Assembly: GCA_035574235.1 (NCBI GenBank)
Contig: DATLZA010000156.1
Location: 17,998-81,997 of the forward strand
DNA length: 64,000 nt
Origin: Planctomycetota bacterium
GTDB lineage: Bacteria; Planctomycetota; MHYJ01; JACPRB01
Reading direction: 5' to 3'
Positions 1 to 64,000 of the stretch are shown in pieces. The notes under the pieces are model-generated. The model ran no database searches. It had not been told where the DNA came from and saw only the letters and a list, made by a program, of their open reading frames with translations. The number at the start of each line of letters is the position of its first letter. Position 1 is the stretch's first letter. The position numbers and the translations under genes are program-made.

Positions 1-1
1 C

Positions 2-427
2 AACTTCGACGCGGACGAACTCGACGAGGCCGTCCGCATCGCCGGCCCCGGTCGCATCGCCTGCAACCAGGTTCTCTACCATCTGGGCGAGCGGGCGATC
101 GAGCACCGGGTGCTTCCTCGGTGCGCGGCGCTGGGGATGGCGCTGGTCGCCTACAGCCCGTACGGCCAGGGGGCGTTCCCGGATCCCCGCTCGGAGGGGG
201 GGCGCGCCCTGGAGGAGGTGGCCCGTGCCCTCGGCGCCACGCCGCGCCAGGTCGCGCTGGCGTTTCTGCTGCGGAATCCGCGCGTGTTCGTCATTCCCAA
301 GGCGTCGCGACCGGAGCATCTCGAGGAGAACGCCGGCGCCGCGGCGGTGAAGCTGGGTCCCGAGGACGCGGCGAAGATCGACCGGGCCTTTCCCCGCGGA
401 CGGCCGCGGCCCCTCCCGGTGCTCTGA
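2..427 (+). CDS. aldo/keto reductase, C-terminal part (5' end outside window)
   Basis: Reading frame is open from the window edge. The translation (…NQVLYHLGERAIEHRVLPRCAALGMALVAYSPYGQG…) is typical of the AKR family C-terminus. GC3-rich sense codons; TGA stop at 425-427. Confidence 0.75.
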   Translation, partial: NFDADELDEAVRIAGPGRIACNQVLYHLGERAIEHRVLPRCAALGMALVAYSPYGQGAFPDPRSEGGRALEEVARALGATPRQVALAFLLRNPRVFVIPKASRPEHLEENAGAAAVKLGPEDAAKIDRAFPRGRPRPLPVL

Positions 428-455
428 GCCACGCGGTCCTTTTCCGGAACGGCCG

Positions 456-3143
456 TCACCGGCGTTCCCAGGGGGGGCCCAGCTCGCGGGCCTCGTCCGC
501 TCCGACCAGAGAAAGCTGAAACCCGCTCGCCTGGGACGTGTAGAAGACGCGGCCGTTCGAGACGACCGCCCCCAGGCACTCGCGCGAATCCACGGCCGGC
601 CCCGTGGAGACGAGCCTGTTGCCGTCGGACAGATCCACGATGTCCACGTTGGCTCCGAGGAGGTACGGCTCCGACATCGTGAACCGGCAGCAGGCGTAGT
701 TGTGGGTGATCGTGCTGAGGATTTTGCCCGTGTGGCGGTCGAGGATGTGACCGTTGCCCCGGAGCGCCATCGAGAAGATGTAACGTTCGCCCACGGTGAT
801 GACGTTGAGGGCGGATTTCACCGGTTCGGATTGCCAGACGAGCGAACCGTCGGCGGCGTTGAGGCACGTGATGAAGCGATCCTCGGTCCGTTCGTGCGGG
901 CGGTTGTTGCCGCCCAGATAGATCCGTCCATCCCGGGCGCTGACCGTGCACTTGGACGTGACGTAGTACCGGGTGGTCAGCCAATGGACGTCGCCCGTTT
1001 CGGGATCCAGGCATGCCGTCAGTCCGTTCGCTTCGGCGGGCTGGCCGCGGCGGCGCCGCAGCTCCGCGGCGTACCCGAAGAACGTGGAGTAATAGAGCCT
1101 GCCGTCCATGAGGGCCAGGCCGCAGTCGTTTCCGCCCCGGCCGTACTCGGAAAAATCCTTCTGCCACACGAGGCGTCCGGTTTCGAGATCCCACGCCCAG
1201 ATCAGAGGCCGGTTGTCCGACGGGTAGTAGGGGTTGTCGTTGGAGTAAATCCAGCTCATGACCTCCTTTCCGCCGGGGAAGTGTTCCGGTTCGGCCTTGA
1301 AGGTGAAGGGCTTCTCCGAGCCCTGGGGCGCGTACGTGCCGGAGCCGGAGGCGTAAATGACCCGCCGCCGTCCGTACAGGACCGGCGGGAACTGCCGGCT
1401 CCAGCTCGGCGAGCCGGTAAAAGGAGCTTCCCAGAGGAGCTTCCCGGTCGCCGCGTCGAGGCACCGCACGAAGGATCGCCGGAGGCCCGCCTGAGGCACG
1501 TAGAGCCGCTCCTGATGGTAAAGCGGCGAGGTGAACGAAAGATACACCCCCGGCCACCAGCGTCTCCAGAGAAGACGTCCGGTATCCTGCTCGACGGCGA
1601 TCACCTGTCCCTCGGCGGTGTGCGTATAGAGCCGTCCTCCGCCGCAGACCGGGATGTGCTTGACGGTCCCTTCGACGCGCCGGACCCATCGCACCTTGAG
1701 GGGCAGTTTGAGCCCCTGGGCGTTGGCGTTGGTGCAGGCGAAGTCGCCGTAGTTCGTGTACCAGTCGTAGCGGGCGGCCGCCCAGGGACCGGCCAGCGGC
1801 CGGCGGATTTTCCACACCTCGAGGTCGCGGGTCGGCGGCGGCGCCGTCCCGTCCGGTCCCAGCACGTACAGGTAGCCGTCTTCGCTTCCGAAATAGATGC
1901 GGCCGCCGGAAACCGCCGGCGAAGCCGTGATCGGCGCCCCCCAGGGCGTCCGGAACGACCACGCGGGGCCTCCGCCCAGGGGGACGACATAGAGGGCGCC
2001 GTCGAGTCCTCCGTAGACGGCCGTGTCGCGAAGGAGAATCGGAGAAGCGATCGCTCCGGTTGGGGCCAGAACTTCGGGATCTTCGCGGCCGGCGGCGTGC
2101 CGCGCGAGCCCGAAGCCTTCCTCCGGCCGGCACCGGTAGACGTCCTTGCCGCGGATGCTGACCGACGCGAAGCTCAGAAGCCCCGGAAGGTGAATCGCCG
2201 TCTGAGTGCCTTTGACGAAGTCGGTTTCGATCGCGCCGCCTTTCGGCCGGAGGATCTCGACGCGACCGGCGTTGTCGCGGCGATGCCACTGCACGTAGAC
2301 CTCGCCCTCCTCGCCCACGCTCTGCCCGAAGCAGGCGGGATACTCGCGTCCGTCGTAGGCGGGGATCTCTCCGATCCTGCGGAGCTCCGCCCGGCCTCCG
2401 GCATCTTCCAAAAAGACCGTCCGGCCGCCCGCCGGGATGAGGACCGTGCGGCCGTAGAGCGACAGGTCCCGTGAGGTCACGAAGTGCTCCCTCCACGTGA
2501 CGCGGCCCTGCTTGTGCTTGAGCCAGTCGGCTCCGCTCCAGCGGTCGCCCTCGAATCGGAGGACCTCGCGCACGAAGTCCCACGTCCAGGCGAGGGTACC
2601 GTCCGGCTCGACCGCGTAAACCGTGGAACCCAGGGTGACGAAGTACGCACGCCCGTTGCCGACGGCGGGACTCGAAAAGATCGCATCCCCGCAATCGATT
2701 TCCCGCACGATGCGGCCGGTGGCGCGGTCGAGAACGTAGTAGTACCCGGCGGAGGTTCCGAAGTGAAGGTACGGGCCGATCACAGCGGGGGACGAGACGT
2801 TGTTGACGTTCCCCGCGCCTCCGCGGGTGGGAGTTTTCCAGACGACCTCGAGCGTGCGCGCGTCGAGGGCGAAGGCGACGCCCGAGCCGTCGACGACATG
2901 GACGCGGCCGTCGGCGACCACGGGCGAGGTCTGGATCGCGTCGGTGAGAGGCACCGCGCCCACGAGGCCGAGCGGGGGTCGGACCTCCCGGTCGGGCGCG
3001 TTTCCGGAGCGCCGCGCGTCGAACTTGAGCTGGGGCCAGTCGTCGGCCCGGGATGAGGGCTCCGGGGATCCGCCCGCCGGCCCGTCGCCCGCGCGTGAGG
3101 GCGAAGGAGCGACCGCCAGGAAAATCGTCCAGAGGAGGATCAT
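456..3143 (-). CDS. secreted PQQ-like beta-propeller repeat protein (BamB/PQQ-repeat family, probably two propellers)
   Basis: 895 aa. N-terminal signal peptide MILLWTIFLAVAPSPSRAG. Recurring ~40-aa repeats with 'DG.l/vYV…G.l.A.D..TG..lW' pattern characteristic of PQQ beta-propeller blades. Convergent with the AKR gene. Confidence 0.75.
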   Translation of the reverse strand: MILLWTIFLAVAPSPSRAGDGPAGGSPEPSSRADDWPQLKFDARRSGNAPDREVRPPLGLVGAVPLTDAIQTSPVVADGRVHVVDGSGVAFALDARTLEVVWKTPTRGGAGNVNNVSSPAVIGPYLHFGTSAGYYYVLDRATGRIVREIDCGDAIFSSPAVGNGRAYFVTLGSTVYAVEPDGTLAWTWDFVREVLRFEGDRWSGADWLKHKQGRVTWREHFVTSRDLSLYGRTVLIPAGGRTVFLEDAGGRAELRRIGEIPAYDGREYPACFGQSVGEEGEVYVQWHRRDNAGRVEILRPKGGAIETDFVKGTQTAIHLPGLLSFASVSIRGKDVYRCRPEEGFGLARHAAGREDPEVLAPTGAIASPILLRDTAVYGGLDGALYVVPLGGGPAWSFRTPWGAPITASPAVSGGRIYFGSEDGYLYVLGPDGTAPPPTRDLEVWKIRRPLAGPWAAARYDWYTNYGDFACTNANAQGLKLPLKVRWVRRVEGTVKHIPVCGGGRLYTHTAEGQVIAVEQDTGRLLWRRWWPGVYLSFTSPLYHQERLYVPQAGLRRSFVRCLDAATGKLLWEAPFTGSPSWSRQFPPVLYGRRRVIYASGSGTYAPQGSEKPFTFKAEPEHFPGGKEVMSWIYSNDNPYYPSDNRPLIWAWDLETGRLVWQKDFSEYGRGGNDCGLALMDGRLYYSTFFGYAAELRRRRGQPAEANGLTACLDPETGDVHWLTTRYYVTSKCTVSARDGRIYLGGNNRPHERTEDRFITCLNAADGSLVWQSEPVKSALNVITVGERYIFSMALRGNGHILDRHTGKILSTITHNYACCRFTMSEPYLLGANVDIVDLSDGNRLVSTGPAVDSRECLGAVVSNGRVFYTSQASGFQLSLVGADEARELGPPWERR

Positions 3144-3287
3144 CGTCGGCCGTCTCCTTGTCTTTGCTCGCCCCTGCCGCCGGCGCCGGTCGTCCGGACG
3201 GAGGTCTCAGTAGTATTACGCCCGGTCCGCAGATCGGGCGGCGGCTCGGCTGTACGCCGTTCTCTTGCGGAACTACAATGTGGCTTG

Positions 3288-4037
3288 ATGAACGTGCGCC
3301 TGGGGTGTCGCCGGAGCGCTCTTCGACGAATCGCGCGATGCGCGTTCGCGGTCCTGATCGCGGCGGCGGGCGGGTGCTCGGCGATCCCCATTGATCCGCA
3401 TTCCTTTCCTCTCGAGAGGCTTTCCGAGGCGCATCGGGCCAAGGTCGAAGCGGTTCTGTCCGATGTCGCGGCGGTGGTGTCCCTGGAAGGAGGCCGGGTG
3501 AAGAGCCGGCCGGAAATTTATGACTTCCTGTTGGACGAGATGCCCTTCACCGGCGGCGTCGTGCGGGCGCTCGGGCGGGGGGACTGGAAAATCTTCCGGG
3601 ATCCCGAGCGACCGGAGCGAAACGTCTTCCACGTTCTGGACGCGGACGGGATGAGCCTGAGATTCGAGCTGGTCTGGCGGGAACCGTCGCGGCGGCTGTA
3701 CGTGTCGGAGGGGGTTTTCCCGATGGGGATTCTGCCGGCCTTGCGGGGGAGTACCGTGGTGGTGATGAGGACGATTCCGCAAGGAGAGGAGGTCTGGACC
3801 GACGCGGTCGTCTACGTGCGGGTGGAGACGCCGTTTTATTCGGGCCTGGCCAAGGGGCTGCGGGGACTCGTCGAGGACAAGGTTCGCGAGAAGTCCGGGT
3901 ACTTCATCCGTGCGGCGCGGTGGGTGGCGGAAGAAGCGGCGGCGCGGCCGGACGAGCTCTGCCGCGCGGCGGCCGGCTCTCCGGAGGTGGATCCGGCGGC
4001 GCTTGAGGAATTCCGGAAGCGATTCGCCGGTCCGTGA
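3288..4037 (+). CDS. hypothetical secreted protein, possible lipoprotein
   Basis: ATG at 3288 (the track uses TTG at 3285). N-terminal hydrophobic segment ending …LIAAAGGCSAIP. No recognisable domain. Coding-like GC3 bias. Confidence 0.5.
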   Translation: MNVRLGCRRSALRRIARCAFAVLIAAAGGCSAIPIDPHSFPLERLSEAHRAKVEAVLSDVAAVVSLEGGRVKSRPEIYDFLLDEMPFTGGVVRALGRGDWKIFRDPERPERNVFHVLDADGMSLRFELVWREPSRRLYVSEGVFPMGILPALRGSTVVVMRTIPQGEEVWTDAVVYVRVETPFYSGLAKGLRGLVEDKVREKSGYFIRAARWVAEEAAARPDELCRAAAGSPEVDPAALEEFRKRFAGP

Positions 4038-4066
4038 ACCGGGTTGCTTCGTTCTCCGCCGTACCC

Positions 4067-4072
4067 TATAAT
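4067..4072 (+). promoter_or_regulatory. -10-like TATAAT element upstream of rnpB
   Basis: ccctATAATgtcgg lies about 20 nt upstream of the P1 helix of the RNase P RNA. Confidence 0.35.
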
Positions 4073-4092
4073 GTCGGTCGGTTCTCTGAAAT

Positions 4093-4634
4093 TCGGGCGG
4101 AAGGAGACGGGGCGCGGGCGGTCGCGGTCGCCGAGAGGCGGCCGAGGCAAAGTCCGGGCTCCCGAGGGCAGGGTGGTCGCTAACGGCGACACGGCCCCGC
4201 CAGGGGCCGATGGAGAGTGCCACAGAGAAGATACCGCCGATGGTCTTCCCGCACGCCGAAGGGCGTTCGAGAGGAATCAGGCAAGGGTGAAAAGGCGGGG
4301 TAAGAGCCCGCCGCCCCGGCGGCGACGCCGGGGGTCCGCCGTCGCGTCCGGTTTCGGCCGCGGCGCCGCGGCGGATCCTCCCCAGCGGCCGGAAGGCCGC
4401 CGAGGAGGACACGGAAAACCCCACCCGGAGAAAGGCCGAATAGACGCGCGCCATCCTGGCGATCGACGGTGGCCCGCCGGAAGCCTTCCCGCACAGGGAG
4501 GGGGCGCGCCATGGGTAGGCCGTTCGAGCGCCGGCGCAAGCCGTCGCCCAGATTGATGACCGCCGCTTCCGGCCCGGAAACCCCGGGACGGGAGACCAGA
4601 ACCCGGCTTACAGCGCCCCGTCTCCCTCCGCCCG
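4093..4634 (+). ncRNA. rnpB: RNase P RNA, bacterial type A
   Basis: Universal RNase P RNA blocks are present: GCAAAGUCCGGGCUCC…AGGGCAGGGUGGUCGCUAACGGCGAC, GUGCCACAGAGAAGAUACCGCC, AUCAGGCAAGGGUGAAAAGGCGGGGUAAGAGCCCGCC, ACGGAAAACCCCACCCGGAGAAAGGCCGAAUAGA, CAGAACCCGGCUUACAG. The 5' segment GGGCGGAAGGAGACGGGGCGC is complementary to the 3' segment GCGCCCCGUCUCCCUCCGCCC (P1 helix). End coordinates are accurate to about 5 nt. Overlapping six-frame ORFs are therefore spurious. Confidence 0.85.
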
Positions 4635-4658
4635 CCACGGCAAGGAGGGGATCGGGCG

Positions 4659-5126
4659 ATGGCGATCGCGTGCCTCGCGGCGGCGCTTCTCGGGACCCCC
4701 GTTCAGGAGGATCAGGACGCCGCGCATCGGCGGATTCTCGAGCGCGTCGAGCGCGAGGTCCGCGAATCCTACCTCCGCCTGCGCCACGAGCTTCGCGCGC
4801 TCATCCGTTCGGAGATCGAGCGGGCGCGCGCGGCGGCTCCCCGGCGCGCCTACCTGGGCATCGTCGCCGGCGATCTGGGAGACGACGAGCGCCGCGCGCT
4901 CGGAATTCCGGGAGGCATCAAGATCGCCGAGGTGCGCGGCCCGGCCCGCGAGGCGGGCGTCCGGCCGGGAGACATCCTGCTCGAGGTCGATGGGGTTCCG
5001 GTCAGCGAGGAGCGCATCGCCGGGATCCTGGGGCGGTACCGTCCTGGAGACCGCGTGGCGGTCACGGTGCTGAGAGATCGGCGCCGGGAAACGCTGAACC
5101 TCCGGTTGGGGGAGCGCGCCGAGTAG
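4659..5126 (+). CDS. secreted PDZ-domain-only protein (HtrA-type PDZ)
   Basis: Signal peptide MAIACLAAALLGTPVQ, followed by a single PDZ: YLGIVAGDL…GIKIAEVRGPAREAGVRPGDILLEVDGVPV…RVAVTVLRDRRRETLNLRLGERAE. No protease domain. Confidence 0.7.
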   Translation: MAIACLAAALLGTPVQEDQDAAHRRILERVEREVRESYLRLRHELRALIRSEIERARAAAPRRAYLGIVAGDLGDDERRALGIPGGIKIAEVRGPAREAGVRPGDILLEVDGVPVSEERIAGILGRYRPGDRVAVTVLRDRRRETLNLRLGERAE

Positions 5127-5185
5127 AGGGGGGAGGGATTGCGTTGTAGCGGACGCGCCGTTCGGCCGATATAATGGGGGCGCCG

Positions 5186-5812
5186 ATGGTGACGCAAAGC
5201 TTCTATACGCCGGTGCAGGCCGCTCAAGTGCTCGGCTGCTCCGAGCAGGAAGTCGTCGATTACATCAAGTCCGGGCAGCTCAACGGCCAGTACATGGCCA
5301 ACATCGCCAACTACGTCATCACCCACAACGACCTTCTGGCCTTCCTCAAGGCCACCAAGGATTTCAAGACGATCCAGAAGATCCTGACCCGCCGGATCAT
5401 CCTGGTCGATCGGGATCCCAAGGTGCAGGACATCGTGCGGATGGAGCTGGGGCGCCAGGGCTTCGAGGTGCGCGTGGCCACCACGGAGCGGGAGGTGGCG
5501 TTCCTGGCGGACGAGATCCAGCCGGACGTCATCTGCGTCCACGCCGCGGCCACGACGCGCGGGAAGGACCCGGTGGGGCCCAGCCTGGAGCGGGCGCGCC
5601 GGGTTCACAAGACCTACGTCATCCTCTATCACAACTACGCTCCCCATTTCGCCAGCACCCCCGAAGTCGCCGCGCAACTTCAGGCGGTCCCCGCGGATCT
5701 AATCGTATCGACGGACCGCGGAGTCACTCCCCTGGTGGAGGCCGTGCGGGCCCGGTTCGGCCTCAAGGGCGGAGGCGGGGTCACGCCTCCTCCCCGCGGC
5801 CCGCTGCGGTAG
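5186..5812 (+). CDS. DNA-binding (excisionase/MerR-like HTH) protein fused to a receiver-like domain
   Basis: The N-terminus PVQAAQVLGCSEQEVVDYIKSGQL is HTH_17-like. It is followed by a CheY-like fold (RRIILVDRDPKVQDIVRMELGRQGFEVRVATT…PDVICVHAAA). The start at 5186 is preferred over 5174, because ATG 5174 lies inside the TATAAT at 5170-5175. Confidence 0.6.
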   Translation: MVTQSFYTPVQAAQVLGCSEQEVVDYIKSGQLNGQYMANIANYVITHNDLLAFLKATKDFKTIQKILTRRIILVDRDPKVQDIVRMELGRQGFEVRVATTEREVAFLADEIQPDVICVHAAATTRGKDPVGPSLERARRVHKTYVILYHNYAPHFASTPEVAAQLQAVPADLIVSTDRGVTPLVEAVRARFGLKGGGGVTPPPRGPLR

Positions 5813-5888
5813 CGCTCCCCAACGGGGTTGCCGGCGGGACGTATTACCTCTGAACGGAGGCGATCGAACGGTTCCCGAGGGAGGCTTT

Positions 5889-7193
5889 ATGAAGTTCCTG
5901 CGGACATTCCTGGCGGGGCTCGGGATTCTGGCGGCGGCCGTGCCGGCGGCGGCCCAGGATCAGGACAAGGAAGCGCTCAAGAAGAAGATCCTGGAGGACG
6001 TCGAGCGCCGCCTCCGGCAGGAAGAAGAACGCCTTCTCAAAGACATCGAAAAGATGCTCGAGGAGGAACTTTCCGGGGTCCGAAAGGCGCCGCCTCCGGA
6101 ATCCAAGCCTCCCGCTCCGCCGCGCAAGGCGCGCGGGTACCTGGGGATCCGGCCCGGAGACCTGAGCGACGAAGAGAAAAAGGATCTCGGAATCAAGAAC
6201 GGGATCCGGATTTTCGAGGTTGTCGAAGGAGGCCCGGCGGCCAAGGCCGGCCTCAAGGCGGACGACGTCCTGGTCGCCATCGACGGGAAACCCATCGAGT
6301 CGCCCCAGGAGATTCCCGCCCTGATCCAGAATCTCGGAGAGGGCGCCCGCATCAAGGTGGAGTACCTTCGAGACGGGCGCCGTTCCACCGCCGAGGTGAC
6401 GCTGGGGCGCCACCCGATGGACGCCGCGGGGGCGGAGGCGGCCCCGAAGAAGGAGGAGCCGCGGCCCGCCGAACCTCCCCGCGCGGAACCGCGGAAGGAG
6501 GAGCCCAAGAAGGAGGAGCTCCGGGAGCGCGTCAAGAAGTTCCTCGAGCCGCGCGAAGGGGAGCGCAAACAGGAAGAGCCCCGGGGCCCGGAGCGCGGCG
6601 CTCGTGGCGACGACGAGGGACTCGATTTCTTCGCCCTGGAGGACGAGGTCTTCGAGCAGCTCCGGGCCGTCTTCGAGCAGCTCGGAATGGATCCGGAGCA
6701 GTTTTTCGAGCAGGGCAAGGACGGCAAGTGGAGGCTCAACCGCGATCTGCGGGAAATGTTCCGCGGCCTGGACCTCGAGAAGTTCCGCGACCTTCTGCCG
6801 GGCAAGGAGGCGCCCGCCCCCCGCGCGAAGCCTCCCGCCCGCCCGGCCCCCAAGGTCGAGCCCCGCAAGGAAGCTCCCGCGCCTGCGGCGCCGCGGGCCT
6901 GGCTGGGGATCCAGCCGGAGGAACCGGCGGAACAACTCCGGGCTCAGCTTGAGATTGAGGACGGCGTCGGGCTTCTCGTGGCCGACGTCGTCTCCGGAAG
7001 TCCGGCGGAGCAGGCGGGACTCCGGAAGAACGACATCCTCCTCAAGATCGACGGGCAACCCGTCCGGGGCGAGGAGGGGCTGGCCAAATTCATGGAGGCG
7101 GCCAAGCCGGGCCAGGAGGCGGCGCTGACGATTCTGCGCCGCGGCAAGGAGCAGGTCCTCAAGGTCAAACTCGGCGAGCGAAAGGGCGAATAG
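5889..7193 (+). CDS. secreted protein with two HtrA-type PDZ domains separated by a charged low-complexity linker
   Basis: Signal peptide MKFLRTFLAGLGILAAAVPAAA. PDZ1 is YLGIRPGDL…GIRIFEVVEGGPAAKAGLKADDVLVAIDGKPI. The linker is rich in E/P/R/K. PDZ2 is WLGIQPEEP…GLLVADVVSGSPAEQAGLRKNDILLKIDGQPV…VLKVKLGERKGE. Confidence 0.75.
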   Translation: MKFLRTFLAGLGILAAAVPAAAQDQDKEALKKKILEDVERRLRQEEERLLKDIEKMLEEELSGVRKAPPPESKPPAPPRKARGYLGIRPGDLSDEEKKDLGIKNGIRIFEVVEGGPAAKAGLKADDVLVAIDGKPIESPQEIPALIQNLGEGARIKVEYLRDGRRSTAEVTLGRHPMDAAGAEAAPKKEEPRPAEPPRAEPRKEEPKKEELRERVKKFLEPREGERKQEEPRGPERGARGDDEGLDFFALEDEVFEQLRAVFEQLGMDPEQFFEQGKDGKWRLNRDLREMFRGLDLEKFRDLLPGKEAPAPRAKPPARPAPKVEPRKEAPAPAAPRAWLGIQPEEPAEQLRAQLEIEDGVGLLVADVVSGSPAEQAGLRKNDILLKIDGQPVRGEEGLAKFMEAAKPGQEAALTILRRGKEQVLKVKLGERKGE

Positions 7194-7326
7194 CCCCCCT
7201 TCGTTTTCTCCGCCGCCCGAATTCCTGAAAGGTCGGCGCGCGGCGGCGCGTCTCCTTTCCTGGAGGCCCGGCCGGCGACCCCGGATTTCGGCCGGGAGCG
7301 TCGTTCCTTCGGGCCTTCCCGGTCGT

Positions 7327-7332
7327 TATAAT
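7327..7332 (+). promoter_or_regulatory. -10-like TATAAT element upstream of the ECF sigma gene
   Basis: ggtcgtTATAATggttgggccctcgtcgcgcgagggc. A 7-bp hairpin (gccctcg/cgagggc) lies in the leader before ATG 7369. Confidence 0.3.
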
Positions 7333-7368
7333 GGTTGGGCCCTCGTCGCGCGAGGGCTCCCCCTGGAT

Positions 7369-7953
7369 ATGCCGGACGCCGCCGAAATCGCCCTGATTCA
7401 GCGCTGCCAGGAAGGACGGGAAGACGCCTTCCGGGAATTGGTCGAACGCTATCAGCGGCGCACCTTCTGGATCGCCTACAACATGGTCGGCAACCAGGAG
7501 ACGGCCCGGGAGATCTCTCAGGAAGCCTTCGTGCGCGTCTTCCGCAACATCCGCCGGTTCGACGTGCGGAAGAACTTCTACACCTGGCTCTACCAGATCG
7601 TCGTCAATCTTTCGATCGACCACGTCCGGAAGGCTTCGCACGCGCGGACGGTGGATCTCGACGGCGTAGGCGGGCTGGCGGATCCCGCGCGCCGCGATCC
7701 TTCCGAAAGCGGGGAAAGGGCCGAAACGCGCCGCCGGGTGCACCAGGCGCTGGACCGGTTGCCTCCGAAGTACAAGGCGGTCCTCACCCTGCGCGACATT
7801 CAGGGGTTTTCCTGCGAGGAGATCGCCGAGATCGTCGGCTGCACCAACGCCACCGTTCGCTGGCGCCTCCACCGGGCGCGGCGCCTCTTCAAGGCCGTGT
7901 GGGAAGGCAAGGGCGTCCAGATCGGCGACGAAGGGGAGGCGTCCGAGCGCTGA
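7369..7953 (+). CDS. ECF (sigma-24/RpoE-like) RNA polymerase sigma factor
   Basis: Region 2 motifs FRELVERYQRRTFWIAYNMVGNQETAREISQEAFVRVF and region 4 motif VLTLRDIQGFSCEEIAEIVGCTNATVRWRLHRAR. Confidence 0.9.
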   Translation: MPDAAEIALIQRCQEGREDAFRELVERYQRRTFWIAYNMVGNQETAREISQEAFVRVFRNIRRFDVRKNFYTWLYQIVVNLSIDHVRKASHARTVDLDGVGGLADPARRDPSESGERAETRRRVHQALDRLPPKYKAVLTLRDIQGFSCEEIAEIVGCTNATVRWRLHRARRLFKAVWEGKGVQIGDEGEASER

Positions 7954-8003
7954 CCCGCCTCCGCGCGCCTAACAGCCCCACCCGCGGCTCGTATAAGGGG
8001 TGA

Positions 8004-8576
8004 ATGGAGAAGCAGGATTTCATGGGCTGCGGGGAGATTCGGGAACTTCTGCCGCTCTACGTGGGCGGGGAGGCGTCCGAGGAGGACCGGGGGGCCGTCG
8101 AGGAGCACGTGCGGTTCTGCGGCGCCTGCGCGCGCGAGCTGGACCAGTACCGCGAGGCCCGCACCCACTTGGCCGTCCTCCGGGAAGTGGACGTCCCGCC
8201 GGGTCTCTGGCGGTCGATGTGGGCGGGCATTCGCGGCGAGCTTTTTCCGCGTTCGGTTCCCGCCGCGGGAGCGTCCTGGATGGAAACGGGCCTGCGGTGC
8301 GCCGCGGCGCTTTTTCTGGGCGTGGCGATCGGCCTGGGGGCGCACCTTGTGGGCGGAGATCGCCCGCAGGAGATCCCCGCGGCGCCGGAAGGCGTTCGAG
8401 AACCCGTGAGCGCCTCCGTGCCGGGCTCGGGACCCGCCCGGGTTCTGAGCTCGGAGCCCTGGCCCGCGAGACGCGCGCCCCGGTTCGAGATGGTGCTCCC
8501 CGAAGCGAACCCGGACGAGGACGCCTATCTCCCTCGCGTGGAATCCCTGCTTTCCGGCGACGAGCGGGAGTTCTAG
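8004..8576 (+). CDS. zf-HC2 (ChrR/RsrA-type) transmembrane anti-sigma factor
   Basis: Immediately downstream of the ECF sigma gene. N-terminal H-x3-C-x2-C motif (EEHVRFCGACAREL), then a single TM (AALFLGVAIGLGAHLVGG) and a ~70-aa extracytoplasmic tail. The RBS aagggg lies 6 nt upstream. Confidence 0.8.
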   Translation: MEKQDFMGCGEIRELLPLYVGGEASEEDRGAVEEHVRFCGACARELDQYREARTHLAVLREVDVPPGLWRSMWAGIRGELFPRSVPAAGASWMETGLRCAAALFLGVAIGLGAHLVGGDRPQEIPAAPEGVREPVSASVPGSGPARVLSSEPWPARRAPRFEMVLPEANPDEDAYLPRVESLLSGDEREF

Positions 8577-8596
8577 TCCTCGACGCCGAGGCGGCT

Positions 8597-9574
8597 ATGA
8601 ACGCGCTCTGCGCCCTGCTGGCGATCGCCGCGGCCACCGTTCAGGACCGTCCTTCGGACGACTCCACCCTGCGCAAGCTCGAACGGGACATCGCCGCCGT
8701 CGTCGAAAAGGTCCGTCCTTCCGTGGTTCGCGTGACCGCGATGCTCGGGAGCGATCCTCTCTTCGGGCCGCGCCGGCGGATCCTCTCGGGCGTCGTTTAC
8801 GGCGGCGAGGGACACGTGGTGACGGAAGCCTCGGGCGTCGAAGGCGCGGAAGACCTGTCCGTGGAAGCCGCCGGGGACGTGTACAAGGCGCGGCACGTGG
8901 CCTCCGACGTGCGGACCGGCGTGGCCGTTCTCCACGTTCCGGCGCGGGGGCTCGTCCCGGCCGCTTTCGTCTCCGAACCGTGCAAGCCGGGGGCCATTGC
9001 CGTGACGGTGGGATATCCCTTCGGCGCGCCGGGGGCTTCGTTCGGGAGCATTGCCGGCTCGGGCCGGTCGATCCTCGTGGGAGGCCGCCGGTACGACGAC
9101 ATGATCCAAGTGACCGCGCCCGTGCATCCGGGCGACTGCGGCGGATTCGTGGCCGATGCGGCGGGCCGGTTCGTGGGGCTGGTGCACTCGCTTTACGGGG
9201 CTGAGCCCGGTCGGTCCGCGGCGCCGGGAGCGGGTTTCGCCGTCCCGGCGGAATGGGTGAAGTTTTCGGCCGACCGCATCATCCGGCACGGACGGATGGT
9301 GCGCGGATGGCTGGGCGTGACGGTCCGCGCCGCCGGGCGGCCCGAAGGGGGCGTGCGGATTTTGCGCGTGGATCCGGACGGACCCGCCGCTCGCGCGGGG
9401 CTGGCGCCGGAGGACGTTCTGGTGGCCTTCGACGGCCGTCCCGTCCGGAATCCGGCGGAGCTGCAGTGGAAGGTGGCCCGTTTCGAAGAGCCGACTCCGG
9501 TGCGGGTGACCCTCCTGCGGGGGGAGGAGCGGCTCGAACTCGAGGTGCGCGTGGAGATCGATCCTCTCAAGTGA
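8597..9574 (+). CDS. HtrA/DegP-like protein with intact PDZ but degenerate catalytic triad (predicted non-catalytic or altered-nucleophile paralog)
   Basis: Trypsin-like fold (PSVVRVTAM…GYPFGAPGASFGSIAGSGR…) plus a C-terminal PDZ (WLGVTVRAAG…GVRILRVDPDGPAARAGLAPEDVLVAFDGRPV). Aligned to the canonical paralog at 10436: TNNHVV becomes TEASGV (His lost), DLALLK becomes GVAVLH (Asp lost), and GNSGG becomes GDCGG (Ser to Cys). The ATG at 8597 is in frame with the longer 8000-start track ORF. Confidence 0.8.
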   Translation: MNALCALLAIAAATVQDRPSDDSTLRKLERDIAAVVEKVRPSVVRVTAMLGSDPLFGPRRRILSGVVYGGEGHVVTEASGVEGAEDLSVEAAGDVYKARHVASDVRTGVAVLHVPARGLVPAAFVSEPCKPGAIAVTVGYPFGAPGASFGSIAGSGRSILVGGRRYDDMIQVTAPVHPGDCGGFVADAAGRFVGLVHSLYGAEPGRSAAPGAGFAVPAEWVKFSADRIIRHGRMVRGWLGVTVRAAGRPEGGVRILRVDPDGPAARAGLAPEDVLVAFDGRPVRNPAELQWKVARFEEPTPVRVTLLRGEERLELEVRVEIDPLK

Positions 9575-9658
9575 AATCGAGTCGCGGAGGACGACTCCCG
9601 AGGCCCGGGGCGTCCCCGTCCTTCGGGATTTGCCGTTCGATGATGGAGGAGAGGTTCC

Positions 9659-10417
9659 ATGGAAGTCCTTCTGGCGGCGCTGGCGGCCCTTCAGGATCCG
9701 GACCCCCGGACTCCCGACCTTCGGGACGTGCGGCTCTACGTCTATGACGCCTCGCGCGGGCTGACGCTGCGCGTGCGCAAGGACGGCGCCGTGGAGGTCG
9801 AGATCGTCGAAGAGGCGGAGGGGCGCAGGGAAGTGCGCCGGTATTCGGCCCCCAGCGTCGAGGCGTTCCGCGAAGCGCACGGGGAGGTGGTCCGCCGGCA
9901 CGGACTGGATCGCTACCTGGGCGCGGCGGCTTCACGCCCGGCGCGCCCGCGGGCGCCGGAATTCCGATCCCGTCCTCCGGCGGAGTGGGATGAGGAGTGG
10001 CGCCGATGGATGGAGGAACAGGAAGATCTCTTCCGGGAGTACCGGCGATTCTTCCGCGGGCCGTTTCCGGTCCCGCCCCGGCCCGAGCGTGACCCTGAGG
10101 CGACCGAACCGCGCGGTCGCGAGTTCGGCCTGCGGGTCGAGGGGCTGGAAGATCCGCTCCGCGAGCGGCTCGGGCTCAAGCCCGGCGAAGGCCTGCGGGT
10201 GGTCGAGGTGCGTCCCGGCACGCCCGCCGCGCGGGCGGGGCTTCTGAAGGACGATATCCTTCTGAAGGTGGACGGAAAGCCGGTCACGGACATCTGGCAA
10301 CTTCGGCGCGACGCGCGGGCGGCGATGCTCAAGCCCGAGTTCGAGCTGGAAGTGCTTCGGGCCGGCGAGCGCAAAACGATTCGCGTCAAGGGAGACTCCG
10401 ACGGCGCGGAGTATTGA
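9659..10417 (+). CDS. PDZ-domain protein (C-terminal HtrA-type PDZ, no protease domain, no obvious signal peptide)
   Basis: RBS ggaggagagg precedes the ATG. C-terminal PDZ: GLRVVEVRPGTPAARAGLLKDDILLKVDGKPVTDIWQLRRD. N-terminal ~150 aa are Arg/Glu-rich with no recognisable domain. Confidence 0.65.
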   Translation: MEVLLAALAALQDPDPRTPDLRDVRLYVYDASRGLTLRVRKDGAVEVEIVEEAEGRREVRRYSAPSVEAFREAHGEVVRRHGLDRYLGAAASRPARPRAPEFRSRPPAEWDEEWRRWMEEQEDLFREYRRFFRGPFPVPPRPERDPEATEPRGREFGLRVEGLEDPLRERLGLKPGEGLRVVEVRPGTPAARAGLLKDDILLKVDGKPVTDIWQLRRDARAAMLKPEFELEVLRAGERKTIRVKGDSDGAEY

Positions 10418-10435
10418 CGGGGAGGAGCGATCGTC

Positions 10436-11596
10436 ATGAAGGACATCCTGCGATCGATCGCCGTGGCGGCGTTCCTGGCGGCGGGCGTGGCGGCGGGGGT
10501 CGGGCTGGGGCGCGCGTTCGACGCTCGAGGGGAAGCGCCCCGGCCGCCGGCGGCGCGTCCCGAACCGCCGGCGGTGCTGGCGAGTCTTCAGGAGTCGTTT
10601 CACGCGGTGGCGGAAGCGGCGATGCCTTCGGTCGTTCACATCACCACCCAGGTGGGCGGCGGGCTCGGGGACTTCTTTCAGCCCATGATGGGCGTGGGCT
10701 CCGGCGTCATCGTGAGCGAGGAAGGCCATATCGTCACGAACAACCACGTCGTGGACGCCGGAGCGGACCGCCTGCGCGCGCTGCGCGTGCGGTTCGTGGA
10801 CGGCAAGGAGTATCCGGCCAAGGTGCTTGGGACGGATCCCGAGAGCGACCTGGCGCTTCTGAAGATTTCGGCCCGGGGAGCCAAGCTCGCGCCGATTCCG
10901 TTCGCGGATTCGGACCGGGTCCGCGTGGGAGACTGGTGTCTGGCGATCGGGAGCCCCTTCGGGTACAACCACACGGTGACGGCCGGCATCGTCAGCGCGA
11001 AGCACCGCCGCGCGCAGCTGGGGCTGCCGTATCAGGATTTCCTGCAGACCGACGCCGCGATCAACCCGGGCAACTCGGGCGGGGCGCTCGTGAACCTGAA
11101 GGGAGAGCTCGTCGGGATCAACACGGCGATCGTGTCCCAGACGCGGGGCAACGACGGCGTGGGCTTCGCGATCAGCTCGAATCTGGTCAAGTGGGTTTCC
11201 GAACGGCTCCAGCGCGAAGGTCGCGTGCGGCGCGGCTACCTCGGCGTGAAGCTGGCGGATCTGGACGCCCAGCTCGTGGAGGCGCTCCGCCAGGAGTACG
11301 GGATCGGGTCGCTGGAGGAGCTGCTGGACCACCTGGGACTCAAGGAGGCCCGAGGCGCCTTCGTCTTCGAAGTCGAGCCGGGCACTCCGGCGGCGGAGGC
11401 GGGGTTCAAGGACAAGGACGTGATCCTCGAATTCAACGGCGAGCGGGTGGCCGGTCAGGGGGACATGCTCTTCAAAGTCGCCCGGCTTTCTCCGGGAACC
11501 GAGGTGACCGTGAAGGTGCTGCGGGACCGCAGGGAGCGCGAACTTCGGGTGAAGCTCGGGGAGCGTCCCCCGATCGATCTGCGCCGGCGGCGGTAG
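10436..11596 (+). CDS. htrA: periplasmic serine endoprotease HtrA/DegP/DegQ family (canonical triad, one PDZ)
   Basis: Signal/TM segment MKDILRSIAVAAFLAAGVAAGVG. Triad motifs GHIVTNNHVV, SDLALLKI and GNSGGALV. PDZ: YLGVKLADLDAQ…GAFVFEVEPGTPAAEAGFKDKDVILEFNGERV…ELRVKLGERP. Confidence 0.9.
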   Translation: MKDILRSIAVAAFLAAGVAAGVGLGRAFDARGEAPRPPAARPEPPAVLASLQESFHAVAEAAMPSVVHITTQVGGGLGDFFQPMMGVGSGVIVSEEGHIVTNNHVVDAGADRLRALRVRFVDGKEYPAKVLGTDPESDLALLKISARGAKLAPIPFADSDRVRVGDWCLAIGSPFGYNHTVTAGIVSAKHRRAQLGLPYQDFLQTDAAINPGNSGGALVNLKGELVGINTAIVSQTRGNDGVGFAISSNLVKWVSERLQREGRVRRGYLGVKLADLDAQLVEALRQEYGIGSLEELLDHLGLKEARGAFVFEVEPGTPAAEAGFKDKDVILEFNGERVAGQGDMLFKVARLSPGTEVTVKVLRDRRERELRVKLGERPPIDLRRRR

Positions 11597-11683
11597 GGGA
11601 ACGCCGCGGACCCGGGAGCGCGCGACGACGCCGCGTCACGCGAGGGGGGCTTTCCGACTCCTCCGGTGGGGAGCCGCTTTCCG

Positions 11684-11953
11684 ATGCGCGCTTTGGGTGT
11701 TTCCTCCCGGGGGGTCGCCGCGGCGATCGGCATGGGCGCGGCGGCGCTCCTTCTGGCGGGAACGTCGGCGCTCACCCCGGCCTTCTGGGTGCGGGCGGCG
11801 GCGGTCCTGGCCGCGGCGGCTTTGGTGTGGCTGGCGGCGCGCTCCGGCGTTCCCGAAACCGATTCCGCCGAGGCCCGGCGCAAGGCCGCGATTCGGGACG
11901 AGCATCCGGAGTTTCTGGACGACGTTCCTACCGGGCCCCCGCCGCGGGAGTGA
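11684..11953 (+). CDS. hypothetical small membrane protein
   Basis: ATG at 11684 follows ggggag. Two predicted hydrophobic helices (AAAIGMGAAALLLAGTSALTPAFWVRAAAVLAAAALVWLAA). 3' end overlaps pabC convergently. No domain recognised. Confidence 0.3.
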   Translation: MRALGVSSRGVAAAIGMGAAALLLAGTSALTPAFWVRAAAVLAAAALVWLAARSGVPETDSAEARRKAAIRDEHPEFLDDVPTGPPPRE

Positions 11954-12704
11954 GCGCCCGGTAGGCGTCCGCCACGCGGCGGGTCACCGGTCCGGGCCGT
12001 CCCAGGGGCAGGATTTCGATGAGCGAATTGGTCAGGAAGGCTTCGTCCGCCTTCCACAATTCTTTGAGCCGCACGGTCCGCTCCCGCGCGGAGGGCTCGA
12101 TTTCAAGCACGATCTTCCGCGTGACGCCCGGAAGGATGCCGGGTCCCAGGCGCGGTGTGACCAGTCGGCCGCCGAAGACGAGGAACACGTTCGTCACGCA
12201 TCCTTCGAGGAGCTCTCCCCGCGGGCCCACGAAAAGGGCGTCCGCGCATCCGCGCCGGAGCGCTTCGCGGTGGGTCAGGACGTTTTCGAGGTAGTTGAGC
12301 GTCTTGTGCCCGCAGAGCGGGCCCCGCGGATCCCTTCGCCACGGGGCGATCATGACCTCGGCCCCCTTGCGGTACCACGCCCGCGGCAGGGGGCGCCGCG
12401 GCCGCGCCAGGACCAGGAGGTGTCCGCCGGCCGACAGCGTGATCCGCACGTAGGCGTCCGGCGCGCGGTTCCGGCGGCACAGCTCGGCGATCACGGGTTC
12501 GAGGTCCGGAAGCCGGAAGGGGACCTTGAAGAGCGCCGCCGAGCGGCGCATCCGCTCGAGATGGTCGGCCAGGCGGAACGGAATTCCGCCGTACGCCCGC
12601 GTGACCTCGAAGACGCCGTGTCCGTAAAGGAGGCCGGGGTCGGTCGCGGGGATGAGCGCCTTCTCTTCGGGACGGAAGGTTCCGTCGAGCCAGACCCAGC
12701 TCAC
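11928..12704 (-). CDS. pabC: aminodeoxychorismate lyase / class IV aminotransferase-fold protein
   Basis: GTG start overlaps the pabB stop (GTGA at 12704-12701). Sequence LIPATDPGLLYGHGVFEVTRAY…LERMRRSAALF…GELLEGCVTNVFLV…LPGVTRK is typical of PabC/IlvE fold type IV. The upstream N-terminal extension in the 647-aa track ORF is Arg/Pro-rich and rejected. Confidence 0.75.
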   Translation of the reverse strand: MSWVWLDGTFRPEEKALIPATDPGLLYGHGVFEVTRAYGGIPFRLADHLERMRRSAALFKVPFRLPDLEPVIAELCRRNRAPDAYVRITLSAGGHLLVLARPRRPLPRAWYRKGAEVMIAPWRRDPRGPLCGHKTLNYLENVLTHREALRRGCADALFVGPRGELLEGCVTNVFLVFGGRLVTPRLGPGILPGVTRKIVLEIEPSARERTVRLKELWKADEAFLTNSLIEILPLGRPGPVTRRVADAYRALTPAAGAR

Positions 12705-14065
12705 GGCAGGGAAACCCCCAGCGCCCGGGCGAGGCCGGCGGCCTTGGCCAGCGTCTCCTCGTACTCGGCCTGCGGATCCGAATCGGCCACGATTCCGCCG
12801 CCCGCCTGGAAGAAGCAGTCCTCGCCGTCCATGAGCACCGTGCGGATGGCGATGGAGAGATTCAGGGAGCCGTCCAGGCCGATCATGCCGAGGGCGCCGG
12901 TGTAGAACGCCCGCCGCGTGGGTTCCAGTTCGTCGATGATCTCCATCGCCCGGATCTTGGGCGCTCCCGTGATCGAGCCTCCTGGGAACGTCGCCCGAAG
13001 GATCTCCACGGGGCCCGCGTCCCGCCGCAGGGTTCCCTCGATCGAGGCGCAGAGATGATGGACGGTCGGGTGGCTTTCGAGAATCTTGGGTTCGGCCACG
13101 CGGACGGTTCCGTACTCGCAGACCCGCCCCAGGTCGTTGCGCTCGAGGTCCACGATCATGGCCAATTCGGCGTCGTCCTTGGGGCTCGACCAGAGATCCC
13201 TCCGGAGACGCTCGTCTTCGTCGGGATCGGGGTCCCGGCGGCGGGTGCCCTTGATGGGCCGGGTGACGATTCGGCGCCCGCGGCGTTCGAGGAAGAGTTC
13301 CGGGGAGGCCGAAAGGACCGCCCGGCGGCCGAATTCGAGGCACGCCGCATAGGGGGCGGGGGTCGCCGCGCGCATCCGTTCGTAAATCCGGACCGGCGGC
13401 TCCGGCACCCGGGCGTGAAAGCGTTGGGAAAGGTTGACCTGGTAGACGTCGCCGGCGGCGATGTACTCGAGGGCGCGGCGGACGGCCTGGACGTACCGCT
13501 CCCGCGTGAAGTTGGCGCCCCGCGGGCCGGCGGGGGCCGAGGCGGCGCCGAACGCTTCGTCGTAGGTGCGCGCGTCCATCGCTCTCGGGGTGTCGCGGTC
13601 GGCGAGTTCCACGATCGCGGCGCGGCGTTCCTGTCGGTCCACGACGAGGAAGCGGTCGTAGAAGCCCGCGACGAGATCCGGAAACCCGAGGTCGTCCTGG
13701 GCGCGCCTCGGGAGGCGCTCGAGGTGCCGCGCGAGATCGTATCCGAAGGCGCCCACGACGCCGCCGGGGAACGGAAGGTCGGGATCGGACTCGACCGGCC
13801 GTTCGGCCAGGAGTTCGCGGAGGGCATCGAACGGGTCGCCCTCCCAGGAGCGCTCGCGGCCGCCGCGCCACAGGGAGATCCGCCGGCCGCGGGCGAGGAG
13901 GACGGCGTAGGGATTGGAGCCCAGGAAGCTGAAGCGTCCGCCCGCCGCGCTTTCCAGGACGAAGGGGAAGGGGTGCCGGGCGGCCGCCGGATACCAGGAA
14001 AGAAGGTCGCGCGGCGGGGCGACCGCCGTTTTTCGGGCGCGGACCGGCTTGCCCAGCTTGAGCAC
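12701..14065 (-). CDS. pabB: aminodeoxychorismate synthase component I (chorismate-binding enzyme)
   Basis: Chorismate-binding core: YQVNLSQRF…SASPELFLER…RPIKGT…DDAELAMIVDLERNDLGRVCEYGTV…FPGGSITGAPKIRAMEII…RRAFYTGALGMIGLDG…GGGIVADSDPQAEYEET. Assignment as pabB rather than trpE rests on adjacency to pabC. Confidence 0.85.
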   Translation of the reverse strand: MLKLGKPVRARKTAVAPPRDLLSWYPAAARHPFPFVLESAAGGRFSFLGSNPYAVLLARGRRISLWRGGRERSWEGDPFDALRELLAERPVESDPDLPFPGGVVGAFGYDLARHLERLPRRAQDDLGFPDLVAGFYDRFLVVDRQERRAAIVELADRDTPRAMDARTYDEAFGAASAPAGPRGANFTRERYVQAVRRALEYIAAGDVYQVNLSQRFHARVPEPPVRIYERMRAATPAPYAACLEFGRRAVLSASPELFLERRGRRIVTRPIKGTRRRDPDPDEDERLRRDLWSSPKDDAELAMIVDLERNDLGRVCEYGTVRVAEPKILESHPTVHHLCASIEGTLRRDAGPVEILRATFPGGSITGAPKIRAMEIIDELEPTRRAFYTGALGMIGLDGSLNLSIAIRTVLMDGEDCFFQAGGGIVADSDPQAEYEETLAKAAGLARALGVSLP

Positions 14066-14094
14066 GGTCGGGGGATTATACTACACTCCCCGGC

Positions 14095-14514
14095 ATGAGC
14101 GCCATTCGGCGCCTGGCCGTGGACGTGGGCTGTCCGGAGTGCGGGCGGCCCAATACGCTCCTTCTGCCCGAGGGATGCTGCGGCAACGAGTTCGTCTGGC
14201 ATGCGCGCTGCGGCGGGTGCGGGGCGTGGCGCTGGTTCCACGCGCGGGAGGACGCCGAGTTCGTGCGCGCCGTGCGCGAGACGGCCCGGCGGCGCGGCGA
14301 GACCGAAGGGCTTTCGCCGGAGGGGACGCGGGAGGCGCACGCGGCGTTCGAGGCCACGGTCGAGCCGTGTCCCTGCGGCGGCCGTTTCCGCGTGGTGTTC
14401 GATTTCCGCGAGGCGGCCTGCGTGGGATGCGGGGCTGCGCTGGGGGGCAGGCCCCTGCCGGTCGTTCCGGCGCGCCCGGTGGCGGTCGAGCCGCTCAGGA
14501 CACCTTCTCGCTGA
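14095..14514 (+). CDS. hypothetical Cys-rich zinc-ribbon protein
   Basis: Five C-x-x-C/C-x-C pairs (CPECG, CCGNE…, CGGCG, CPCGG, CVGCG). A TATACT -10-like box lies 12 nt upstream of the ATG (leaderless-type spacing). The 3' end overlaps the 3' end of the convergent P5CDH gene by 20 nt. Could still be spurious in this GC-rich DNA. Confidence 0.4.
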   Translation: MSAIRRLAVDVGCPECGRPNTLLLPEGCCGNEFVWHARCGGCGAWRWFHAREDAEFVRAVRETARRRGETEGLSPEGTREAHAAFEATVEPCPCGGRFRVVFDFREAACVGCGAALGGRPLPVVPARPVAVEPLRTPSR

Positions 14515-16102
14515 CCACCTTGGCCTGCAGGAACAGCTTCAGGTAGTCCGGGCCGCCCGCCTTGGCGTTCGTGCCGCTCAGGTTGAAGCCCCCGAAGGGA
14601 TGGCCGCCCACGAGGGCGCCCGTGCACTTCCGGTTGATGTAAAGGTTGCCCACGTGGAATTCCCGCCGGGCCTCGGCGATCCGGGCGCGGCCGTAGAAGG
14701 CTCCCGTCAGGGCATATTCGCTGTCGTTGGCGATCTCGAGGGCGTGGGCGAAGTCGCGGGCGCGGAGAAAGGCCAGCACGGGGCCGAAAATCTCCTCCCG
14801 CGCGATCCGGGCGCGGGGGGAGACGTCGGCGAAGATCGTGGGCTCGACGAACCAGCCTTCGCGGCCGGGGATCCGGCGTCCGCCGGCGACGAGGCGCCCT
14901 TCTCGGCGGCCGAGGGCGATGTAGCGAAGGACCTTTCGGAGCTGGTTCTCGTCGGCCAGGGCGGACATCTGGGAGGCCGGGTCGGCCGCGTCCCCGACGC
15001 GCAGGGCCTGGGTTCGGCGGCGCACCTCCTCGAGGAGCCGGTCGTAGACCGGCTCGACGGCCACGACGCGCGAGCAGGCGGAGCACTTCTGTCCCTGAAA
15101 CCCGAAGGCGGAGACCGTGATTCCCGCCGCGGCCTGTTCGAGATCGGCGTCTTCGTCGACGACGATGGCGTCCTTGCCGCCCATTTCGGCGAGCACGCGC
15201 TTGAGCCACCGCTGTCCCGGATGGACCCGGGCGGCGCGCTCGTAGATGCGGATCCCGACGTCCCGGGAGCCTGTGAAGGAGATGAAGCGCGTGAGGGGAT
15301 GGTCCGTCAGGAAATCGCCGACCTCGCCCCCCGGGCCGGGCAGATAGTTGAGGACGCCGGGCGGCACGCCGGCTTTCTCGAAGATTTCGAAGACCTTGAA
15401 GGCGATGACCGGAGTGAGCGAAGAGGGCTTCAGGACGACCGTGTTTCCGGCCCCGAGCGCCGCGGCGGTCATGCCCGTGAGGATGGCGCAGGGGAAGTTC
15501 CAGGGGGAGATCACGAGTCCCGCTCCGAGCGGAAGGTAGAGGAGGGCGTTGCGCTCGCCGGGGACGGGCGTGAGGGGTTGTTCGCCCGCCAGCCGGAGGA
15601 TCTCGCGTCCGTAGTACTCGCAGAAATCGACGGCCTCGGCGGTGTCGGCGTCCGCCTCGGGCCACGTCTTGGCGACCTCGAGGATCATCGTGGCGTTGAG
15701 TTCCCAGCGTCGCTCTCTCATGAGGCGGGCGGCGCGGAAGAGGATCTCGGCGCGTTCTTCGGCGGGAGTGCGCGACCAGGCCGGGAAGGCGTCCCACGCC
15801 GCGCGAAGGGCGCGCTCCGCATGGGCTCGGCCGGCGCGGGACGCGCGGCCCACCAGGCGCGACGGCGCGCAGGGGTTGAAGGAGAGGATCTTCGCGCGGG
15901 TCGGAACGCGTTCTCCGGCGAGGACGAGCGGGCAATCGACGGGGCGGAAGGCGCCGAGCGCTTCCTCCTGGGCGCGGCGGGCGGCGTCGTCCCGGGCGAA
16001 ATCGGTCAGGGGTTCGTTGCGGAATTCGGAGATCACGGCGCCATCTTCGGCGAGGGCCGGCGCCGCGTCAAGACCCGCCGGAAGATCATTCGGGATCTCC
16101 AA
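14495..16102 (-). CDS. L-glutamate gamma-semialdehyde (1-pyrroline-5-carboxylate) dehydrogenase, ALDH family
   Basis: FRNEPLTDF N-terminal signature and ALDH motifs (LGAGNTVVLKPSSLTP, FTGSRDVG, catalytic GQKCSACSR, EEIFGPV). 535 aa. Confidence 0.9.
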   Translation of the reverse strand: MEIPNDLPAGLDAAPALAEDGAVISEFRNEPLTDFARDDAARRAQEEALGAFRPVDCPLVLAGERVPTRAKILSFNPCAPSRLVGRASRAGRAHAERALRAAWDAFPAWSRTPAEERAEILFRAARLMRERRWELNATMILEVAKTWPEADADTAEAVDFCEYYGREILRLAGEQPLTPVPGERNALLYLPLGAGLVISPWNFPCAILTGMTAAALGAGNTVVLKPSSLTPVIAFKVFEIFEKAGVPPGVLNYLPGPGGEVGDFLTDHPLTRFISFTGSRDVGIRIYERAARVHPGQRWLKRVLAEMGGKDAIVVDEDADLEQAAAGITVSAFGFQGQKCSACSRVVAVEPVYDRLLEEVRRRTQALRVGDAADPASQMSALADENQLRKVLRYIALGRREGRLVAGGRRIPGREGWFVEPTIFADVSPRARIAREEIFGPVLAFLRARDFAHALEIANDSEYALTGAFYGRARIAEARREFHVGNLYINRKCTGALVGGHPFGGFNLSGTNAKAGGPDYLKLFLQAKVVSEKVS

Positions 16103-16682
16103 AGTAGAGCGCCTCGTCGAGGGAGGCGGGGGTCGAGCGGGAGGGGATCCGCAGGGGCGAGCCGCACTTGTAGCACTGAAGGGAGGCGCCGGGGCGGAAC
16201 ATCACGACGTTGTACTGCGTATCGCACTGGGGGCAGTAGACGATGAGGCCCTTCTGCGTTTCGGCGATCTTGCGGACCTGTTCGACCGTGAGGTACCCCT
16301 TGATGACCATGATGTCGCCCAGGCGCATGAAGCGGTCCCGGGGGAGCTGCTCCTGGAGGGCCAGGCATTCGGCGAGCTGCTCTTCGGTGCAGAAGCCCAG
16401 GCGGATGGCGACTTTGCCGAAAAGGTTGTCTTCGCGGACGGCGCGCTGGCGGGAGGAGGCCTGGCTGAGGATTTCCTGCTGGGCCTTCAGGATGCGCTCG
16501 AGGTCCTTGTCGCTGACGTACTTGAGCTCCATGAGGAGGACGCCGAGAGGCTTGTGGCCCTGCGCGAAGCGCTGAAGCTCGAGGGCTTCCTCGAGCTGGG
16601 CGCGGGTGACGATGCCCAGCCGCAGGGCGATCTGCCCGAAGAGGGCGTCGGCCTTCGTGCGGTGCTTATCCTCGCTGCTCAT
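16086..16682 (-). CDS. protein with two tandem MshEN/GspE-N-like 24-residue motifs and a C-terminal zinc ribbon (candidate c-di-GMP receptor)
   Basis: Repeats LFGQIALRLGIVTRAQLEEALELQ and LFGKVAIRLGFCTEEQLAECLALQ fit the MshEN pattern RLGxxLLxxGLIxxxxLxxxLxxQ, except the first Arg is replaced by Leu. C-terminal CPQCD…CYKCGS zinc ribbon. Start at 16682 (MSSEDK…) is preferred; 16721 is also possible. Confidence 0.6.
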   Translation of the reverse strand: MSSEDKHRTKADALFGQIALRLGIVTRAQLEEALELQRFAQGHKPLGVLLMELKYVSDKDLERILKAQQEILSQASSRQRAVREDNLFGKVAIRLGFCTEEQLAECLALQEQLPRDRFMRLGDIMVIKGYLTVEQVRKIAETQKGLIVYCPQCDTQYNVVMFRPGASLQCYKCGSPLRIPSRSTPASLDEALYFGDPE

Positions 16683-17196
16683 GGGCGTACCAGAGGAGTC
16701 CGACGAGGCTCTTGGCGTCACGGACGCGTCCGCGCCGGGCGAGTTCCAGGGCGCGCGCCAGGGGCATACGCGCCGTGCGGATGATCTCGTCGGCGTCGCC
16801 CGGGGCCCGGGCGGGGGAGAGGTCCCGCGCGACGAAAAGGTGCATGAGCTCGGTGCAGAAGCCCGGGGCGGTGTAGAACTCGGCCAGTTTTTGCCAGCGT
16901 CCCGCGCGGTACCCGGTTTCCTCCACGATTTCCCGGCGGGCCGTCGCCAGCGGCCGTTCGCCGGGCTCGAGCGTGCCGGCCGGGATCTCGTAGAGTTCGC
17001 GGCCGATCGAGGGGCGGAACTGGCGGATGAGGAGCACGTCGCCGTCGTCGAAGACCGGGAGGATCGCGACCGCCCCGGGGTGTTCGACGACCTGCAGCGT
17101 CGCGCGGCGGCCGTTGGGGAGATCCACGTCCCGGAGAACCAGGCGAAGAACGCGTCCCTGGAAGATCTCCCTGGCCCTCCGCACCCGGAATTTCAC
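16666..17196 (-). CDS. NUDIX hydrolase (ADP-ribose pyrophosphatase-like)
   Basis: Nudix box GTLEPGERPLATARREIVEETG. 176 aa. Confidence 0.85.
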   Translation of the reverse strand: MKFRVRRAREIFQGRVLRLVLRDVDLPNGRRATLQVVEHPGAVAILPVFDDGDVLLIRQFRPSIGRELYEIPAGTLEPGERPLATARREIVEETGYRAGRWQKLAEFYTAPGFCTELMHLFVARDLSPARAPGDADEIIRTARMPLARALELARRGRVRDAKSLVGLLWYAHEQRG

Positions 17197-17248
17197 GTCC
17201 CCGATTCTAATGACGGGGGCGGGGAATGCAAAGGGTATCCAGGGGGAG

Positions 17249-18268
17249 CTACGGGTCGTTCTCGGCGGCGGGGGCGGAGAATCCCGTGGGGCGGGCTCCG
17301 GGCCCCTCCGGGGGGACCGGGGCGGGAGCGGAGCGCGCGTTTTCGCAGGCTTCGATCGTGGCCGAGGGGTCGTAGACGAAGCGATACTGCAGCGCGTCCA
17401 GCCAGTCGTAGACGGTCTCGAGCGAGACGAGAATTCCCAGATGCGGCACCGGCGTGGAGACCACGCCGTCGTAGGTGCAGACCATGACGGAGACGCCCAG
17501 AAGCTCGCGGGTTTCGCGGTGGAAGATGCCGCCGCCGGAATTCCCGAAGATCGTGGGGGCGTTCATCATCCAGAAATTCTCCCCGTTGACCTCCTTGGCG
17601 AGGGTGGCCACCTCGCCGAGGGTGGGCAGGGGATCGTGGCCCAGGGGGCAGCCGACGGCGTAGACGGGGGTGAAGACCTTGACGGCGCGGAGGGTTTCGC
17701 GGGAAGCCAGGCGGGCCACGTGCGGGAAGGAGCGTTCCGCGCGCAGGCGCAGGAGCGCCAGGTCGCGCCGCTCGTCGCAGGCCACGATGTCGGCGGGCAC
17801 CAGATCGGCCGGCCGGCCGCGATCGTCGTAGACGCGGACATCGACGGGCAGGCGACGTTCGCCGGACTCCTCGCGCCGGACGGCTTTCTGGACGACGTGG
17901 AAGGCCGTGATGGCGTAGGTCTGGCCCGGCCGGCTGAAAAGGAGGGTGCCGCCGCCCACGCCGCCCAGGGCGTTGACCTGGACGGAGGGAGCCAGGACGT
18001 CCCGGTAGAGCCGTTCGACGTCGCACGCGGCGAGGCGTTCCCGGAGGGCTTCGAAGTCCGCGCGGGTCCGCAGGACATCGCGGGCGAGGCGCTCGGAGCC
18101 GGCGCGGCTTTCGGCGGTAAGGCGCCGCATTTCCGCCTCCGCGCCTTCCAGGCGCGCGCGCAGGTCGTCCACTCCGCGGGCGAACTCTCCGACCACGGCG
18201 GTCAGGAGCGCCAGTAGGAACCCGCCTGCCAGGGTTGCGCCCGCCCATCTCATTGGCCCATCCTCCAT
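17249..18268 (-). CDS. membrane-anchored trypsin-like (S1/HtrA-core) serine protease without PDZ
   Basis: N-terminal TM WAGATLAGGFLLALLTAVVG, then a coiled coil (DDLRARLEGAEAEMRRLTAE), then a protease core with triad motifs AFHVVQK, RDLALLRL and TIFGNSGGGIF. Confidence 0.8.
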   Translation of the reverse strand: MEDGPMRWAGATLAGGFLLALLTAVVGEFARGVDDLRARLEGAEAEMRRLTAESRAGSERLARDVLRTRADFEALRERLAACDVERLYRDVLAPSVQVNALGGVGGGTLLFSRPGQTYAITAFHVVQKAVRREESGERRLPVDVRVYDDRGRPADLVPADIVACDERRDLALLRLRAERSFPHVARLASRETLRAVKVFTPVYAVGCPLGHDPLPTLGEVATLAKEVNGENFWMMNAPTIFGNSGGGIFHRETRELLGVSVMVCTYDGVVSTPVPHLGILVSLETVYDWLDALQYRFVYDPSATIEACENARSAPAPVPPEGPGARPTGFSAPAAENDP

Positions 18269-18383
18269 GGGGCTCGTGCGACAGCCTCCTTTGGGTCTTC
18301 GGCAAAGGGAGCCCGGAACTTGACTCTTAACAGCAACCCCTTGGGGGAAAGTGGGATATGTGGGTGCCCGGCGCGCCGTGAGC

Positions 18384-18411
18384 TTGCGTCCGGCGGGGGG
18401 GCCGGTATAAT
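18384..18411 (+). promoter_or_regulatory. sigma-70-like promoter of gyrA (TTGCGT-16-TATAAT), leaderless-type spacing
   Basis: TTGCGT at 18384-18389, TATAAT at 18406-18411, and the gyrA ATG at 18421 only 9 nt downstream of the -10. Confidence 0.4.
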
Positions 18412-18420
18412 GGGAGCCTC

Positions 18421-20982
18421 ATGCCTGAAGACCGAAAAGACCCTCAGCCTCCGGCGCCGGGCGGCACGATCGTGCCGGCCCTGGTCGAGGAGGAGATGAA
18501 GGATTCCTACCTCAACTACGCGATGAGCGTGATCGTCTCGCGCGCGCTGCCGGACGTGCGGGACGGCCTGAAGCCCTCGCAGCGGCGGATCCTGTACGCG
18601 ATGAACGAGCTGGGGCTGGGCCCGCGCGCCAAGTTCCGCAAATGCGCCACGATCGTCGGCGAGACGATGGGGAAATATCACCCGCACGGCGACGCGGCGA
18701 TCTATCCCACGCTCGTGCGTCTGGCGCAGGACTTCGCCACGCGGTATCTCCTCGTCCAGGGGCAGGGCAACTTCGGGACGATCGACGGCGACCCTCCGGC
18801 GGCCATGCGCTACACCGAGGCGCGCATGACCGAGTACGCCGTCCAGATGCTCGAGGACATCGACAAGGCCACGGTGGACTTCGTGCCGAACTTCGACGAG
18901 CGGTACGAGGAGCCGGTGGTCCTGCCCTCGAAGTTTCCGAACCTCCTGTGCAACGGCGCGGTCGGCATCGCCGTCGGCATGGCGACTTCGATTCCGCCGC
19001 ACAACCTGGCGGAGGTGTGCGACGCCCTGATTCACCTGATCGCCCATCCGGAAGCGCCGCTGGCCGACCTCGTCAAGTTCATTCCCGGCCCGGATTTTCC
19101 GACGGGCGGCATCGTCTGCGGCACGGCGGGGCTCCGGGAAGCCTACGAGACCGGTCGCGGGCACATCACCGTCCGGGGCCGGGTCTCGATCGAGGAGGCC
19201 CGCGGGGGCCGCAAGCTCATCGTCGTCACGGAGATCCCGTACAACGTCAACAAGACCAACCTCATCGAGCGGATCGCCGAGCTCGTCAAGAACGAGCAGA
19301 TTACGGGCATCAGCGACGTGCGCGACCTGTCCAGCCGGGAGGGGATGCGCATCGAGGTGGAGCTGCGCAAGGGCGAGGACGCCGAGGTCATCCTCAATCA
19401 GCTCTACGCGCTGACGCCGCTGCAGGAGACCTTTTCGATCATCATGATCGCGCTCGTCCACGGGCGGCCGCAGACGCTCTCGCTCAAGCAGATGCTTCTG
19501 GCGTACCTCGAGCACCGCAAGGACGTCATCCGGCGGCGCACGCGGTTCCTCCTGGAACAGGCCGAGCGCGAGGCGCACCTCCTCGAGGGGCTCGTCAAGG
19601 CGCTCGACGTGATCGACGAGGTCATCGCCCTGATCAAGCGCTCCGCCTCGCCGGAGGCGGCCCAGAAGGGCCTGGTCGAGGAATTCGGGTTCACCCCGCC
19701 GCAGGCCGAGGCGATCCTGCGGATGACGCTCTCCAAGCTCACCAATCTCGAGCGGGAAAAGCTCCTGCGCGACCTCGAGGAGCTGCGCGAGAAAATCGCC
19801 GAGTACAAGGCGATTCTCGCGGACGAAGCGCTCGTCTACGACATCATCCGCGAGGACCTTTACGAGCTGCGCAAGACGTCGGACCGCCGCCGCACCGAAA
19901 TCTCGCAAGAAGAGGTGGGCGCCTTCGACAAGGAGGAGCTGATCGCGGAAGAGGATGTCGTCGTGGTCCTCTCGCACCTGGGGTACATCAAGCGGGTTCC
20001 GATGACGAGCTACCGCAAGCAGCGCCGCGGCGGCAAGGGCCTGATCGGGGCCGACGTCAAGGAGAAGGACTTCATCGAGCGGATCTTCATCGCCTCGACG
20101 CACGACTACATCCTCTTCTTCACGCAGGACGGGAGGGTCCGCTGGCAGAAGGTCTACGACCTGCCGGCGCTGGAACGGACGGCGCGGGGGAAGCCCCTTT
20201 CGGCGATCCTGGGGCTCAAGGAAGGGGAGCGGGTGGCCGCCACCGTCGCGGTCCAGAGCTTCGAGAAGGGCTACCTCGTGATGGCCACGGAGCGGGGCCT
20301 CGTCAAAAAGACGGAGCTTGCCGAATACGGCAACCCGCGCCCCAGCGGCATCATCGCCATCAAGCTCGAGGAAGGCGACCGCCTCATCGGCGCGGCGGTG
20401 ACGTCCGGGGAGAACGAGGTGATGCTCGGCACGGCCGAGGGGATGGCGATCCGGTTCCACGAGAAGGACCTGCGGCCGATGGGCCGGGCCACGATCGGCG
20501 TCTACGGGATCGACCTCGAGCCCGGCGACCGCGTGGTGGACATGGTGATTCCGAAACCGGGCGAATCGATCCTGACCGCGTGCGAGAACGGCTACGGCAA
20601 GCGTTCGGCGCTGGAGGACTACCGTCTCCAGTCCCGGGGCGGCAAGGGCGTCATCAACATCCGCACCACGGAGCGCAACGGGCGCGTCGTGGGAATGAAG
20701 GCCGTCACCGACGACGACGACCTCATCATGATCTCCCAGAACGGGATCGTCGTGCGGATCGCCGTGCGGGACATCCGGATCATGGGCCGCGCCACGCAGG
20801 GGGTGCGGTTCCTGCGCCTGGAGCCGGGCGACAAGCTCGTCTCGATCGCCCGCGTGGCCAAGGAAGAGGAGGGCGAGGAATCGCCCATCGCGCGCGTCGA
20901 GGTTCCCCCGCCCGAGGAAAACGGAGGCGGCGAGTCCGCCGAGGAGCCGCCCGCGGGGTCGGCCCCCGGGGCGCCCGCGTGA
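18421..20982 (+). CDS. gyrA: DNA gyrase subunit A
   Basis: N-terminal [37 protein letters not shown] with active-site Tyr region [10 protein letters not shown]-terminal beta-pinwheel repeats. 853 aa. Confidence 0.95.
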
Positions 20983-21044
20983 ATCGCCGGAGGGGGCGGT
21001 TGGGTTCGGAAGATGGGTCGGGAGTTCCGTCAGGGAGGTGAGGC

Positions 21045-21206
21045 ATGGGCGAAGAGAAGAAAAAGAAGGGCGGCCTGCTCAAGAAGGTGGTGACGGTTCT
21101 GATCCTGGCGGCCGCCGTGGTCGGGGGAAGCGCCGTTCTGGCCAAAGCCACCGACAATCCGGGGCTGAACCTCTGGACCCGGATCGTCGGCGCCGTGCAG
21201 CGCTGA
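21045..21206 (+). CDS. small (53 aa) membrane protein, not in the ORF track (below length cut-off)
   Basis: RBS cagggaggtgagg precedes the ATG. Translation MGEEKKKKGGLLKKVVTVLILAAAVVGGSAVLAKATDNPGLNLWTRIVGAVQR has a Lys-rich N-terminus and one TM helix. TGA stop at 21204-21206. Confidence 0.4.
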   Translation: MGEEKKKKGGLLKKVVTVLILAAAVVGGSAVLAKATDNPGLNLWTRIVGAVQR

Positions 21207-21270
21207 GGGCCCCCGGGCGCCGCCGCGAAGGGGCTTCCGCGGCGTCCCCGTTTGTGTTTCAATCCGGGGC

Positions 21271-22545
21271 ATGACGTCCGGCCCGGAGCTGGCGGAGCGG
21301 CTGCGCTGGTTCGTCCGCCTGAGGTGGTGGGCGGTCGGCGGGATCGTCCTGGCGGCCGTCCTTGTGGCCGCGCTGGGAATGGGGGTCTCGTGGCCCATCC
21401 TGCTGGCCTTGGCCGGCCTTCTCGGGGGGCTCAACGTCGCCTTCGGGCTGCTCGCGCGCCGCGGCGCGCCGCCCCTGGCCCTGGCCTGGTGGCAGGTGGT
21501 GGTGGATCTGGCGATCCTCACCCTGGCCCTCCACGTGGCCGGCGGCATCGACAACCCTTTCGTCTTCTTCTACGTCTTCCACGTCATCATCGCCGCCATC
21601 CTCCTGCCCCGGCGCACGTCGTACGTCGTGGCGGCGCTGGCCTCGCTGTTCTATGTCGCCATGGCGGTTCTGGAGCACGGGGAACTCGTGCCCCACGCGG
21701 ATCTGGGGCTGGGCGGCTGGCGCGATCCCCGCGCGGTGGCCGCCTCGTCGCTCGTCCTGGCCTCGACGCTCTTCATCGCCACGTATCTCGCCTCGACCAT
21801 CATGGAGGGCCTGCGCCGCAAGGACGAGGAGATGCGCCGCTTCCACGAACGGCTGCTTCAGACCGAAAAGCTCGCCGGGCTGGGGCAGCTCGCCGCCGGA
21901 ATCGCCCACGAGCTCAACACGCCGCTCGCCTCGATCGCCGGCTACGCCGAGGAGCTGGCGGAGCTTTCGCGCGGCAACGGAGAGAAGATCGTCCGGTACA
22001 CCGACGTCATCCGGTCGCAGACCGAACGCTGCCGCGCCATCACGCGGAGCCTTCTCAACTTCGCCCGCAAGAGCGAGTTCCGCCTCCAGCCCGTGGACGT
22101 CAATGCCCTTCTTCGCGAGGCGATCGACTATCTGCGGTTCAAGAAGCGCCAGGAGCGCCTGGAGATCGTGACGGAGCTGGGACCGGCGCCTCCGGTGCAG
22201 GCGGACCCCGGCCAGCTTCTGCAGGTTTTTCTTTCGGTCCTCGTCAACGCGGCCGACGCCGTGGAGCCGGAGGGCGGCACGATCCGGGTGGAAAGCTCCG
22301 GCGGCCGGGACGTGCGCGTCCGGATCGCCGACACCGGCTGCGGCATCCCGCCGGAGAATCTCAAGAAGATCTTCGAGCCCTTCTTCACGACCAAGGGACC
22401 GGGCCAGGGGACCGGCCTGGGGCTTTCCCTGAGCTACGGGATCGTCCGCCAGCTCGGCGGCTCGATCGAGGTGCGCAGCGAGGTGGGGCAGGGGACCGAG
22501 GTGCTGATCGTGCTGCCGGCGGGCGAGCCGGCGCGGGAGCGCTGA
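21271..22545 (+). CDS. sensor histidine kinase (polytopic membrane sensor + HisKA + HATPase_c)
   Basis: Five or six TM helices. H-box [22 protein letters not shown]1 and G2 boxes present ([36 protein letters not shown]). Confidence 0.85.
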
Positions 22546-22551
22546 AGAGCC

Positions 22552-23868
22552 ATGGACAAGCCGGCCGTTCTCGTGGTCGACGACGACGAGAGCTTCCGCC
22601 AGCTCGTGGCCGACCGTCTGGCGCGGACGGGCCACCGCGTGGTGGCCGCGGCCGGGGGCGCCCAGGCGCTGTCGCTCCTGGACGGCGTGGACGTGGCGCT
22701 CGTGGACCTGCTCATGCCCGGGATGGACGGCCTGGCGCTTCTGCGGCGCATCCGCGAGGCGCGCCCCGACGTGGCCGTGGTGATCCTGACGGGGCACGGG
22801 ACGGTCGAGACCGCCGTCGAGGCCATGAAGGCCGGGGCGGCGGATTATCTTCAGAAGCCCTGCTCGCTGGCGGAGGTGGAGCTCCGGGTCGCGCAGGCCG
22901 TGCAGCGGCGGCGTCTCGAGCGCGAGAACGTCCAGCTCCGCGCGACCTTGCGTCACGAGCGGGGGGCGGCGGAGATCGTCGGGACGAGCCCGGCCATGCG
23001 GCGCGTCATGGAGCTGATCCGAAAGGTGAAGGACAGCGCCTCGCCCGTCCTCATCCAGGGCGAAAGCGGCACCGGCAAGGAGCTCGTCGCGCGGGCTCTG
23101 CATTTCGACAGCGTCCGGCGCGATTTCCCCTTCGTGGCGGTCAACTGCGCCACGCTGCAGGAGAACCTCCTGGAAAGCGAGCTTTTCGGCCACCGGGCGG
23201 GCGCGTTCACGGGGGCCGCCGCCGACAAGCGGGGCCTCCTCGAGATCGCCGACCGCGGAACCCTGTTCGTCGACGAAATCGCCGAGACCCATCCCAACGT
23301 GCAGGCCAAGCTGCTGCGCGTCCTCGAGACGGGCGAGTTTCGCCCCGTGGGCGACGTGCGCGAGCGCAAGGCGGACGTGCGGCTGGTGGCGGCCACGAAC
23401 AAGGATCTGCGGGCCGAGGTCGCCCGCGGCCGCTTCCGCGAGGATCTTTTCTACCGGCTCGACGTCGTCACGATTCTTCTGCCGCCCCTGCGGGAGCGCA
23501 AGGAGGACATTCCGCTCCTGGCGCGGCACTACCTCCTGCGGCGGGGCCGGACGATCTCGGACGGGGCGGTCGCCGCCCTCCTGGCCCACGACTGGCCGGG
23601 CAACGTCCGGGAGCTTTTCAACGTCCTGGAGCGCGCCGTCCTCTTCGACCCGTCCGGAAGGATCGAGTCCGTGGAGATCCCCTCCGCCGCCGCCCGCCCC
23701 GCGCCTCGCGGCGGCACGCTCGAGGAGATCGAGATCGCCCACATCCGCCGGGTGCTCGAGAGCGTCCAGTGGAACGTCTCGCGCGCGGCCGAGATCCTGG
23801 GGATGTCCCGCCGGAGCCTCCACCGCAAGATCAACCAGTACAACCTGCACCGCCACGGCGGAGCGTGA
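22552..23868 (+). CDS. sigma-54-dependent response regulator (NtrC family: REC + AAA+ + HTH)
   Basis: Receiver domain with DVALVDLLMPGMDG. Walker A GESGTGKE, GAFTGA motif, ESELFGH. C-terminal Fis-type HTH (LGMSRRSLHRKI). Confidence 0.9.
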   Translation: MDKPAVLVVDDDESFRQLVADRLARTGHRVVAAAGGAQALSLLDGVDVALVDLLMPGMDGLALLRRIREARPDVAVVILTGHGTVETAVEAMKAGAADYLQKPCSLAEVELRVAQAVQRRRLERENVQLRATLRHERGAAEIVGTSPAMRRVMELIRKVKDSASPVLIQGESGTGKELVARALHFDSVRRDFPFVAVNCATLQENLLESELFGHRAGAFTGAAADKRGLLEIADRGTLFVDEIAETHPNVQAKLLRVLETGEFRPVGDVRERKADVRLVAATNKDLRAEVARGRFREDLFYRLDVVTILLPPLRERKEDIPLLARHYLLRRGRTISDGAVAALLAHDWPGNVRELFNVLERAVLFDPSGRIESVEIPSAAARPAPRGGTLEEIEIAHIRRVLESVQWNVSRAAEILGMSRRSLHRKINQYNLHRHGGA

Positions 23869-23940
23869 TCGTCGGGGTTGCCGCCCCCCGGCGGCTTTTC
23901 CTATCATCATCGCGTGCATCGACGCAGGGAGGGACCTTCC

Positions 23941-24918
23941 ATGGCACGCCGGCTGATTCCGCTGCTCTGGCCGCTTCTGACGGGCTGCTTCATCTTCACG
24001 AGCGTGGACGTCAACCTCGCGCCGCGCCTGCGCCGCTACGTGGAGCGCACGGTGTCGGAGGCGCCGGACGCGGAAGGCAAGATCGCCCTCATCGAAATCG
24101 AGGGGGTCATCGCGGACGAGGCGGAGGCGGGCCTCCTTCAGGCGAGGGACTCCCTTCTCGTCTCCGTGGTCGAGAAGCTCAGGAAGGCGGAGGAGGATCC
24201 GGAAGTGAAGGCGGTGGTCCTGCGCGTGGACAGCCCCGGCGGCGGGGTCACCGCGAGCGACATCCTCCACCGGGAGATCCGCGAGTTCAAGGCGCGCAAG
24301 AAGGTGCCCGTCGTGGCGATGCTCATGGATCTGGCCGCCTCGGGCGGGTACTACGTGGCGGTGGCGGGCGACCGCATCGTGGCCCATCCCACCACCGTCA
24401 CGGGCTCCATCGGCGTCGTCGCGCTGCACGTGTCGCTGGCGGGACTGCTCGAGAAAATCGGCGTCCGCGTGGAAACGCTCAAGAGCGGGCCGCTCAAGGA
24501 CATGGTTTCGCCCTTCCGGGGGCTGGGAGACGAAGAGCGGCGCGTGCTGCAGCGGCTCATCGACCAGATGCACGAGCGGTTTGTGGCCGTCGTGACCGAA
24601 GGCCGCAAGGGGCTCCTCACCGAGGCGGAGGTCCGTCGGGTGGCCGACGGGCGGATCCTGAGCGCGCCCCAGGCGATGGAAGCGCGGCTCGTGGATCGCG
24701 TGGGCTATCTCGAGCAGGCGCTCGAGGAGGCGCGCGGGATGGCCGGGATCCGCGCCGCCCGGGTCGTCATGTACAGCCGCGATCCGCAGGCCGCGGAGAA
24801 CGTTTACTCGCAGCCCCGGGCGCACGCGGAACCGGCCTTCGGAAGCCTGGAATGGGCCCGCGGATTCCTCGGCGTGCGGCTCTATTATCTCTGGGAGCCG
24901 TATCTTCTGGGACGCTGA
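23941..24918 (+). CDS. sppA: signal peptide peptidase SppA (36K type, S49 family)
   Basis: S49 core KAVVLRVDSPGGGVTASD…AMLMDLAASGGYYVAVAGDRIVAHPTTVTGSIGV, including the Ser-Lys dyad region. Start MARRLIPLLWPLLTGC. Confidence 0.85.
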   Translation: MARRLIPLLWPLLTGCFIFTSVDVNLAPRLRRYVERTVSEAPDAEGKIALIEIEGVIADEAEAGLLQARDSLLVSVVEKLRKAEEDPEVKAVVLRVDSPGGGVTASDILHREIREFKARKKVPVVAMLMDLAASGGYYVAVAGDRIVAHPTTVTGSIGVVALHVSLAGLLEKIGVRVETLKSGPLKDMVSPFRGLGDEERRVLQRLIDQMHERFVAVVTEGRKGLLTEAEVRRVADGRILSAPQAMEARLVDRVGYLEQALEEARGMAGIRAARVVMYSRDPQAAENVYSQPRAHAEPAFGSLEWARGFLGVRLYYLWEPYLLGR

Positions 24919-24998
24919 GGCCGGAGGTCCTTCCCCGGCGGCGGTCCTGGACTATACTTTCACGGGGCTGCGGGGCGCAGGGCGAGAGGGGGGAACGC

Positions 24999-25457
24999 AT
25001 GAGCTTCTTGGACCGTCTGCGGGGCGGGTCGGGATCGGCCCGCGCCGGACTGAATCCCATCGTTCAGAAGGTTCCGCTGCCGGCGGCGCCGCCGCGTCCC
25101 TCGCAGGCGCGTCCCGCGGCCAGGCCCGCCCCGCCGGCGGCTGTTTCTCCGCCCGTGCGGGACGCGGCGCCGGAGACGTCGGGTTCGCCTCCCCCGCCGC
25201 CTTCCGAAGCCCTTTCTCATTTCCGCCGCGGGCTTCTGTACCAGGCGGCCGGCGATCATGCGCGGGCGGTCGAGGAATTCAATCGGGCTCTTGCGCAGGA
25301 TCCGGCGGCCGCCGAAGCGTACGCGAGCCGGGGCATCTCGCGCGAGTTTCTCGGCGACCTGGCCGGAGCGCGGGCGGATTATGCGCGGTCGATCGAATTG
25401 GAAGTGAAGGCGGAGATTCGACGCCAAGCCCGAGCGGTCGAAGACGTCCCTCCCTGA
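24999..25457 (+). CDS. TPR-like repeat protein with Pro/Ala-rich N-terminus
   Basis: RBS gagaggggggaa precedes the ATG. C-terminal half fits two TPR units (FRRGLLYQAAGDHARAVEEFNRALAQDP…AEAYASRGISREFLGDLAGARADYARSIEL). Confidence 0.55.
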   Translation: MSFLDRLRGGSGSARAGLNPIVQKVPLPAAPPRPSQARPAARPAPPAAVSPPVRDAAPETSGSPPPPPSEALSHFRRGLLYQAAGDHARAVEEFNRALAQDPAAAEAYASRGISREFLGDLAGARADYARSIELEVKAEIRRQARAVEDVPP

Positions 25458-25624
25458 TCGAGTGAGACATTCTGGCGCACTCCGCGTCCGAATGACCCCT
25501 CGATGCCCCCGGCCACGTCCGCTTTTCTTTCGGCACGTCCTTTGCTCCTTCCGTCCGGCGTTTTCCTTGACCCCCTCCGGGGGGCTCTCTATAGTAGCGG
25601 GCGCTTCACGCCCGAGAGGACGGC

Positions 25625-26554
25625 TTGACCGACGATCGCGAGCTCCGCCAGAAGATCGCCGCCGAGGCGCAGACCGGGTCGGCCTTGGATGCGGGCCCGG
25701 GCGTGCGGGCCTTTCAGTTTTTCCTCGTGCCTCTCCTGATCGTCGCGGTTTGCGTGGGGGTGGTGGCGGGGATGACCTACCTCGTGTCGAACCCGCGTCC
25801 GGCGGCGGAATGGCTCAAGGACATCCGGGACGGGGGACCCAACACGCGCCCGCATGCGGCCCTTCAGCTGGCGCAGGCGCTGAGGCGGATGAAGGAGCCG
25901 GATCCGTCGCTGACGCCCGGAATCATCGAGGTCTATCGTTCCAGTCGTCCGGACGAGACGGAGCTTCGGCGCTATCTGGTGAACTGTCTGGGGACGCTCC
26001 GGGATCCGAAGGCGTCCCCTTTCCTGTTGGAGCGGGTCCGGGAGGAGAAGGATCTCGAGCTGCGGGCGGCATGTCTGGACGCGCTCGGGGCGGTCAAGGA
26101 TCCCGAGACGCTGCCGGAACTCGTCAAATTGCTTGACGATCCGGACGGCGTCGTTAGAAAATACGCCGCCTTCAACGCGGGCGCCGTGGCGGAGCGCGCG
26201 CCGGATCGGTCCGGCGCCGTCGAAGCGCTGCGCCGGAAACTTTCGGACCCGCGGCCGGACGTGGGCTGGAACGCGGCGCTGGCGCTGGCTTACTTCCTGG
26301 AAGACGGCTCGGGGACGGACACCTTGAAGAAGATGCTCGACCGGGCGTATCTCCGGGAGACGATCGACCCGAAGGATCCGAACGCGGAGATTCTGGCGGC
26401 GCGGGTCCTGGTCGGAGCCTGCAACGCGGCCGCGCGCCTTCGGGACGCGAGCTTCCTGCCGCTTCTGCGCCGGCTGGCGGACGACCGCCGGGAGCCGGAT
26501 CCCGACGTGCGGTTTATCGCCCATCAGGCGATCCAAAAGATCGAATCGAGGTGA
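25625..26554 (+). CDS. membrane-anchored HEAT/PBS-lyase-like repeat protein
   Basis: TTG start per the track. One TM (FQFFLVPLLIVAVCVGVVAGM). Repeated units of the form LxxLxDPDxxVRxxAAxALG (LGTLRDPKA…, LGAVKDPET…, LLDDPDGVVRKYAA…, LSDPRPDVGWNAALAL). The gene ends 8 nt before the Rieske gene. Confidence 0.65.
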   Translation: MTDDRELRQKIAAEAQTGSALDAGPGVRAFQFFLVPLLIVAVCVGVVAGMTYLVSNPRPAAEWLKDIRDGGPNTRPHAALQLAQALRRMKEPDPSLTPGIIEVYRSSRPDETELRRYLVNCLGTLRDPKASPFLLERVREEKDLELRAACLDALGAVKDPETLPELVKLLDDPDGVVRKYAAFNAGAVAERAPDRSGAVEALRRKLSDPRPDVGWNAALALAYFLEDGSGTDTLKKMLDRAYLRETIDPKDPNAEILAARVLVGACNAAARLRDASFLPLLRRLADDRREPDPDVRFIAHQAIQKIESR

Positions 26555-26561
26555 GCGCGCG

Positions 26562-27173
26562 ATGGCCGAGGAACAGTTCACGGGCGATCAGGTGAAGGAT
26601 CTTCGCCGCAAGGTCCCGGAGCCCTACAGCCTCGTGGCGGACTATCCGCCCAAGATCACGCGGCGGAGTTTTTTCATGTCGTGGGCGGGGGCGGCCTGGA
26701 CCGCCTTCGGCGCCGCGTCGGGCGTGGGGACGCTGGCGATGCTGCGGTACATGATGCCGAACGTTCTTTTCGAGCCGCCGCAGGTCTTCAAGGCAGGCAA
26801 GCCCGAGGACTACGAGTGGGACAAGCCGGATGAGCGCTTCAAGCAGGACAAGAAGACCTGGATCGTGAAGCTCTCGAAGGACTATAACGGCCGCCAGAAG
26901 GTGCTCGTGGCGCTGGACACCACCTGCACCCACCTGGGCTGCACGCCGAACGTGCTTTTCAGCGAAAGCAAGATCAAGTGCCCCTGCCACGGCTCGGGCT
27001 TCCGGTTCACGGGCATCAATTTCGAAGGGCCGGCGCCGCGTCCCCTGGAGCGGTACGCCGTTTCGATCGATCCGATCGACGGACAGATCGTCGTGGACAA
27101 GAACCGGAAGTTCCAGCAGGAAAAGGGGCAGTGGGAGGACAAGGCTTCCTTCATCGATCTTTCCACGGCATAG
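26562..27173 (+). CDS. Rieske [2Fe-2S] iron-sulfur subunit of a cytochrome bc-type complex
   Basis: Tat-type signal [12 protein letters not shown]. Rieske boxes CTHLGC and CPCHGS. Confidence 0.9.
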
Positions 27174-27177
27174 CGGC

Positions 27178-27972
27178 ATGGCGAAGAAGGGCGACGTCGG
27201 GCGAATCTGGGATTACATCGTCAACACGCAGGTGTGGCGCTCCATCATGCGCCACGGCTACCCGGACACCCCCCGGAACCGTTCGCTGGCGATCATGTCG
27301 AACGTGTTCCTGCATCTGCACCCCATCCGGCTGCGCAAGAGCGGCCTGCGGGTGCGGTACACGTGGTGCATGGGAGGGCTGACCTTTTTCCTCTTCCTCG
27401 TCGAGACGATCACCGGGCTGCTCCTGATGTTCTACTACCGCCCCACGGCGGAATACGCCTACCACGACATCGTGTACCTGCGGGCGGACGTGGCGCTGGG
27501 GACGATGCGCGAGATTCACCGGTGGGGCGCGCACGCGATGGTGATCACGATCTGGCTGCACATGATGCGTGTGTTTCTCACCGGCGCCTACAAGCCGCCC
27601 CGGGAGTTCAACTGGGGCGTGGGGGTGGTGCTTCTGGTGATCACGCTGCTGCTTTCGTTCACCGGATACCTCCTCCCGTGGGACCAGCTGGCCATGTGGG
27701 CGATTACGGTGGGGACGAACATGGCGCGGGCGACCCCGCTTCTGGGCCATGAGGGTCCGGGCGCCGCGCTCATCAAGGTCGGCGACATCGGCGTGGTGCA
27801 CATGGCCAGCGACGTCCGGTTCGGCCTTCTGGCCGGACGGTTCGTGGGACCGCCGGCGATCCTGCGGTTCTACGTGCTGCACTGCGTGGGGTTCCCGCTG
27901 ATCGCGGCGTTCTTGATCGCGGTTCACTTCTGGCGGGTGCGCAAGGACGGCGGCATCTCGGGCCCGCTGTAG
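27178..27972 (+). CDS. cytochrome b, N-terminal half (b6-like, split cytochrome b)
   Basis: Four heme-ligand histidines in two H-x13-H pairs ([17 protein letters not shown]; [19 protein letters not shown]). 264 aa. Confidence 0.9.
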
Positions 27973-28011
27973 GGCGGGCTTTTTTCGGGGGAGCCGAGGG
28001 GACGGCGAACG

Positions 28012-29142
28012 ATGCACGTGCTGGCGGCGGTGGCGGCGGGCGGCGGAGGAGGGGGATTCCTCCCCGAAGGGTTCAAGGACTGGCTCAACCACCTTTTCAA
28101 CCCCGTCGTCTATACCCTCCTGAGCATCGTGCTGTTCGTGCTCATGATGGTGGGCTATCGCGTCTGGACGCGCCCCAAGGTCGCCCTCGGGATCCTCATC
28201 GCCGTCGCCCTCTTCTTCGTGGTGGCCTTTCCGGACATGAACTTCCGGAAGATCGTCACGAAGCCCGACAACGTTCCCATCGTCGCGCTCATCTTCGTGC
28301 TGGGCTTCTTCACGTGGTGGGCGCTGCGCCAGGCCGCGATCAACGACGAGCGGATCGAAAAGGGCCTGCCGCCTCAGGAAGCCCTGGAATCCAACGACCG
28401 CGTCCTGAGCTGGCCCGACCTGGTCTACACGGAACTCATCTGCTCCGTGATCTTCACGGTCGTGCTCGTGCTGTGGGGCGTGTTCCTGGACGCCCCCCTC
28501 GAGGAGCCCGCCAACCCCGGAAAGACCCCGAACCCCTCGAAGGCGCCCTGGTACTTCCTGGGGCTTCAGGAAATGCTCGTCTACTTCGACCCCTGGATCG
28601 CGGGCGTGGTGCTGCCCACGATGATCATCACGGGGCTCATCATCATCCCCTACTGCGACCGGAATCCCAAGGGCGTGGGGTATTACACCCTCAAGGAACG
28701 CCCCTTCGCCGTCTGGACCTTCATGTTCGGCTTCCTCATCCTCTGGGTGTCCCTCATCATCATGGGCACGTTCCTGCGCGGGCCTAACTGGGAGTTTTTC
28801 GGTCCCTTCGAGGCGTGGGACGTCCACAAGGTGAGCCCGCTTTCGAACGTGAACCTGTCGGAGTATTTCTGGGTCAAGTGGCTCGGACAGCCTCTTCCCA
28901 ACAACATTTTCATGCGCGAGGCGCCGGGCTTCGTGCTGGTCCTGGGTTACCTGTTCGTTCTGCCGCCCGTTCTGGCCTTCACCGTGTTCCGGGGCCTTTA
29001 CCGGCAGATCGGATTCATCCGGTATAACCTCGTCATCCTCCACCTCCTCGTCATGGTGGGGATGGTCATCAAGATGGTTCTCCGCTGGACGGTGAACCTG
29101 AAATACGTCGTGTTCATCCCCGAGTGGTTCTTCAACATCTGA
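28012..29142 (+). CDS. cytochrome b C-terminal half (subunit IV-like) with extra transmembrane helices
   Basis: Qo-site region KAPWYFLGLQEML corresponds to the PEWY motif, here reading APWY. Multiple TM helices. Stop lies 1 nt before the next ORF. Confidence 0.8.
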   Translation: MHVLAAVAAGGGGGGFLPEGFKDWLNHLFNPVVYTLLSIVLFVLMMVGYRVWTRPKVALGILIAVALFFVVAFPDMNFRKIVTKPDNVPIVALIFVLGFFTWWALRQAAINDERIEKGLPPQEALESNDRVLSWPDLVYTELICSVIFTVVLVLWGVFLDAPLEEPANPGKTPNPSKAPWYFLGLQEMLVYFDPWIAGVVLPTMIITGLIIIPYCDRNPKGVGYYTLKERPFAVWTFMFGFLILWVSLIIMGTFLRGPNWEFFGPFEAWDVHKVSPLSNVNLSEYFWVKWLGQPLPNNIFMREAPGFVLVLGYLFVLPPVLAFTVFRGLYRQIGFIRYNLVILHLLVMVGMVIKMVLRWTVNLKYVVFIPEWFFNI

Positions 29143-29143
29143 T

Positions 29144-32100
29144 ATGGCCGACGCCGCCAAGCCCGACGCCCCCGTGAAGCACGAGCCCCCCAAGGAGCTC
29201 GAAGGGAAGGCCCAGGTCCAGAAGTTCATGGGCCGTCCCAAGAGAACTCCCGCGGACCAGGCGGAGTACTTCTACGACGTCAAGGTCACCCATATCGTCT
29301 TCTTCGCCGCTTCGCTCGGCCTGCTGGCGTCGTTCCTCCTCATGTTCCGCAAGGACCACGCCCGGCCCTGGAAGGAGTACCAGCGCCAGTTCGCCGAGAT
29401 GGATTTCGAGAAGCTCTGGTTCGAAATGAACGAGCTGCGCAAGGCGGAGGCGGCTCACGACCAGAAGAAGCGCGAGCTCGAACGCCAGATCGAGGCTTTC
29501 CTCAAGATCGTCCGCGGCCGCACGGTTCCGGTCACGCTTTTCGACCCTCAGGCCGCCGAGAAAGTCGCGCGGCTCAAGTCCGCGCCGACCGTCACGGTCC
29601 TCGTCGACGAGGAGAAAAAGAAGCTCCTTCTGGCCGAGCAGGAAAAGATCCGCGGGGAGCACTACGACAAGCAGCAGCTTTTCAACTTCGCCAAGGACGA
29701 GCTGGGGGCCGTCCGGTACCGCTTCGAGGAAGCGAGCCGCCATTACGAGGAGGCCCGGAAGTCCGGCGACGCCCGGCTTCCCGAGCACGAGCGCGCCTAT
29801 CTCGAGGCCAAGAAGGCCTGGGAGGCGGTGAACGCCAAGGTGGATCTCCGCAAACGCGAGTTCGACGAGGTGGACGCGCTGAAGACCTTCTACGAGGACT
29901 TCGTGACGGCCCTGGAGAGCCGCTCGGTGCCGGGACTCTGGGAGGGGCGCCCGTCCCTGGCGGAGCTGCAGAAAGAGATCGCCCTCATCACCCGCGACCT
30001 GGAAGACAAGCGCACGCGCTTCCAGAAGGAACGCCCCAGCTTCGCCAACCGGGTGCGCAACCTTCCCATGCTGGACTTCTTCGCCCCGCAGTACAAGGTC
30101 CAGCAGGTGATCCTCCCCGACCTCAAGGATCAGCTCAACTTCACGCGCGTCGACAAGGTGGACCGCTGCCATACCTGCCACGTGGGCATCGCCAATCCCG
30201 TCTACGAGGTGCGCATCCATCGTTCGGCGGAGAAGGAGGAGGACCGGTACGTTTTCAAGGATCCCTTCCTTCGGGAGTTCGTGGCCCACGCGCGGGGCCT
30301 CAGGGACGGCCGGCCCTTCGAGCCGAAGGACTGCAAGGTCTGCGACCCGGAAGGGCGCAAGAACGCGGAAATGGCCGCCCCGCTTACGCCCCACGGCTCC
30401 TGGGATTCGGACGACGCGATCCGGTTCACGAAAGCCTTCATGGCCCATCCGCGCCTGGACCTGTACGTGGCCGATTCCTCCCGCCACCCGATGCAGCGGT
30501 TCGGCTGCACGATCTGCCACGAGGGAGACGGACGGGACACGGACTTCACGCGCGTCGTTCACACGCCCGACGACCGCCAGGAAGCGGCCGCCTGGCGCCG
30601 CCGGCACGGCACTCCCTTCGGCGAGGAACGCTACAACTGGAACTACCGGGAGCTGTGGGATCTCCCGATGATCCCCTCGAAGTTCGTCCAGGCGTCGTGC
30701 CGGCGCTGCCACGTGGATGCCGTGGAGCTGGACGGGGCGGAGAAGTACGTGGCCGGCATGAAGCTCTTCGAGCGCGCCGGCTGCTACGGCTGCCACCGCA
30801 CGGACACCTACCAGGTTCTGGAAAAGGATCAGGCCAATCCTTCGCTGGATCCCAACCGCAAGGCGCGCCGTCCCGGGCCGCCGCTCACGCGGATCGACAC
30901 CAAGGTCACGCCGGAATGGGCCTGGAAGTGGCTCATGGGCCCCCGCGACTTCCGCCCCACCACCCGCATGCCGCATTTCTTCCTGCAGTCCAACGCGCGA
31001 AACTTCGTCACCGGGCTTGACGAGAAGGGGGAAGTCCGCAAGAAGCCCTACAAGCCCGAGGAGATCGACGGCACCCTCGCCTGGTCGATCCTGCGGTACA
31101 TCTGGAGCCTGTCGGAGACCCAAGAGGACGCCCCGCCTCCGGCTTCTCTCAAGGGCGATCCCAAACGCGGGGAGCTCATCGTCCGACAGGTGGGATGCAC
31201 CGCCTGCCACAAGGTCGAGGATACCCCCGAATCCGAATTCCGCGCCTGGACGGATCGGAGCCGGTACCTGGAGGAATTCGCTCCGGCGCTGGCGGGCGTG
31301 GGGAGCAAGATCAAGTCCAAAACCTGGCTGTACCACTGGGTGCGCAACCCCAAGAAGCACTTCCCGGATTCCGCGATGCCGAGCCTGCGCCTCACGGAAC
31401 AGGAAGCGCTGGACGTCGTGGAATACCTGATGACGCTCCGCAAGCCGGAATGGGAGCGCCGCCCCGGCCCGCCGCCGGTGCGGGAAGAGCTCGTCAATGA
31501 CCTCGTCTTCGAGCAGCTGCGCAAGGCGACCTCCGACGCCAACGCCCGCCGGTTGCTCCAGGGCGGGGATCCGGAGCTCAAGGACCTGGACGGCCGGGTG
31601 CGGTGGCTCGGGCGCAAGATGACGGCCAACTTCGGCTGCTACTCCTGCCACCGGCTGCCCCGCAAGGACGGAGAGCCGGACTGGCTCAACACCGAGGGCA
31701 TCGGCGTGGAGCTGACGGGAGCGCAACCGTTCGGTTCCAAGCATTACGACCGGCTGGACTTCGGCTTCACGATGGACGACGGGGTCAACCATCACGGCGT
31801 CACGTTCAAGCACGGAGTGACCGGTCAGGAGATCACCGCCCGCGTCCACGAAACCCGCCAGGACTGGCTGGAGTGGAAGCTGCGCAATCCCCGGATCTTC
31901 GACGGCGGCAAAATGGAGTCGAAGCCCTGGGACGAGCTTCTGCGGATGCCCCACTTCGGCCTGACCGACTATGAGATCGAGCTGCTTCAGACGTTCGTCC
32001 TGTCCTTCACGGACCATCGGGTCGCCGGGCTGGTGGCGTCGGCGGAGAAGCGGTTTTCCCCCGACGAGAAGGCGCTCAACCGCGGAGAGCGCCTTGTGCG

Positions 32101-33202
32101 GGACAACAACTGCCGGGCCTGCCACCGGATGTCCCTCGATCGCTTCGAGACGGAGTGGACGCGATTGGACCCGGCTCAGAAGAAGGTCGTGACCACCTGG
32201 GAGTGGGTCGAAGGGCGCAACCTCGGGCGCGCGGGGGCGGACAACGCCGAGGCGATCCTCCGGCGCTGGGGGCTGATCTCCGGCGACGTCAAAAAGGAGC
32301 AGCTCGCCCGGTACGAGGTTTACTCGATCGACTGGGCGTCCGATCATCGCACGCTCCGGATCCCGGGCGTCGTGGCCGGGGGCAACAAGTTCGTGGCCTT
32401 CGACGGGGACGATTGGTGGTACCTCGACACGGACGAAAAAGGCCAGCCCCTCAAGCGGCCGATTCGCCGGAGGATCCCCCAGGACGGAGGGGACATCCTG
32501 CCCAAGATCGCCGCCTTCAAGAAGAAGCTCGCCGACGAATCGGACGAGGACATCGGCGACATGAGCGACCCCGGGCAGCTCGAGGCGCGCTATCCTCCGA
32601 TGCTGCGGACCCAGGGCGTCAAGACCCAGGCCGACTGGCTCTACCGCTTCCTCAAGAATCCCTGGCCGATCCGGCCGAACATTTTCCCGGTGGCGCCGGG
32701 CGCCAGGACGATGCCGGATCTCAACATTCGGATGCCCACGTTCGGACTGTCCGACGAGGAGGCGGCGTCGCTTGTGCGGTGGTTCGCCGTCCGGGACCAT
32801 CTGCCGGGGGTGGATGTCTACCCCTACACGAATTTCCCGGAGCGGGACCCGGCCCTTCTGGCCGCCCGCCGGGAGATCCACGAGAAGGTTCTTCGCGGCG
32901 TGATTCTGGACCGCGAAAAGGGGTGCGCAAGCTGCCACTGGGTGGCCGGCCAGGCGCCGCCCGGCGACCCCTTCAAGCACGCGCCGGATCTGGCCCATGT
33001 GGAGGAACGGCTCCGCCCCCGGTGGCTCTACCCGTGGGTGGCCGTCCCGGCTTCGATCTATCCGCGCACGACGATGACGTCCTTCTGGTCGAACCCGCAG
33101 GATCCGAAACAGGCCGACGAGATCCGGGCGGCCGTGGAGGCGCTGTTGAACTTCCGGAAACTGACCTCCGCGAAGGGCGCGGAGACGCAGGAGAAGAAAT
33201 AA
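29144..33202 (+). CDS. membrane-anchored poly-cytochrome c (8 CxxCH; tandem class I cytochrome c domains) with long N-terminal coiled coil
   Basis: Eight heme motifs: CHTCH, CTICH, CRRCH, CYGCH, CTACH, CYSCH, CRACH, CASCH. At least four are followed by class-I Met-ligand signatures (TRMPHFFL, SAMPSLRLTEQEALDVVEYL, LRMPHFGLTDYEIELLQTF, IRMPTFGLSDEEAASLVRWF). N-terminal TM IVFFAASLGLLASFLLMF, then ~250 aa of heptad-like charged sequence. Confidence 0.85.
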   Translation: MADAAKPDAPVKHEPPKELEGKAQVQKFMGRPKRTPADQAEYFYDVKVTHIVFFAASLGLLASFLLMFRKDHARPWKEYQRQFAEMDFEKLWFEMNELRKAEAAHDQKKRELERQIEAFLKIVRGRTVPVTLFDPQAAEKVARLKSAPTVTVLVDEEKKKLLLAEQEKIRGEHYDKQQLFNFAKDELGAVRYRFEEASRHYEEARKSGDARLPEHERAYLEAKKAWEAVNAKVDLRKREFDEVDALKTFYEDFVTALESRSVPGLWEGRPSLAELQKEIALITRDLEDKRTRFQKERPSFANRVRNLPMLDFFAPQYKVQQVILPDLKDQLNFTRVDKVDRCHTCHVGIANPVYEVRIHRSAEKEEDRYVFKDPFLREFVAHARGLRDGRPFEPKDCKVCDPEGRKNAEMAAPLTPHGSWDSDDAIRFTKAFMAHPRLDLYVADSSRHPMQRFGCTICHEGDGRDTDFTRVVHTPDDRQEAAAWRRRHGTPFGEERYNWNYRELWDLPMIPSKFVQASCRRCHVDAVELDGAEKYVAGMKLFERAGCYGCHRTDTYQVLEKDQANPSLDPNRKARRPGPPLTRIDTKVTPEWAWKWLMGPRDFRPTTRMPHFFLQSNARNFVTGLDEKGEVRKKPYKPEEIDGTLAWSILRYIWSLSETQEDAPPPASLKGDPKRGELIVRQVGCTACHKVEDTPESEFRAWTDRSRYLEEFAPALAGVGSKIKSKTWLYHWVRNPKKHFPDSAMPSLRLTEQEALDVVEYLMTLRKPEWERRPGPPPVREELVNDLVFEQLRKATSDANARRLLQGGDPELKDLDGRVRWLGRKMTANFGCYSCHRLPRKDGEPDWLNTEGIGVELTGAQPFGSKHYDRLDFGFTMDDGVNHHGVTFKHGVTGQEITARVHETRQDWLEWKLRNPRIFDGGKMESKPWDELLRMPHFGLTDYEIELLQTFVLSFTDHRVAGLVASAEKRFSPDEKALNRGERLVRDNNCRACHRMSLDRFETEWTRLDPAQKKVVTTWEWVEGRNLGRAGADNAEAILRRWGLISGDVKKEQLARYEVYSIDWASDHRTLRIPGVVAGGNKFVAFDGDDWWYLDTDEKGQPLKRPIRRRIPQDGGDILPKIAAFKKKLADESDEDIGDMSDPGQLEARYPPMLRTQGVKTQADWLYRFLKNPWPIRPNIFPVAPGARTMPDLNIRMPTFGLSDEEAASLVRWFAVRDHLPGVDVYPYTNFPERDPALLAARREIHEKVLRGVILDREKGCASCHWVAGQAPPGDPFKHAPDLAHVEERLRPRWLYPWVAVPASIYPRTTMTSFWSNPQDPKQADEIRAAVEALLNFRKLTSAKGAETQEKK

Positions 33203-33226
33203 AAAGAGAATGGAGGTGACAGGGAC

Positions 33227-33964
33227 ATGCGTACGCTTGCGATGATGGCGGCCGTCGCGGTCGCGCTGGGCGCGTCCGGCGACCGGCGGGCGTCGGCCGG
33301 GACCGGCGGCACGACGGCCCAGGACGGCTTCGCGGTCACGGGCAACGTCAAGATCAAGGGCGACATCCCCAAGCGGAAGAAGATCCGCATGGACGCGGAT
33401 CCGAAGTGCGCCGCGCTCCACGCGGAGCCTCCGTTGACGGAGGAGGTCGTGGCCGACGCCCAGGGCAACGTCCAGTGGGCGTTCGTCTACGTGAAGAAGG
33501 GGCTCGAGGGCAAGAAGTTCGAAGCGCCCAAGACCCCGGTCGTGATCGACCAGAAAGGGTGCCAGTATCACCCGCACGTTCTGGGAATCATGGTCGGACA
33601 GGATCTTCTGATCCGCAACAGCGACGATCTGCTCCACAACATCCATGCGCTGCCCTTCAACAACCGAGAGTTCAACTTCGGGCAGCCGCAGAAGGGGATG
33701 GAGGAGAAGAAGCAGTTCACCACGCCCGAAATCATGGTCAAGGTGAAGTGCGACATTCATCCGTGGATGAGCGCCTGGGTCGGGGTTCTCGAGCACCCCT
33801 TCCACGCGGTTACGGGTCCCGACGGCAACTTCAAGATCGAAGGCCTGCCCGCCGGCAAGTACACGATCGAAGTCTGGCACGAGAAGTACAAGGCGGTTTC
33901 CCAGGAGGTCGAAGTCAAGGCCGCCACGACCGTCAACTTCGAGCTGACGGAGAAGAAGGAGTAA
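33227..33964 (+). CDS. secreted cupredoxin (amicyanin/plastocyanin-like type-1 Cu site) fused to a CarboxypepD_reg-like beta-sandwich
   Basis: Signal peptide MRTLAMMAAVAVALGASG. The segment VGQDLLIRNSDDLLHNIH…KVKCDIHPWMSAW matches amicyanin VGDTVTWINREAMPHNVH…YHCTPHPFMRGKV (Cu ligands H, C-x2-H-x2-M). C-terminal VTGPDGNFKIEGLPAGKYTIEVWHEKY resembles a carboxypeptidase-regulatory domain. Confidence 0.75.
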   Translation: MRTLAMMAAVAVALGASGDRRASAGTGGTTAQDGFAVTGNVKIKGDIPKRKKIRMDADPKCAALHAEPPLTEEVVADAQGNVQWAFVYVKKGLEGKKFEAPKTPVVIDQKGCQYHPHVLGIMVGQDLLIRNSDDLLHNIHALPFNNREFNFGQPQKGMEEKKQFTTPEIMVKVKCDIHPWMSAWVGVLEHPFHAVTGPDGNFKIEGLPAGKYTIEVWHEKYKAVSQEVEVKAATTVNFELTEKKE

Positions 33965-33989
33965 GCGTTCCCTCTTCGGACGGAATTCG

Positions 33990-34030
33990 CGAAGCCCCGG
34001 GCGGAGGTCGCCCGGGGCTTCTTTTTATTC
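33990..34030 (+). terminator. rho-independent terminator after cupredoxin A
   Basis: Hairpin gaagccccgggcg / cgcccggggcttc followed by TTTTTATT. Confidence 0.5.
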
Positions 34031-34166
34031 CTCTTGCGGCGCGGAAAATTGAAGCGGGACAGAATGTCCCAATCCGATCCCGATTCCGGCGCGCCGGTCG
34101 AAGTTCCGCCCGTCAGGCGTGGGCGGCATGCCGTTTGCTTGGGGTCACGGGAAACAGGAGGGCGCG

Positions 34167-34961
34167 ATGAAACGACTTGCGGCGACCCTGATGAGTGTTT
34201 TTGTTCTGGGGTGCGGCCGGTCCGAGACGCCCGGTGGATCGGGGGCCGCTTCCCCTTCGCCGGCCCCCGCTCCGGGCGCGGCCGAGTCCCGGCCGGCGCC
34301 GCCTTCGGGCGACGCCCCGAAGGGCACGGCGTCGATCCGGGGCGTCGTGCGCGTGACGGGCACGCCGGCACGCGGCAAGGCGCGGCCCAGCGACGACTGC
34401 GCGGCGCTTCACGCCGGGCCGATTCTCCTGGACGATATCGTCGCCGACGCGCAGGGTCGCCTGCAATGGGCGTTCGTCTACGTCCGGAAAGGTCTCGAGG
34501 GACGCCGTTATCCGCCGCCGGCCGCGCCGGTGGTCATCGATCAGCGCGGCTGCCGGTACGAACCTCACGTGGTCGGGCTCGTCGCCGGCCAGCGGCTGAA
34601 GGTCACCAACAGCGACGATCTCCTGCACAACGTGCACGGACTTCCGTTCGCCAACCGCGAATGGAACTGGGGTCAGCCGCGCAAGGGGACGGAAAACGAA
34701 ATCACGCTTCAGGTGCCGGAGGTCATGATCCGGATGAAATGCGACATCCATCCCTGGATGAGCGCGTGGATCGGCGTGCTGGAGCACCCCTTCTTCGCGG
34801 TCACGGGTCCCGACGGGAGCTTCGCGATCGAAGGGCTGCCCGACGGCCGGTACGTCCTGGAAGTCTGGCACGAGGCGTTCGAGCCGGTCCTGAGGGACGT
34901 GGAACTCAAGGGCGGAGAATCGCGGGTCGAGGAGTTCGTGCTGGAGAAAAGGAAGCAATAG
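34167..34961 (+). CDS. lipoprotein paralog of the cupredoxin-CarboxypepD_reg fusion
   Basis: RBS aggagg precedes the ATG. Lipobox-like MSVFVLGCG. The same ligand set is present: DLLHNVH…KCDIHPWMSAW. ~55% identity by eye to the 33227 product over the core. Confidence 0.75.
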   Translation: MKRLAATLMSVFVLGCGRSETPGGSGAASPSPAPAPGAAESRPAPPSGDAPKGTASIRGVVRVTGTPARGKARPSDDCAALHAGPILLDDIVADAQGRLQWAFVYVRKGLEGRRYPPPAAPVVIDQRGCRYEPHVVGLVAGQRLKVTNSDDLLHNVHGLPFANREWNWGQPRKGTENEITLQVPEVMIRMKCDIHPWMSAWIGVLEHPFFAVTGPDGSFAIEGLPDGRYVLEVWHEAFEPVLRDVELKGGESRVEEFVLEKRKQ

Positions 34962-34995
34962 ATCCGCCGCGGCGGATGCCTATAATGGCGCACGC

Positions 34996-36018
34996 ATGAA
35001 GGAAAAGGCGCTCTGGGCGCTCTTCGTCGTCCTGGCCGCCTGCGCGGTGGCGGCCGTTCTGGGGCTGTGGTTGCGCCGGGCGGCGCGCGACCGCGCGCCG
35101 GAGTTCGCGCTCGTGGACGCGCAAGGGCGGCCGGTGACGCGGCGCGACCTTCTCGGCGAAGTCTGGGTGGCGGACTTCGTCTTCACCCGCTGCCGGCTCA
35201 CCTGTCCCGCCATGACGTCCGCGATGGCGACGCTGGCCGAGCGCGTGCCGGGGGCTCGGTACGTGTCCTTCACCGTCGATCCGTCGCACGACACTCCCGA
35301 GCATCTGGCCCGGTGGACCGCGACGATGGGCGTGGCCCGCGAGGGATGGCTTTGGCTCTCGGGGGCGTCGGAGGAGGAGATGGGGCGGATCGCGCGGGGC
35401 TTTCTCCTTCCGACGGGACGGGCCCCGGAAACCGACTCCCGCATGGCGATCCTGCACAGCGAGAAGTTCGTCCTCGTGGACCGCTATGGGCGGATCCGCG
35501 GCTGGTACTCGGTGGTGGACGGGCTTTCGCTGCGGAGGGACGAGGCGGCGCTGGCGCGGCTGGAGCAGGATCTGCGGCGCCTGCTGGGGGAGCGCCGGCT
35601 GCCCGTCCAGAAGCTGCCGGCGGTGAACGCCGGATTCAACGCCGTCAGCACGCTTCTGCTCATATCCGGATTCGTCTTCATCCGGAAGAAGCGTGTCGGA
35701 GCGCACCGGGCCTGCATGGTGGGGGCATTGGCGGCTTCGGCGCTCTTTCTGGCCGGGTATCTGGCGGCGCACTACTATCTGGGTTCGACGCCGTATCCGC
35801 GACGGGATTGGACGCGGCCGCTGTATTTCGCCGTTCTGGCGAGTCACTCGGTTCTGGCGGCGTTCATTCTGCCCCTGGCCGGGATCACCCTCTACCGGGC
35901 GTTTCGGGGCGACTTCGAGCGTCACCGGGGGATCGCCCGCTGGACGCTTCCCTTGTGGTTGTACGTCTCGGTGACGGGGGTGGCGATCTACGGGATGCTC
36001 TACGGCGTCGGCGGATAG
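34996..36018 (+). CDS. SCO1/SenC copper chaperone (CxxxCP thioredoxin fold) fused to a DUF420-like polytopic membrane domain
   Basis: N-terminal TM, FVFTRCRLTCPAMTS (CxxxC) with a downstream His (DPSHDTPEH). C-terminal four TM helices with conserved His (LASHSVLAAF). TATAAT 9 nt upstream of the ATG (leaderless-type spacing). Confidence 0.8.
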   Translation: MKEKALWALFVVLAACAVAAVLGLWLRRAARDRAPEFALVDAQGRPVTRRDLLGEVWVADFVFTRCRLTCPAMTSAMATLAERVPGARYVSFTVDPSHDTPEHLARWTATMGVAREGWLWLSGASEEEMGRIARGFLLPTGRAPETDSRMAILHSEKFVLVDRYGRIRGWYSVVDGLSLRRDEAALARLEQDLRRLLGERRLPVQKLPAVNAGFNAVSTLLLISGFVFIRKKRVGAHRACMVGALAASALFLAGYLAAHYYLGSTPYPRRDWTRPLYFAVLASHSVLAAFILPLAGITLYRAFRGDFERHRGIARWTLPLWLYVSVTGVAIYGMLYGVGG

Positions 36019-36024
36019 GCGGCG

Positions 36025-36408
36025 GTGGGGGATTTGTCCTTCGCACGGATATTGGCGCGGGGGATGAAGCTTCGCTGTCCCCGTTGCGGGCTGGGGCGGC
36101 TCTTCGCGCGCGCCTTTCGGATGCATGCGGCCTGCGTTTCGTGCGGGTTGCCGTTCGAACCCGAGCCGGGATACTATGTCGGAGCGATGTATTTGAATTA
36201 CGGGGTAACGGCGGCGCTCGGCCTGGCGGCGGGGCTTTTTCTATTGACGCGGATGGATGCTCGAGGCGTGGTGGCGGGTCTGATGATCTTCGGGGTCGTG
36301 TTTCCCGTTCTTTTTTTTAGGCACTCCCGATCCCTGTGGCGGGCGGCGGACTTCTACGTGGAAAGGCGCACATCCGGCCCGCCGCCCGAGGAACGCCTGC
36401 CAAGGTGA
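36025..36408 (+). CDS. DUF983-like zinc-ribbon membrane protein
   Basis: CPRCG…CVSCG zinc ribbon, followed by two TM helices. This family is commonly linked to cytochrome oxidase/Sco genes. An alternative start exists at 36064. Confidence 0.55.
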   Translation: MGDLSFARILARGMKLRCPRCGLGRLFARAFRMHAACVSCGLPFEPEPGYYVGAMYLNYGVTAALGLAAGLFLLTRMDARGVVAGLMIFGVVFPVLFFRHSRSLWRAADFYVERRTSGPPPEERLPR

Positions 36409-36419
36409 CGCCTCCCTCC

Positions 36420-36571
36420 TGTCAACCCAACAGGACTTCGAAAGTCAGTGGATAGATTGATGTAAAATCATGATTCCAAGCATCTTATAATCGCGTTTTG
36501 TCGGCCCTCCTGGCATACCGTTTGCAAGTCTCAAGGCGTCCACGTTTATTGCTGCAGATGGAGGTCTAGAG
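36420..36571 (+). promoter_or_regulatory. AT-rich promoter region of groES-groEL (no CIRCE inverted repeat found)
   Basis: This is the only markedly AT-rich stretch in the window. It contains TTGATG…TATAAT-like hexamers. No TTAGCACTC-N9-GAGTGCTAA element is present. Confidence 0.3.
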
Positions 36572-36862
36572 ATGGCGTCGCTTAAGCCTTTGCGGGACAA
36601 GGTGGTGGTGGAGCGCAGCGAGGCGGAGGAGCGCACGGCGGGAGGAATCGTGCTGCCCGATACCGCCAAGGACAAGCCCAAGCAGGGGACGGTCATCGCG
36701 GTGGGGCCGGGGCGGCTTCTGGAGAACGGCGAGGTCAAGCCCCTGGAGGTGAAGAAGGGGGACCGGGTGCTCTTCGGCGGGTTCGCCGGGACCGAGGTGA
36801 AGCTCAACGGCAAGGAGTACCTGATCCTGAGCGAGAACGAGATTCTGGCGGTGGTCGGATAG
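36572..36862 (+). CDS. groES: co-chaperonin GroES
   Basis: [47 protein letters not shown]…, 96 aa. RBS ggagg. Confidence 0.95.
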
Positions 36863-36878
36863 ATATTTAGGAGAAGCC

Positions 36879-38516
36879 ATGGCTGCGAAGCGAATTGCGT
36901 TCGACCAGGAGGCGCGCGAGGCGGTCCGCCGCGGCGTGCGGCAGCTGGCCCGCGCCGTGAAGGTCACGCTCGGCCCGCGCGGCCGCGCGGTGCTCCTGGA
37001 GAAGAAGTGGGGCGCCCCGGTCGTCTCGGTCGACGGCGTCACGGTCGCCAAGGAGATCGAGCTCAAGGACGCCTACGAAAATATGGGCGCCCAGATGGTC
37101 AAGGAGGTCGCCTCCAAGACCAACGACGTGGCCGGCGACGGGACGACGACGTCCGTGGTGCTGGCCGAGGCCATCTTCGAGGAGGGCCTCAAGAACGTGA
37201 CCGCCGGCGCCAACCCGATCGCCCTCAAGCGCGGGATCGACAAGGCGGTCGAGGCCGTCGTCGCCGAGCTCAAGCGGCTGTCCAAGCCGGTCCGGCTCGA
37301 CGACATCTCCGAGGTCCGCAACGTCGGCACCATCGCCGCCGGCGGCGACGAGGAAATCGGAAAGATGCTCGCCGAGGCGATGCAGAAGGTGGGCAAGGAC
37401 GGCGTCATCACCGTCGAGGAAGGCAAGGGCCTGGAGACCTACGTGGAGTGGGTCGAGGGCATGCAGTTCGACAAGGGGTACCTCTCCCCGTACTTCGTGA
37501 CGGAGCCCGAGGAGATGAAGTGCACCCTGAAGGACTGCTACATCCTCATCCACGAGAAGAAGATCTCGGCGGTCAAGGATCTCATTCCGCTGCTCGAGAA
37601 GATCGCCAAGACGGGCAAGCCCCTCCTCATCATCGCGGAAGAGGTGGAAGGCGACGCCCTGGCGACGCTGGTCGTCAACAAGCTGCGCGGGACGCTCCAG
37701 GTCTGCGCCGTCAAGGCCCCCGGCTACGGCGACCGCCGCAAGGCCATGCTCGAGGACATCGCCGTCCTCACCGGAGGCAAGGCGATCTTCGAGGATCTGG
37801 GCATCGAGCTCGAGAAGGTGGATATCTCCCTCCTCGGCCGGGCCAAGAAGGTCGTCGTCGAGAAGGAGAACACCACGATCGTCGAAGGCGCCGGCGACAC
37901 CAAGGCCATCCAGGGCCGGATCGCCCAGATCAAGAAGGAGATCGAGACGACGACCTCCGACTACGACCGCGAGAAGCTCCAGGAGCGCCTGGCCAAGCTC
38001 GCCGGCGGGGTGGCCCAGATCAACGTCTGCGCCGCCACCGAGGTGGAGATGAAGGAGAAGAAGCTCCGCGTCGAGGACGCGCTGCACGCCACCCGCGCCG
38101 CGGTGGAGGAAGGCATCCTGCCCGGCGGCGGCGTGGCCCTCGTGCGCGCGGCCAAGGCGCTCGACAAGGTCAAGGCCTCGGGCGACGACGAGAAGGTCGG
38201 CGTGGACATCATCCGCCGCGCCTGCGAGGCCCCCATCCGGCAGATCGCTCAGAACTCGGGCGTGGACGGCGCGATCGTCATCGAGAAGGTGCGCGAGTCC
38301 AAGGACGCCACCTTCGGCTTCAACGCGGAGACCCTGGAGTACGGCGACATGCTCAAGATGGGCATCATCGACCCCACCAAGGTCGTCCGCAGCGCCCTCC
38401 AGAACGCCGCGAGCGTCGCGTCGCTCCTGCTGACGACCGACGCCGTGATCGCCGAGATTCCGGAGAAGAAGCCCGCCGCGCCTCCGCGTGAAGCGGGCAT
38501 GGAGGACGAGTTCTAG
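36879..38516 (+). CDS. groEL: chaperonin GroEL (Hsp60)
   Basis: [20 protein letters not shown]…[21 protein letters not shown]…, 545 aa. Classic GroEL motifs throughout. Confidence 0.97.
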
Positions 38517-38546
38517 TCCGGCCGATTCGCACTCCGACGACGGTGA

Positions 38547-38580
38547 GAGCGCCCCATCCCCCCGGATGGGGCGCTTTTCC
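38547..38580 (+). terminator. rho-independent terminator after groEL
   Basis: Hairpin agcgccccatcc-cccc-ggatggggcgct followed by TTTTCC. Confidence 0.6.
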
Positions 38581-38694
38581 AGGCGCCGACCCCTGCGGGC
38601 GGTGTCGGGGGGCCCCGGATAGGAGGGGAGGTTAGGGGTTCCGCCTCCGCGGCGGAGCCGCCGGCCCTGTTCTTGGGCCAGGGAAGTTCCTTCG

Positions 38695-38733
38695 GGCGTC
38701 TCTTCCGGGCGACCGGGAGAGACGCCTTTTTTT
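38695..38733 (+). terminator. second hairpin + T7 tract downstream of groEL
   Basis: Hairpin ggcgtctcttccgg-gcga-ccgggagagacgcc followed by TTTTTTT. Confidence 0.45.
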
Positions 38734-38746
38734 CGCTCCGGGACGC

Positions 38747-39352
38747 TCAGCGCGCCGGGGGAGGGGACGTCTCGCCCTTGGGCGCCGCGGGGCTCAGCGG
38801 CTCCGCGGGGGGAGGCGCCTCGGGTCCGCCGAACTCCGGCGGCACCTTCTGCTTGAAACGCTCCTCGAAGATCTGGAACGGCTTCTCGTCGTAGAGCACG
38901 AACATCACTTCCTCGAGCCCCGACGCCCCCGAGCCGCAGTGGCGGAGCGTCTCTTCGATCAGGATGTCCGCGCAGCGCTCGACGGGCAGCGCCCCCGCCC
39001 CCGTGCCGATGGCGGGGAAGGCGATCGTGCGGCACCGAAGCTCGTCCGCCTTCTGAAGCGCCGCGCGCGCGGCGTGGCGCACCGACTTGGCGTCCGCCCA
39101 GAGGCCCAGCGGATTCACCGCCGCGTGGATGATCCACTTGGCTTTGAGTTGTCCCGCCGAGGTGACGGCCGCCGTCCCGAGCGGAATCGTTCCGATCCGG
39201 TGGCACTCCTCCTGCACCTCCGGACCGGCGGCTCGGCGGATGGCTCCCGAAACGCCTCCTCCGAGCACCAGGTCGTTATTGGCCGAGTTGACGATGGCGT
39301 CGGCTTCGACCTGCGTGATGTCGCCTCGGATCATGCGGAGCCGGGTTTTCAT
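38747..39352 (-). CDS. Macro-domain protein (ADP-ribose/O-acetyl-ADP-ribose binding/deacetylase family)
   Basis: IRGDITQVEADAIVNSANNDLVLGGGVSGAIRRAAG…IAFPAIGTGAGALP. 201 aa. Confidence 0.85.
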   Translation of the reverse strand: MKTRLRMIRGDITQVEADAIVNSANNDLVLGGGVSGAIRRAAGPEVQEECHRIGTIPLGTAAVTSAGQLKAKWIIHAAVNPLGLWADAKSVRHAARAALQKADELRCRTIAFPAIGTGAGALPVERCADILIEETLRHCGSGASGLEEVMFVLYDEKPFQIFEERFKQKVPPEFGGPEAPPPAEPLSPAAPKGETSPPPAR

Positions 39353-39412
39353 GGGCGCGCCTGAGCTTTCGCATTATAGGAGGGAGCGCGCGGGCCGTAA
39401 AGGGGGGCGCCG

Positions 39413-40246
39413 TCACGGTCCGCCGAATCGGCGGCGGCACCAGGCGCGCGCGAGGACCAGGTTGAGCCCCATGAGCGCCAGGAATCCGCCCAGCCCGAGC
39501 GCCTTGCGGCGCGCAAACTCCGCCTTCCGCCGCTCCGCCCGGTCGAACGTCTCGCGGGCGGTCCGGGCGGCGGCCGGGATCTCCTCCTCCAGCTTCTTGA
39601 AGACGGAAAAGAGCCCCGCGTGCTGCCGGGAACGGAACTCCCCGCGCGCGCGCCGGGCGGCCTCGAGCGCCGCGCGCTCCGCCGCCCAGGAGATTCCCGG
39701 TTCCTCCTCCGCCAGGCAGGCTTCCAGCCGCGCCAGCTCCGGTTCGAAGGCGGCCATCTGCTCCCCGAATTTCGTCATGGCGGCGATCTGCCGCGAGGCC
39801 GGCCGATGACACTCGGCGCACCCTTGTTCCTTGCTCCTGAGGATTTCCTCCCGCCGCGCCGGGGCCGTCCGGTGCTCGGTGTGGCAGGCCAGGCAGCCCC
39901 GGACCTTTCCGCCTCCCTCCCAGTCGGCATAGTGCTGGCTGCGCTTGAATTCCTCGAGTTCCTGGATATGGCACGTCCCGCACAGGGCGGGCGAATCGCT
40001 GCGGGGGCGGCCGGCCTCGTCGAGCTCCTTAAGGACGCCGCGGCGGAAGCCCTGGACGTAGAGGTGCGGACGCGACTTTCGGGTGTCGATCTGGTCGGCG
40101 CCGTGGCACCCGACGCAGTCGGTTCCTTTGAGCGCGTGAACGGAATCCTTCCAGTGGTCGCGCTGCTCCTCGTGGCATTCCGCGCACCGGCGAGCGTCGG
40201 CCACCCTCTCCTGCGCCGCCAGGAACGCCAGCAGCGCCGCGATCAT
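39413..40246 (-). CDS. pentaheme c-type cytochrome with C-terminal membrane anchor
   Basis: Signal peptide MIAALLAFLAAQ. Five CxxCH motifs: CAECH, CVGCH, CGTCH, CLACH, CAECH. C-terminal TM LGLGGFLALMGLNLVLA. The ATG overlaps the cytochrome b stop (ATGA). The upstream 93 codons of the track ORF are rejected. Confidence 0.8.
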   Translation of the reverse strand: MIAALLAFLAAQERVADARRCAECHEEQRDHWKDSVHALKGTDCVGCHGADQIDTRKSRPHLYVQGFRRGVLKELDEAGRPRSDSPALCGTCHIQELEEFKRSQHYADWEGGGKVRGCLACHTEHRTAPARREEILRSKEQGCAECHRPASRQIAAMTKFGEQMAAFEPELARLEACLAEEEPGISWAAERAALEAARRARGEFRSRQHAGLFSVFKKLEEEIPAAARTARETFDRAERRKAEFARRKALGLGGFLALMGLNLVLARAWCRRRFGGP

Positions 40247-41379
40247 CGGCCGCCCTCCGCCGCGCGGTGCGGCACGCCCCGGATGTCGAACTCCCAGGGT
40301 CCGATCCGCCGCTCGGAAAGGAACCCGAGGATTCCGAGCGCGAGCGTCGCCGCCAGACCCGCCGCGGCGGCCGCCATCAGGAACCGCCGCCGCCCGGGCC
40401 GGCGCTCGGGATTGCGGTCGAGAAACGGCAGGAGAAAAAGAAGCGCCACCGCTCCGTTGACCACGAGAAGCCCCGCGAGCTTCGGGAAATACTTGAGCGC
40501 CTGGTAGACGGGCAGGAAATACCACTCGGGCTTGACTCCCCTGGGCGTGGACTGCGGGGTGGCCTTGGGCCCCAGCTCGAACGGGAAAAGCACCGCCAGC
40601 GTCACCACCAGGCTCAGGACCACGATGACCGTGGTCACCTCGCGGTAGAGATGCCGCGCGAAGGGAACGCCCTCCCGGGCCATGATCCCCTCATATCCCT
40701 CGCCGATCTCCTCCCTGACGCTGCGGCGCGTGCTGATGCCCAGGCGGCGCACCAGGTAGAGATGGCCCGCCACGAGCCCGACGAGAGCGGCCGGGAGGAG
40801 AAGCACGTGCACGATGAAGAAACGCGACAGGGTTGCGTCCGAAACCCGGGAGCCTCCGCGGATCATCTGTCCCAGGGTATCCCCCACGAGGGGCAGTCCC
40901 ATGAACGACTCCGTGGCCACCACGGTGCCCCAGTAGGAAACCTGGTCCATGGGCAGGAGGTACCCCGTGAACCCGAACGTGACCGTGACGAGAAGAAGCG
41001 CGCACCCGAAAAGCCACGTCAGCTCGCGCGGCTTCTTGTACGCCCCGTACCAGAAAACCCGCCCGAGGTGAAGGAGCACCACGAAGACCATCGTGTGGGC
41101 CCCCCAGGCGTGGAAGGAACGGATGAGCCAGCCGCCGGGAATCTCATGCGTGATCCGGCGCACGCTCTCGTACGCCCTGTCCATCGAGCTCGAGTAGTTG
41201 AGGGCCAGGAGGATGCCGCTTCCGACCTGCGTCATGAAGAGCACGAGCGCCGCCGTGCCCAGCGTGAAGGCGTAGCTCTCCGCGTGCGGCGGAACCGGCT
41301 TGTAGAGCTGCTCCCGGCCGAAGCGGGCGAACGACGAAAGCCCCAGCCGTTCCTCCAGCCACGTCCGCAGGCGACCCAT
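40243..41379 (-). CDS. cytochrome b (full-length, unsplit)
   Basis: Both H-x13-H pairs are present (AWGAHTMVFVVLLHLG; IVHVLLLPAALVGLVAGHLY). Canonical Qo motif PEWYFLP. Start at MGRLRTW (41379), 2 nt after the Rieske stop. Confidence 0.9.
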   Translation of the reverse strand: MGRLRTWLEERLGLSSFARFGREQLYKPVPPHAESYAFTLGTAALVLFMTQVGSGILLALNYSSSMDRAYESVRRITHEIPGGWLIRSFHAWGAHTMVFVVLLHLGRVFWYGAYKKPRELTWLFGCALLLVTVTFGFTGYLLPMDQVSYWGTVVATESFMGLPLVGDTLGQMIRGGSRVSDATLSRFFIVHVLLLPAALVGLVAGHLYLVRRLGISTRRSVREEIGEGYEGIMAREGVPFARHLYREVTTVIVVLSLVVTLAVLFPFELGPKATPQSTPRGVKPEWYFLPVYQALKYFPKLAGLLVVNGAVALLFLLPFLDRNPERRPGRRRFLMAAAAAGLAATLALGILGFLSERRIGPWEFDIRGVPHRAAEGGR

Positions 41380-41381
41380 GT

Positions 41382-41855
41382 TCAGAAGACCACGACCAGA
41401 CGACCCTTCTCCGAGCGCACCGGGAACGCCTGAAGCTCCCGCGCCGCCGGTGTCGTCGGTCCGGTCCCGTCCGGACGGAAGGTGGCGCTGTGGCAGGGGC
41501 ACCGGATCAGGCCGCTCTTCTCATCCCACTTCACCAGACACGCCAGGTGCGTGCAGGTGGCATTGACCGCGGTAAGTTTGCCTCCCGCGCGGATGATGAG
41601 CAGGGGGATCGCGCCTTTCTCGATCGCCTTGAAGCCGCCTTCGGGGATGTCGTCCGGCCCCACGTCGACGGGCCCCGAGAGGCGCGCTTCGGGGAGGGGA
41701 GCCAGATAGCGGGCCACCGGCACGGCGCTCAGGGCGCAGGTTGCGCACGCGGAGAGAGCGCACGCCGCGCCCAGGAAGTCCCGGCGGCTCGTTCCCGGCT
41801 GCTCGTCGCGTTCCACCGTCCGATCCTTAGTAGCCCCGCGCCGGACGCGCGTCAA
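41382..41855 (-). CDS. Rieske [2Fe-2S] protein
   Basis: Tat signal RRDFLGAACALSA. Rieske boxes CTHLAC and CPCHSA. 157 aa. Confidence 0.9.
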   Translation of the reverse strand: MTRVRRGATKDRTVERDEQPGTSRRDFLGAACALSACATCALSAVPVARYLAPLPEARLSGPVDVGPDDIPEGGFKAIEKGAIPLLIIRAGGKLTAVNATCTHLACLVKWDEKSGLIRCPCHSATFRPDGTGPTTPAARELQAFPVRSEKGRLVVVF

Positions 41856-42697
41856 GGAATTCCACGCCCGGAGCTCTTTCTTTCCTTACCCAGAAACGCC
41901 CGCGGCAGGTACGCCAGGAGGTCCGTCGCCATCAGGGAAACTTCGCCGAGATCCCGCGCCCCCAGATCCCCCGCCCGGCCGTGCACCTCGACGCCCAGGC
42001 AGGCGGCCTCGAAGGGCTCGATCTTCTGGCCCAGAAGCGCTCCGAGAACCCCCGCCAGGACGTCTCCCGATCCTCCCGTCGCCATTCCGGGGTTCCCGGT
42101 CCGGTTCCGGAAGAGCCGCCGGCCGTCCGTCACGAGCGTTCCGTGCCCTTTGAGGACGGCGATCCCGCCAAGGCGGCGCGCCAGCTCACGCGCGGTTCCC
42201 TCCCGGTCCGCCTGGACGTCCCCGGCGGTGCGCCCCAGGAGGCGGGCCGCCTCGCCCGGATGCGGCGTGAGGATCCGCGGCGCGCGGGCGCGGGCCAGAA
42301 GTTCCGCGCGGCCCTCGAAGGCGTTCAGGCCGTCGGCGTCGAGAACGAAGGGGATCTCGAGCCGCGCGACGAGTTCCCGGACCAGGCGGACGGCGGCGGG
42401 ATCGCGCGAGAGCCCCGGGCCGATCACCGCCGCCGTGCTCCGAGCCGCCTCGGCCAGGACCCGGCGGGCCGCCGCCCGCGGAGGAAAGGGCCGCACAATG
42501 CCGCAGGTGTGCTTGATCGAAAGAATGTCGGCCACCCGCTCGGGGCAGGCCAGGACGACGAGTCCCGCGCCCGCCCGGTAGGCCGCTTCCGCCGCAAGAT
42601 AGGCCGCCCCCGTCATGCCCGGAGAGCCGGCCACGACGAGCACCGTGCCGTAATCTCCCTTGTGCGTCTCGGGACGGCGCGGAGGCAGGCCGGGCAT
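41852..42697 (-). CDS. ADP-dependent NAD(P)H-hydrate dehydratase (YjeF C-terminal / carbohydrate kinase fold)
   Basis: HKGDYGTVLVVAGSPGMTGAAYLAAEAAYRAGAGLV…TPHPGEAARL…GSGDVLAGVLGALL. Its 3' end overlaps the Rieske start by 4 nt. Confidence 0.85.
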   Translation of the reverse strand: MPGLPPRRPETHKGDYGTVLVVAGSPGMTGAAYLAAEAAYRAGAGLVVLACPERVADILSIKHTCGIVRPFPPRAAARRVLAEAARSTAAVIGPGLSRDPAAVRLVRELVARLEIPFVLDADGLNAFEGRAELLARARAPRILTPHPGEAARLLGRTAGDVQADREGTARELARRLGGIAVLKGHGTLVTDGRRLFRNRTGNPGMATGGSGDVLAGVLGALLGQKIEPFEAACLGVEVHGRAGDLGARDLGEVSLMATDLLAYLPRAFLGKERKSSGRGIP

Positions 42698-42817
42698 GGG
42701 CGGGATTGTAACAGCGCCCCGCGCGGCGGGGAAGGAAACGCGCGGCGATTCGATGCTCCGAGCGGCCCGCCCGGCGTATTATTTAGCGGAAGCGGGATCC
42801 ACCGGGGAGGCCGTCGC

Positions 42818-43795
42818 ATGAGATTCGCCCTCTGGGGGCTGGCCCTTCTGGCGTCCGGGACGTTCCAGGAGGACATGGTCAAGAAAGTGGCGCCCGACGC
42901 CGAGCGCGTGCGCAAGGTCGCCCGCAAGCCGGCGCCCGGGGCGCGCGAGAAGATCGAAAAGGCGCTCGGCGAGCGGCTCGCCGAAGCCGACCTTTCCGCC
43001 CCGCTTTTCGAGTGCTATGCGACCGTTCCGTCCGTTTCGAGCATGGAAAAGACCCGCGTCGTGGTCGGCGTGTTCTCCGGCCGGGGCCCCAAGGGGCCGT
43101 TCCGCGTGGCGGTGGCGGTGGCCCCGGGCGAGGATACGATCCACGCGGTGCGCGTGCTCGAGAACGCCGACGAAAAGGCGCTCGAGTCGAACGCGTTCCT
43201 GGCCCAGTTCCAGGGGTTCGAGTACACCCCGAACATCTACAACCCGCCTCAGAGCCTTGCGGCGGCGCTTCAGAAAGCCAAGGGGGCCGATGAAGCGGCG
43301 CGCGAACTGGACGCGCTCGTGCGGATCAGCCTGCAGATGCGCGCGGTGGGGCCGGCGTGGGATCGGCTCCTGGAGAAAATCGACAAGAAGGACGCCGCCG
43401 CGGAGGAGGATCTTGCGTTCCTCGAACGGGCGTTCGACGAGGCGCTCAAGCTCGTTCCGGCGGCGCGCTTTCTCAAGCCCACCCAGCAGGAGCGCTTCCG
43501 CCAGTACGCCTCGGGGGCGCGCGCGGATGTCCAGGAGTTGCGGCGATTCCTGAAGGAAGGGAACTTCGAGGAGGCCTACCGTAAGTCGGGGGAGGTCGAT
43601 TCTCAGCGTTGCGCCAAGTGCCATGGCGCGTACCGGCGCAGTTTCCGCGAGGCGCGATCGGATCGCGGTCTCGGAAACGGCTACCTTTCGACCCGCCTGG
43701 AGGTCGCCGTGCCGGATGCCCGGCATGAAGCCTCGTTTCAGGCGCTGGCTCAGACCGTCCGCAAGGCGGTGCTCCTGATCGAGGAGACGAAGTAG
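42818..43795 (+). CDS. secreted protein with FMN_bind-like domain and C-terminal monoheme CxxCH
   Basis: RBS ggggagg precedes the ATG. Signal peptide MRFALWGLALLASG. Segment GVFSGRGPKGPFRVAVAVAPGEDTIHAVRVLENADEKALESNAFLAQFQGF resembles the FMN_bind domain consensus (…VgiD.dG.I.gV.VL.H.ET.G.G…FL.QF.GK). C-terminal QRCAKCHGAY. Confidence 0.55.
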   Translation: MRFALWGLALLASGTFQEDMVKKVAPDAERVRKVARKPAPGAREKIEKALGERLAEADLSAPLFECYATVPSVSSMEKTRVVVGVFSGRGPKGPFRVAVAVAPGEDTIHAVRVLENADEKALESNAFLAQFQGFEYTPNIYNPPQSLAAALQKAKGADEAARELDALVRISLQMRAVGPAWDRLLEKIDKKDAAAEEDLAFLERAFDEALKLVPAARFLKPTQQERFRQYASGARADVQELRRFLKEGNFEEAYRKSGEVDSQRCAKCHGAYRRSFREARSDRGLGNGYLSTRLEVAVPDARHEASFQALAQTVRKAVLLIEETK

Positions 43796-43851
43796 ATTTT
43801 CCGGTCGCCCGCCGCCGCCGGGCTCAAGCTTTCGCCGCCGCCTGCCGAAGG

Positions 43852-45048
43852 ATGAAGGGGCGAATCCCGGAGCCTGTCATGTCGCGCGACGCGGCGCTTC
43901 TCATGGTGGTCGTGCTGGCCCTGGTGGCGATCGGCCTGGTCATGCTCTACTCGGCCACGGGGGTGACGGCGGAGAAGTCGCCGCGGTACCAGGACGGCGA
44001 GTACTTCCTGAAGCGCCAGCTCGCCTGGGCGGCGGTGGCCTTGCCGTGCATGTTCCTGCTGTCCCGTGTGCCCTACCGGTTTTGGGAGCGCTGGCGGTGG
44101 GCGATCCTGGGTCTGACGGTGGCGGGACTGGTTCTCGTCTTCGTGCCGGGGATCGGAGCCAAGATCAACGCGGCGCGCCGCTGGATCCGGATCGGGGGAT
44201 TCCAGGTCCAGCCGTCGGAGATGGCCAAGATCGGCATCGCCGTCTTCCTGGCGGGATTCGCGGCGGCCGATCCGGAGCGGCTGAAGCGCTTCTTCCGGGG
44301 ATTCCTGCCGGCCTGCCTGGCGCTGGGGATCGTGGCGGGGCTGATCCTCATCGAGCCGGACGTGGGAACGGCGCTTTTCATCACGCTGGTCATGGGACTG
44401 ATGCTGCTCGTGGCGGGAGTGCGGATTTTCCATGGAGTGCCCGTGGCGGTGGCCGCGGCGGGGCTCGTGGCGTTCTATGCGCTGACGCACACGGAGCACG
44501 TGGAACGGCGTCTGGCGGAGTGGGGGACCGGATACCAGGTGACCCAATCGCTCCTGGCGCTGGGGTCCGGGGGCTGGACGGGGGAGGGCCTCGGTCGCGG
44601 CCGGGCGAAGCTCTACTTTTTGCCGGAAGCGCATTCGGACTTCATCTTTCCGATTCTGGGGGAAGAACTGGGGTTCGTGGGGGCGGCGTGCACGCTGCTT
44701 CTCTATGCGGCCCTGGGGATCCTGGGATACCGCATCATGCGCCGGGCGCCGGACCGCTTCAGCTTCCTGTTGTCGTTCGCCCTGACGACCTATATAATTC
44801 TCCAGGCGGCGGTGAACGTGGCGGTCGTGACGGCCGCCGTGCCCACCAAGGGCATTCCGCTCCCCTTCGTGAGCGCCGGGGGGTCTTCCCTCCTTTTCAC
44901 GACGGCGGGGGTGGGAATCCTGGCGGGCATCGCCAACGCCGCCGAGGGGGAACCATGTCGGGCGGAGAGGGGCTGCGGATCCTTTTCGCCGGGGGCGGCA
45001 CCGGCGGGCACGTCTTCCCCGGCATCGCTCTCGCTCAGCACGCGGTAG
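43852..45048 (+). CDS. ftsW: peptidoglycan glycosyltransferase FtsW/RodA (SEDS family)
   Basis: Ten TM helices. SEDS motifs (QPSEMAKI, HSDFIF, LPFVSAGGSS). The reading frame runs 94 nt into murG, so the true stop/overlap is uncertain. Confidence 0.85.
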   Translation: MKGRIPEPVMSRDAALLMVVVLALVAIGLVMLYSATGVTAEKSPRYQDGEYFLKRQLAWAAVALPCMFLLSRVPYRFWERWRWAILGLTVAGLVLVFVPGIGAKINAARRWIRIGGFQVQPSEMAKIGIAVFLAGFAAADPERLKRFFRGFLPACLALGIVAGLILIEPDVGTALFITLVMGLMLLVAGVRIFHGVPVAVAAAGLVAFYALTHTEHVERRLAEWGTGYQVTQSLLALGSGGWTGEGLGRGRAKLYFLPEAHSDFIFPILGEELGFVGAACTLLLYAALGILGYRIMRRAPDRFSFLLSFALTTYIILQAAVNVAVVTAAVPTKGIPLPFVSAGGSSLLFTTAGVGILAGIANAAEGEPCRAERGCGSFSPGAAPAGTSSPASLSLSTR

Positions 45049-46037
45049 GCTCGCCGGTCTTCTGGCTCTGCACCTCCCGGGCCTTCGACGCGGCGCAGCT
45101 TTCGAAGGAAGGAATCCCTTTCGAGCCTCTCCCGTCTCGCCGCTGGAGCGGCCTGCGCGGCTTCTTGGCGCCCATGGCGCGGGCGCTCCGGCGTGCCGCG
45201 GCGCGGATCCGCGAGTTCCGGCCGGACGTCGTTGTGGGCGTCGGGGGCTACGGAACGGTGCCGCCCGTCCTGGCGGCCCGGGCGCTCGGCGTGCCGTATG
45301 TGCTTCTGGAGCAGAACGTCCGTCCGGGGCGGGCCAATCGGTTCCTGGCCGCCGGGGCGCGGCGGATTTACGTCCAATGGGCCGAGGCGAAGGCCGCCTT
45401 TCCGGGGTGCGGCCCCCGCGTTCGGGTGACGGGGAGCCCCCTTCGCCGGGGGATGCGGCGCGCCGACCGGGCGGAGGCGCTGCGGCGATTCGGCCTGGAG
45501 GAAGGCCGGCCCACCGTGGCGGTCGTGGGAGGAAGCCAGGGAGCCGAGGCGCTCAACCGGGGCGTCCTGGCGGGATTGGACGGAACCGCCGACCGGATCC
45601 AGCTCATCCACGTGGCGGGGGCCGGACGGGCGGAAGCGGTGCGGTCGGCGTACCGGGAGCGCGGCGCCCGGGCGGTCGTGTGCGAGTTCGTGGCGGACAT
45701 GGACCGCCTCTATTCGGCGGCGGACCTGGTGATCTCCCGGGCGGGGGCGATGGCGATCGCCGAGATGGCCGCGCTGGAGGTTCCGGCGGTTCTTGTTCCG
45801 ATCGCCCGTTCCGCGGGCGATCATCAGCGGGAGAACGCCCGGGCGGCGGCGCGGACGGGGGGAGCGATCTATCTGGAGGAAGAGGAGTGCCTGCGCGGGG
45901 GGCTGGCCCCGATCCTCAGGAGACTTGTGTCGGGGGAGCCGCTCTTCGATAATATGAGGCGTCGCCTTCGCGCGCTGGCCCGTCCCGAGGCGGCGCGGAC
46001 CATTCTGGAGGACCTGGGGGAGCTCTTCGGGGGATGA
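44955..46037 (+). CDS. murG: UDP-GlcNAc:lipid I N-acetylglucosaminyltransferase
   Basis: N-terminal AGGGTGGHVFPGIALA. C-terminal G-loop VISRAGAMAIAE. 361 aa. Confidence 0.9.
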   Translation: MSGGEGLRILFAGGGTGGHVFPGIALAQHAVGSPVFWLCTSRAFDAAQLSKEGIPFEPLPSRRWSGLRGFLAPMARALRRAAARIREFRPDVVVGVGGYGTVPPVLAARALGVPYVLLEQNVRPGRANRFLAAGARRIYVQWAEAKAAFPGCGPRVRVTGSPLRRGMRRADRAEALRRFGLEEGRPTVAVVGGSQGAEALNRGVLAGLDGTADRIQLIHVAGAGRAEAVRSAYRERGARAVVCEFVADMDRLYSAADLVISRAGAMAIAEMAALEVPAVLVPIARSAGDHQRENARAAARTGGAIYLEEEECLRGGLAPILRRLVSGEPLFDNMRRRLRALARPEAARTILEDLGELFGG

Positions 46038-47362
46038 AGATTCACTTTGTCGGGATCGGCGGCATCGGCATGAGCGGGCTGGCCAAGATCCTGCTCGTGC
46101 GGGGGCATCGGATCACGGGGAGCGATCTCCGGCCGTGCTCGTTCCCCGGGGCGGTCGCGGGCCACGACGCGCGCAACGTCCCGCCGGACGCCGAGCAGGT
46201 GGTGCGGTCGGCGGCGGTGCGGGACGACAATCCCGAAATCGTCGAGGCGCGCCGCCGGGGGCTGCCCGTCCTGAAGTACGCCGAGATGGTGGGGCAGCTG
46301 ACGCGGGAGAAGCAGACGATCGCCGTGGCCGGCTGCCACGGCAAGACCACGACCACCGCGATGGTGGCGTATGTCCTGTCGCGGGCGGGCTTCGGGCCGA
46401 CGTTCCTTTGCGGAGGGGTGATTCCGCAGCTCGGCTCCAACGCCGCGCCGGGGCCGGGGAAGCACCTAGTCGTCGAGGCCTGCGAGTACGACCGGTCGTT
46501 TCTGCACTACACGCCCGCCTGCGCGGTGATCACGAACATCGAGGAGGACCATCTCGACTATTACAAGGACCTGGCGGAGATCGTCTCGGCGTTCCGCGAG
46601 TTCGCCGGAAAGTCCACAGGGCCGGTGATCGCGTCGCTGGACAATCCGCCGGCGGCGTCGATCCTGAAGGAGCTCAAGGGGAAGGGGGAGAGTTTTTCTC
46701 TTTCCCAGGACGCCGACTGGCGGGCGCGGAACATCGAGGTGCGCGACGGCCGCTGGACGTTCGACGCGCTCAAGTACGGACGTCCGTACGGGAGCTACAC
46801 GCTTTCGGTGGCGGGGGTCCACAACGTGGCCAACGCGCTGGCGGCGCTGGCGGCGGCGACGTGGGCGGGGGTGGGGCAGGAGATCGTCCAGGTGGCGCTT
46901 TCGGAGTTCACGGGGGCGGAACGGCGGTTTCAGCTTCTGGGGGAGAGGCGGGGGGCGCTCGTCGTGGACGACTACGGGCACCATCCCACGGAGATTCAGG
47001 CCACGCTGCGGGCGGCGCGCGAGCGGTTTCCGGACCGCAAGATCTGGTGCGTCTTCCAGCCGCATCAGGCCTCGCGGACGCGGATTTTTCTCAAGGAATT
47101 CGCCCGCTCGTTCGGGGATGCCCACGTCGTGCTCCTGCCGGAGATCTACGAGGCGCGGGAACAGAACGGCGCGCCGAAGATTTCGAGCGCGGATCTGGCC
47201 AAGGCGGTGGCGGAGCAGGGCAAACCCGCGCTTTATCTTCCCACGTTCGACGAAGTTCTGGCCTTTCTTCGCGAAAAAGCCACGCCCGATTGCCTCATCC
47301 TGACGATGGGCGCCGGGGACGTCGGCGAGATCGCCCGTCGGTTCCTGGCCGAAGCCGGGTAG
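46034..47362 (+). CDS. murC: UDP-N-acetylmuramate--L-alanine ligase
   Basis: MKIHFVGIGGIGMSGLAKILL…AVAGCHGKTTTTAM. The ATG overlaps the murG stop (ATGA). Confidence 0.92.
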   Translation: MKIHFVGIGGIGMSGLAKILLVRGHRITGSDLRPCSFPGAVAGHDARNVPPDAEQVVRSAAVRDDNPEIVEARRRGLPVLKYAEMVGQLTREKQTIAVAGCHGKTTTTAMVAYVLSRAGFGPTFLCGGVIPQLGSNAAPGPGKHLVVEACEYDRSFLHYTPACAVITNIEEDHLDYYKDLAEIVSAFREFAGKSTGPVIASLDNPPAASILKELKGKGESFSLSQDADWRARNIEVRDGRWTFDALKYGRPYGSYTLSVAGVHNVANALAALAAATWAGVGQEIVQVALSEFTGAERRFQLLGERRGALVVDDYGHHPTEIQATLRAARERFPDRKIWCVFQPHQASRTRIFLKEFARSFGDAHVVLLPEIYEAREQNGAPKISSADLAKAVAEQGKPALYLPTFDEVLAFLREKATPDCLILTMGAGDVGEIARRFLAEAG

Positions 47363-47483
47363 GCGGGAGGCCGTTCGCCAGGCGGTGCGCCCTTCGCGGG
47401 AGCAGGTGTCCGCGAAGGGAAAACTCGGGAAGCGCCATCCGCGAGGGAACGGTTCGGATCTGGATATTTTATGATTTGTATGT

Positions 47484-47489
47484 TATAAT
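47484..47489 (+). promoter_or_regulatory. -10-like TATAAT in an AT-rich stretch upstream of murB
   Basis: tttatgatttgtatgtTATAATtcgagc. The ATG is 53 nt downstream, preceded by gagagggggg. Confidence 0.3.
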
Positions 47490-47542
47490 TCGAGCGTTCC
47501 GGGCGCCAGCCCGGAACCGGGACGCGAGAGAGGGGGGCAGCC

Positions 47543-48415
47543 ATGAGCCGGGCGGTCGCCGAGCGCGCCTTCGGGGCGCTCCTGGCGGAAGGGCGGATCC
47601 CCGTGCGCCGCGAGGTGCCCCTGGCGCCGTATACCACCCTCAAGGTCGGCGGCCCGGCCGAGTACTTCATCGAACCCCGTGACCCGGACGAACTCGCCCG
47701 GGTGCTCGCGGCCGCCCGGGAGTGCGACGTTCCCCTCCGCGTCCTCGGAAGCGGAGCCAATCTCCTCGTCCGCGACGCGGGCGTCCGGGGAGCCGTCGTC
47801 CGGCTCACGCGCTTCACCCGCCGCCGCGGATGGCACGTCGAGGCCGGCTACGGCCTGCCCCGGCTCGTCAAGGAATCCGTCGCGGAGGGACTCGCGGGCC
47901 TGGAGCCCCTGGCCGGAGTCCCCGCCGCCGTCGGCGGCGCCGTCCGCATGAACGCGGGCGGCCGACACGGGGAAATCGCCGGCGCCGTCGCCTACGTCGA
48001 CGTCGTCGGCCCCGACGGGACGCTCCGGCGGCTCCGCCGCGACGAGGTGGGCTTTCGCTACCGCGGAACCTCGCTCGGCGACGCCGTCGTCGTCGCCGCG
48101 GGGTTCGACCTGCGGCCGGACCCGCAGGCCGCCCGCCGCTACGGCGAGATCCTCGCCGCCAAGAAGGCCACCCAGCCCCTCGGAGTCCCGAGCGCCGGGT
48201 GCATGTTCAAGAATCCCCCCGGCGCGTACGCGGGACGCCTCATCGATGAGTGCGGCCTCAAAGGGGCCCGCGTCGGACGCGCCCATGTCTCCCGCAAGCA
48301 TGCCAACTTCATCGTCAACGAAGGAGGCGCCAGCGCCGACGACGTCCTGCGGCTCGTGGATCTCGTCCGCAGCCGCGTTCCCGTGCCGCTCGAACTCGAA
48401 GTCCTGGTCTGGTGA
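47543..48415 (+). CDS. murB: UDP-N-acetylenolpyruvoylglucosamine reductase
   Basis: FAD-binding PYTTLKVGGPAEYF…LGSGANLL and C-terminal MurB domain (GCMFKNP…SRKHANFIVN). Confidence 0.9.
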   Translation: MSRAVAERAFGALLAEGRIPVRREVPLAPYTTLKVGGPAEYFIEPRDPDELARVLAAARECDVPLRVLGSGANLLVRDAGVRGAVVRLTRFTRRRGWHVEAGYGLPRLVKESVAEGLAGLEPLAGVPAAVGGAVRMNAGGRHGEIAGAVAYVDVVGPDGTLRRLRRDEVGFRYRGTSLGDAVVVAAGFDLRPDPQAARRYGEILAAKKATQPLGVPSAGCMFKNPPGAYAGRLIDECGLKGARVGRAHVSRKHANFIVNEGGASADDVLRLVDLVRSRVPVPLELEVLVW

Positions 48416-48435
48416 ACGATAAAGGAGCCGCCGCC

Positions 48436-49395
48436 ATGGGCCATCCGGGCCGCCTGCGCATCGCCGTTCTCATGGGAGGGACGTCGTCCGAACGGGAGAT
48501 CTCGCTCCGCTCCGGAGCCGCCGTCGCCGCGGCGCTCCGCGCGCGCGGTCACGACGTCGTTCCCGTGGACATCCGCACCGAAACCGGCCGGGAACTCGAC
48601 GGGCTCAAGATCGACGTCGCCTTCGTCGCCCTCCACGGCCGCTTCGGAGAGGACGGCCGCCTTCAGGCGATCCTTCAGTCCCGCGGGATCCCCTACACGG
48701 GCAGCGGCCCCGAAGCCTCCCGCGCCGCCATGGACAAGGTCGAGGCCAAGCGCCTCTTCAAGCTGCGCGGCGTCGAAACGCCCCCGCACCGGGTCATCCT
48801 TCGCGGCGAGTCCCCCGCGCTCTGGGAGCAGTGCGCCCGCGCCCTCGGCTATCCGGTCGTCGTCAAGCCGAGCGCCGAGGGCTCCAGCGTCGGCGTCACC
48901 GTGCACGAGGACCGCTCCACCCTCCTCGACGGCGCCGCCGAGGCTTTCCGGCACGGCCCCGTCGCCCTCATGGAGAAATTCATCCGGGGAACGGAGCTCA
49001 CCGTGGGCATCCTGGAAGGGCGCGCGCTCCCCATCATCGAGCTGCGGCCGCGCTCCCGCTTCTTCGACTACAAGGCCAAATACCAGGACCCCGAGACGCT
49101 CTACGTCGTCGATCCGCCCCTGAGCGAACTCGACAAGCGGCGCGTCCAGAAGGCCGCCCGAGAGGCCCACGAGGCCCTGGGCTGCGAGGGCATGAGCCGC
49201 GTGGACCTCATCCTCACCCCCTTCTGCGCCGTTCACGTCCTCGAGGTGAACACCATCCCGGGACTCACGGAGCGCAGCCTCCTGCCCAAGGCCGCGCGCG
49301 CCGCCGGGATCGATTTCCCCGAGCTCTGCGAACGGATCGTCCAGACCGCCTTCAAACGACGTCAGGGCGGCTTCTGGGCGGCGGCGATGCTGTAG
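48436..49395 (+). CDS. ddl: D-alanine--D-alanine ligase
   Basis: RBS aaaggag precedes the ATG. RIAVLMGGTSSEREISLRSG…ALHGRFGEDGRLQAILQSRGIPYTGSG…, ATP-grasp fold. 319 aa. Confidence 0.9.
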   Translation: MGHPGRLRIAVLMGGTSSEREISLRSGAAVAAALRARGHDVVPVDIRTETGRELDGLKIDVAFVALHGRFGEDGRLQAILQSRGIPYTGSGPEASRAAMDKVEAKRLFKLRGVETPPHRVILRGESPALWEQCARALGYPVVVKPSAEGSSVGVTVHEDRSTLLDGAAEAFRHGPVALMEKFIRGTELTVGILEGRALPIIELRPRSRFFDYKAKYQDPETLYVVDPPLSELDKRRVQKAAREAHEALGCEGMSRVDLILTPFCAVHVLEVNTIPGLTERSLLPKAARAAGIDFPELCERIVQTAFKRRQGGFWAAAML

Positions 49396-49401
49396 GGATG
49401 C

Positions 49402-50964
49402 CTACCGCTCCGTGGTCGGCGGCTCGGGCCGGCGGACTTCGATCGCCCGCGCGGCCGCCCGGCCCGCCCCCCACGCCTTGAGGAAGTAGTCCCCCGGGAC
49501 GAGGTCGGCGGGCAGCGAAAGCTCCAGCGCGAACGCTCCGCCGCGCGATTCCGCCCGACCCCGCACGATGACCTTGTTGTTGGCGTTGGCGTACCGGCGG
49601 ACGATCTGCGCTTCGACCGTCTCCCCCACGAGATCCGTCGGGTGATAAAACCGGTCCCTCGGACACTCGAAGGTCACCTCCACCGGTCCCTCTTCCGGGA
49701 GACGTCCGGAGACCGACAGCGTCGTCCCCGGGGGGACCCGCTCCGGAGCCGAAAGCTCCAGATCTCGTCCCGGTCGGCGCAGTCGAAGCGCCGGATCGCC
49801 CAGAAGGTTGTAGTGCAGCGTCACGTCCCGGCGCATCGGCTCCAGACTCGCGGGTCCCTGGACAAGTCCCGCCAGCGCGTCGGCCCGGAGCCGGAGGGGA
49901 GTGCGCGGGCCGTCGTTCAGGACCGCCGCCTTGGCCGCCCACAGAGCCTCTCCCAGCGTGGGCGCCCCGCCGGGTCGGAACACCTCCGCCACGAGCGCTT
50001 CTCCGAGAAGGGCGTTTCCGTAGGGTTGCGTGATCCGGCTTCCTCCGATGAACGCCACCGGGCCCCGCGGGCGCTTGAGAAGTTCCTCGCCGATCGAATC
50101 TCCGAATCGGGCGTCATAGGCCCCCGTCAGGCACGCCAGGACCACCATGACCGGAAGTCCCGCGCGCACCTCCACCCGCGCGGCGTCCCGGCTCTCGAGG
50201 ACCGGATAAAGAAACCCGTTGTAGCGCACCTCGTCGAAGCCCGTCCGCAGCCCGTGCCCCACGTAGGCGTAAAAGAGCGACCCCTCGTTGAGGAGGCGCA
50301 CCGCGTGATCGTTGAACCGCGGGGGATAGTAGCCGTATTTCGACGAAAGCTTCGCGTAGGCGGTCTCCACGTCGTACTCGGGCGGGATCCCGCGGGCCAC
50401 GACGGCGGAAAATTGCGCTTCCAGCGCCAGGTCCAGGAGAGGCCCGAAGCCACCCTCGCCGGCCAGCACGGTTACCTTCTTCTGCCACGGTCCGCCCGCC
50501 GGCTCCCTCTCGTAGGCGAGAGTCTTGGCGATCATCGCGCCGAGCTCCTCCCGCGTGTCGGCGGGCAGGCGTCCCGCGACCGGACCGAAAAGATGATCGG
50601 TGGCCAGGTCGGGATCGCACGGGAAACGGTCGCTCCGGTAGGCCGAAGGACGCTCGAAGGTGGGAACGCGGTCGGCGTCCCCGGCCAGCAGGAGAAACCG
50701 CGGCCGCACCCGCGCGACGAACCGGGCCAGCCCGTCCGCGCCGGGCCCGAACCGGGCGGCCACGTCGTCGGTGCGCACGACGGCCGCCGCCCCTCCGCCG
50801 CGCGCCCGGTGCTCCGCCAGCGCGTCGCACGCCTCTGCGAACTCCGGGGGGGCCACGATGAGATAATCGGCGCGCACGCCGTCGAGGTCCCGCCGCAGAT
50901 ACTTCGAATCCCCCGCGGCGGAAAGCGCCGCCGCCAGGGCGAGCGCGAGTGCCATTGAAGTCAT
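49402..50964 (-). CDS. secreted peptidase C25 (gingipain)-like family protein
   Basis: Signal peptide MTSMALALALAAALSAAG, then a DYLIVAPPEF start typical of the C25 family. Candidate catalytic His/Cys regions (YVGHG; VVLACLTGAYD). Antisense to the dcw block. Confidence 0.55.
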   Translation of the reverse strand: MTSMALALALAAALSAAGDSKYLRRDLDGVRADYLIVAPPEFAEACDALAEHRARGGGAAAVVRTDDVAARFGPGADGLARFVARVRPRFLLLAGDADRVPTFERPSAYRSDRFPCDPDLATDHLFGPVAGRLPADTREELGAMIAKTLAYEREPAGGPWQKKVTVLAGEGGFGPLLDLALEAQFSAVVARGIPPEYDVETAYAKLSSKYGYYPPRFNDHAVRLLNEGSLFYAYVGHGLRTGFDEVRYNGFLYPVLESRDAARVEVRAGLPVMVVLACLTGAYDARFGDSIGEELLKRPRGPVAFIGGSRITQPYGNALLGEALVAEVFRPGGAPTLGEALWAAKAAVLNDGPRTPLRLRADALAGLVQGPASLEPMRRDVTLHYNLLGDPALRLRRPGRDLELSAPERVPPGTTLSVSGRLPEEGPVEVTFECPRDRFYHPTDLVGETVEAQIVRRYANANNKVIVRGRAESRGGAFALELSLPADLVPGDYFLKAWGAGRAAARAIEVRRPEPPTTER

Positions 50965-50996
50965 TTTACCAAAACGACGATAGAGAACATCGAGCG

Positions 50997-51902
50997 ATGC
51001 GAAACCTCTTCGCTCCGCTGGGGCGGTGGAAGAACTGGGACCGGTGGGCGGCCCGCGCGGGGGCGTTTCTCGCCGCGCGCCGCCGGACCGGCCGCGCTCT
51101 CCTCTTCGCGGGCGGCTTCGCGCTCGTCGTCCTGCTCGTTCACCGCGAAGTCTACAGCTTCCTCGCCCAGTCCCGCCGCTACACGCTCCCGCGCCTGGAA
51201 ACCGCCGTGGCCCCCCGGTGGGCCGACCGCACCGGCGAGGAGATCGTGCGCCTGGACCTCGGCGGCGGGTCGCTTTTCGACCGGAGTCTCGTCGAACGCG
51301 TGGGGCGTGCCTTCGAGGCGTCCCCCTGGATCCGCCGGGTGATCTCCGTCGAGCGGGTTTTCCCGAACCAGCTCCGCGTGCGCTTCGAATACCGGAGGGC
51401 CTACGCGGCCGTCCGGCGCCCGAACGGGCACGTTCTCGTGGACGCCGACGGCGTGCGCCTGCCCGGCGTCTGGGCGGATCCGCCCACGTGCGAGCGCCCG
51501 GCGGCGATCACGGGCGTCGCCTCCGCGCCGCCGGCGCCCGGCAAGGTCTGGGAGGACCCGGCGCTGCGGGCGGGGATCGCGCTGGCCGATTTCGTCCACG
51601 CGGATCCGATCCTCCGCCGTCTGGGCGTCAAGGAGATCGACGTGGCCAATTTCGGCGGCCGCGTGGACCCGCGCCGCAGCGAAGTGGCGCTGGTCACGGC
51701 CGGAGGGTGCGTGATACACTGGGGCCGCGATCCGTCGCAGTCGCGCTTCGGCGATCCGTCGACCGATGAGAAGCTCGAGAACCTCCGCGAGGTCCTGGCC
51801 GTGTATCCCGACCTGGCCGGGCTCCGCAGCGTCAAGGTCTACTTCCGGGGCGCCCGCGCGGTGGAGCCTCAGGACGCCACGGCCGCCCGCCGGAGCCGCT
51901 GA
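50997..51902 (+). CDS. ftsQ: FtsQ/DivIB-like cell-division protein (TM + POTRA)
   Basis: Single TM LLFAGGFALVVLLV, then a POTRA-like region (IVRLDLGGGSLFDRSLVERVGRAFEASPWIRRVISVERVFPNQLRVRFEYR). Start assumed at MRNLF (50997). Confidence 0.6.
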   Translation: MRNLFAPLGRWKNWDRWAARAGAFLAARRRTGRALLFAGGFALVVLLVHREVYSFLAQSRRYTLPRLETAVAPRWADRTGEEIVRLDLGGGSLFDRSLVERVGRAFEASPWIRRVISVERVFPNQLRVRFEYRRAYAAVRRPNGHVLVDADGVRLPGVWADPPTCERPAAITGVASAPPAPGKVWEDPALRAGIALADFVHADPILRRLGVKEIDVANFGGRVDPRRSEVALVTAGGCVIHWGRDPSQSRFGDPSTDEKLENLREVLAVYPDLAGLRSVKVYFRGARAVEPQDATAARRSR

Positions 51903-51940
51903 CGGCCGGCGCCGCTCCCCCGGGGAGAGGCAGGTGCGTC

Positions 51941-52582
51941 GTGCCCCGGCTTGACCCTCAGAAGATCTCCACCCTGGCCGTCGGGTGGATCGGATTCCTG
52001 TCGATCGTGACGCTCGTCACGCTGGCTCAGACGCTTCCCTTCCGCCTGACGTTCGTGCGTCCGGAGACGTTTCACGCCTGGTTCGTTCGCGTGGAGCTTT
52101 TCTTCGCCGTGTTTCTCTGGCCGTTCTTTCTTCCCGGCCTGGTTCGCGAGGGATGCGGAATCCTCGGGAGTCTCGCGGCGCTGGGGATGATGATCGTCCT
52201 CGCGGCGCCTCTGACCGCGGCGGCGGCGAATCTTTCGGCCGCGCCGGCGGGGGAGGCGCTTTCCGGGCAGATCCTTGTGGGGGCCGCAGCGGCTCCGGCG
52301 GCGGCGCTTGAGGAGCTTTCGCGCCGGGCGGGATGGAGGCGCGCGAGAGCGTGGTATCTCCTGGCGGCATTTTTCCTTTCCGCGGTGCCGCCCTTCGCGC
52401 ACTTCCTGCTGCGCGATCTGGCGGGAAGGGGCGATCTTTCCGCCCTCGCGTGGGCGAGCCCGTTCTGGGCGGCCGCGGCCGCTCCGCTGCCCGCCGCGGC
52501 GGTCTTCGCGGGGCTGGCGCTGGCGGGCCTGGCGGCGGGCCTCCTTTGGACTCCCCGGATGGAGGCGGAGGTCGAAGCGTGA
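51941..52582 (+). CDS. hypothetical polytopic membrane protein
   Basis: GTG start per the track. Five or six hydrophobic helices. No motifs recognised. Confidence 0.4.
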   Translation: MPRLDPQKISTLAVGWIGFLSIVTLVTLAQTLPFRLTFVRPETFHAWFVRVELFFAVFLWPFFLPGLVREGCGILGSLAALGMMIVLAAPLTAAAANLSAAPAGEALSGQILVGAAAAPAAALEELSRRAGWRRARAWYLLAAFFLSAVPPFAHFLLRDLAGRGDLSALAWASPFWAAAAAPLPAAAVFAGLALAGLAAGLLWTPRMEAEVEA

Positions 52583-53937
52583 TTGGTCTCCTCGGCGTGT
52601 TCCTGGCCGCCGCGGCCTCCGATCCCCGCGTGGAACGCGTGGAGCGCCTGGCCGGAGAGGCGCGGCGGACCACCGTGTGGGCCCCCCTGGCGGTCACGCT
52701 TTCGAGCGCCGCGGGGTTCGAAGGGGATCTCGTCGCGCGGAGTTCCTTCGGGTTTTTCACCGCCCGGCGCGTCCGCGTGGCGCCCGGAGGGCGCGAGCGG
52801 GTGCTCCTACCCGCCGTGGACCCGGTCGAGATCCGCGCCGGGGCGATCGGGGCGGCGCCGCCGGAGGCGTCGGCGCGCCCGGATCTCGTGGTCGGCGTGG
52901 ATGTCCGGCTCCCGTTCGCGCGCGAACTGACTTCCGGGGAGCGCGTGCGGTTCGTCCGGTTCGATCCCTCCGATCCCTTCGCGCGGGAGCTTCTGCGCCG
53001 GGGATTGCTGGAGGCGTGGGATCTTCTTCTCCTGGCGGACGCGGCGGACCTTCCGCTCGGGGCCGGGCCGGAAGCGTATGTTCCTTCGTCCCGGGAGGAC
53101 GCCGAGCGGAGGATTCAGGCGCGGGCGGCGCTTCCGCCGCCCGCCCGCTTCGAGGCGGTCGATCGCGAGCTTTGGAACGTCCTTGCCCCGCGGGAGGGAT
53201 GGGTTCCCGCAAAGCGGACCTTCGCCCTCTTCTTCGCGGGGGCCTACGCGGTGGCGGCGTTCGCGGCGCTGCCCTTCATGGCCTGGGCCCGACCGCGGTG
53301 GATGCTGCCGTCCGCCGTCGCCCTGGCGGGGCTTTTTGCGATCGTCTATCTCGTCTTCTTCCCGAAAGGGCAGCTCTGGGTCCTGGAGCATCGGTGCGAG
53401 GTGGCGCCGGCCGGGGAGGGAGAGGCGGCGGAGTGGAGGGTGTGGTTCGCGGGCGCGCCGGTGGCGCGGCGCACGCGCGTGGAATTCCCCCGCTGGGTCA
53501 AGCCCGTCCTTCCGCATCCGGGGGCGGTGGATCGGCCGTTCACGATTCGGTTCTCCGACGCGGGTTCGTCCGCCGTCGAGGACCTCGAGCTGGCCGGCGG
53601 CGTGCCCGTGGCGTTCGCCGGGGCGGAATCGCGTCCGCCTTCCTTCCGGGCCGTGGAACGCCTTCCGCGACCGCTCTACGGAGCGTCGATTCTCCGCGGA
53701 AACCGGAACCGGCGGCTGGGAGACCTGCCCGCGGGAACCGAAGTGAACGCGCTTGCCGTCCGGGACGACGAGCCGGCGCCGGGCGAGGCGGATTTCCGCG
53801 CCTTCCGGAGGTTCATCCGGGGGGATGCGCTCTTCGGCCGGCTGGACCGCGAGGACGCGGGCGCGGGCGAGGTGTCGTCCGCCGACCTGGCGGAGGCGCG
53901 CCGCCGCCCGCGGTTTTTCATCCAGAGGTTGCCATGA
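52579..53937 (+). CDS. hypothetical membrane/extracytoplasmic protein
   Basis: GTG start overlapping the previous stop (GTGA). N-terminal hydrophobic segment VIGLLGVFLAAAASDP and an internal TM pair (FALFFAGAYAVAAFAALPFMAWA…LAGLFAIVYLVFF). Confidence 0.4.
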   Translation: MIGLLGVFLAAAASDPRVERVERLAGEARRTTVWAPLAVTLSSAAGFEGDLVARSSFGFFTARRVRVAPGGRERVLLPAVDPVEIRAGAIGAAPPEASARPDLVVGVDVRLPFARELTSGERVRFVRFDPSDPFARELLRRGLLEAWDLLLLADAADLPLGAGPEAYVPSSREDAERRIQARAALPPPARFEAVDRELWNVLAPREGWVPAKRTFALFFAGAYAVAAFAALPFMAWARPRWMLPSAVALAGLFAIVYLVFFPKGQLWVLEHRCEVAPAGEGEAAEWRVWFAGAPVARRTRVEFPRWVKPVLPHPGAVDRPFTIRFSDAGSSAVEDLELAGGVPVAFAGAESRPPSFRAVERLPRPLYGASILRGNRNRRLGDLPAGTEVNALAVRDDEPAPGEADFRAFRRFIRGDALFGRLDREDAGAGEVSSADLAEARRRPRFFIQRLP

Positions 53938-54389
53938 ACGGGCGGGAACACGTCGAAGTCGTGCGGACGCCGGTGGGGCCGGTTTCGGTGACCGTGAGGG
54001 ACGGGCGCGTGCGGGCGGTCCGGTTCGGGGGAAGGGCGGGGAAGGGGAAGGCGGCCGCGGCGCGCTGGCTGGCGCGATGGTTCCGGGGGGAGGATCCCGG
54101 GGTGAGGCTGGACCTTTCCTGGGCCACGCCGTTCGAGCGTCGCGTGTACGCCGTGGTCCGCCGGATTCCCCGGGGCGGAACGCGGACCTACGGCGAGGTC
54201 GCGCGGGCGGCCGGCGCCCCGGGGGCGGCGCGGGCGGTGGGCCGGGTCCTGGCGCGCAACCGGATCTGCCTTTTTATCCCCTGCCATCGGGTGGTGGGCG
54301 CCGCCGGTCCGGGCGGCTTCACGGCGCCGGGGGGCGTGCGGCTGAAACGGCGCCTCCTGAGCCTCGAGCGCCGCGCGCCGCGCGCATAG
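53934..54389 (+). CDS. ogt: methylated-DNA--protein-cysteine methyltransferase (O6-alkylguanine alkyltransferase)
   Basis: Active-site IPCHRVV and upstream YGEVA…GAPGAARAVG. The ATG overlaps the previous stop (ATGA). Confidence 0.85.
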   Translation: MNGREHVEVVRTPVGPVSVTVRDGRVRAVRFGGRAGKGKAAAARWLARWFRGEDPGVRLDLSWATPFERRVYAVVRRIPRGGTRTYGEVARAAGAPGAARAVGRVLARNRICLFIPCHRVVGAAGPGGFTAPGGVRLKRRLLSLERRAPRA

Positions 54390-54554
54390 CGCGGCCCATC
54401 CTTCTGCATATGTCGCATAAAAAATTTGACATGCCATGGGTGGCCGCCTATAGTTTATGCCCAGCTTCGCGCCCCGGCGCGGAGGTTTCGCGTCCCGAGC
54501 GTCGCGGGACGGGTTCGGAGTCCGCGCGCCCGGGCGCTTTCCGAAAGGAGCGGC

Positions 54555-54812
54555 ATGCCGGTTCCCAAGGACCTGCTGGATCTCATGGCGTGCCCGTTCT
54601 GCAAGAGCGGGCTGCGCGAGGACGGGGAGAAGCTCCGCTGCGTGAATGCGGAATGCGGCCTCGTCTTTCCGGTCAAGGACGACATCCCGATCATGCTCAT
54701 CGACGAAGCGGAGCGGCCCTGCCCGAAGTGCGGCAAGTCGCGGGACTGGCAGGGCGACGTGCTGCGGTGTCCGTCCTGCGGGGCGACGCTGAACGTCGAG
54801 AGGAAGGGATAG
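54555..54812 (+). CDS. Trm112-like (UPF0434) zinc-ribbon protein with extra C-terminal CxxC pair
   Basis: RBS aaaggag precedes the ATG. LMACPFCKSGL…DDIPIMLIDEA is the Trm112/YcaR signature. Additional CPKCG…CPSCG ribbon. Confidence 0.7.
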   Translation: MPVPKDLLDLMACPFCKSGLREDGEKLRCVNAECGLVFPVKDDIPIMLIDEAERPCPKCGKSRDWQGDVLRCPSCGATLNVERKG

Positions 54813-54813
54813 C

Positions 54814-56631
54814 GTGGATCGGCGCACCCTTCTGGCCATGGTCGTGTGCATGGCCATCTTCATCCTCTGGACCGGGGTCGTGGCGCCGCTGATCTGGCCC
54901 CCGCCGAAGCCGGCGCCCCGGAAGCCCGCGCCGCCGCCGTCCGCCACCCCCGCTCCCAAGTCCGCGCCGGCGCCGGCCGCCCCGGCGCCCCAGGAGATCG
55001 TCCGACATCCGGAGCTGCCTCCGGTGACGCTGCGGGCCGGCCGTCTCAAGGCGGTCTTCACGAACGTCGGAGCGGGTCTTCGGGAGCTGGCTACGCTCTA
55101 CGAGAACGAAGAAGTTCTCCTCCTGGGGCCGCGCCCGGGCGGCGCGCCGCACCTGGCGGTGCGCGAGGTGGGCGGTCCGGATCCCGTCGAGACGCTCCCC
55201 TGGAAGCTCGAGGAGCAGACGGAACGCTCGGTGCGGTATTCGATCGTCCTGCGCAGCGGCGTGCGGCTGGCCAAGAAGTTCACCCTCGATCCGGAGACGT
55301 ATCGCCTGGGGTTCGTCCTCGACGTGGAGGGGCCGGCCGACGTGCCGGAGGATCGGAAGGTGCAGCTGGAAATCCTGGCGCTCCAGGGGATCCAGCCCGA
55401 CAGCCCGTACCGGTACGACTACTACCTCCACGGCGTGGTGGCGATGGACGGACGGATCCTGGAGTTCAACTGGGCGGGGATCTCGTCCGGCGAAGCCAAG
55501 CTCGCCGAGGCGCGCCGGCAGCCGCCCGGAAGCGCCCGGGACCAGGCCGTTCAGGAGGCCCGCAAGTACTTCACCGTCACCACGGGCCGGAAGGATTGGT
55601 TCGGCCTGAAGAACCGGTTCTTCGCGATTCTGCTTCAGCCGCTCGGCCCCGCCCGGACGCGGCTGGAGGCGTACGAGTTCCACACGCTGCCCTCCGGCGC
55701 GCCCGCGGGGCCGGGAGTGCCGGACAAGAACCTTTCCGCCTCGGCGCGGACCGAGCCGCTGGCGGTGCGGGACCGCCGGGTGAGCTTCGAGTTCTCCGCC
55801 TACGCGGGTCCCCTGAAACGGGATTTCCTGGCCGAGGTCCCCGGCGCGCTCGATCTCATCAACTACGGGGCGGGCTGCACGAAGGGATGCGGGCCGGTCG
55901 GGGTCCTGTTCGCGCCGATGGCCGCGCTCGTGAACCTGGCGGCCCCGGCGATCCTGGGGCTGCTGAAGTTCTTCGGCGGCCTCTTCGGGAACTACGGCGT
56001 GGGAATCATCCTGACGACGCTGGCGATCCGCGTGCTTCTCTTCCCCCTGTCGAAGAAGAGCCAGGTCTCGGCTTTCCGGATGCAGCAGCTGGCGCCCAAG
56101 ATCCAGGCGCTGCGCGAGCGCTACAAGGACGACCAGCAGAAGTTCGGAGTGGAACAGATGCGGCTCTTCCGGGAGCACAAGATCAATCCCCTGGCGGGCT
56201 GCCTGCCGCTGCTCCTGCAGATGCCGATCTTCGTGGGCATGTACAGCGTCTTTGAGCTGTCCGTGGAGCTGCGCCGGGAGCCGTTCGTCCTCTGGATCCG
56301 GGATCTCTCGCAGCCGGACATGCTCCTGGGACCCTGGACGCCCATCCAGATTCCGCTTCTGCCGACGATCGACGGGCTGAACCTCCTGCCGATCGTGATG
56401 ACGGTGATCTGGTTCCTTCAGGCGTACTTCGCGCCGCGGTCGCCGGATCCCCAGATGGCCGCGCAGCAGAAGATCATGCTGGCGATGCCCGTGATCTTCG
56501 GGCTGATGTGCTATGGGCTGGCCAGCGGTCTGAGCCTCTACTTCCTGGTGAACTCTCTTCTGGCCCTGGTGGAGCAGAAGGCCATCAAGAAATTCTTCCT
56601 CAAGCCGCTGGAAGCAGGCGGGAGCGCCTGA
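54814..56631 (+). CDS. yidC: membrane protein insertase YidC
   Basis: N-terminal TM, large periplasmic domain, then the conserved 5-TM core (GIILTTLAIRVLLFPLS…AGCLPLLLQMPIFVGMY…). Confidence 0.9.
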   Translation: MDRRTLLAMVVCMAIFILWTGVVAPLIWPPPKPAPRKPAPPPSATPAPKSAPAPAAPAPQEIVRHPELPPVTLRAGRLKAVFTNVGAGLRELATLYENEEVLLLGPRPGGAPHLAVREVGGPDPVETLPWKLEEQTERSVRYSIVLRSGVRLAKKFTLDPETYRLGFVLDVEGPADVPEDRKVQLEILALQGIQPDSPYRYDYYLHGVVAMDGRILEFNWAGISSGEAKLAEARRQPPGSARDQAVQEARKYFTVTTGRKDWFGLKNRFFAILLQPLGPARTRLEAYEFHTLPSGAPAGPGVPDKNLSASARTEPLAVRDRRVSFEFSAYAGPLKRDFLAEVPGALDLINYGAGCTKGCGPVGVLFAPMAALVNLAAPAILGLLKFFGGLFGNYGVGIILTTLAIRVLLFPLSKKSQVSAFRMQQLAPKIQALRERYKDDQQKFGVEQMRLFREHKINPLAGCLPLLLQMPIFVGMYSVFELSVELRREPFVLWIRDLSQPDMLLGPWTPIQIPLLPTIDGLNLLPIVMTVIWFLQAYFAPRSPDPQMAAQQKIMLAMPVIFGLMCYGLASGLSLYFLVNSLLALVEQKAIKKFFLKPLEAGGSA

Positions 56632-56642
56632 AAGGAGGCCGC

Positions 56643-57155
56643 ATGGAGCCCAAAAAGAGGGTCACGCAGGAGGATATCGCCCGGGTCTGCAAGATCGACC
56701 AGGGATCGGTCTCCCGCATCCTCAACGAGGACACGCGCGACTCCTTCGCGGAGGAGACGATCCAGAGGGTCTTCAAGGCGGCCCGGGAGCTGGGGTATCT
56801 GCATCCGTCGCTCGTGACGTCCAACCGCCGCGAGTCCAGCCGCCGCAAGGCGGAGCTCCGCGGAAAGGTCCAGATCGTGATCGGGACGAACACGGTCTAC
56901 GACGAAGGCGAGATCGACATCGACGAGATCTCGATGTCCGGGATGCTGCTGCGGAACTTCCGGACGAAGAAGAGGACGCTTCCGATGGACCGCTTCAAGT
57001 TCAACGTCGAGGTCACGGAGGGGCGCCTGAAGGGCTTCAAGTGCCGCTGCAAGCTCGTGCGCTTCTCGGACAACGAGGACGAGTTCGCCCTGGCCGTGAA
57101 GTTCGACAGCCTCGACGAGGATGCCAAGGAAAAGCTCAAGGGCTTCGTCAAGTAG
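56643..57155 (+). CDS. LacI-type HTH fused to PilZ domain (candidate c-di-GMP-responsive DNA-binding protein)
   Basis: RBS aaaggagg precedes the ATG. HTH VTQEDIARVCKIDQGSVSRILN. PilZ motifs RRESSRR (RxxxR) and DISMSGML (DxSxxG). Lower GC than its surroundings. Confidence 0.75.
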   Translation: MEPKKRVTQEDIARVCKIDQGSVSRILNEDTRDSFAEETIQRVFKAARELGYLHPSLVTSNRRESSRRKAELRGKVQIVIGTNTVYDEGEIDIDEISMSGMLLRNFRTKKRTLPMDRFKFNVEVTEGRLKGFKCRCKLVRFSDNEDEFALAVKFDSLDEDAKEKLKGFVK

Positions 57156-58401
57156 CGACACCATCGCCGCGGTGTCCTCCCCTCCGGGAGCCGGGCTGCG
57201 GGCGGTGGTCCGGCTGAGCGGCCCGGACGCGGCGGCGCTGGCGGCGGGGGAGCCGGGGGCGGTCCTCTTCCGGGCCCCGCGCTCCTACACGGGCGAGGAT
57301 GTGGCGGAGCTTCATCTGCCCGGCTCGCCTCCGCTCGTGGAGGCCTGTCTGCGCCGCCTCGCGGAACGCGGAGCCCGTCCCGCCCGGCCCGGCGAATTCA
57401 CCCTGCGCGCCTTCCTCAACGGCCGGATGGATCTTTCCCGCGCGGAAGCGGTCGAGCGTCTGATCGCCGCGGAGGACGACGCGGAGCGCCGCGCGGCGCT
57501 CGAGGCGCTGGCGGGCGGGTTTTCGGACCGCCTGCGGCGGATCGAGGCGCTCGTTCTCGACCTGACGGCCGACGTCGAGGCGTCGATCGATTTCGTCGAT
57601 CAGGACATCGAGATCCTCCCGCTTTCGGAGGCGGCGGATCGGGCGGCGGCGCTGGCGAAGGATCTCGCGGATCTGCTCCGGGAGACGGCGGCGGCGCGGG
57701 TCGCCGACGAGCGTCCTGTGGCGGCCCTGTACGGTCCGGCGAACGCGGGGAAGTCCACGCTCTTCAACGCTTTGACGGGCGGCCGCGCGATCATATCCGA
57801 TCGGGAGGGGACCACGCGGGACGTGCTCGAGGGGGAGCTGGAGGTCGGGGGCCGCCGGGTGCGGCTTCTGGACGCGGCGGGGCAGCGGGGAGGAGAGGGG
57901 ATCGACGCGGAGGCGGAGCGGCGGGCGCGCGCGGCGGCGGAGGCGGCCGATCTTGTGCTCTTCGTGGTGGACGCCGCGGACTGGGAGCGGGCGCGGAAAT
58001 GGGTTCTCCGCGGGCGGCCGGCGATCCTGGTCGTCAACAAGATCGATCGGGCTTCGGCGGAGGGAGCGGCGGGCGGTCTCGGAATGTCCGAGGCGGTCGC
58101 CGTTTCGGCGCGGACGGGGGCGGGGCTCGAGGAGCTGCGGGAGCGGATCGCGCGGCGGCTGGCGGGCGACGAAGCGCCTGTTTCCGGCGCGCGCTACCGC
58201 GTGAGCGTCCGGCAGCACGGGCTTCTGAGGGAGGCGCGGGAGGCGCTGGGGCGCGCCGCTTCGTCGGGGCCGGCGCTGGGGGTCGAGTGCCTGGCGCTCG
58301 ATCTGCGGGCGGCGCTCGAGGCGCTCGGCGGCGTGACGGGCCGCTGCGTGGGGGAGGATCTGCTCGACCGGATCTTTTCGCGCTTCTGTCTGGGAAAGTA
58401 G
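57121..58401 (+). CDS. mnmE: tRNA modification GTPase MnmE (TrmE)
   Basis: N-terminal DTIAAVSSPPG, G-domain GPANAGKSTLFNAL…DREGTTRD…DAAG, and C-terminal …RIFSRFCLGK (CxGK motif). Confidence 0.9.
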   Translation: MPRKSSRASSSSDTIAAVSSPPGAGLRAVVRLSGPDAAALAAGEPGAVLFRAPRSYTGEDVAELHLPGSPPLVEACLRRLAERGARPARPGEFTLRAFLNGRMDLSRAEAVERLIAAEDDAERRAALEALAGGFSDRLRRIEALVLDLTADVEASIDFVDQDIEILPLSEAADRAAALAKDLADLLRETAAARVADERPVAALYGPANAGKSTLFNALTGGRAIISDREGTTRDVLEGELEVGGRRVRLLDAAGQRGGEGIDAEAERRARAAAEAADLVLFVVDAADWERARKWVLRGRPAILVVNKIDRASAEGAAGGLGMSEAVAVSARTGAGLEELRERIARRLAGDEAPVSGARYRVSVRQHGLLREAREALGRAASSGPALGVECLALDLRAALEALGGVTGRCVGEDLLDRIFSRFCLGK

Positions 58402-58476
58402 AATCCGTCCTTTCCCCGCGGCGGGCGGGTCCTCCAAATCATCGACGCCGTTCGCCGCCCCCGATAAGATCCCCGC

Positions 58477-59973
58477 ATGCCGGAAGAGGGCCGCTCGGCG
58501 CGCCTTCGAAAGGCCGCGGGTCTGGCGGCCGGGCTGGCCGCGTTCTTCGCGATCGCCTTCGTTCCGTCCGGGCTCCACCAGGTTCCCGGGGCGGGCGGCG
58601 CGCCCGCCGCGGCCGCGGGAATCGCCGCCCTCATGGCCATCTGGTGGTTTACGGAGGCGCTGCCGATCCACTGGACGGCGCTCGTGCCCCTCGTGGCCTA
58701 TCCCCTCCTCGGCGTCTTCGAGCCCTGGGTCGGCCGCGAGGGCGCCGGGACGCTTCTCCTGCGAAACGCGGGTCGCGCGGCGGCTCCGTATGGGGACGCC
58801 TATATCTTTCTTTTCCTGGGCGGCATGATGATCGGCGCGGCCGCGGAGCAATGGAATCTCCACCGGCGGGTGGCCCTTCACATCCTGCGGGCGATCGGGG
58901 TGGGCCCTCGGCGGCTCCTCCTGGGGGTTCTCGCGGCCACGGCGTTCGTTTCGCTTTGGATCTCCAACACCGCCACCGCCGTCATGATGACGCCCATCGG
59001 AATGGCGCTTCTGAGCCAGCTGGAGGCCGCCGCGGGAGGGCGCCGTCTGGGCCACTTCGGCGCGGCGGTGATGCTCGCCGTGGCCTACGGTTCCAACGTC
59101 GGCGGCATCGGGACGAAGATCGGCACCGGTCCCAACTCCATTCTCTGCGGCTGGGTCCAGCGCCACATGGGACTGGAGCTGAGCTTCCTCTACTACATGC
59201 TTCTGGCCCTGCCCTTCGTCGTTCTCTTTCTCCCGGTCGTCTGGGCGGTGCTCTGGCGGCGCGCGCGCCGGGACCCCCTCGACGGCCTGCGGGCCGACGA
59301 GGTTCTGGACCGCGAACTGGCGGCGCTGGGGCCTATGTCCGTTCCGGAGCGGAAGGTCCTGGCCGTTTTTCTCGCGGCGGCGGTCCTGTGGATTTTCGGG
59401 AACGTGCTTCGTCCCGCCGTCGCCCCGTGGGTCCCGCGGTTCTGGGAGGGTTTCCAGTTCCGGGAGAAACACTACGAGGCCGCCGTGGCGATGGCGGCGG
59501 GCGCGGCGCTTCTGGCGCTGCGGGTTCTTTCGCCGGCGCGGCTGATGCGGATTCCCTGGGACACGCTGGTTCTTCTCGGGGGCGGCTTCGCCCTGGCGGC
59601 GGGGGTGGAGGGAAGCGGACTGTCCGAGTGGCTGGCCCTCCGGCTCAAGGCCGTGGCCGGATTTCCGGCCCCCGTCCAGATCGGCCTGGCCGCGCTCTTC
59701 AGCGTGGGGCTCACCGCCGTCGCTTCCAACACCGCCACGATCAACGTCCTGCTGGGGCTGGTGCCCCGTTCGCTGCCGGTCCTTATGGCCGTGACGCTCG
59801 GATGTTCCTGCGACTTCATGCTCCCCGCGGGGACGCCTCCCAACGCCATCGTTTTCGGCAGCGGCTACATCCGCCTTCCCGTCATGATCCGCACGGGATT
59901 CGCGCTCGATCTGGCGGCGGTGCTGGCGATCGTTCTCTACGGCTCGTTCTACCTGCGCTGGATCGCGTCTTGA
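58477..59973 (+). CDS. DASS/SLC13-family sodium:anion (di/tricarboxylate or sulfate) symporter
   Basis: Approximately 12-14 TM helices. Duplicated SNT-type re-entrant hairpin motifs (WISNTATAVMM; VASNTATINVLL). Confidence 0.85.
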   Translation: MPEEGRSARLRKAAGLAAGLAAFFAIAFVPSGLHQVPGAGGAPAAAAGIAALMAIWWFTEALPIHWTALVPLVAYPLLGVFEPWVGREGAGTLLLRNAGRAAAPYGDAYIFLFLGGMMIGAAAEQWNLHRRVALHILRAIGVGPRRLLLGVLAATAFVSLWISNTATAVMMTPIGMALLSQLEAAAGGRRLGHFGAAVMLAVAYGSNVGGIGTKIGTGPNSILCGWVQRHMGLELSFLYYMLLALPFVVLFLPVVWAVLWRRARRDPLDGLRADEVLDRELAALGPMSVPERKVLAVFLAAAVLWIFGNVLRPAVAPWVPRFWEGFQFREKHYEAAVAMAAGAALLALRVLSPARLMRIPWDTLVLLGGGFALAAGVEGSGLSEWLALRLKAVAGFPAPVQIGLAALFSVGLTAVASNTATINVLLGLVPRSLPVLMAVTLGCSCDFMLPAGTPPNAIVFGSGYIRLPVMIRTGFALDLAAVLAIVLYGSFYLRWIAS

Positions 59974-60010
59974 CAACCCCCGGCGGGGGGCCTACAGTAA
60001 CCGCACTTCG

Positions 60011-60475
60011 ATGCGCTGCCCCTTCTGCAAGAAGGACAACGACCGGGTTATCGACTCGCGTTCGGCCAACGCGGGCGCGACGGTCCGCCGGCGCCGCGAG
60101 TGCCTGGCCTGTTCCAAGCGCTTCACCACGTACGAGAAGGTCGAGGAGATCACCCTCTACGTCATCAAGAAGGACGGCCGCCGCGACGTCTTCGACCGGG
60201 AGAAGATCAAGCGCGGCCTCCTGACGGCCTGCAAGAAGCGCCCCGTGTCCCTTCAGACCATCGAGGACATCGTCAACCGCATCGAAATCGAGCTGTACGA
60301 GAAATACGACCGCGAGGTGAAATCCACCAAGATCGGAGACCTCGTGATGCGCGAGCTCAAGGCGATCGACCACGTCGCGTACGTCCGCTTCGCCTCGGTC
60401 TATCGCGAGTTCAAGGACGTCAGCGAGTTCATGCGCGAGCTGCGGCCCATGCTCAAGACGGGCGCGCGTTCCTAA
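60011..60475 (+). CDS. nrdR: transcriptional repressor NrdR
   Basis: Zinc ribbon MRCPFCK…CLACSKRFTTYE, followed by an ATP-cone domain. Confidence 0.92.
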   Translation: MRCPFCKKDNDRVIDSRSANAGATVRRRRECLACSKRFTTYEKVEEITLYVIKKDGRRDVFDREKIKRGLLTACKKRPVSLQTIEDIVNRIEIELYEKYDREVKSTKIGDLVMRELKAIDHVAYVRFASVYREFKDVSEFMRELRPMLKTGARS

Positions 60476-60502
60476 GGGACGGGACGCCGGGGAGAGGAGG
60501 GC

Positions 60503-62419
60503 ATGCCGATCCGGAAGGTCGAAACGGTCCGAAAGCGGGACGGCCGCATCGTCCCCTACGACGAACAGAAGATCGCCGAGGCGATCGTGCGCGCCGCCCG
60601 CGCCGCCGGACACGACAACGCCACCATCGGCCGCGACCTCGCCAGCGTCGTGACGATGTATTTGGAGCGCTATCGGGAGCGCGACGTTCCCACGAGCGAG
60701 GAAATCCAGCGTCTCGTCGAGAAGATCCTCTTCGATACGGGCCACGCCGCCGTCGCCCGGGCCTACATCGTCTACCGGGAGCGCAAGGGCCAGCCGGCCG
60801 GCGCGGCCGCGCCTCCCGCGGAGGACCTTTTCCCGACGAACCTCGTCCTCGTGGACGGCGCCACCCGGGCCGAAGTCGCTCCCTGGGGGCGCGAGCGCAT
60901 CATCGCCGCGCTCACCAAGGAAGCCGGCCTCGAGGAGGAGGCCGCTTCGGAGATCGCCGGATCCGTCGAGCAGAAAATCTTCCAGCTCGGCCAGCGGCGC
61001 GTCTCCACGACCCTCATCCGGGAGCTCGTCAACCACGAGCTCCTGGCCCGCGGGTACGGCTCGAAACTCCGCCGGCAGATCGTCGTGGGCCTTCCCAAGT
61101 ACGACCTCGGCCGCCTCATGGGCGACGAGGAAGCCCGCATCGATCCCGACGGGATGTGCCGCCTCATCGGCCAGACCACGCTCAAGCAGTACGCCCTCCA
61201 GGAGATCTTCACGCGCGACGTGGCCGACGCCCACCTCGAGGGGCGCCTGCACGTCCACGGCCTGGAGGAACCGCTCAAGCTTCACGCCCTGGAGCCTTCG
61301 GTCCTCGAGATCCGCCGCACGGGCGTCCGGGTGCGCGGCTCGGCGGCCCTTTCGGAGCCGGCCCGCGACGCGCGGACCCTGACCGTCCAGCTCGCCCGCG
61401 TGGCCGCCGACGCGCGCCGGTTCGTCAGCGGGCCGACCACGTTCCTCGGCCTGAGCGAAGCGTACGATCAGCTCCTGTGGGGGGCGGACGAGGACCGCGT
61501 GCGCCTGGAGGTCGAGCACGTGGCGGCGGCGCTCGAGGACGCGCCGTTCGTCGTGGAGCCCCGGCACCGCACGGCGGCGCCCCTGGCGCGGATGGGCCGG
61601 GCGGTCGTATGGACGGCCGGCGTGGGCGAGGAGCTGCGGGAGTTCTGCCGGCTGGCGGCGGACCGCGGCATGGTGTTCGCCTTCGCGCGGCCGCAGCCCG
61701 CCGGACCGGCCTCCGCCGCGCCGGGGGGCGCCCTGGAGGGCCGGGCCGTCGCCCAGGCGGTGACGCTCAACCTGCCGCAGGCCTTCTTCCGGAGCGAGGG
61801 CGGCGCCGATTTCTACACCGAGCTCGAGGCGGCCATCGAGCTGGCGGTCAAGGCGCACCTTCAGAAGCGCCAGCTGCTGCGCAAGTTCGCCGACCGCGCC
61901 ACGGGCGCCTTCGGCGCCGCCTTCGGGTGGCCGGCCGACGGCGGCGCCGCGCCGCCCTTCGACCGCTTCGAATACGCCGTGAGCCTGGCCGGACTCAACG
62001 AGGCGGTGAAGCTGCTTTCCGGCCAGGAAATCCTCGAGGGGGACGCCGCGGTGCGCCTGGCCCTGCGGCTGGTCTCGTACGTTTATTTCCGCCTCCGCGA
62101 GGAATCCGCCCGGCAGGGGATCCGGCTCGTGCTCGAGGACGTCCCGCCGGGGGAGGCGATCGACCGCTTCGTGCGGATCGACGCGCAGATGTATCCCCGG
62201 GCGCGCGGGCTCCTGGCCGACCGCGTCCGCTACACGCCGGGCTTCCGCGTCCGGGGGGCGCCGTCCTTCGAGACCCTCGCGGTCGAGGCGCGGTTCCACA
62301 CGCTCGTTCCCACCGCGCGCGCCACGGCGGAGCGCGCGCGCCTGTCGCCGGGGGATCTCTTCGCGATCCTGGAGCGGCTGTACGCCGAGACCCCCGCCGC
62401 CCGCGTGGCCGTCGAATGA
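60503..62419 (+). CDS. ATP-cone domain protein with large RNR-sized C-terminal body lacking catalytic cysteines
   Basis: RBS ggagaggaggg precedes the ATG. The N-terminal ATP-cone is VRKRDGRIVPYDEQKIAEAIVRAA. The remaining ~540 aa contain only 2 Cys and have no glycyl-radical (RVxGY) or CxxC signature. Confidence 0.7.
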   Translation: MPIRKVETVRKRDGRIVPYDEQKIAEAIVRAARAAGHDNATIGRDLASVVTMYLERYRERDVPTSEEIQRLVEKILFDTGHAAVARAYIVYRERKGQPAGAAAPPAEDLFPTNLVLVDGATRAEVAPWGRERIIAALTKEAGLEEEAASEIAGSVEQKIFQLGQRRVSTTLIRELVNHELLARGYGSKLRRQIVVGLPKYDLGRLMGDEEARIDPDGMCRLIGQTTLKQYALQEIFTRDVADAHLEGRLHVHGLEEPLKLHALEPSVLEIRRTGVRVRGSAALSEPARDARTLTVQLARVAADARRFVSGPTTFLGLSEAYDQLLWGADEDRVRLEVEHVAAALEDAPFVVEPRHRTAAPLARMGRAVVWTAGVGEELREFCRLAADRGMVFAFARPQPAGPASAAPGGALEGRAVAQAVTLNLPQAFFRSEGGADFYTELEAAIELAVKAHLQKRQLLRKFADRATGAFGAAFGWPADGGAAPPFDRFEYAVSLAGLNEAVKLLSGQEILEGDAAVRLALRLVSYVYFRLREESARQGIRLVLEDVPPGEAIDRFVRIDAQMYPRARGLLADRVRYTPGFRVRGAPSFETLAVEARFHTLVPTARATAERARLSPGDLFAILERLYAETPAARVAVE

Positions 62420-63297
62420 TCGGGCGGGTCCAGAAGATCGCGGGGAACGACTACGCGGTGAGCGCCGGAGGCGCGCTCTATCACTGCCGGTTCCGCGGGC
62501 GCCTGAAGAAGGACGCGCGCGCCGAGGGAAAGCTCGCCGCGGTGGGGGACGAGGTGGAATTCGTCCCCACGGGCGCCGGCGAAGGCGTCATCGAAAGCGT
62601 CCTTCCGCGCCGCACGAAACTCTCCCGCGCGGACGTCCACCGGCCCCGCCGGGAGCAGGTGATCGTGGCCAACGTGGACACCCTGTTCGTCGTCCAGGCC
62701 GCGCGCGATCCGGACTTCAACGACCTGGTCGCGGACCAGTGCACGGTTATGGCGGCGGCCAACGGGCTTCCGTGCGTTCTCGTCGTCAACAAGTGCGATC
62801 TGGGGGAGCCGGATCTTTCCGCCTACGAGAAGGCCGGCTACCGGACGGTGCGCACGTCGGTCCGCGACGGGCGGGGACTCGACGAGCTGCGGCAGCTTCT
62901 CCGGGGCCGGGTGAGCGTGTTTCTGGGGCCGAGCGGGGTGGGGAAGTCGTCGCTCTTGAACGCGCTGGAGCCGGGCCTGAACCTGAAGGTGGGGGAGGTT
63001 TCCCGCCGCGGCGAGGGGCGTCACACGACGACGTGGGTGGAGCTTCTTCCGGTGGCGGGAGGCTGGGCGGCGGACACGCCGGGCCTCGAGTTCTTCACGC
63101 TGTGGGGGGTGACCCCCGAGAATCTGAAGGATCATTTCCTGGATTTTGCGGAGCTGGCGGCGCGGTGCCGGTTCCGGGACTGTTCGCACACGATCGAGGC
63201 CGGCTGCGCCGTGCGCGAGGGGGCGGTTCCTTCCCGGTACCGCAATTATCTCGCGCTGCGCGAGAAGCTCCGGACCCGACGGGCGGTCTTCGAATAG
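62416..63297 (+). CDS. rsgA: ribosome small-subunit-dependent GTPase A
   Basis: Circularly permuted GTPase motifs VVNKCD…GPSGVGKSSLLNAL…TPG and a C-terminal zinc finger CRFRDCSHTIEAGCAV. The ATG overlaps the previous stop. Confidence 0.9.
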   Translation: MIGRVQKIAGNDYAVSAGGALYHCRFRGRLKKDARAEGKLAAVGDEVEFVPTGAGEGVIESVLPRRTKLSRADVHRPRREQVIVANVDTLFVVQAARDPDFNDLVADQCTVMAAANGLPCVLVVNKCDLGEPDLSAYEKAGYRTVRTSVRDGRGLDELRQLLRGRVSVFLGPSGVGKSSLLNALEPGLNLKVGEVSRRGEGRHTTTWVELLPVAGGWAADTPGLEFFTLWGVTPENLKDHFLDFAELAARCRFRDCSHTIEAGCAVREGAVPSRYRNYLALREKLRTRRAVFE

Positions 63298-63416
63298 GCG
63301 CCGGCGGGGATCAAGAATTCCCCGCGGGCGGCCGATATGGGAAGTGGACGTTTCACCGTGATCCGGAGAGGGCCCGCCGGGCGGTTCCCGGCCCCGAACG
63401 TTTGACCGAGGGCGCC

Positions 63417-64000
63417 ATGCAGCTCAAGAAGCTCGAAATGTGCGGCTTCAAGTCGTTCGCCAACCGAACGGAGATCCTTTTCGACAAGGGCGTCACCGGA
63501 ATCGTCGGACCGAACGGCTGCGGCAAGTCGAACGTCGTCGACGCCATCAAGTGGGTCCTCGGGACGCTCTCCTACAAGTCGGTCCGCGGCGAGGAGATGC
63601 TGGACGTCATCTTCAAGGGCGCCGAGGGGGTGCCCCCGATGGGGTTCGCGGAAGTCTCCCTGACGCTGGACAACTCCGACCACACGCTGCCCCTGGAGTT
63701 CGAGGAAGTGACGATCACGCGGCGGCTCTTCTCGACGGGGGAAGGCGAGTATTTCATCAACAAGGCCCCGTGCCGCCTGAAGGACATCCGGGAGCTGCTC
63801 TACGGGACGGGGATCGGGACGGACAATTATTCGGTCATCGAGCAGGGGAAGATCGACAAGCTGGTGCTTTCGAATCCGCACGAGCGGCGGCTCGTGTTCG
63901 ACGAGGCGGCGGGGATTTCGAAGTACCGGGCGCGCAAGCGCGAGACGGAGCACCGGCTCGAGAAGGTGTCGCAGGATCTCCTGCGGATCCAGGACGTCGT
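63417..64000 (+). CDS. smc: chromosome segregation protein SMC (N-terminal part; 3' end outside window)
   Basis: MQLKKLEMCGFKSFANRTEILFDKGVTGIVGPNGCGKSNVVDAIKWVLG (Walker A), followed by coiled-coil onset. Confidence 0.9.
   Translation, partial: MQLKKLEMCGFKSFANRTEILFDKGVTGIVGPNGCGKSNVVDAIKWVLGTLSYKSVRGEEMLDVIFKGAEGVPPMGFAEVSLTLDNSDHTLPLEFEEVTITRRLFSTGEGEYFINKAPCRLKDIRELLYGTGIGTDNYSVIEQGKIDKLVLSNPHERRLVFDEAAGISKYRARKRETEHRLEKVSQDLLRIQDV

What the first reader, a model, noticed from the sequence alone, without database searches (positions are those of the whole stretch)
60011..62419. nrdR followed by a cysteine-poor ATP-cone protein instead of a ribonucleotide reductase
NrdR normally represses nrd operons and is often adjacent to them. 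Here the downstream gene encodes 638 aa with an N-terminal ATP-cone (VRKRDGRIVPYDEQKIAEAIVRAA). The rest has only two cysteines and no radical-site or CxxC signatures. It therefore cannot be a functional class I/II/III RNR as it stands. Candidate roles are an allosteric dATP/ATP sensor, an RNR pseudo-enzyme or a regulatory partner. The next gene, rsgA, overlaps its stop.
Basis: partly seen in the sequence, partly recalled or inferred. Interest (0 to 1): 0.6.

Follow-up and report, generated by a model that had tools for sequence, protein, structure and literature searches.

The report
Catalytically dead anaerobic RNR homolog beside nrdR
The gene after nrdR encodes a conserved relative of the anaerobic (class III) ribonucleotide reductase that has lost every part needed for radical chemistry but kept its nucleotide-sensing domains, and it belongs to a widespread, unstudied and routinely mislabelled protein family.

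Summary
nrdR lies at 60011-60475. A 638-aa ATP-cone protein with only two cysteines lies at 60503-62419. rsgA overlaps its stop by 4 nt.

The 638-aa protein is not an anonymous ATP-cone protein. It is a class III RNR (NrdD) homolog by Pfam and by Foldseek on an AlphaFold2 model. It has lost the finger-loop thiyl cysteine, the first-strand cysteine, the NxN flap, loop 2, and the C-terminal zinc ribbon plus glycyl-radical domain. No activase gene is nearby.

It is not a decaying pseudogene. dN/dS is about 0.10, the same as rsgA, and only the finger-loop remnant evolves near-neutrally. It keeps two ATP-cones, the HxH triphosphate motif, the strand-6 Asn and the aligned s-site Glu.

About 95 close relatives exist in Planctomycetota MAGs, always arranged nrdR-gene-rsgA behind a conserved promoter-like element. 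None of these loci has the tandem NrdR boxes seen upstream of live nrdR-nrdD operons.

Further radical-domain-less clades occur in Planctomycetota and in Hydrogenedentes/FCB-group bacteria. They group together in an NJ tree (96/100).

Most likely it is a non-catalytic nucleotide sensor, possibly acting with NrdR. That function is inferred, not shown.

The parts
59970..59998 (+). Sigma-70-like promoter element TTGACA-17 nt-TACAGT. It ends 12 nt before the nrdR ATG, which predicts a very short or absent leader.
   Evidence: It is the only promoter-like hit in 59500-64000 (shuffles give a mean of 0.2). A comparable TTGAC(A/T/G)...TAGAGT/TAGACT element is visible by eye at the same place upstream of nrdR in many of the clade A loci listed, although the upstream gene differs.
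60011..60475 (+). nrdR, encoding the Zn-ribbon plus ATP-cone repressor of RNR genes.
   Evidence: TIGR00244 scores 203.6 bits against a cut-off of 124.65. PF22811 and PF03477 also match. dN/dS is 0.036 against the 90%-identical locus L035.
60503..62419 (+). NrdD-like protein without a glycyl-radical domain (638 aa), called pD here. It is a non-catalytic class III RNR homolog.
   Evidence: PF03477 matches in two stretches and PF13597 covers profile positions 264-468 of 562. All NCBIfam NrdD equivalogs score far below cut-off. The AF2 model has pLDDT 82, and Foldseek returns class III RNRs. Overall dN/dS is 0.10.
60524..60790 (+). ATP-cone 1 (residues 8-96). It has the canonical KRDGR roof and the Y91/K95 positions.
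   Evidence: The Pfam best stretch is 8-95. In the alignment to the P. copri NrdD cone, K11/R12/R15/Y91/K95 match K7/R8/R11/Y83/R87 (residue roles from PMC11226230). dN/dS is 0.025-0.04.
60827..60835 (+). L109-F110-P111, a motif invariant in clade A inside the otherwise disordered linker between the cones.
   Evidence: These three columns are invariant in 49 sequences. They are absent from live NrdDs. The region has pLDDT below 50. The motif may be a short interaction motif; this is inference.
60842..61078 (+). Second, degenerate ATP-cone (residues 114-192). It lacks the KR roof motif and is shared with live planctomycete NrdDs.
   Evidence: This is the second Pfam ATP-cone stretch, and it also gives a weak hit to the N-terminal region of the 2-phosphoglycerate kinase models. 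It is 52-56% identical to live NrdD. dN/dS is 0.045-0.13.
61079..61123 (+). Invariant G-x-PKYDL segment followed by the shortened remnant of the NxN flap. The ENSN motif is deleted.
   Evidence: pLDDT is below 50 despite invariance. The role of the flap in live NrdD comes from PMC11226230.
61250..61258 (+). H250-V-H252, the retained HxH of the HxHD triphosphate-binding motif. Ten residues later, A262 stands where the first-strand catalytic Cys should be.
   Evidence: H250 and H252 are invariant in clade A. The roles of the motif and of Cys171 come from PMC11226230.
61688..61738 (+). Remnant of the finger loop (residues 396-412). The thiyl-radical Cys is absent; the sequence is Pro/Ala/Gly-rich and disordered.
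   Evidence: The live sequence 'LSACCRLRT' is replaced. pLDDT is below 50 at residues 399-410. dN/dS is 0.46-1.1, so this stretch evolves near-neutrally.
61769..61771 (+). N423 in 'TLNLPQ', the retained active-site Asn of barrel strand 6.
   Evidence: It is invariant in clade A. It aligns to 'VTLNLPR' of S. thermophilus NrdD. It is equated with Asn435 of P. copri NrdD by motif position; that step is inferred, because no P. copri alignment covered this stretch.
62416..63297 (+). rsgA (ribosome small-subunit biogenesis GTPase, 293 aa). Its start is coupled to the pD stop (ATGA).
   Evidence: PF16745 and PF03193 are recorded for the identical gene in L001. The two genes overlap by 4 or 1 nt in 14 of 17 clade A loci. 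dN/dS is 0.096.
63417..64000 (+). 5' part of smc, which runs off the window. It is the conserved downstream neighbour of both live and dead nrdD loci.
   Evidence: The translated sequence is 98% identical to the SMC N-terminus of L035. SMC follows the locus in L002, L005, L027, L031 and L035.

Best explanation
The 638-aa gene encodes a non-catalytic descendant of the class III ribonucleotide reductase catalytic subunit NrdD.

Shown:
- It keeps the NrdD fold.
- It has lost the glycyl-radical domain, the Zn ribbon, the thiyl-radical cysteine, the second mechanistic cysteine, the NxN flap and loop 2. It therefore cannot reduce ribonucleotides by the known mechanism.
- It is kept by purifying selection.
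- It belongs to a large family lacking the radical domain.
- In Planctomycetota of this clade it is always arranged nrdR-gene-rsgA behind a conserved promoter-like element with no NrdR boxes.

Inferred:
- It still binds nucleotides. ATP or dATP would bind at the intact first ATP-cone. An NTP or dNTP may bind at the retained HxH/Asn/Glu-Ala triphosphate pocket and at the vestigial specificity-site Glu.
- It acts as a nucleotide-pool sensor.
- Its most likely output is modulation of NrdR through ATP-cone-mediated hetero-oligomerisation. That would tune repression of the real RNR genes, which lie elsewhere in the genome.
For: Homology and fold. PF13597 scores 90.8 bits and there are two ATP-cone stretches. 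Foldseek returns class III RNRs at E 3e-21 to 1e-12, with TM 0.5-0.64.

Loss of catalytic parts. Alignments with live 806-aa planctomycete NrdDs and with PDB NrdDs show every loss. No hidden frames exist. No radical-SAM activase lies in the flanks fetched for the dead loci (up to 10 kb each side). A live locus reads nrdR-nrdD-Trx-rSAM-rSAM-SMC.

Selection. dN/dS is 0.10 overall: 0.025 for cone 1, 0.09-0.12 for the core, and 0.46-1.1 for the finger-loop remnant. rsgA gives 0.096 and nrdR 0.036.

Retained nucleotide-site residues. K11, R12, R15, Y91 and K95 in cone 1; H250 and H252; N423; E551-A552; R555; D560; E336. Residue roles come from PMC11226230.

Context. nrdR lies upstream in every dead planctomycete locus examined, including clades B and L031, and in 1 of 4 clade C loci. 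A similar TTGACA...TAGAGT promoter-like element lies upstream of nrdR in many of the clade A loci. The nrdR-pD junction is a 4-nt overlap or a short gap.

Precedent. ATP-cones are known to mediate oligomerisation in NrdR and in RNRs (PMC12051234; PMC11226230).
Against: No direct evidence exists for nucleotide binding or for any contact with NrdR.

nrdR-nrdD adjacency is ancestral; live operons in four phyla have it. Synteny in this clade is conservative in general (mnmE upstream, smc downstream). Linkage could therefore be inherited rather than functional.

Gene organisation couples pD more tightly to rsgA than to nrdR. The pD-rsgA overlap occurs in 14 of 17 loci, the nrdR-pD overlap in 4 of 17.

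Three of four clade C members examined have no nrdR next to them.

Clade B has lost the second His of HxH and the 'NLPQ' context. A conserved c-site pocket is therefore not universal in the family.

The Tyr91 position, which would hold the second nucleotide in cone 1, is not invariant.
Confidence: 0.5

Rival explanations
1. It is a non-radical enzyme. The barrel, stripped of its radical machinery, keeps the triphosphate-binding pocket and now catalyses a different reaction on NTPs or dNTPs, such as hydrolysis or transfer. The ATP-cones would remain as allosteric switches.
For: The barrel core is under selection as strong as the cones (dN/dS 0.09-0.12). HxH, the strand-6 Asn, GLNE, the Glu-Ala loop, R..D and a derived 'YTPG' motif are conserved in clades A, C and D. 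The invariant PKYDL segment lies at the position of the active-site flap.
Against: No new catalytic constellation is evident. Clade B has lost several of these residues yet persists. The loops that position the base and ribose in live NrdD, namely loop 2 and the NxN flap, are gone (PMC11226230).
Confidence: 0.15
2. It acts with RsgA, and perhaps SMC, rather than with NrdR. It would be a nucleotide-state sensor that couples ribosome small-subunit maturation or the cell cycle to ATP/dATP levels.
For: The stop of pD overlaps the start of rsgA by 4 or 1 nt in 14 of 17 clade A loci. rsgA lies downstream in every clade A locus whose contig reaches that far. smc follows in several loci.
Against: Clade B, L031 and clade C lack an adjacent rsgA. 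The overlap could be a by-product of the deletion that removed the 3' end of nrdD together with nrdG. The held library has no paper linking RsgA to the RNR system.
Confidence: 0.12
3. It is a dead partner subunit. It would form heterodimers or hetero-oligomers with the organism's working RNR, as yeast Rnr4 does with Rnr2, and supply allosteric sites or stability.
For: NrdD is an obligate dimer in which only one monomer is active at a time (PMC11226230). The N-terminal 260 residues are the best-conserved part relative to live NrdD, at 46-55% identity.
Against: No live nrdD or nrdG lies in any dead locus. No RNR is among the ten largest ORFs of the window. Whether these genomes hold a live class III enzyme could not be tested. 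Heterodimers with a class I or II enzyme are structurally unlikely.
Confidence: 0.08
4. It is a decaying relic, a pseudogene in slow motion, with no function.
For: All catalytic parts are lost, and the finger-loop remnant evolves neutrally.
Against: dN/dS is 0.10, equal to rsgA. The reading frame is intact in about 95 close homologs down to 39% identity, and in further clades in other phyla. There are 57 invariant columns in 49 sequences.
Confidence: 0.03
5. It is still a ribonucleotide reductase. It would use an unknown radical route or a separately encoded glycyl-radical module.
For: There is precedent for stand-alone glycyl-radical modules that rescue pyruvate formate-lyase (GrcA/YfiD). This rests on general knowledge and was not tested here.
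Against: Both mechanistic cysteines are missing, not only the radical domain. No GRD-like sequence exists anywhere in the window. No radical-SAM activase is nearby.
Confidence: 0.02

Closest known systems
Class III (anaerobic) ribonucleotide reductase catalytic subunit NrdD. Examples are the 806-808-aa planctomycete enzymes P0098 and P0106, P. copri NrdD (PDB 8P23) and S. thermophilus NrdD (PDB 9D3X).
   Same: Same fold and common ancestry. N-terminal ATP-cone, plus a second degenerate cone as in planctomycete NrdDs. PKYDL, the KQYALQE helix, HxH, the strand-6 Asn and the GLNE and R..D motifs. nrdR lies upstream and smc downstream, as in the live planctomycete operon.
   Different: It lacks the glycyl-radical domain, the Zn ribbon, the finger-loop thiyl Cys, the first-strand Cys, the NxN flap and loop 2. 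No NrdG activase or thioredoxin-like gene is present. No NrdR boxes lie upstream. It scores 107 bits against the 548-bit cut-off of the best NCBIfam equivalog.
NrdR (ATP-cone transcriptional repressor of RNR genes)
   Same: It shares the ATP-cone nucleotide-sensing module and is encoded in the same operon. The proposed logic is the same: the ATP/dATP state is read out through oligomerisation.
   Different: It has no Zn-ribbon DNA-binding domain. It is four times larger and carries an RNR barrel. No DNA binding is expected.
Catalytically inactive RNR large-subunit homologs of betaherpesviruses (M45, UL45) and the inactive yeast small subunit Rnr4. This comparison rests on general knowledge and was not tested here.
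   Same: They are RNR-family proteins that lost catalytic residues and were kept for a non-catalytic role.
   Different: They derive from class I, not class III. They are eukaryotic or viral. They have no ATP-cone-centred role and are unrelated in function (cell-death inhibition, cofactor assembly).
'NrdD-like paralog (no NrdG)' listed for Chloracidobacterium species (PMC12816986, table)
   Same: It is an NrdD-like gene without an activase in an aerobe or microaerobe, mentioned without functional study. It may belong to the same radical-domain-less family.
   Different: It comes from a different phylum (Acidobacteriota).

Membership tests
Functional class III RNR (NrdD) | Ten-stranded alpha/beta barrel homologous to NrdD | tested here: met
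   PF13597 scores 90.8 bits. Foldseek top hits are 9D3X, 8P2C, 1HK8 and 4COJ, with E 3e-21 to 1e-13.
Functional class III RNR (NrdD) | Thiyl-radical cysteine at the tip of the finger loop (Cys416 in P. copri, Cys290 in T4) | tested here: not met
   The live sequence 'LSACCRLRT' is replaced by 'PQPAGPASAA'. No Cys occurs in residues 396-412. This region is disordered and evolves neutrally.
Functional class III RNR (NrdD) | Second mechanistic cysteine on the first barrel strand (Cys171 in P. copri, Cys79 in T4) | tested here: not met
   A262 in the window, and Trp in most of clade A, aligns with that Cys.
Functional class III RNR (NrdD) | C-terminal glycyl-radical motif (RVxGY) and the preceding four-Cys Zn ribbon | tested here: not met
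   The protein ends at the last barrel element, and rsgA starts 4 nt before its stop. No such sequence exists in any frame of the window.
Functional class III RNR (NrdD) | Cognate radical-SAM activase NrdG | tested here: not met
   It is absent from the flanks fetched for the dead loci (up to 10 kb each side). In the live locus L005 it lies 0.3 kb downstream. Genome-wide absence could not be tested.
Functional class III RNR (NrdD) | Reaches the curated equivalog score (NCBIfam NF006126, TIGR02487) | tested here: not met
   106.8 bits against 548, and 87.2 against 326.
NrdR (upstream gene) | Zn ribbon (CxxC...CxxC) plus ATP-cone, reaching the TIGR00244 cut-off | tested here: met
   203.6 bits against 124.65. 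PF22811 matches at 1.2e-20 and PF03477 at 1.1e-24.
NrdR regulon (is this operon NrdR-controlled?) | Pair of 16-bp NrdR boxes with a 15-16 bp spacer near the promoter | tested here: not met
   The box core CWANATNTWG gives 0 hits in 64 kb. No box pairs occur in any of 24 dead loci, against 5 of 7 live loci. The test uses a consensus core, so a divergent box could be missed.
Radical-domain-less NrdD-like family (defined here; uncharacterised) | NrdD core truncated at the end of the barrel, all radical elements lost, ATP-cone(s) kept, derived 'YTPG' in place of 'YTNS' | tested here: met
   See the feature table. The profile search finds many proteins that end at the profile end. NJ bootstrap for monophyly is 96/100.
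ATP-cone allosteric domain able to bind nucleotide | KR(D)G roof, conserved helix residues, and a C-terminal aromatic plus basic pair | tested here: inconclusive
   In cone 1, K11, R12, G14, R15, K23, Y91 and K95 match the residues that contact nucleotide in P. copri NrdD. Binding itself cannot be tested in silico. Cone 2 lacks the KR motif.

The most novel reading that the evidence does not exclude
NrdD-like proteins without a radical domain would be an ancient, multi-phylum class of nucleotide-pool sensors built from a disarmed RNR. In Planctomycetota they would work as a subunit or antagonist of NrdR. Repression of the real RNR genes would then depend on a hetero-complex that reads ATP/dATP through its cones and NTP/dNTP through the vestigial active and specificity sites. 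This would be the first bacterial RNR pseudoenzyme and a new layer of dNTP-supply control.
Probability: 0.25. Interest if true: 0.8.

Novelty: new variant of a known kind. Interest (0 to 1): 0.66.

Why it matters
RNRs and NrdR are the central control point of DNA-precursor supply and are studied intensively. No paper in the held library describes a non-catalytic class III homolog.

This one is conserved, under purifying selection, and found in several phyla. Public annotation systematically calls it 'anaerobic ribonucleoside-triphosphate reductase'. Metabolic reconstructions that count it will therefore wrongly infer anaerobic dNTP synthesis.

If it does sense nucleotides and talks to NrdR, it would show how an allosteric enzyme can be converted into a pure regulator. 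It would also offer a natural 'allostery-only' NrdD for studying ATP-cone signalling without radical chemistry.

Tried and rejected
Hidden catalytic parts. tblastn with a live NrdD, its C-terminal 130 aa and its middle part found nothing in any frame of the window beyond the in-frame core.

NrdR boxes. The full 16-bp consensus with up to 3 mismatches gave 0 hits. The 10-bp core also gave 0. Relaxed pair scans at spacings of 21-22, 30-33 and 41-43 bp found nothing in the window or in any dead locus.

Real RNR genes in the window. The ten largest ORFs include no RNR. They include GyrA, GroEL, an aldehyde dehydrogenase, a cytochrome c protein and a two-component system. The smaller ORFs were not scanned. 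A genome-wide search for the real RNR was not possible with these tools.

Literature. These searches found nothing on a radical-domain-less NrdD: 'NrdD + pseudoenzyme', 'NrdD-like', 'NrdR + RsgA', 'NrdD homolog/paralog/truncated', and RNR pseudoenzyme terms. The one exception is a table entry for Chloracidobacterium. The RNRdb paper and the 2022 RNR phylogeny paper were also searched for pseudogene and inactive-homolog terms, without result.

AFDB Foldseek. The library was unavailable.

Taxon names for clade C. The cluster look-up gave none. Names came from the homolog search instead.

Terminator-like hit at 63453-63471. It lies inside smc and is taken as chance.
Full report
**Observation.** The window holds nrdR at 60011-60475 (154 aa). 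It scores 203.6 bits against TIGR00244 (cut-off 124.65). After a 27-nt gap comes a 638-aa ORF at 60503-62419 that begins with a canonical ATP-cone. That ORF has exactly two cysteines, C219 and C382. rsgA starts at 62416, so its ATG overlaps the stop (ATGA). smc starts at 63417.

**What the 638-aa protein is.**
- Pfam finds two ATP-cone stretches (best 8-95) and a partial match to PF13597, the anaerobic RNR family. Residues 382-603 match profile positions 264-468 of 562, at 90.8 bits.
- All NCBIfam NrdD equivalogs score far below their cut-offs, for example 106.8 against 548.
- An AlphaFold2 model built on 49 homologs has pLDDT 82 and pTM 0.69. It is disordered only at residues 96-113, 120-124, 193-207 and 399-410.
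- Foldseek against the PDB returns only class III RNRs at the top. These are from S. thermophilus, P. copri, phage T4 and T. maritima, with E 3e-21 to 1e-12 and TM 0.5-0.64. Class I enzymes follow far behind.
- The protein is therefore an NrdD homolog, not a different enzyme family.

**What it has lost.** I aligned it with live 806-808-aa planctomycete NrdDs (about 35% identity overall) and with PDB NrdDs. Residue roles come from the P. copri NrdD paper PMC11226230. Five losses stand out:
1. The protein stops exactly where the Zn ribbon (CxxC...CxxC) and the glycyl-radical motif (RIVGYFSR) begin.
2. The finger-loop 'LSACCRLRT', which carries the thiyl-radical Cys, is replaced by a Cys-free Pro/Ala/Gly stretch.
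3. The first-strand Cys ('YCSSHS') is Ala in the window and Trp in most relatives.
4. The 'ENSN' NxN flap that closes over the substrate is deleted.
5. Loop 2 and the next strand ('SGSQSAFSRGGQTLFLDFN'), which carry the specificity signal to the active site, are deleted.

tblastn with a live NrdD finds no trace of the missing parts in any frame of the 64 kb. No radical-SAM activase lies in the flanks of the dead loci. A live planctomycete locus reads nrdR-nrdD-thioredoxin-like-rSAM-rSAM-smc.

**What it has kept.**
- Cone 1 has K11, R12, G14 and R15, plus Y91 and K95. These align with the nucleotide-contacting K7, R8, R11, Y83 and R87 of P. copri NrdD.
- A second, degenerate cone is shared with live planctomycete NrdDs.
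- The invariant G-x-PKYDL segment is kept.
- H250-x-H252 of the HxHD triphosphate motif is kept.
- N423 in 'TLNLPQ' is kept. It aligns to 'VTLNLPR' of S. thermophilus NrdD, and I equate it with Asn435 of P. copri by motif position.
- E551-A552 is kept. It aligns with the 'PAE' phosphate-binding loop of P. copri (Glu581 after a 4-residue numbering offset that I worked out from the alignments).
- GLNE and R555..D560 are kept.
- E336 is kept. By its position in live planctomycete NrdDs and by motif spacing, I take it to be the Mg-binding Glu of the specificity site (Glu290 in P. copri). This is inferred; no direct P. copri alignment covers it.
- The N-terminal 262 residues are 46-55% identical to live NrdD. 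Residues 263-395 and 521-638 are only 20-25% identical.

**Not a pseudogene.** I computed Nei-Gojobori dN/dS against the 90%- and 93%-identical loci L035 and L034.

| Region or gene | dN/dS |
|---|---|
| Whole protein | 0.10-0.11 |
| Cone 1 | 0.025-0.04 |
| Barrel halves | 0.09-0.12 |
| Finger-loop remnant | 0.46-0.90 (up to 1.1 against more distant loci) |
| rsgA | 0.096-0.098 |
| nrdR | 0.036 |

Fifty-seven columns are invariant in 49 sequences that go down to 39% identity.

**Family and distribution.**
- About 95 full-length relatives (590-660 aa, 39-93% identity) exist. All that carry a taxon name are Planctomycetota MAGs, and most are annotated 'anaerobic ribonucleoside-triphosphate reductase'. 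I call this clade A.
- A scan of GTDB species genomes found about 17 such species.
- A second clade, B, has about 50 clusters of 650-710 aa. NCBI calls them 'ATP cone domain-containing protein'. It is more degenerate: the second His of HxH and the NLPQ context are lost, but a loop-2-like 'RGGR' is kept.
- A single divergent member, L031, is a third planctomycete form.
- A profile search of 1.84 billion representatives gave 663 hits at E <= 1e-30. Many are ~730-775-aa proteins that end at the profile end, so they also lack the radical domain.
- This clade C numbers more than 100 clusters. Named members come from Candidatus Hydrogenedentes and 'FCB group' bacteria. It occurs on contigs of 4.08 and 7.9 Mb.
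- All these clades share the same truncation point and the same losses. Clades A, C and D also share a derived 'YTPG' where live enzymes have 'YTNS'.
- An NJ tree groups all radical-domain-less sequences with 96/100 bootstrap support. Long-branch attraction cannot be excluded with this method.

**Genomic context.**
- In every clade A locus where the contig allows, the order is nrdR-gene-rsgA. This holds for the window and some twenty other loci. Identities to the window proteins are 52-94% for NrdR, 39-80% for the dead NrdD and 50-70% for RsgA.
- The dead-NrdD stop overlaps the rsgA start by 4 or 1 nt in 14 of 17 loci. nrdR overlaps the dead NrdD by 4 nt in 4 of 17 loci and otherwise lies 9-115 nt away.
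- A TTGACA-17-TACAGT element ends 12 nt before the nrdR ATG. A similar TTGACA...TAGAGT/TAGACT element sits there in many of the clade A loci, whatever gene lies upstream. This suggests a dedicated promoter and a near-leaderless nrdR mRNA.
- Clade B and L031 read nrdR-gene-smc.
- One of four clade C loci has nrdR directly upstream. The others stand alone or follow an Mrp/ParA-type gene.
- nrdR also precedes live nrdD in Planctomycetota, Clostridia, Elusimicrobia, Ignavibacteria and others. The adjacency is therefore ancestral. With smc downstream in both live and dead loci, the planctomycete gene occupies the position of a former live nrdD.

**NrdR boxes.**
- Live loci carry tandem boxes 31-32 bp apart upstream of nrdR (L005/L006, L026, L028, L032, L033). 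This matches the published 16-bp boxes with 15-16 bp spacers (PMC12051234).
- None of the 24 dead planctomycete loci has such a pair, including the whole 64-kb window.
- The dead operon has thus left the canonical NrdR regulon, and NrdR's targets must lie elsewhere in the genome.
- No RNR is among the ten largest ORFs of the window. The window does encode a large cytochrome c protein with cbb3/FixO-like domains, which would fit a respiratory lifestyle. That reading is inference.

**Mechanism.**
- Shown: a non-catalytic NrdD derivative, under selection, co-organised with nrdR and rsgA.
- Inferred: it binds ATP or dATP at cone 1, and probably a nucleotide triphosphate at the retained pocket, and so acts as a nucleotide sensor.
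- I favour an output through NrdR for three reasons. ATP-cones drive nucleotide-dependent oligomerisation in both NrdR and RNRs. nrdR adjacency holds across three planctomycete dead clades and recurs in clade C. The most conserved part of the protein is the cone region.
- This step is weakly supported. The adjacency is inherited, the coupling to rsgA is tighter, and most clade C genes examined lack nrdR.
- The rivals are a new non-radical enzyme, an RsgA/SMC-linked sensor, a dead partner of a live RNR, a functionless relic, and a cryptic RNR. The last two are contradicted by selection and by the missing cysteines.

**Novelty.**
- Full-text searches found no description of a class III homolog without a radical domain. 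The only trace is a table line, 'NrdD-like paralog (no NrdG)', for Chloracidobacterium.
- Inactive RNR homologs are known for class I in herpesviruses and yeast (general knowledge). The kind is therefore known, but this bacterial, class III, ATP-cone-retaining branch is not.
- I rate it a new variant of a known kind, of clear interest to RNR and NrdR specialists. It also corrects a systematic misannotation.

Noticed in passing
window 59970-60010; the same position in L007-L015, L019-L024 and L035: A TTGACA-17-TA(G/C)AGT promoter-like element ends about 12 nt before the nrdR ATG. It is conserved although the upstream gene varies (a DASS transporter, mnmE or others). This implies a near-leaderless nrdR mRNA.
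   Followed up: partly
L005 7267-7330: The live planctomycete nrdR-nrdD operon has three NrdR-box-like sites: GCAAGATATTCG, CCACTAGATGTTGG and CCAAGATGCTGG. They are spaced 21 and 31 bp apart and lie about 250 nt upstream of nrdR. They form a GC-richer box variant than the textbook consensus.
   Followed up: partly
public records of P0005-P0060, P0390, P0392, P0437 and others: JGI and NCBI label radical-domain-less proteins 'anaerobic ribonucleoside-triphosphate reductase' or 'ribonucleoside-triphosphate reductase (formate)'. This systematic misannotation would distort metabolic reconstructions.
   Followed up: partly
window 60827-60835 (residues 109-111): An invariant Leu-Phe-Pro lies in the disordered linker between the two ATP-cones. 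It is specific to clade A and absent from live NrdDs. It may be a short linear interaction motif.
   Followed up: no
window 29144-33202 (+): A 1352-aa protein carries several cytochrome c domains and a FixO-like (cbb3 oxidase mono-haem subunit) stretch. It hints at respiratory metabolism in the host.
   Followed up: no
window 41981-43795 (+): A 604-aa ORF with coding-like GC3 (0.83) has no Pfam match at E <= 1e-5. It overlaps a minus-strand ORF at 41852-42697, so the gene call is uncertain.
   Followed up: no
L039 6656-10223: In a 4.08-Mb contig, the clade C radical-domain-less gene starts 8 nt after an Mrp/ParA-type Fe-S assembly ATPase gene. A PUA-domain SAM methyltransferase gene follows. 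This context differs from the planctomycete one.
   Followed up: no
L040 7160-7210: A clade C locus has nrdR directly upstream. Two box-like sites, CCGATATGTTG and CCCAATATATGG, lie 33 bp apart and overlap a TTGAC promoter element. nrdR may therefore be autoregulated there, unlike in clade A.
   Followed up: partly
L011 ~500-630 and L010 ~9360-9440 (upstream of nrdR): L011 has inverted repeats of GGTTCA/TGAACC units flanking long C- and G-runs. L010 has a 25-bp perfect hairpin, probably the terminator of the upstream gene.
   Followed up: no
window 58477-59973 compared with L002, L016-L018 and L023: In the window and its closest relatives, a DASS-family transporter gene sits between mnmE and nrdR. 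In several other clade A loci mnmE directly precedes the nrdR promoter.
   Followed up: no
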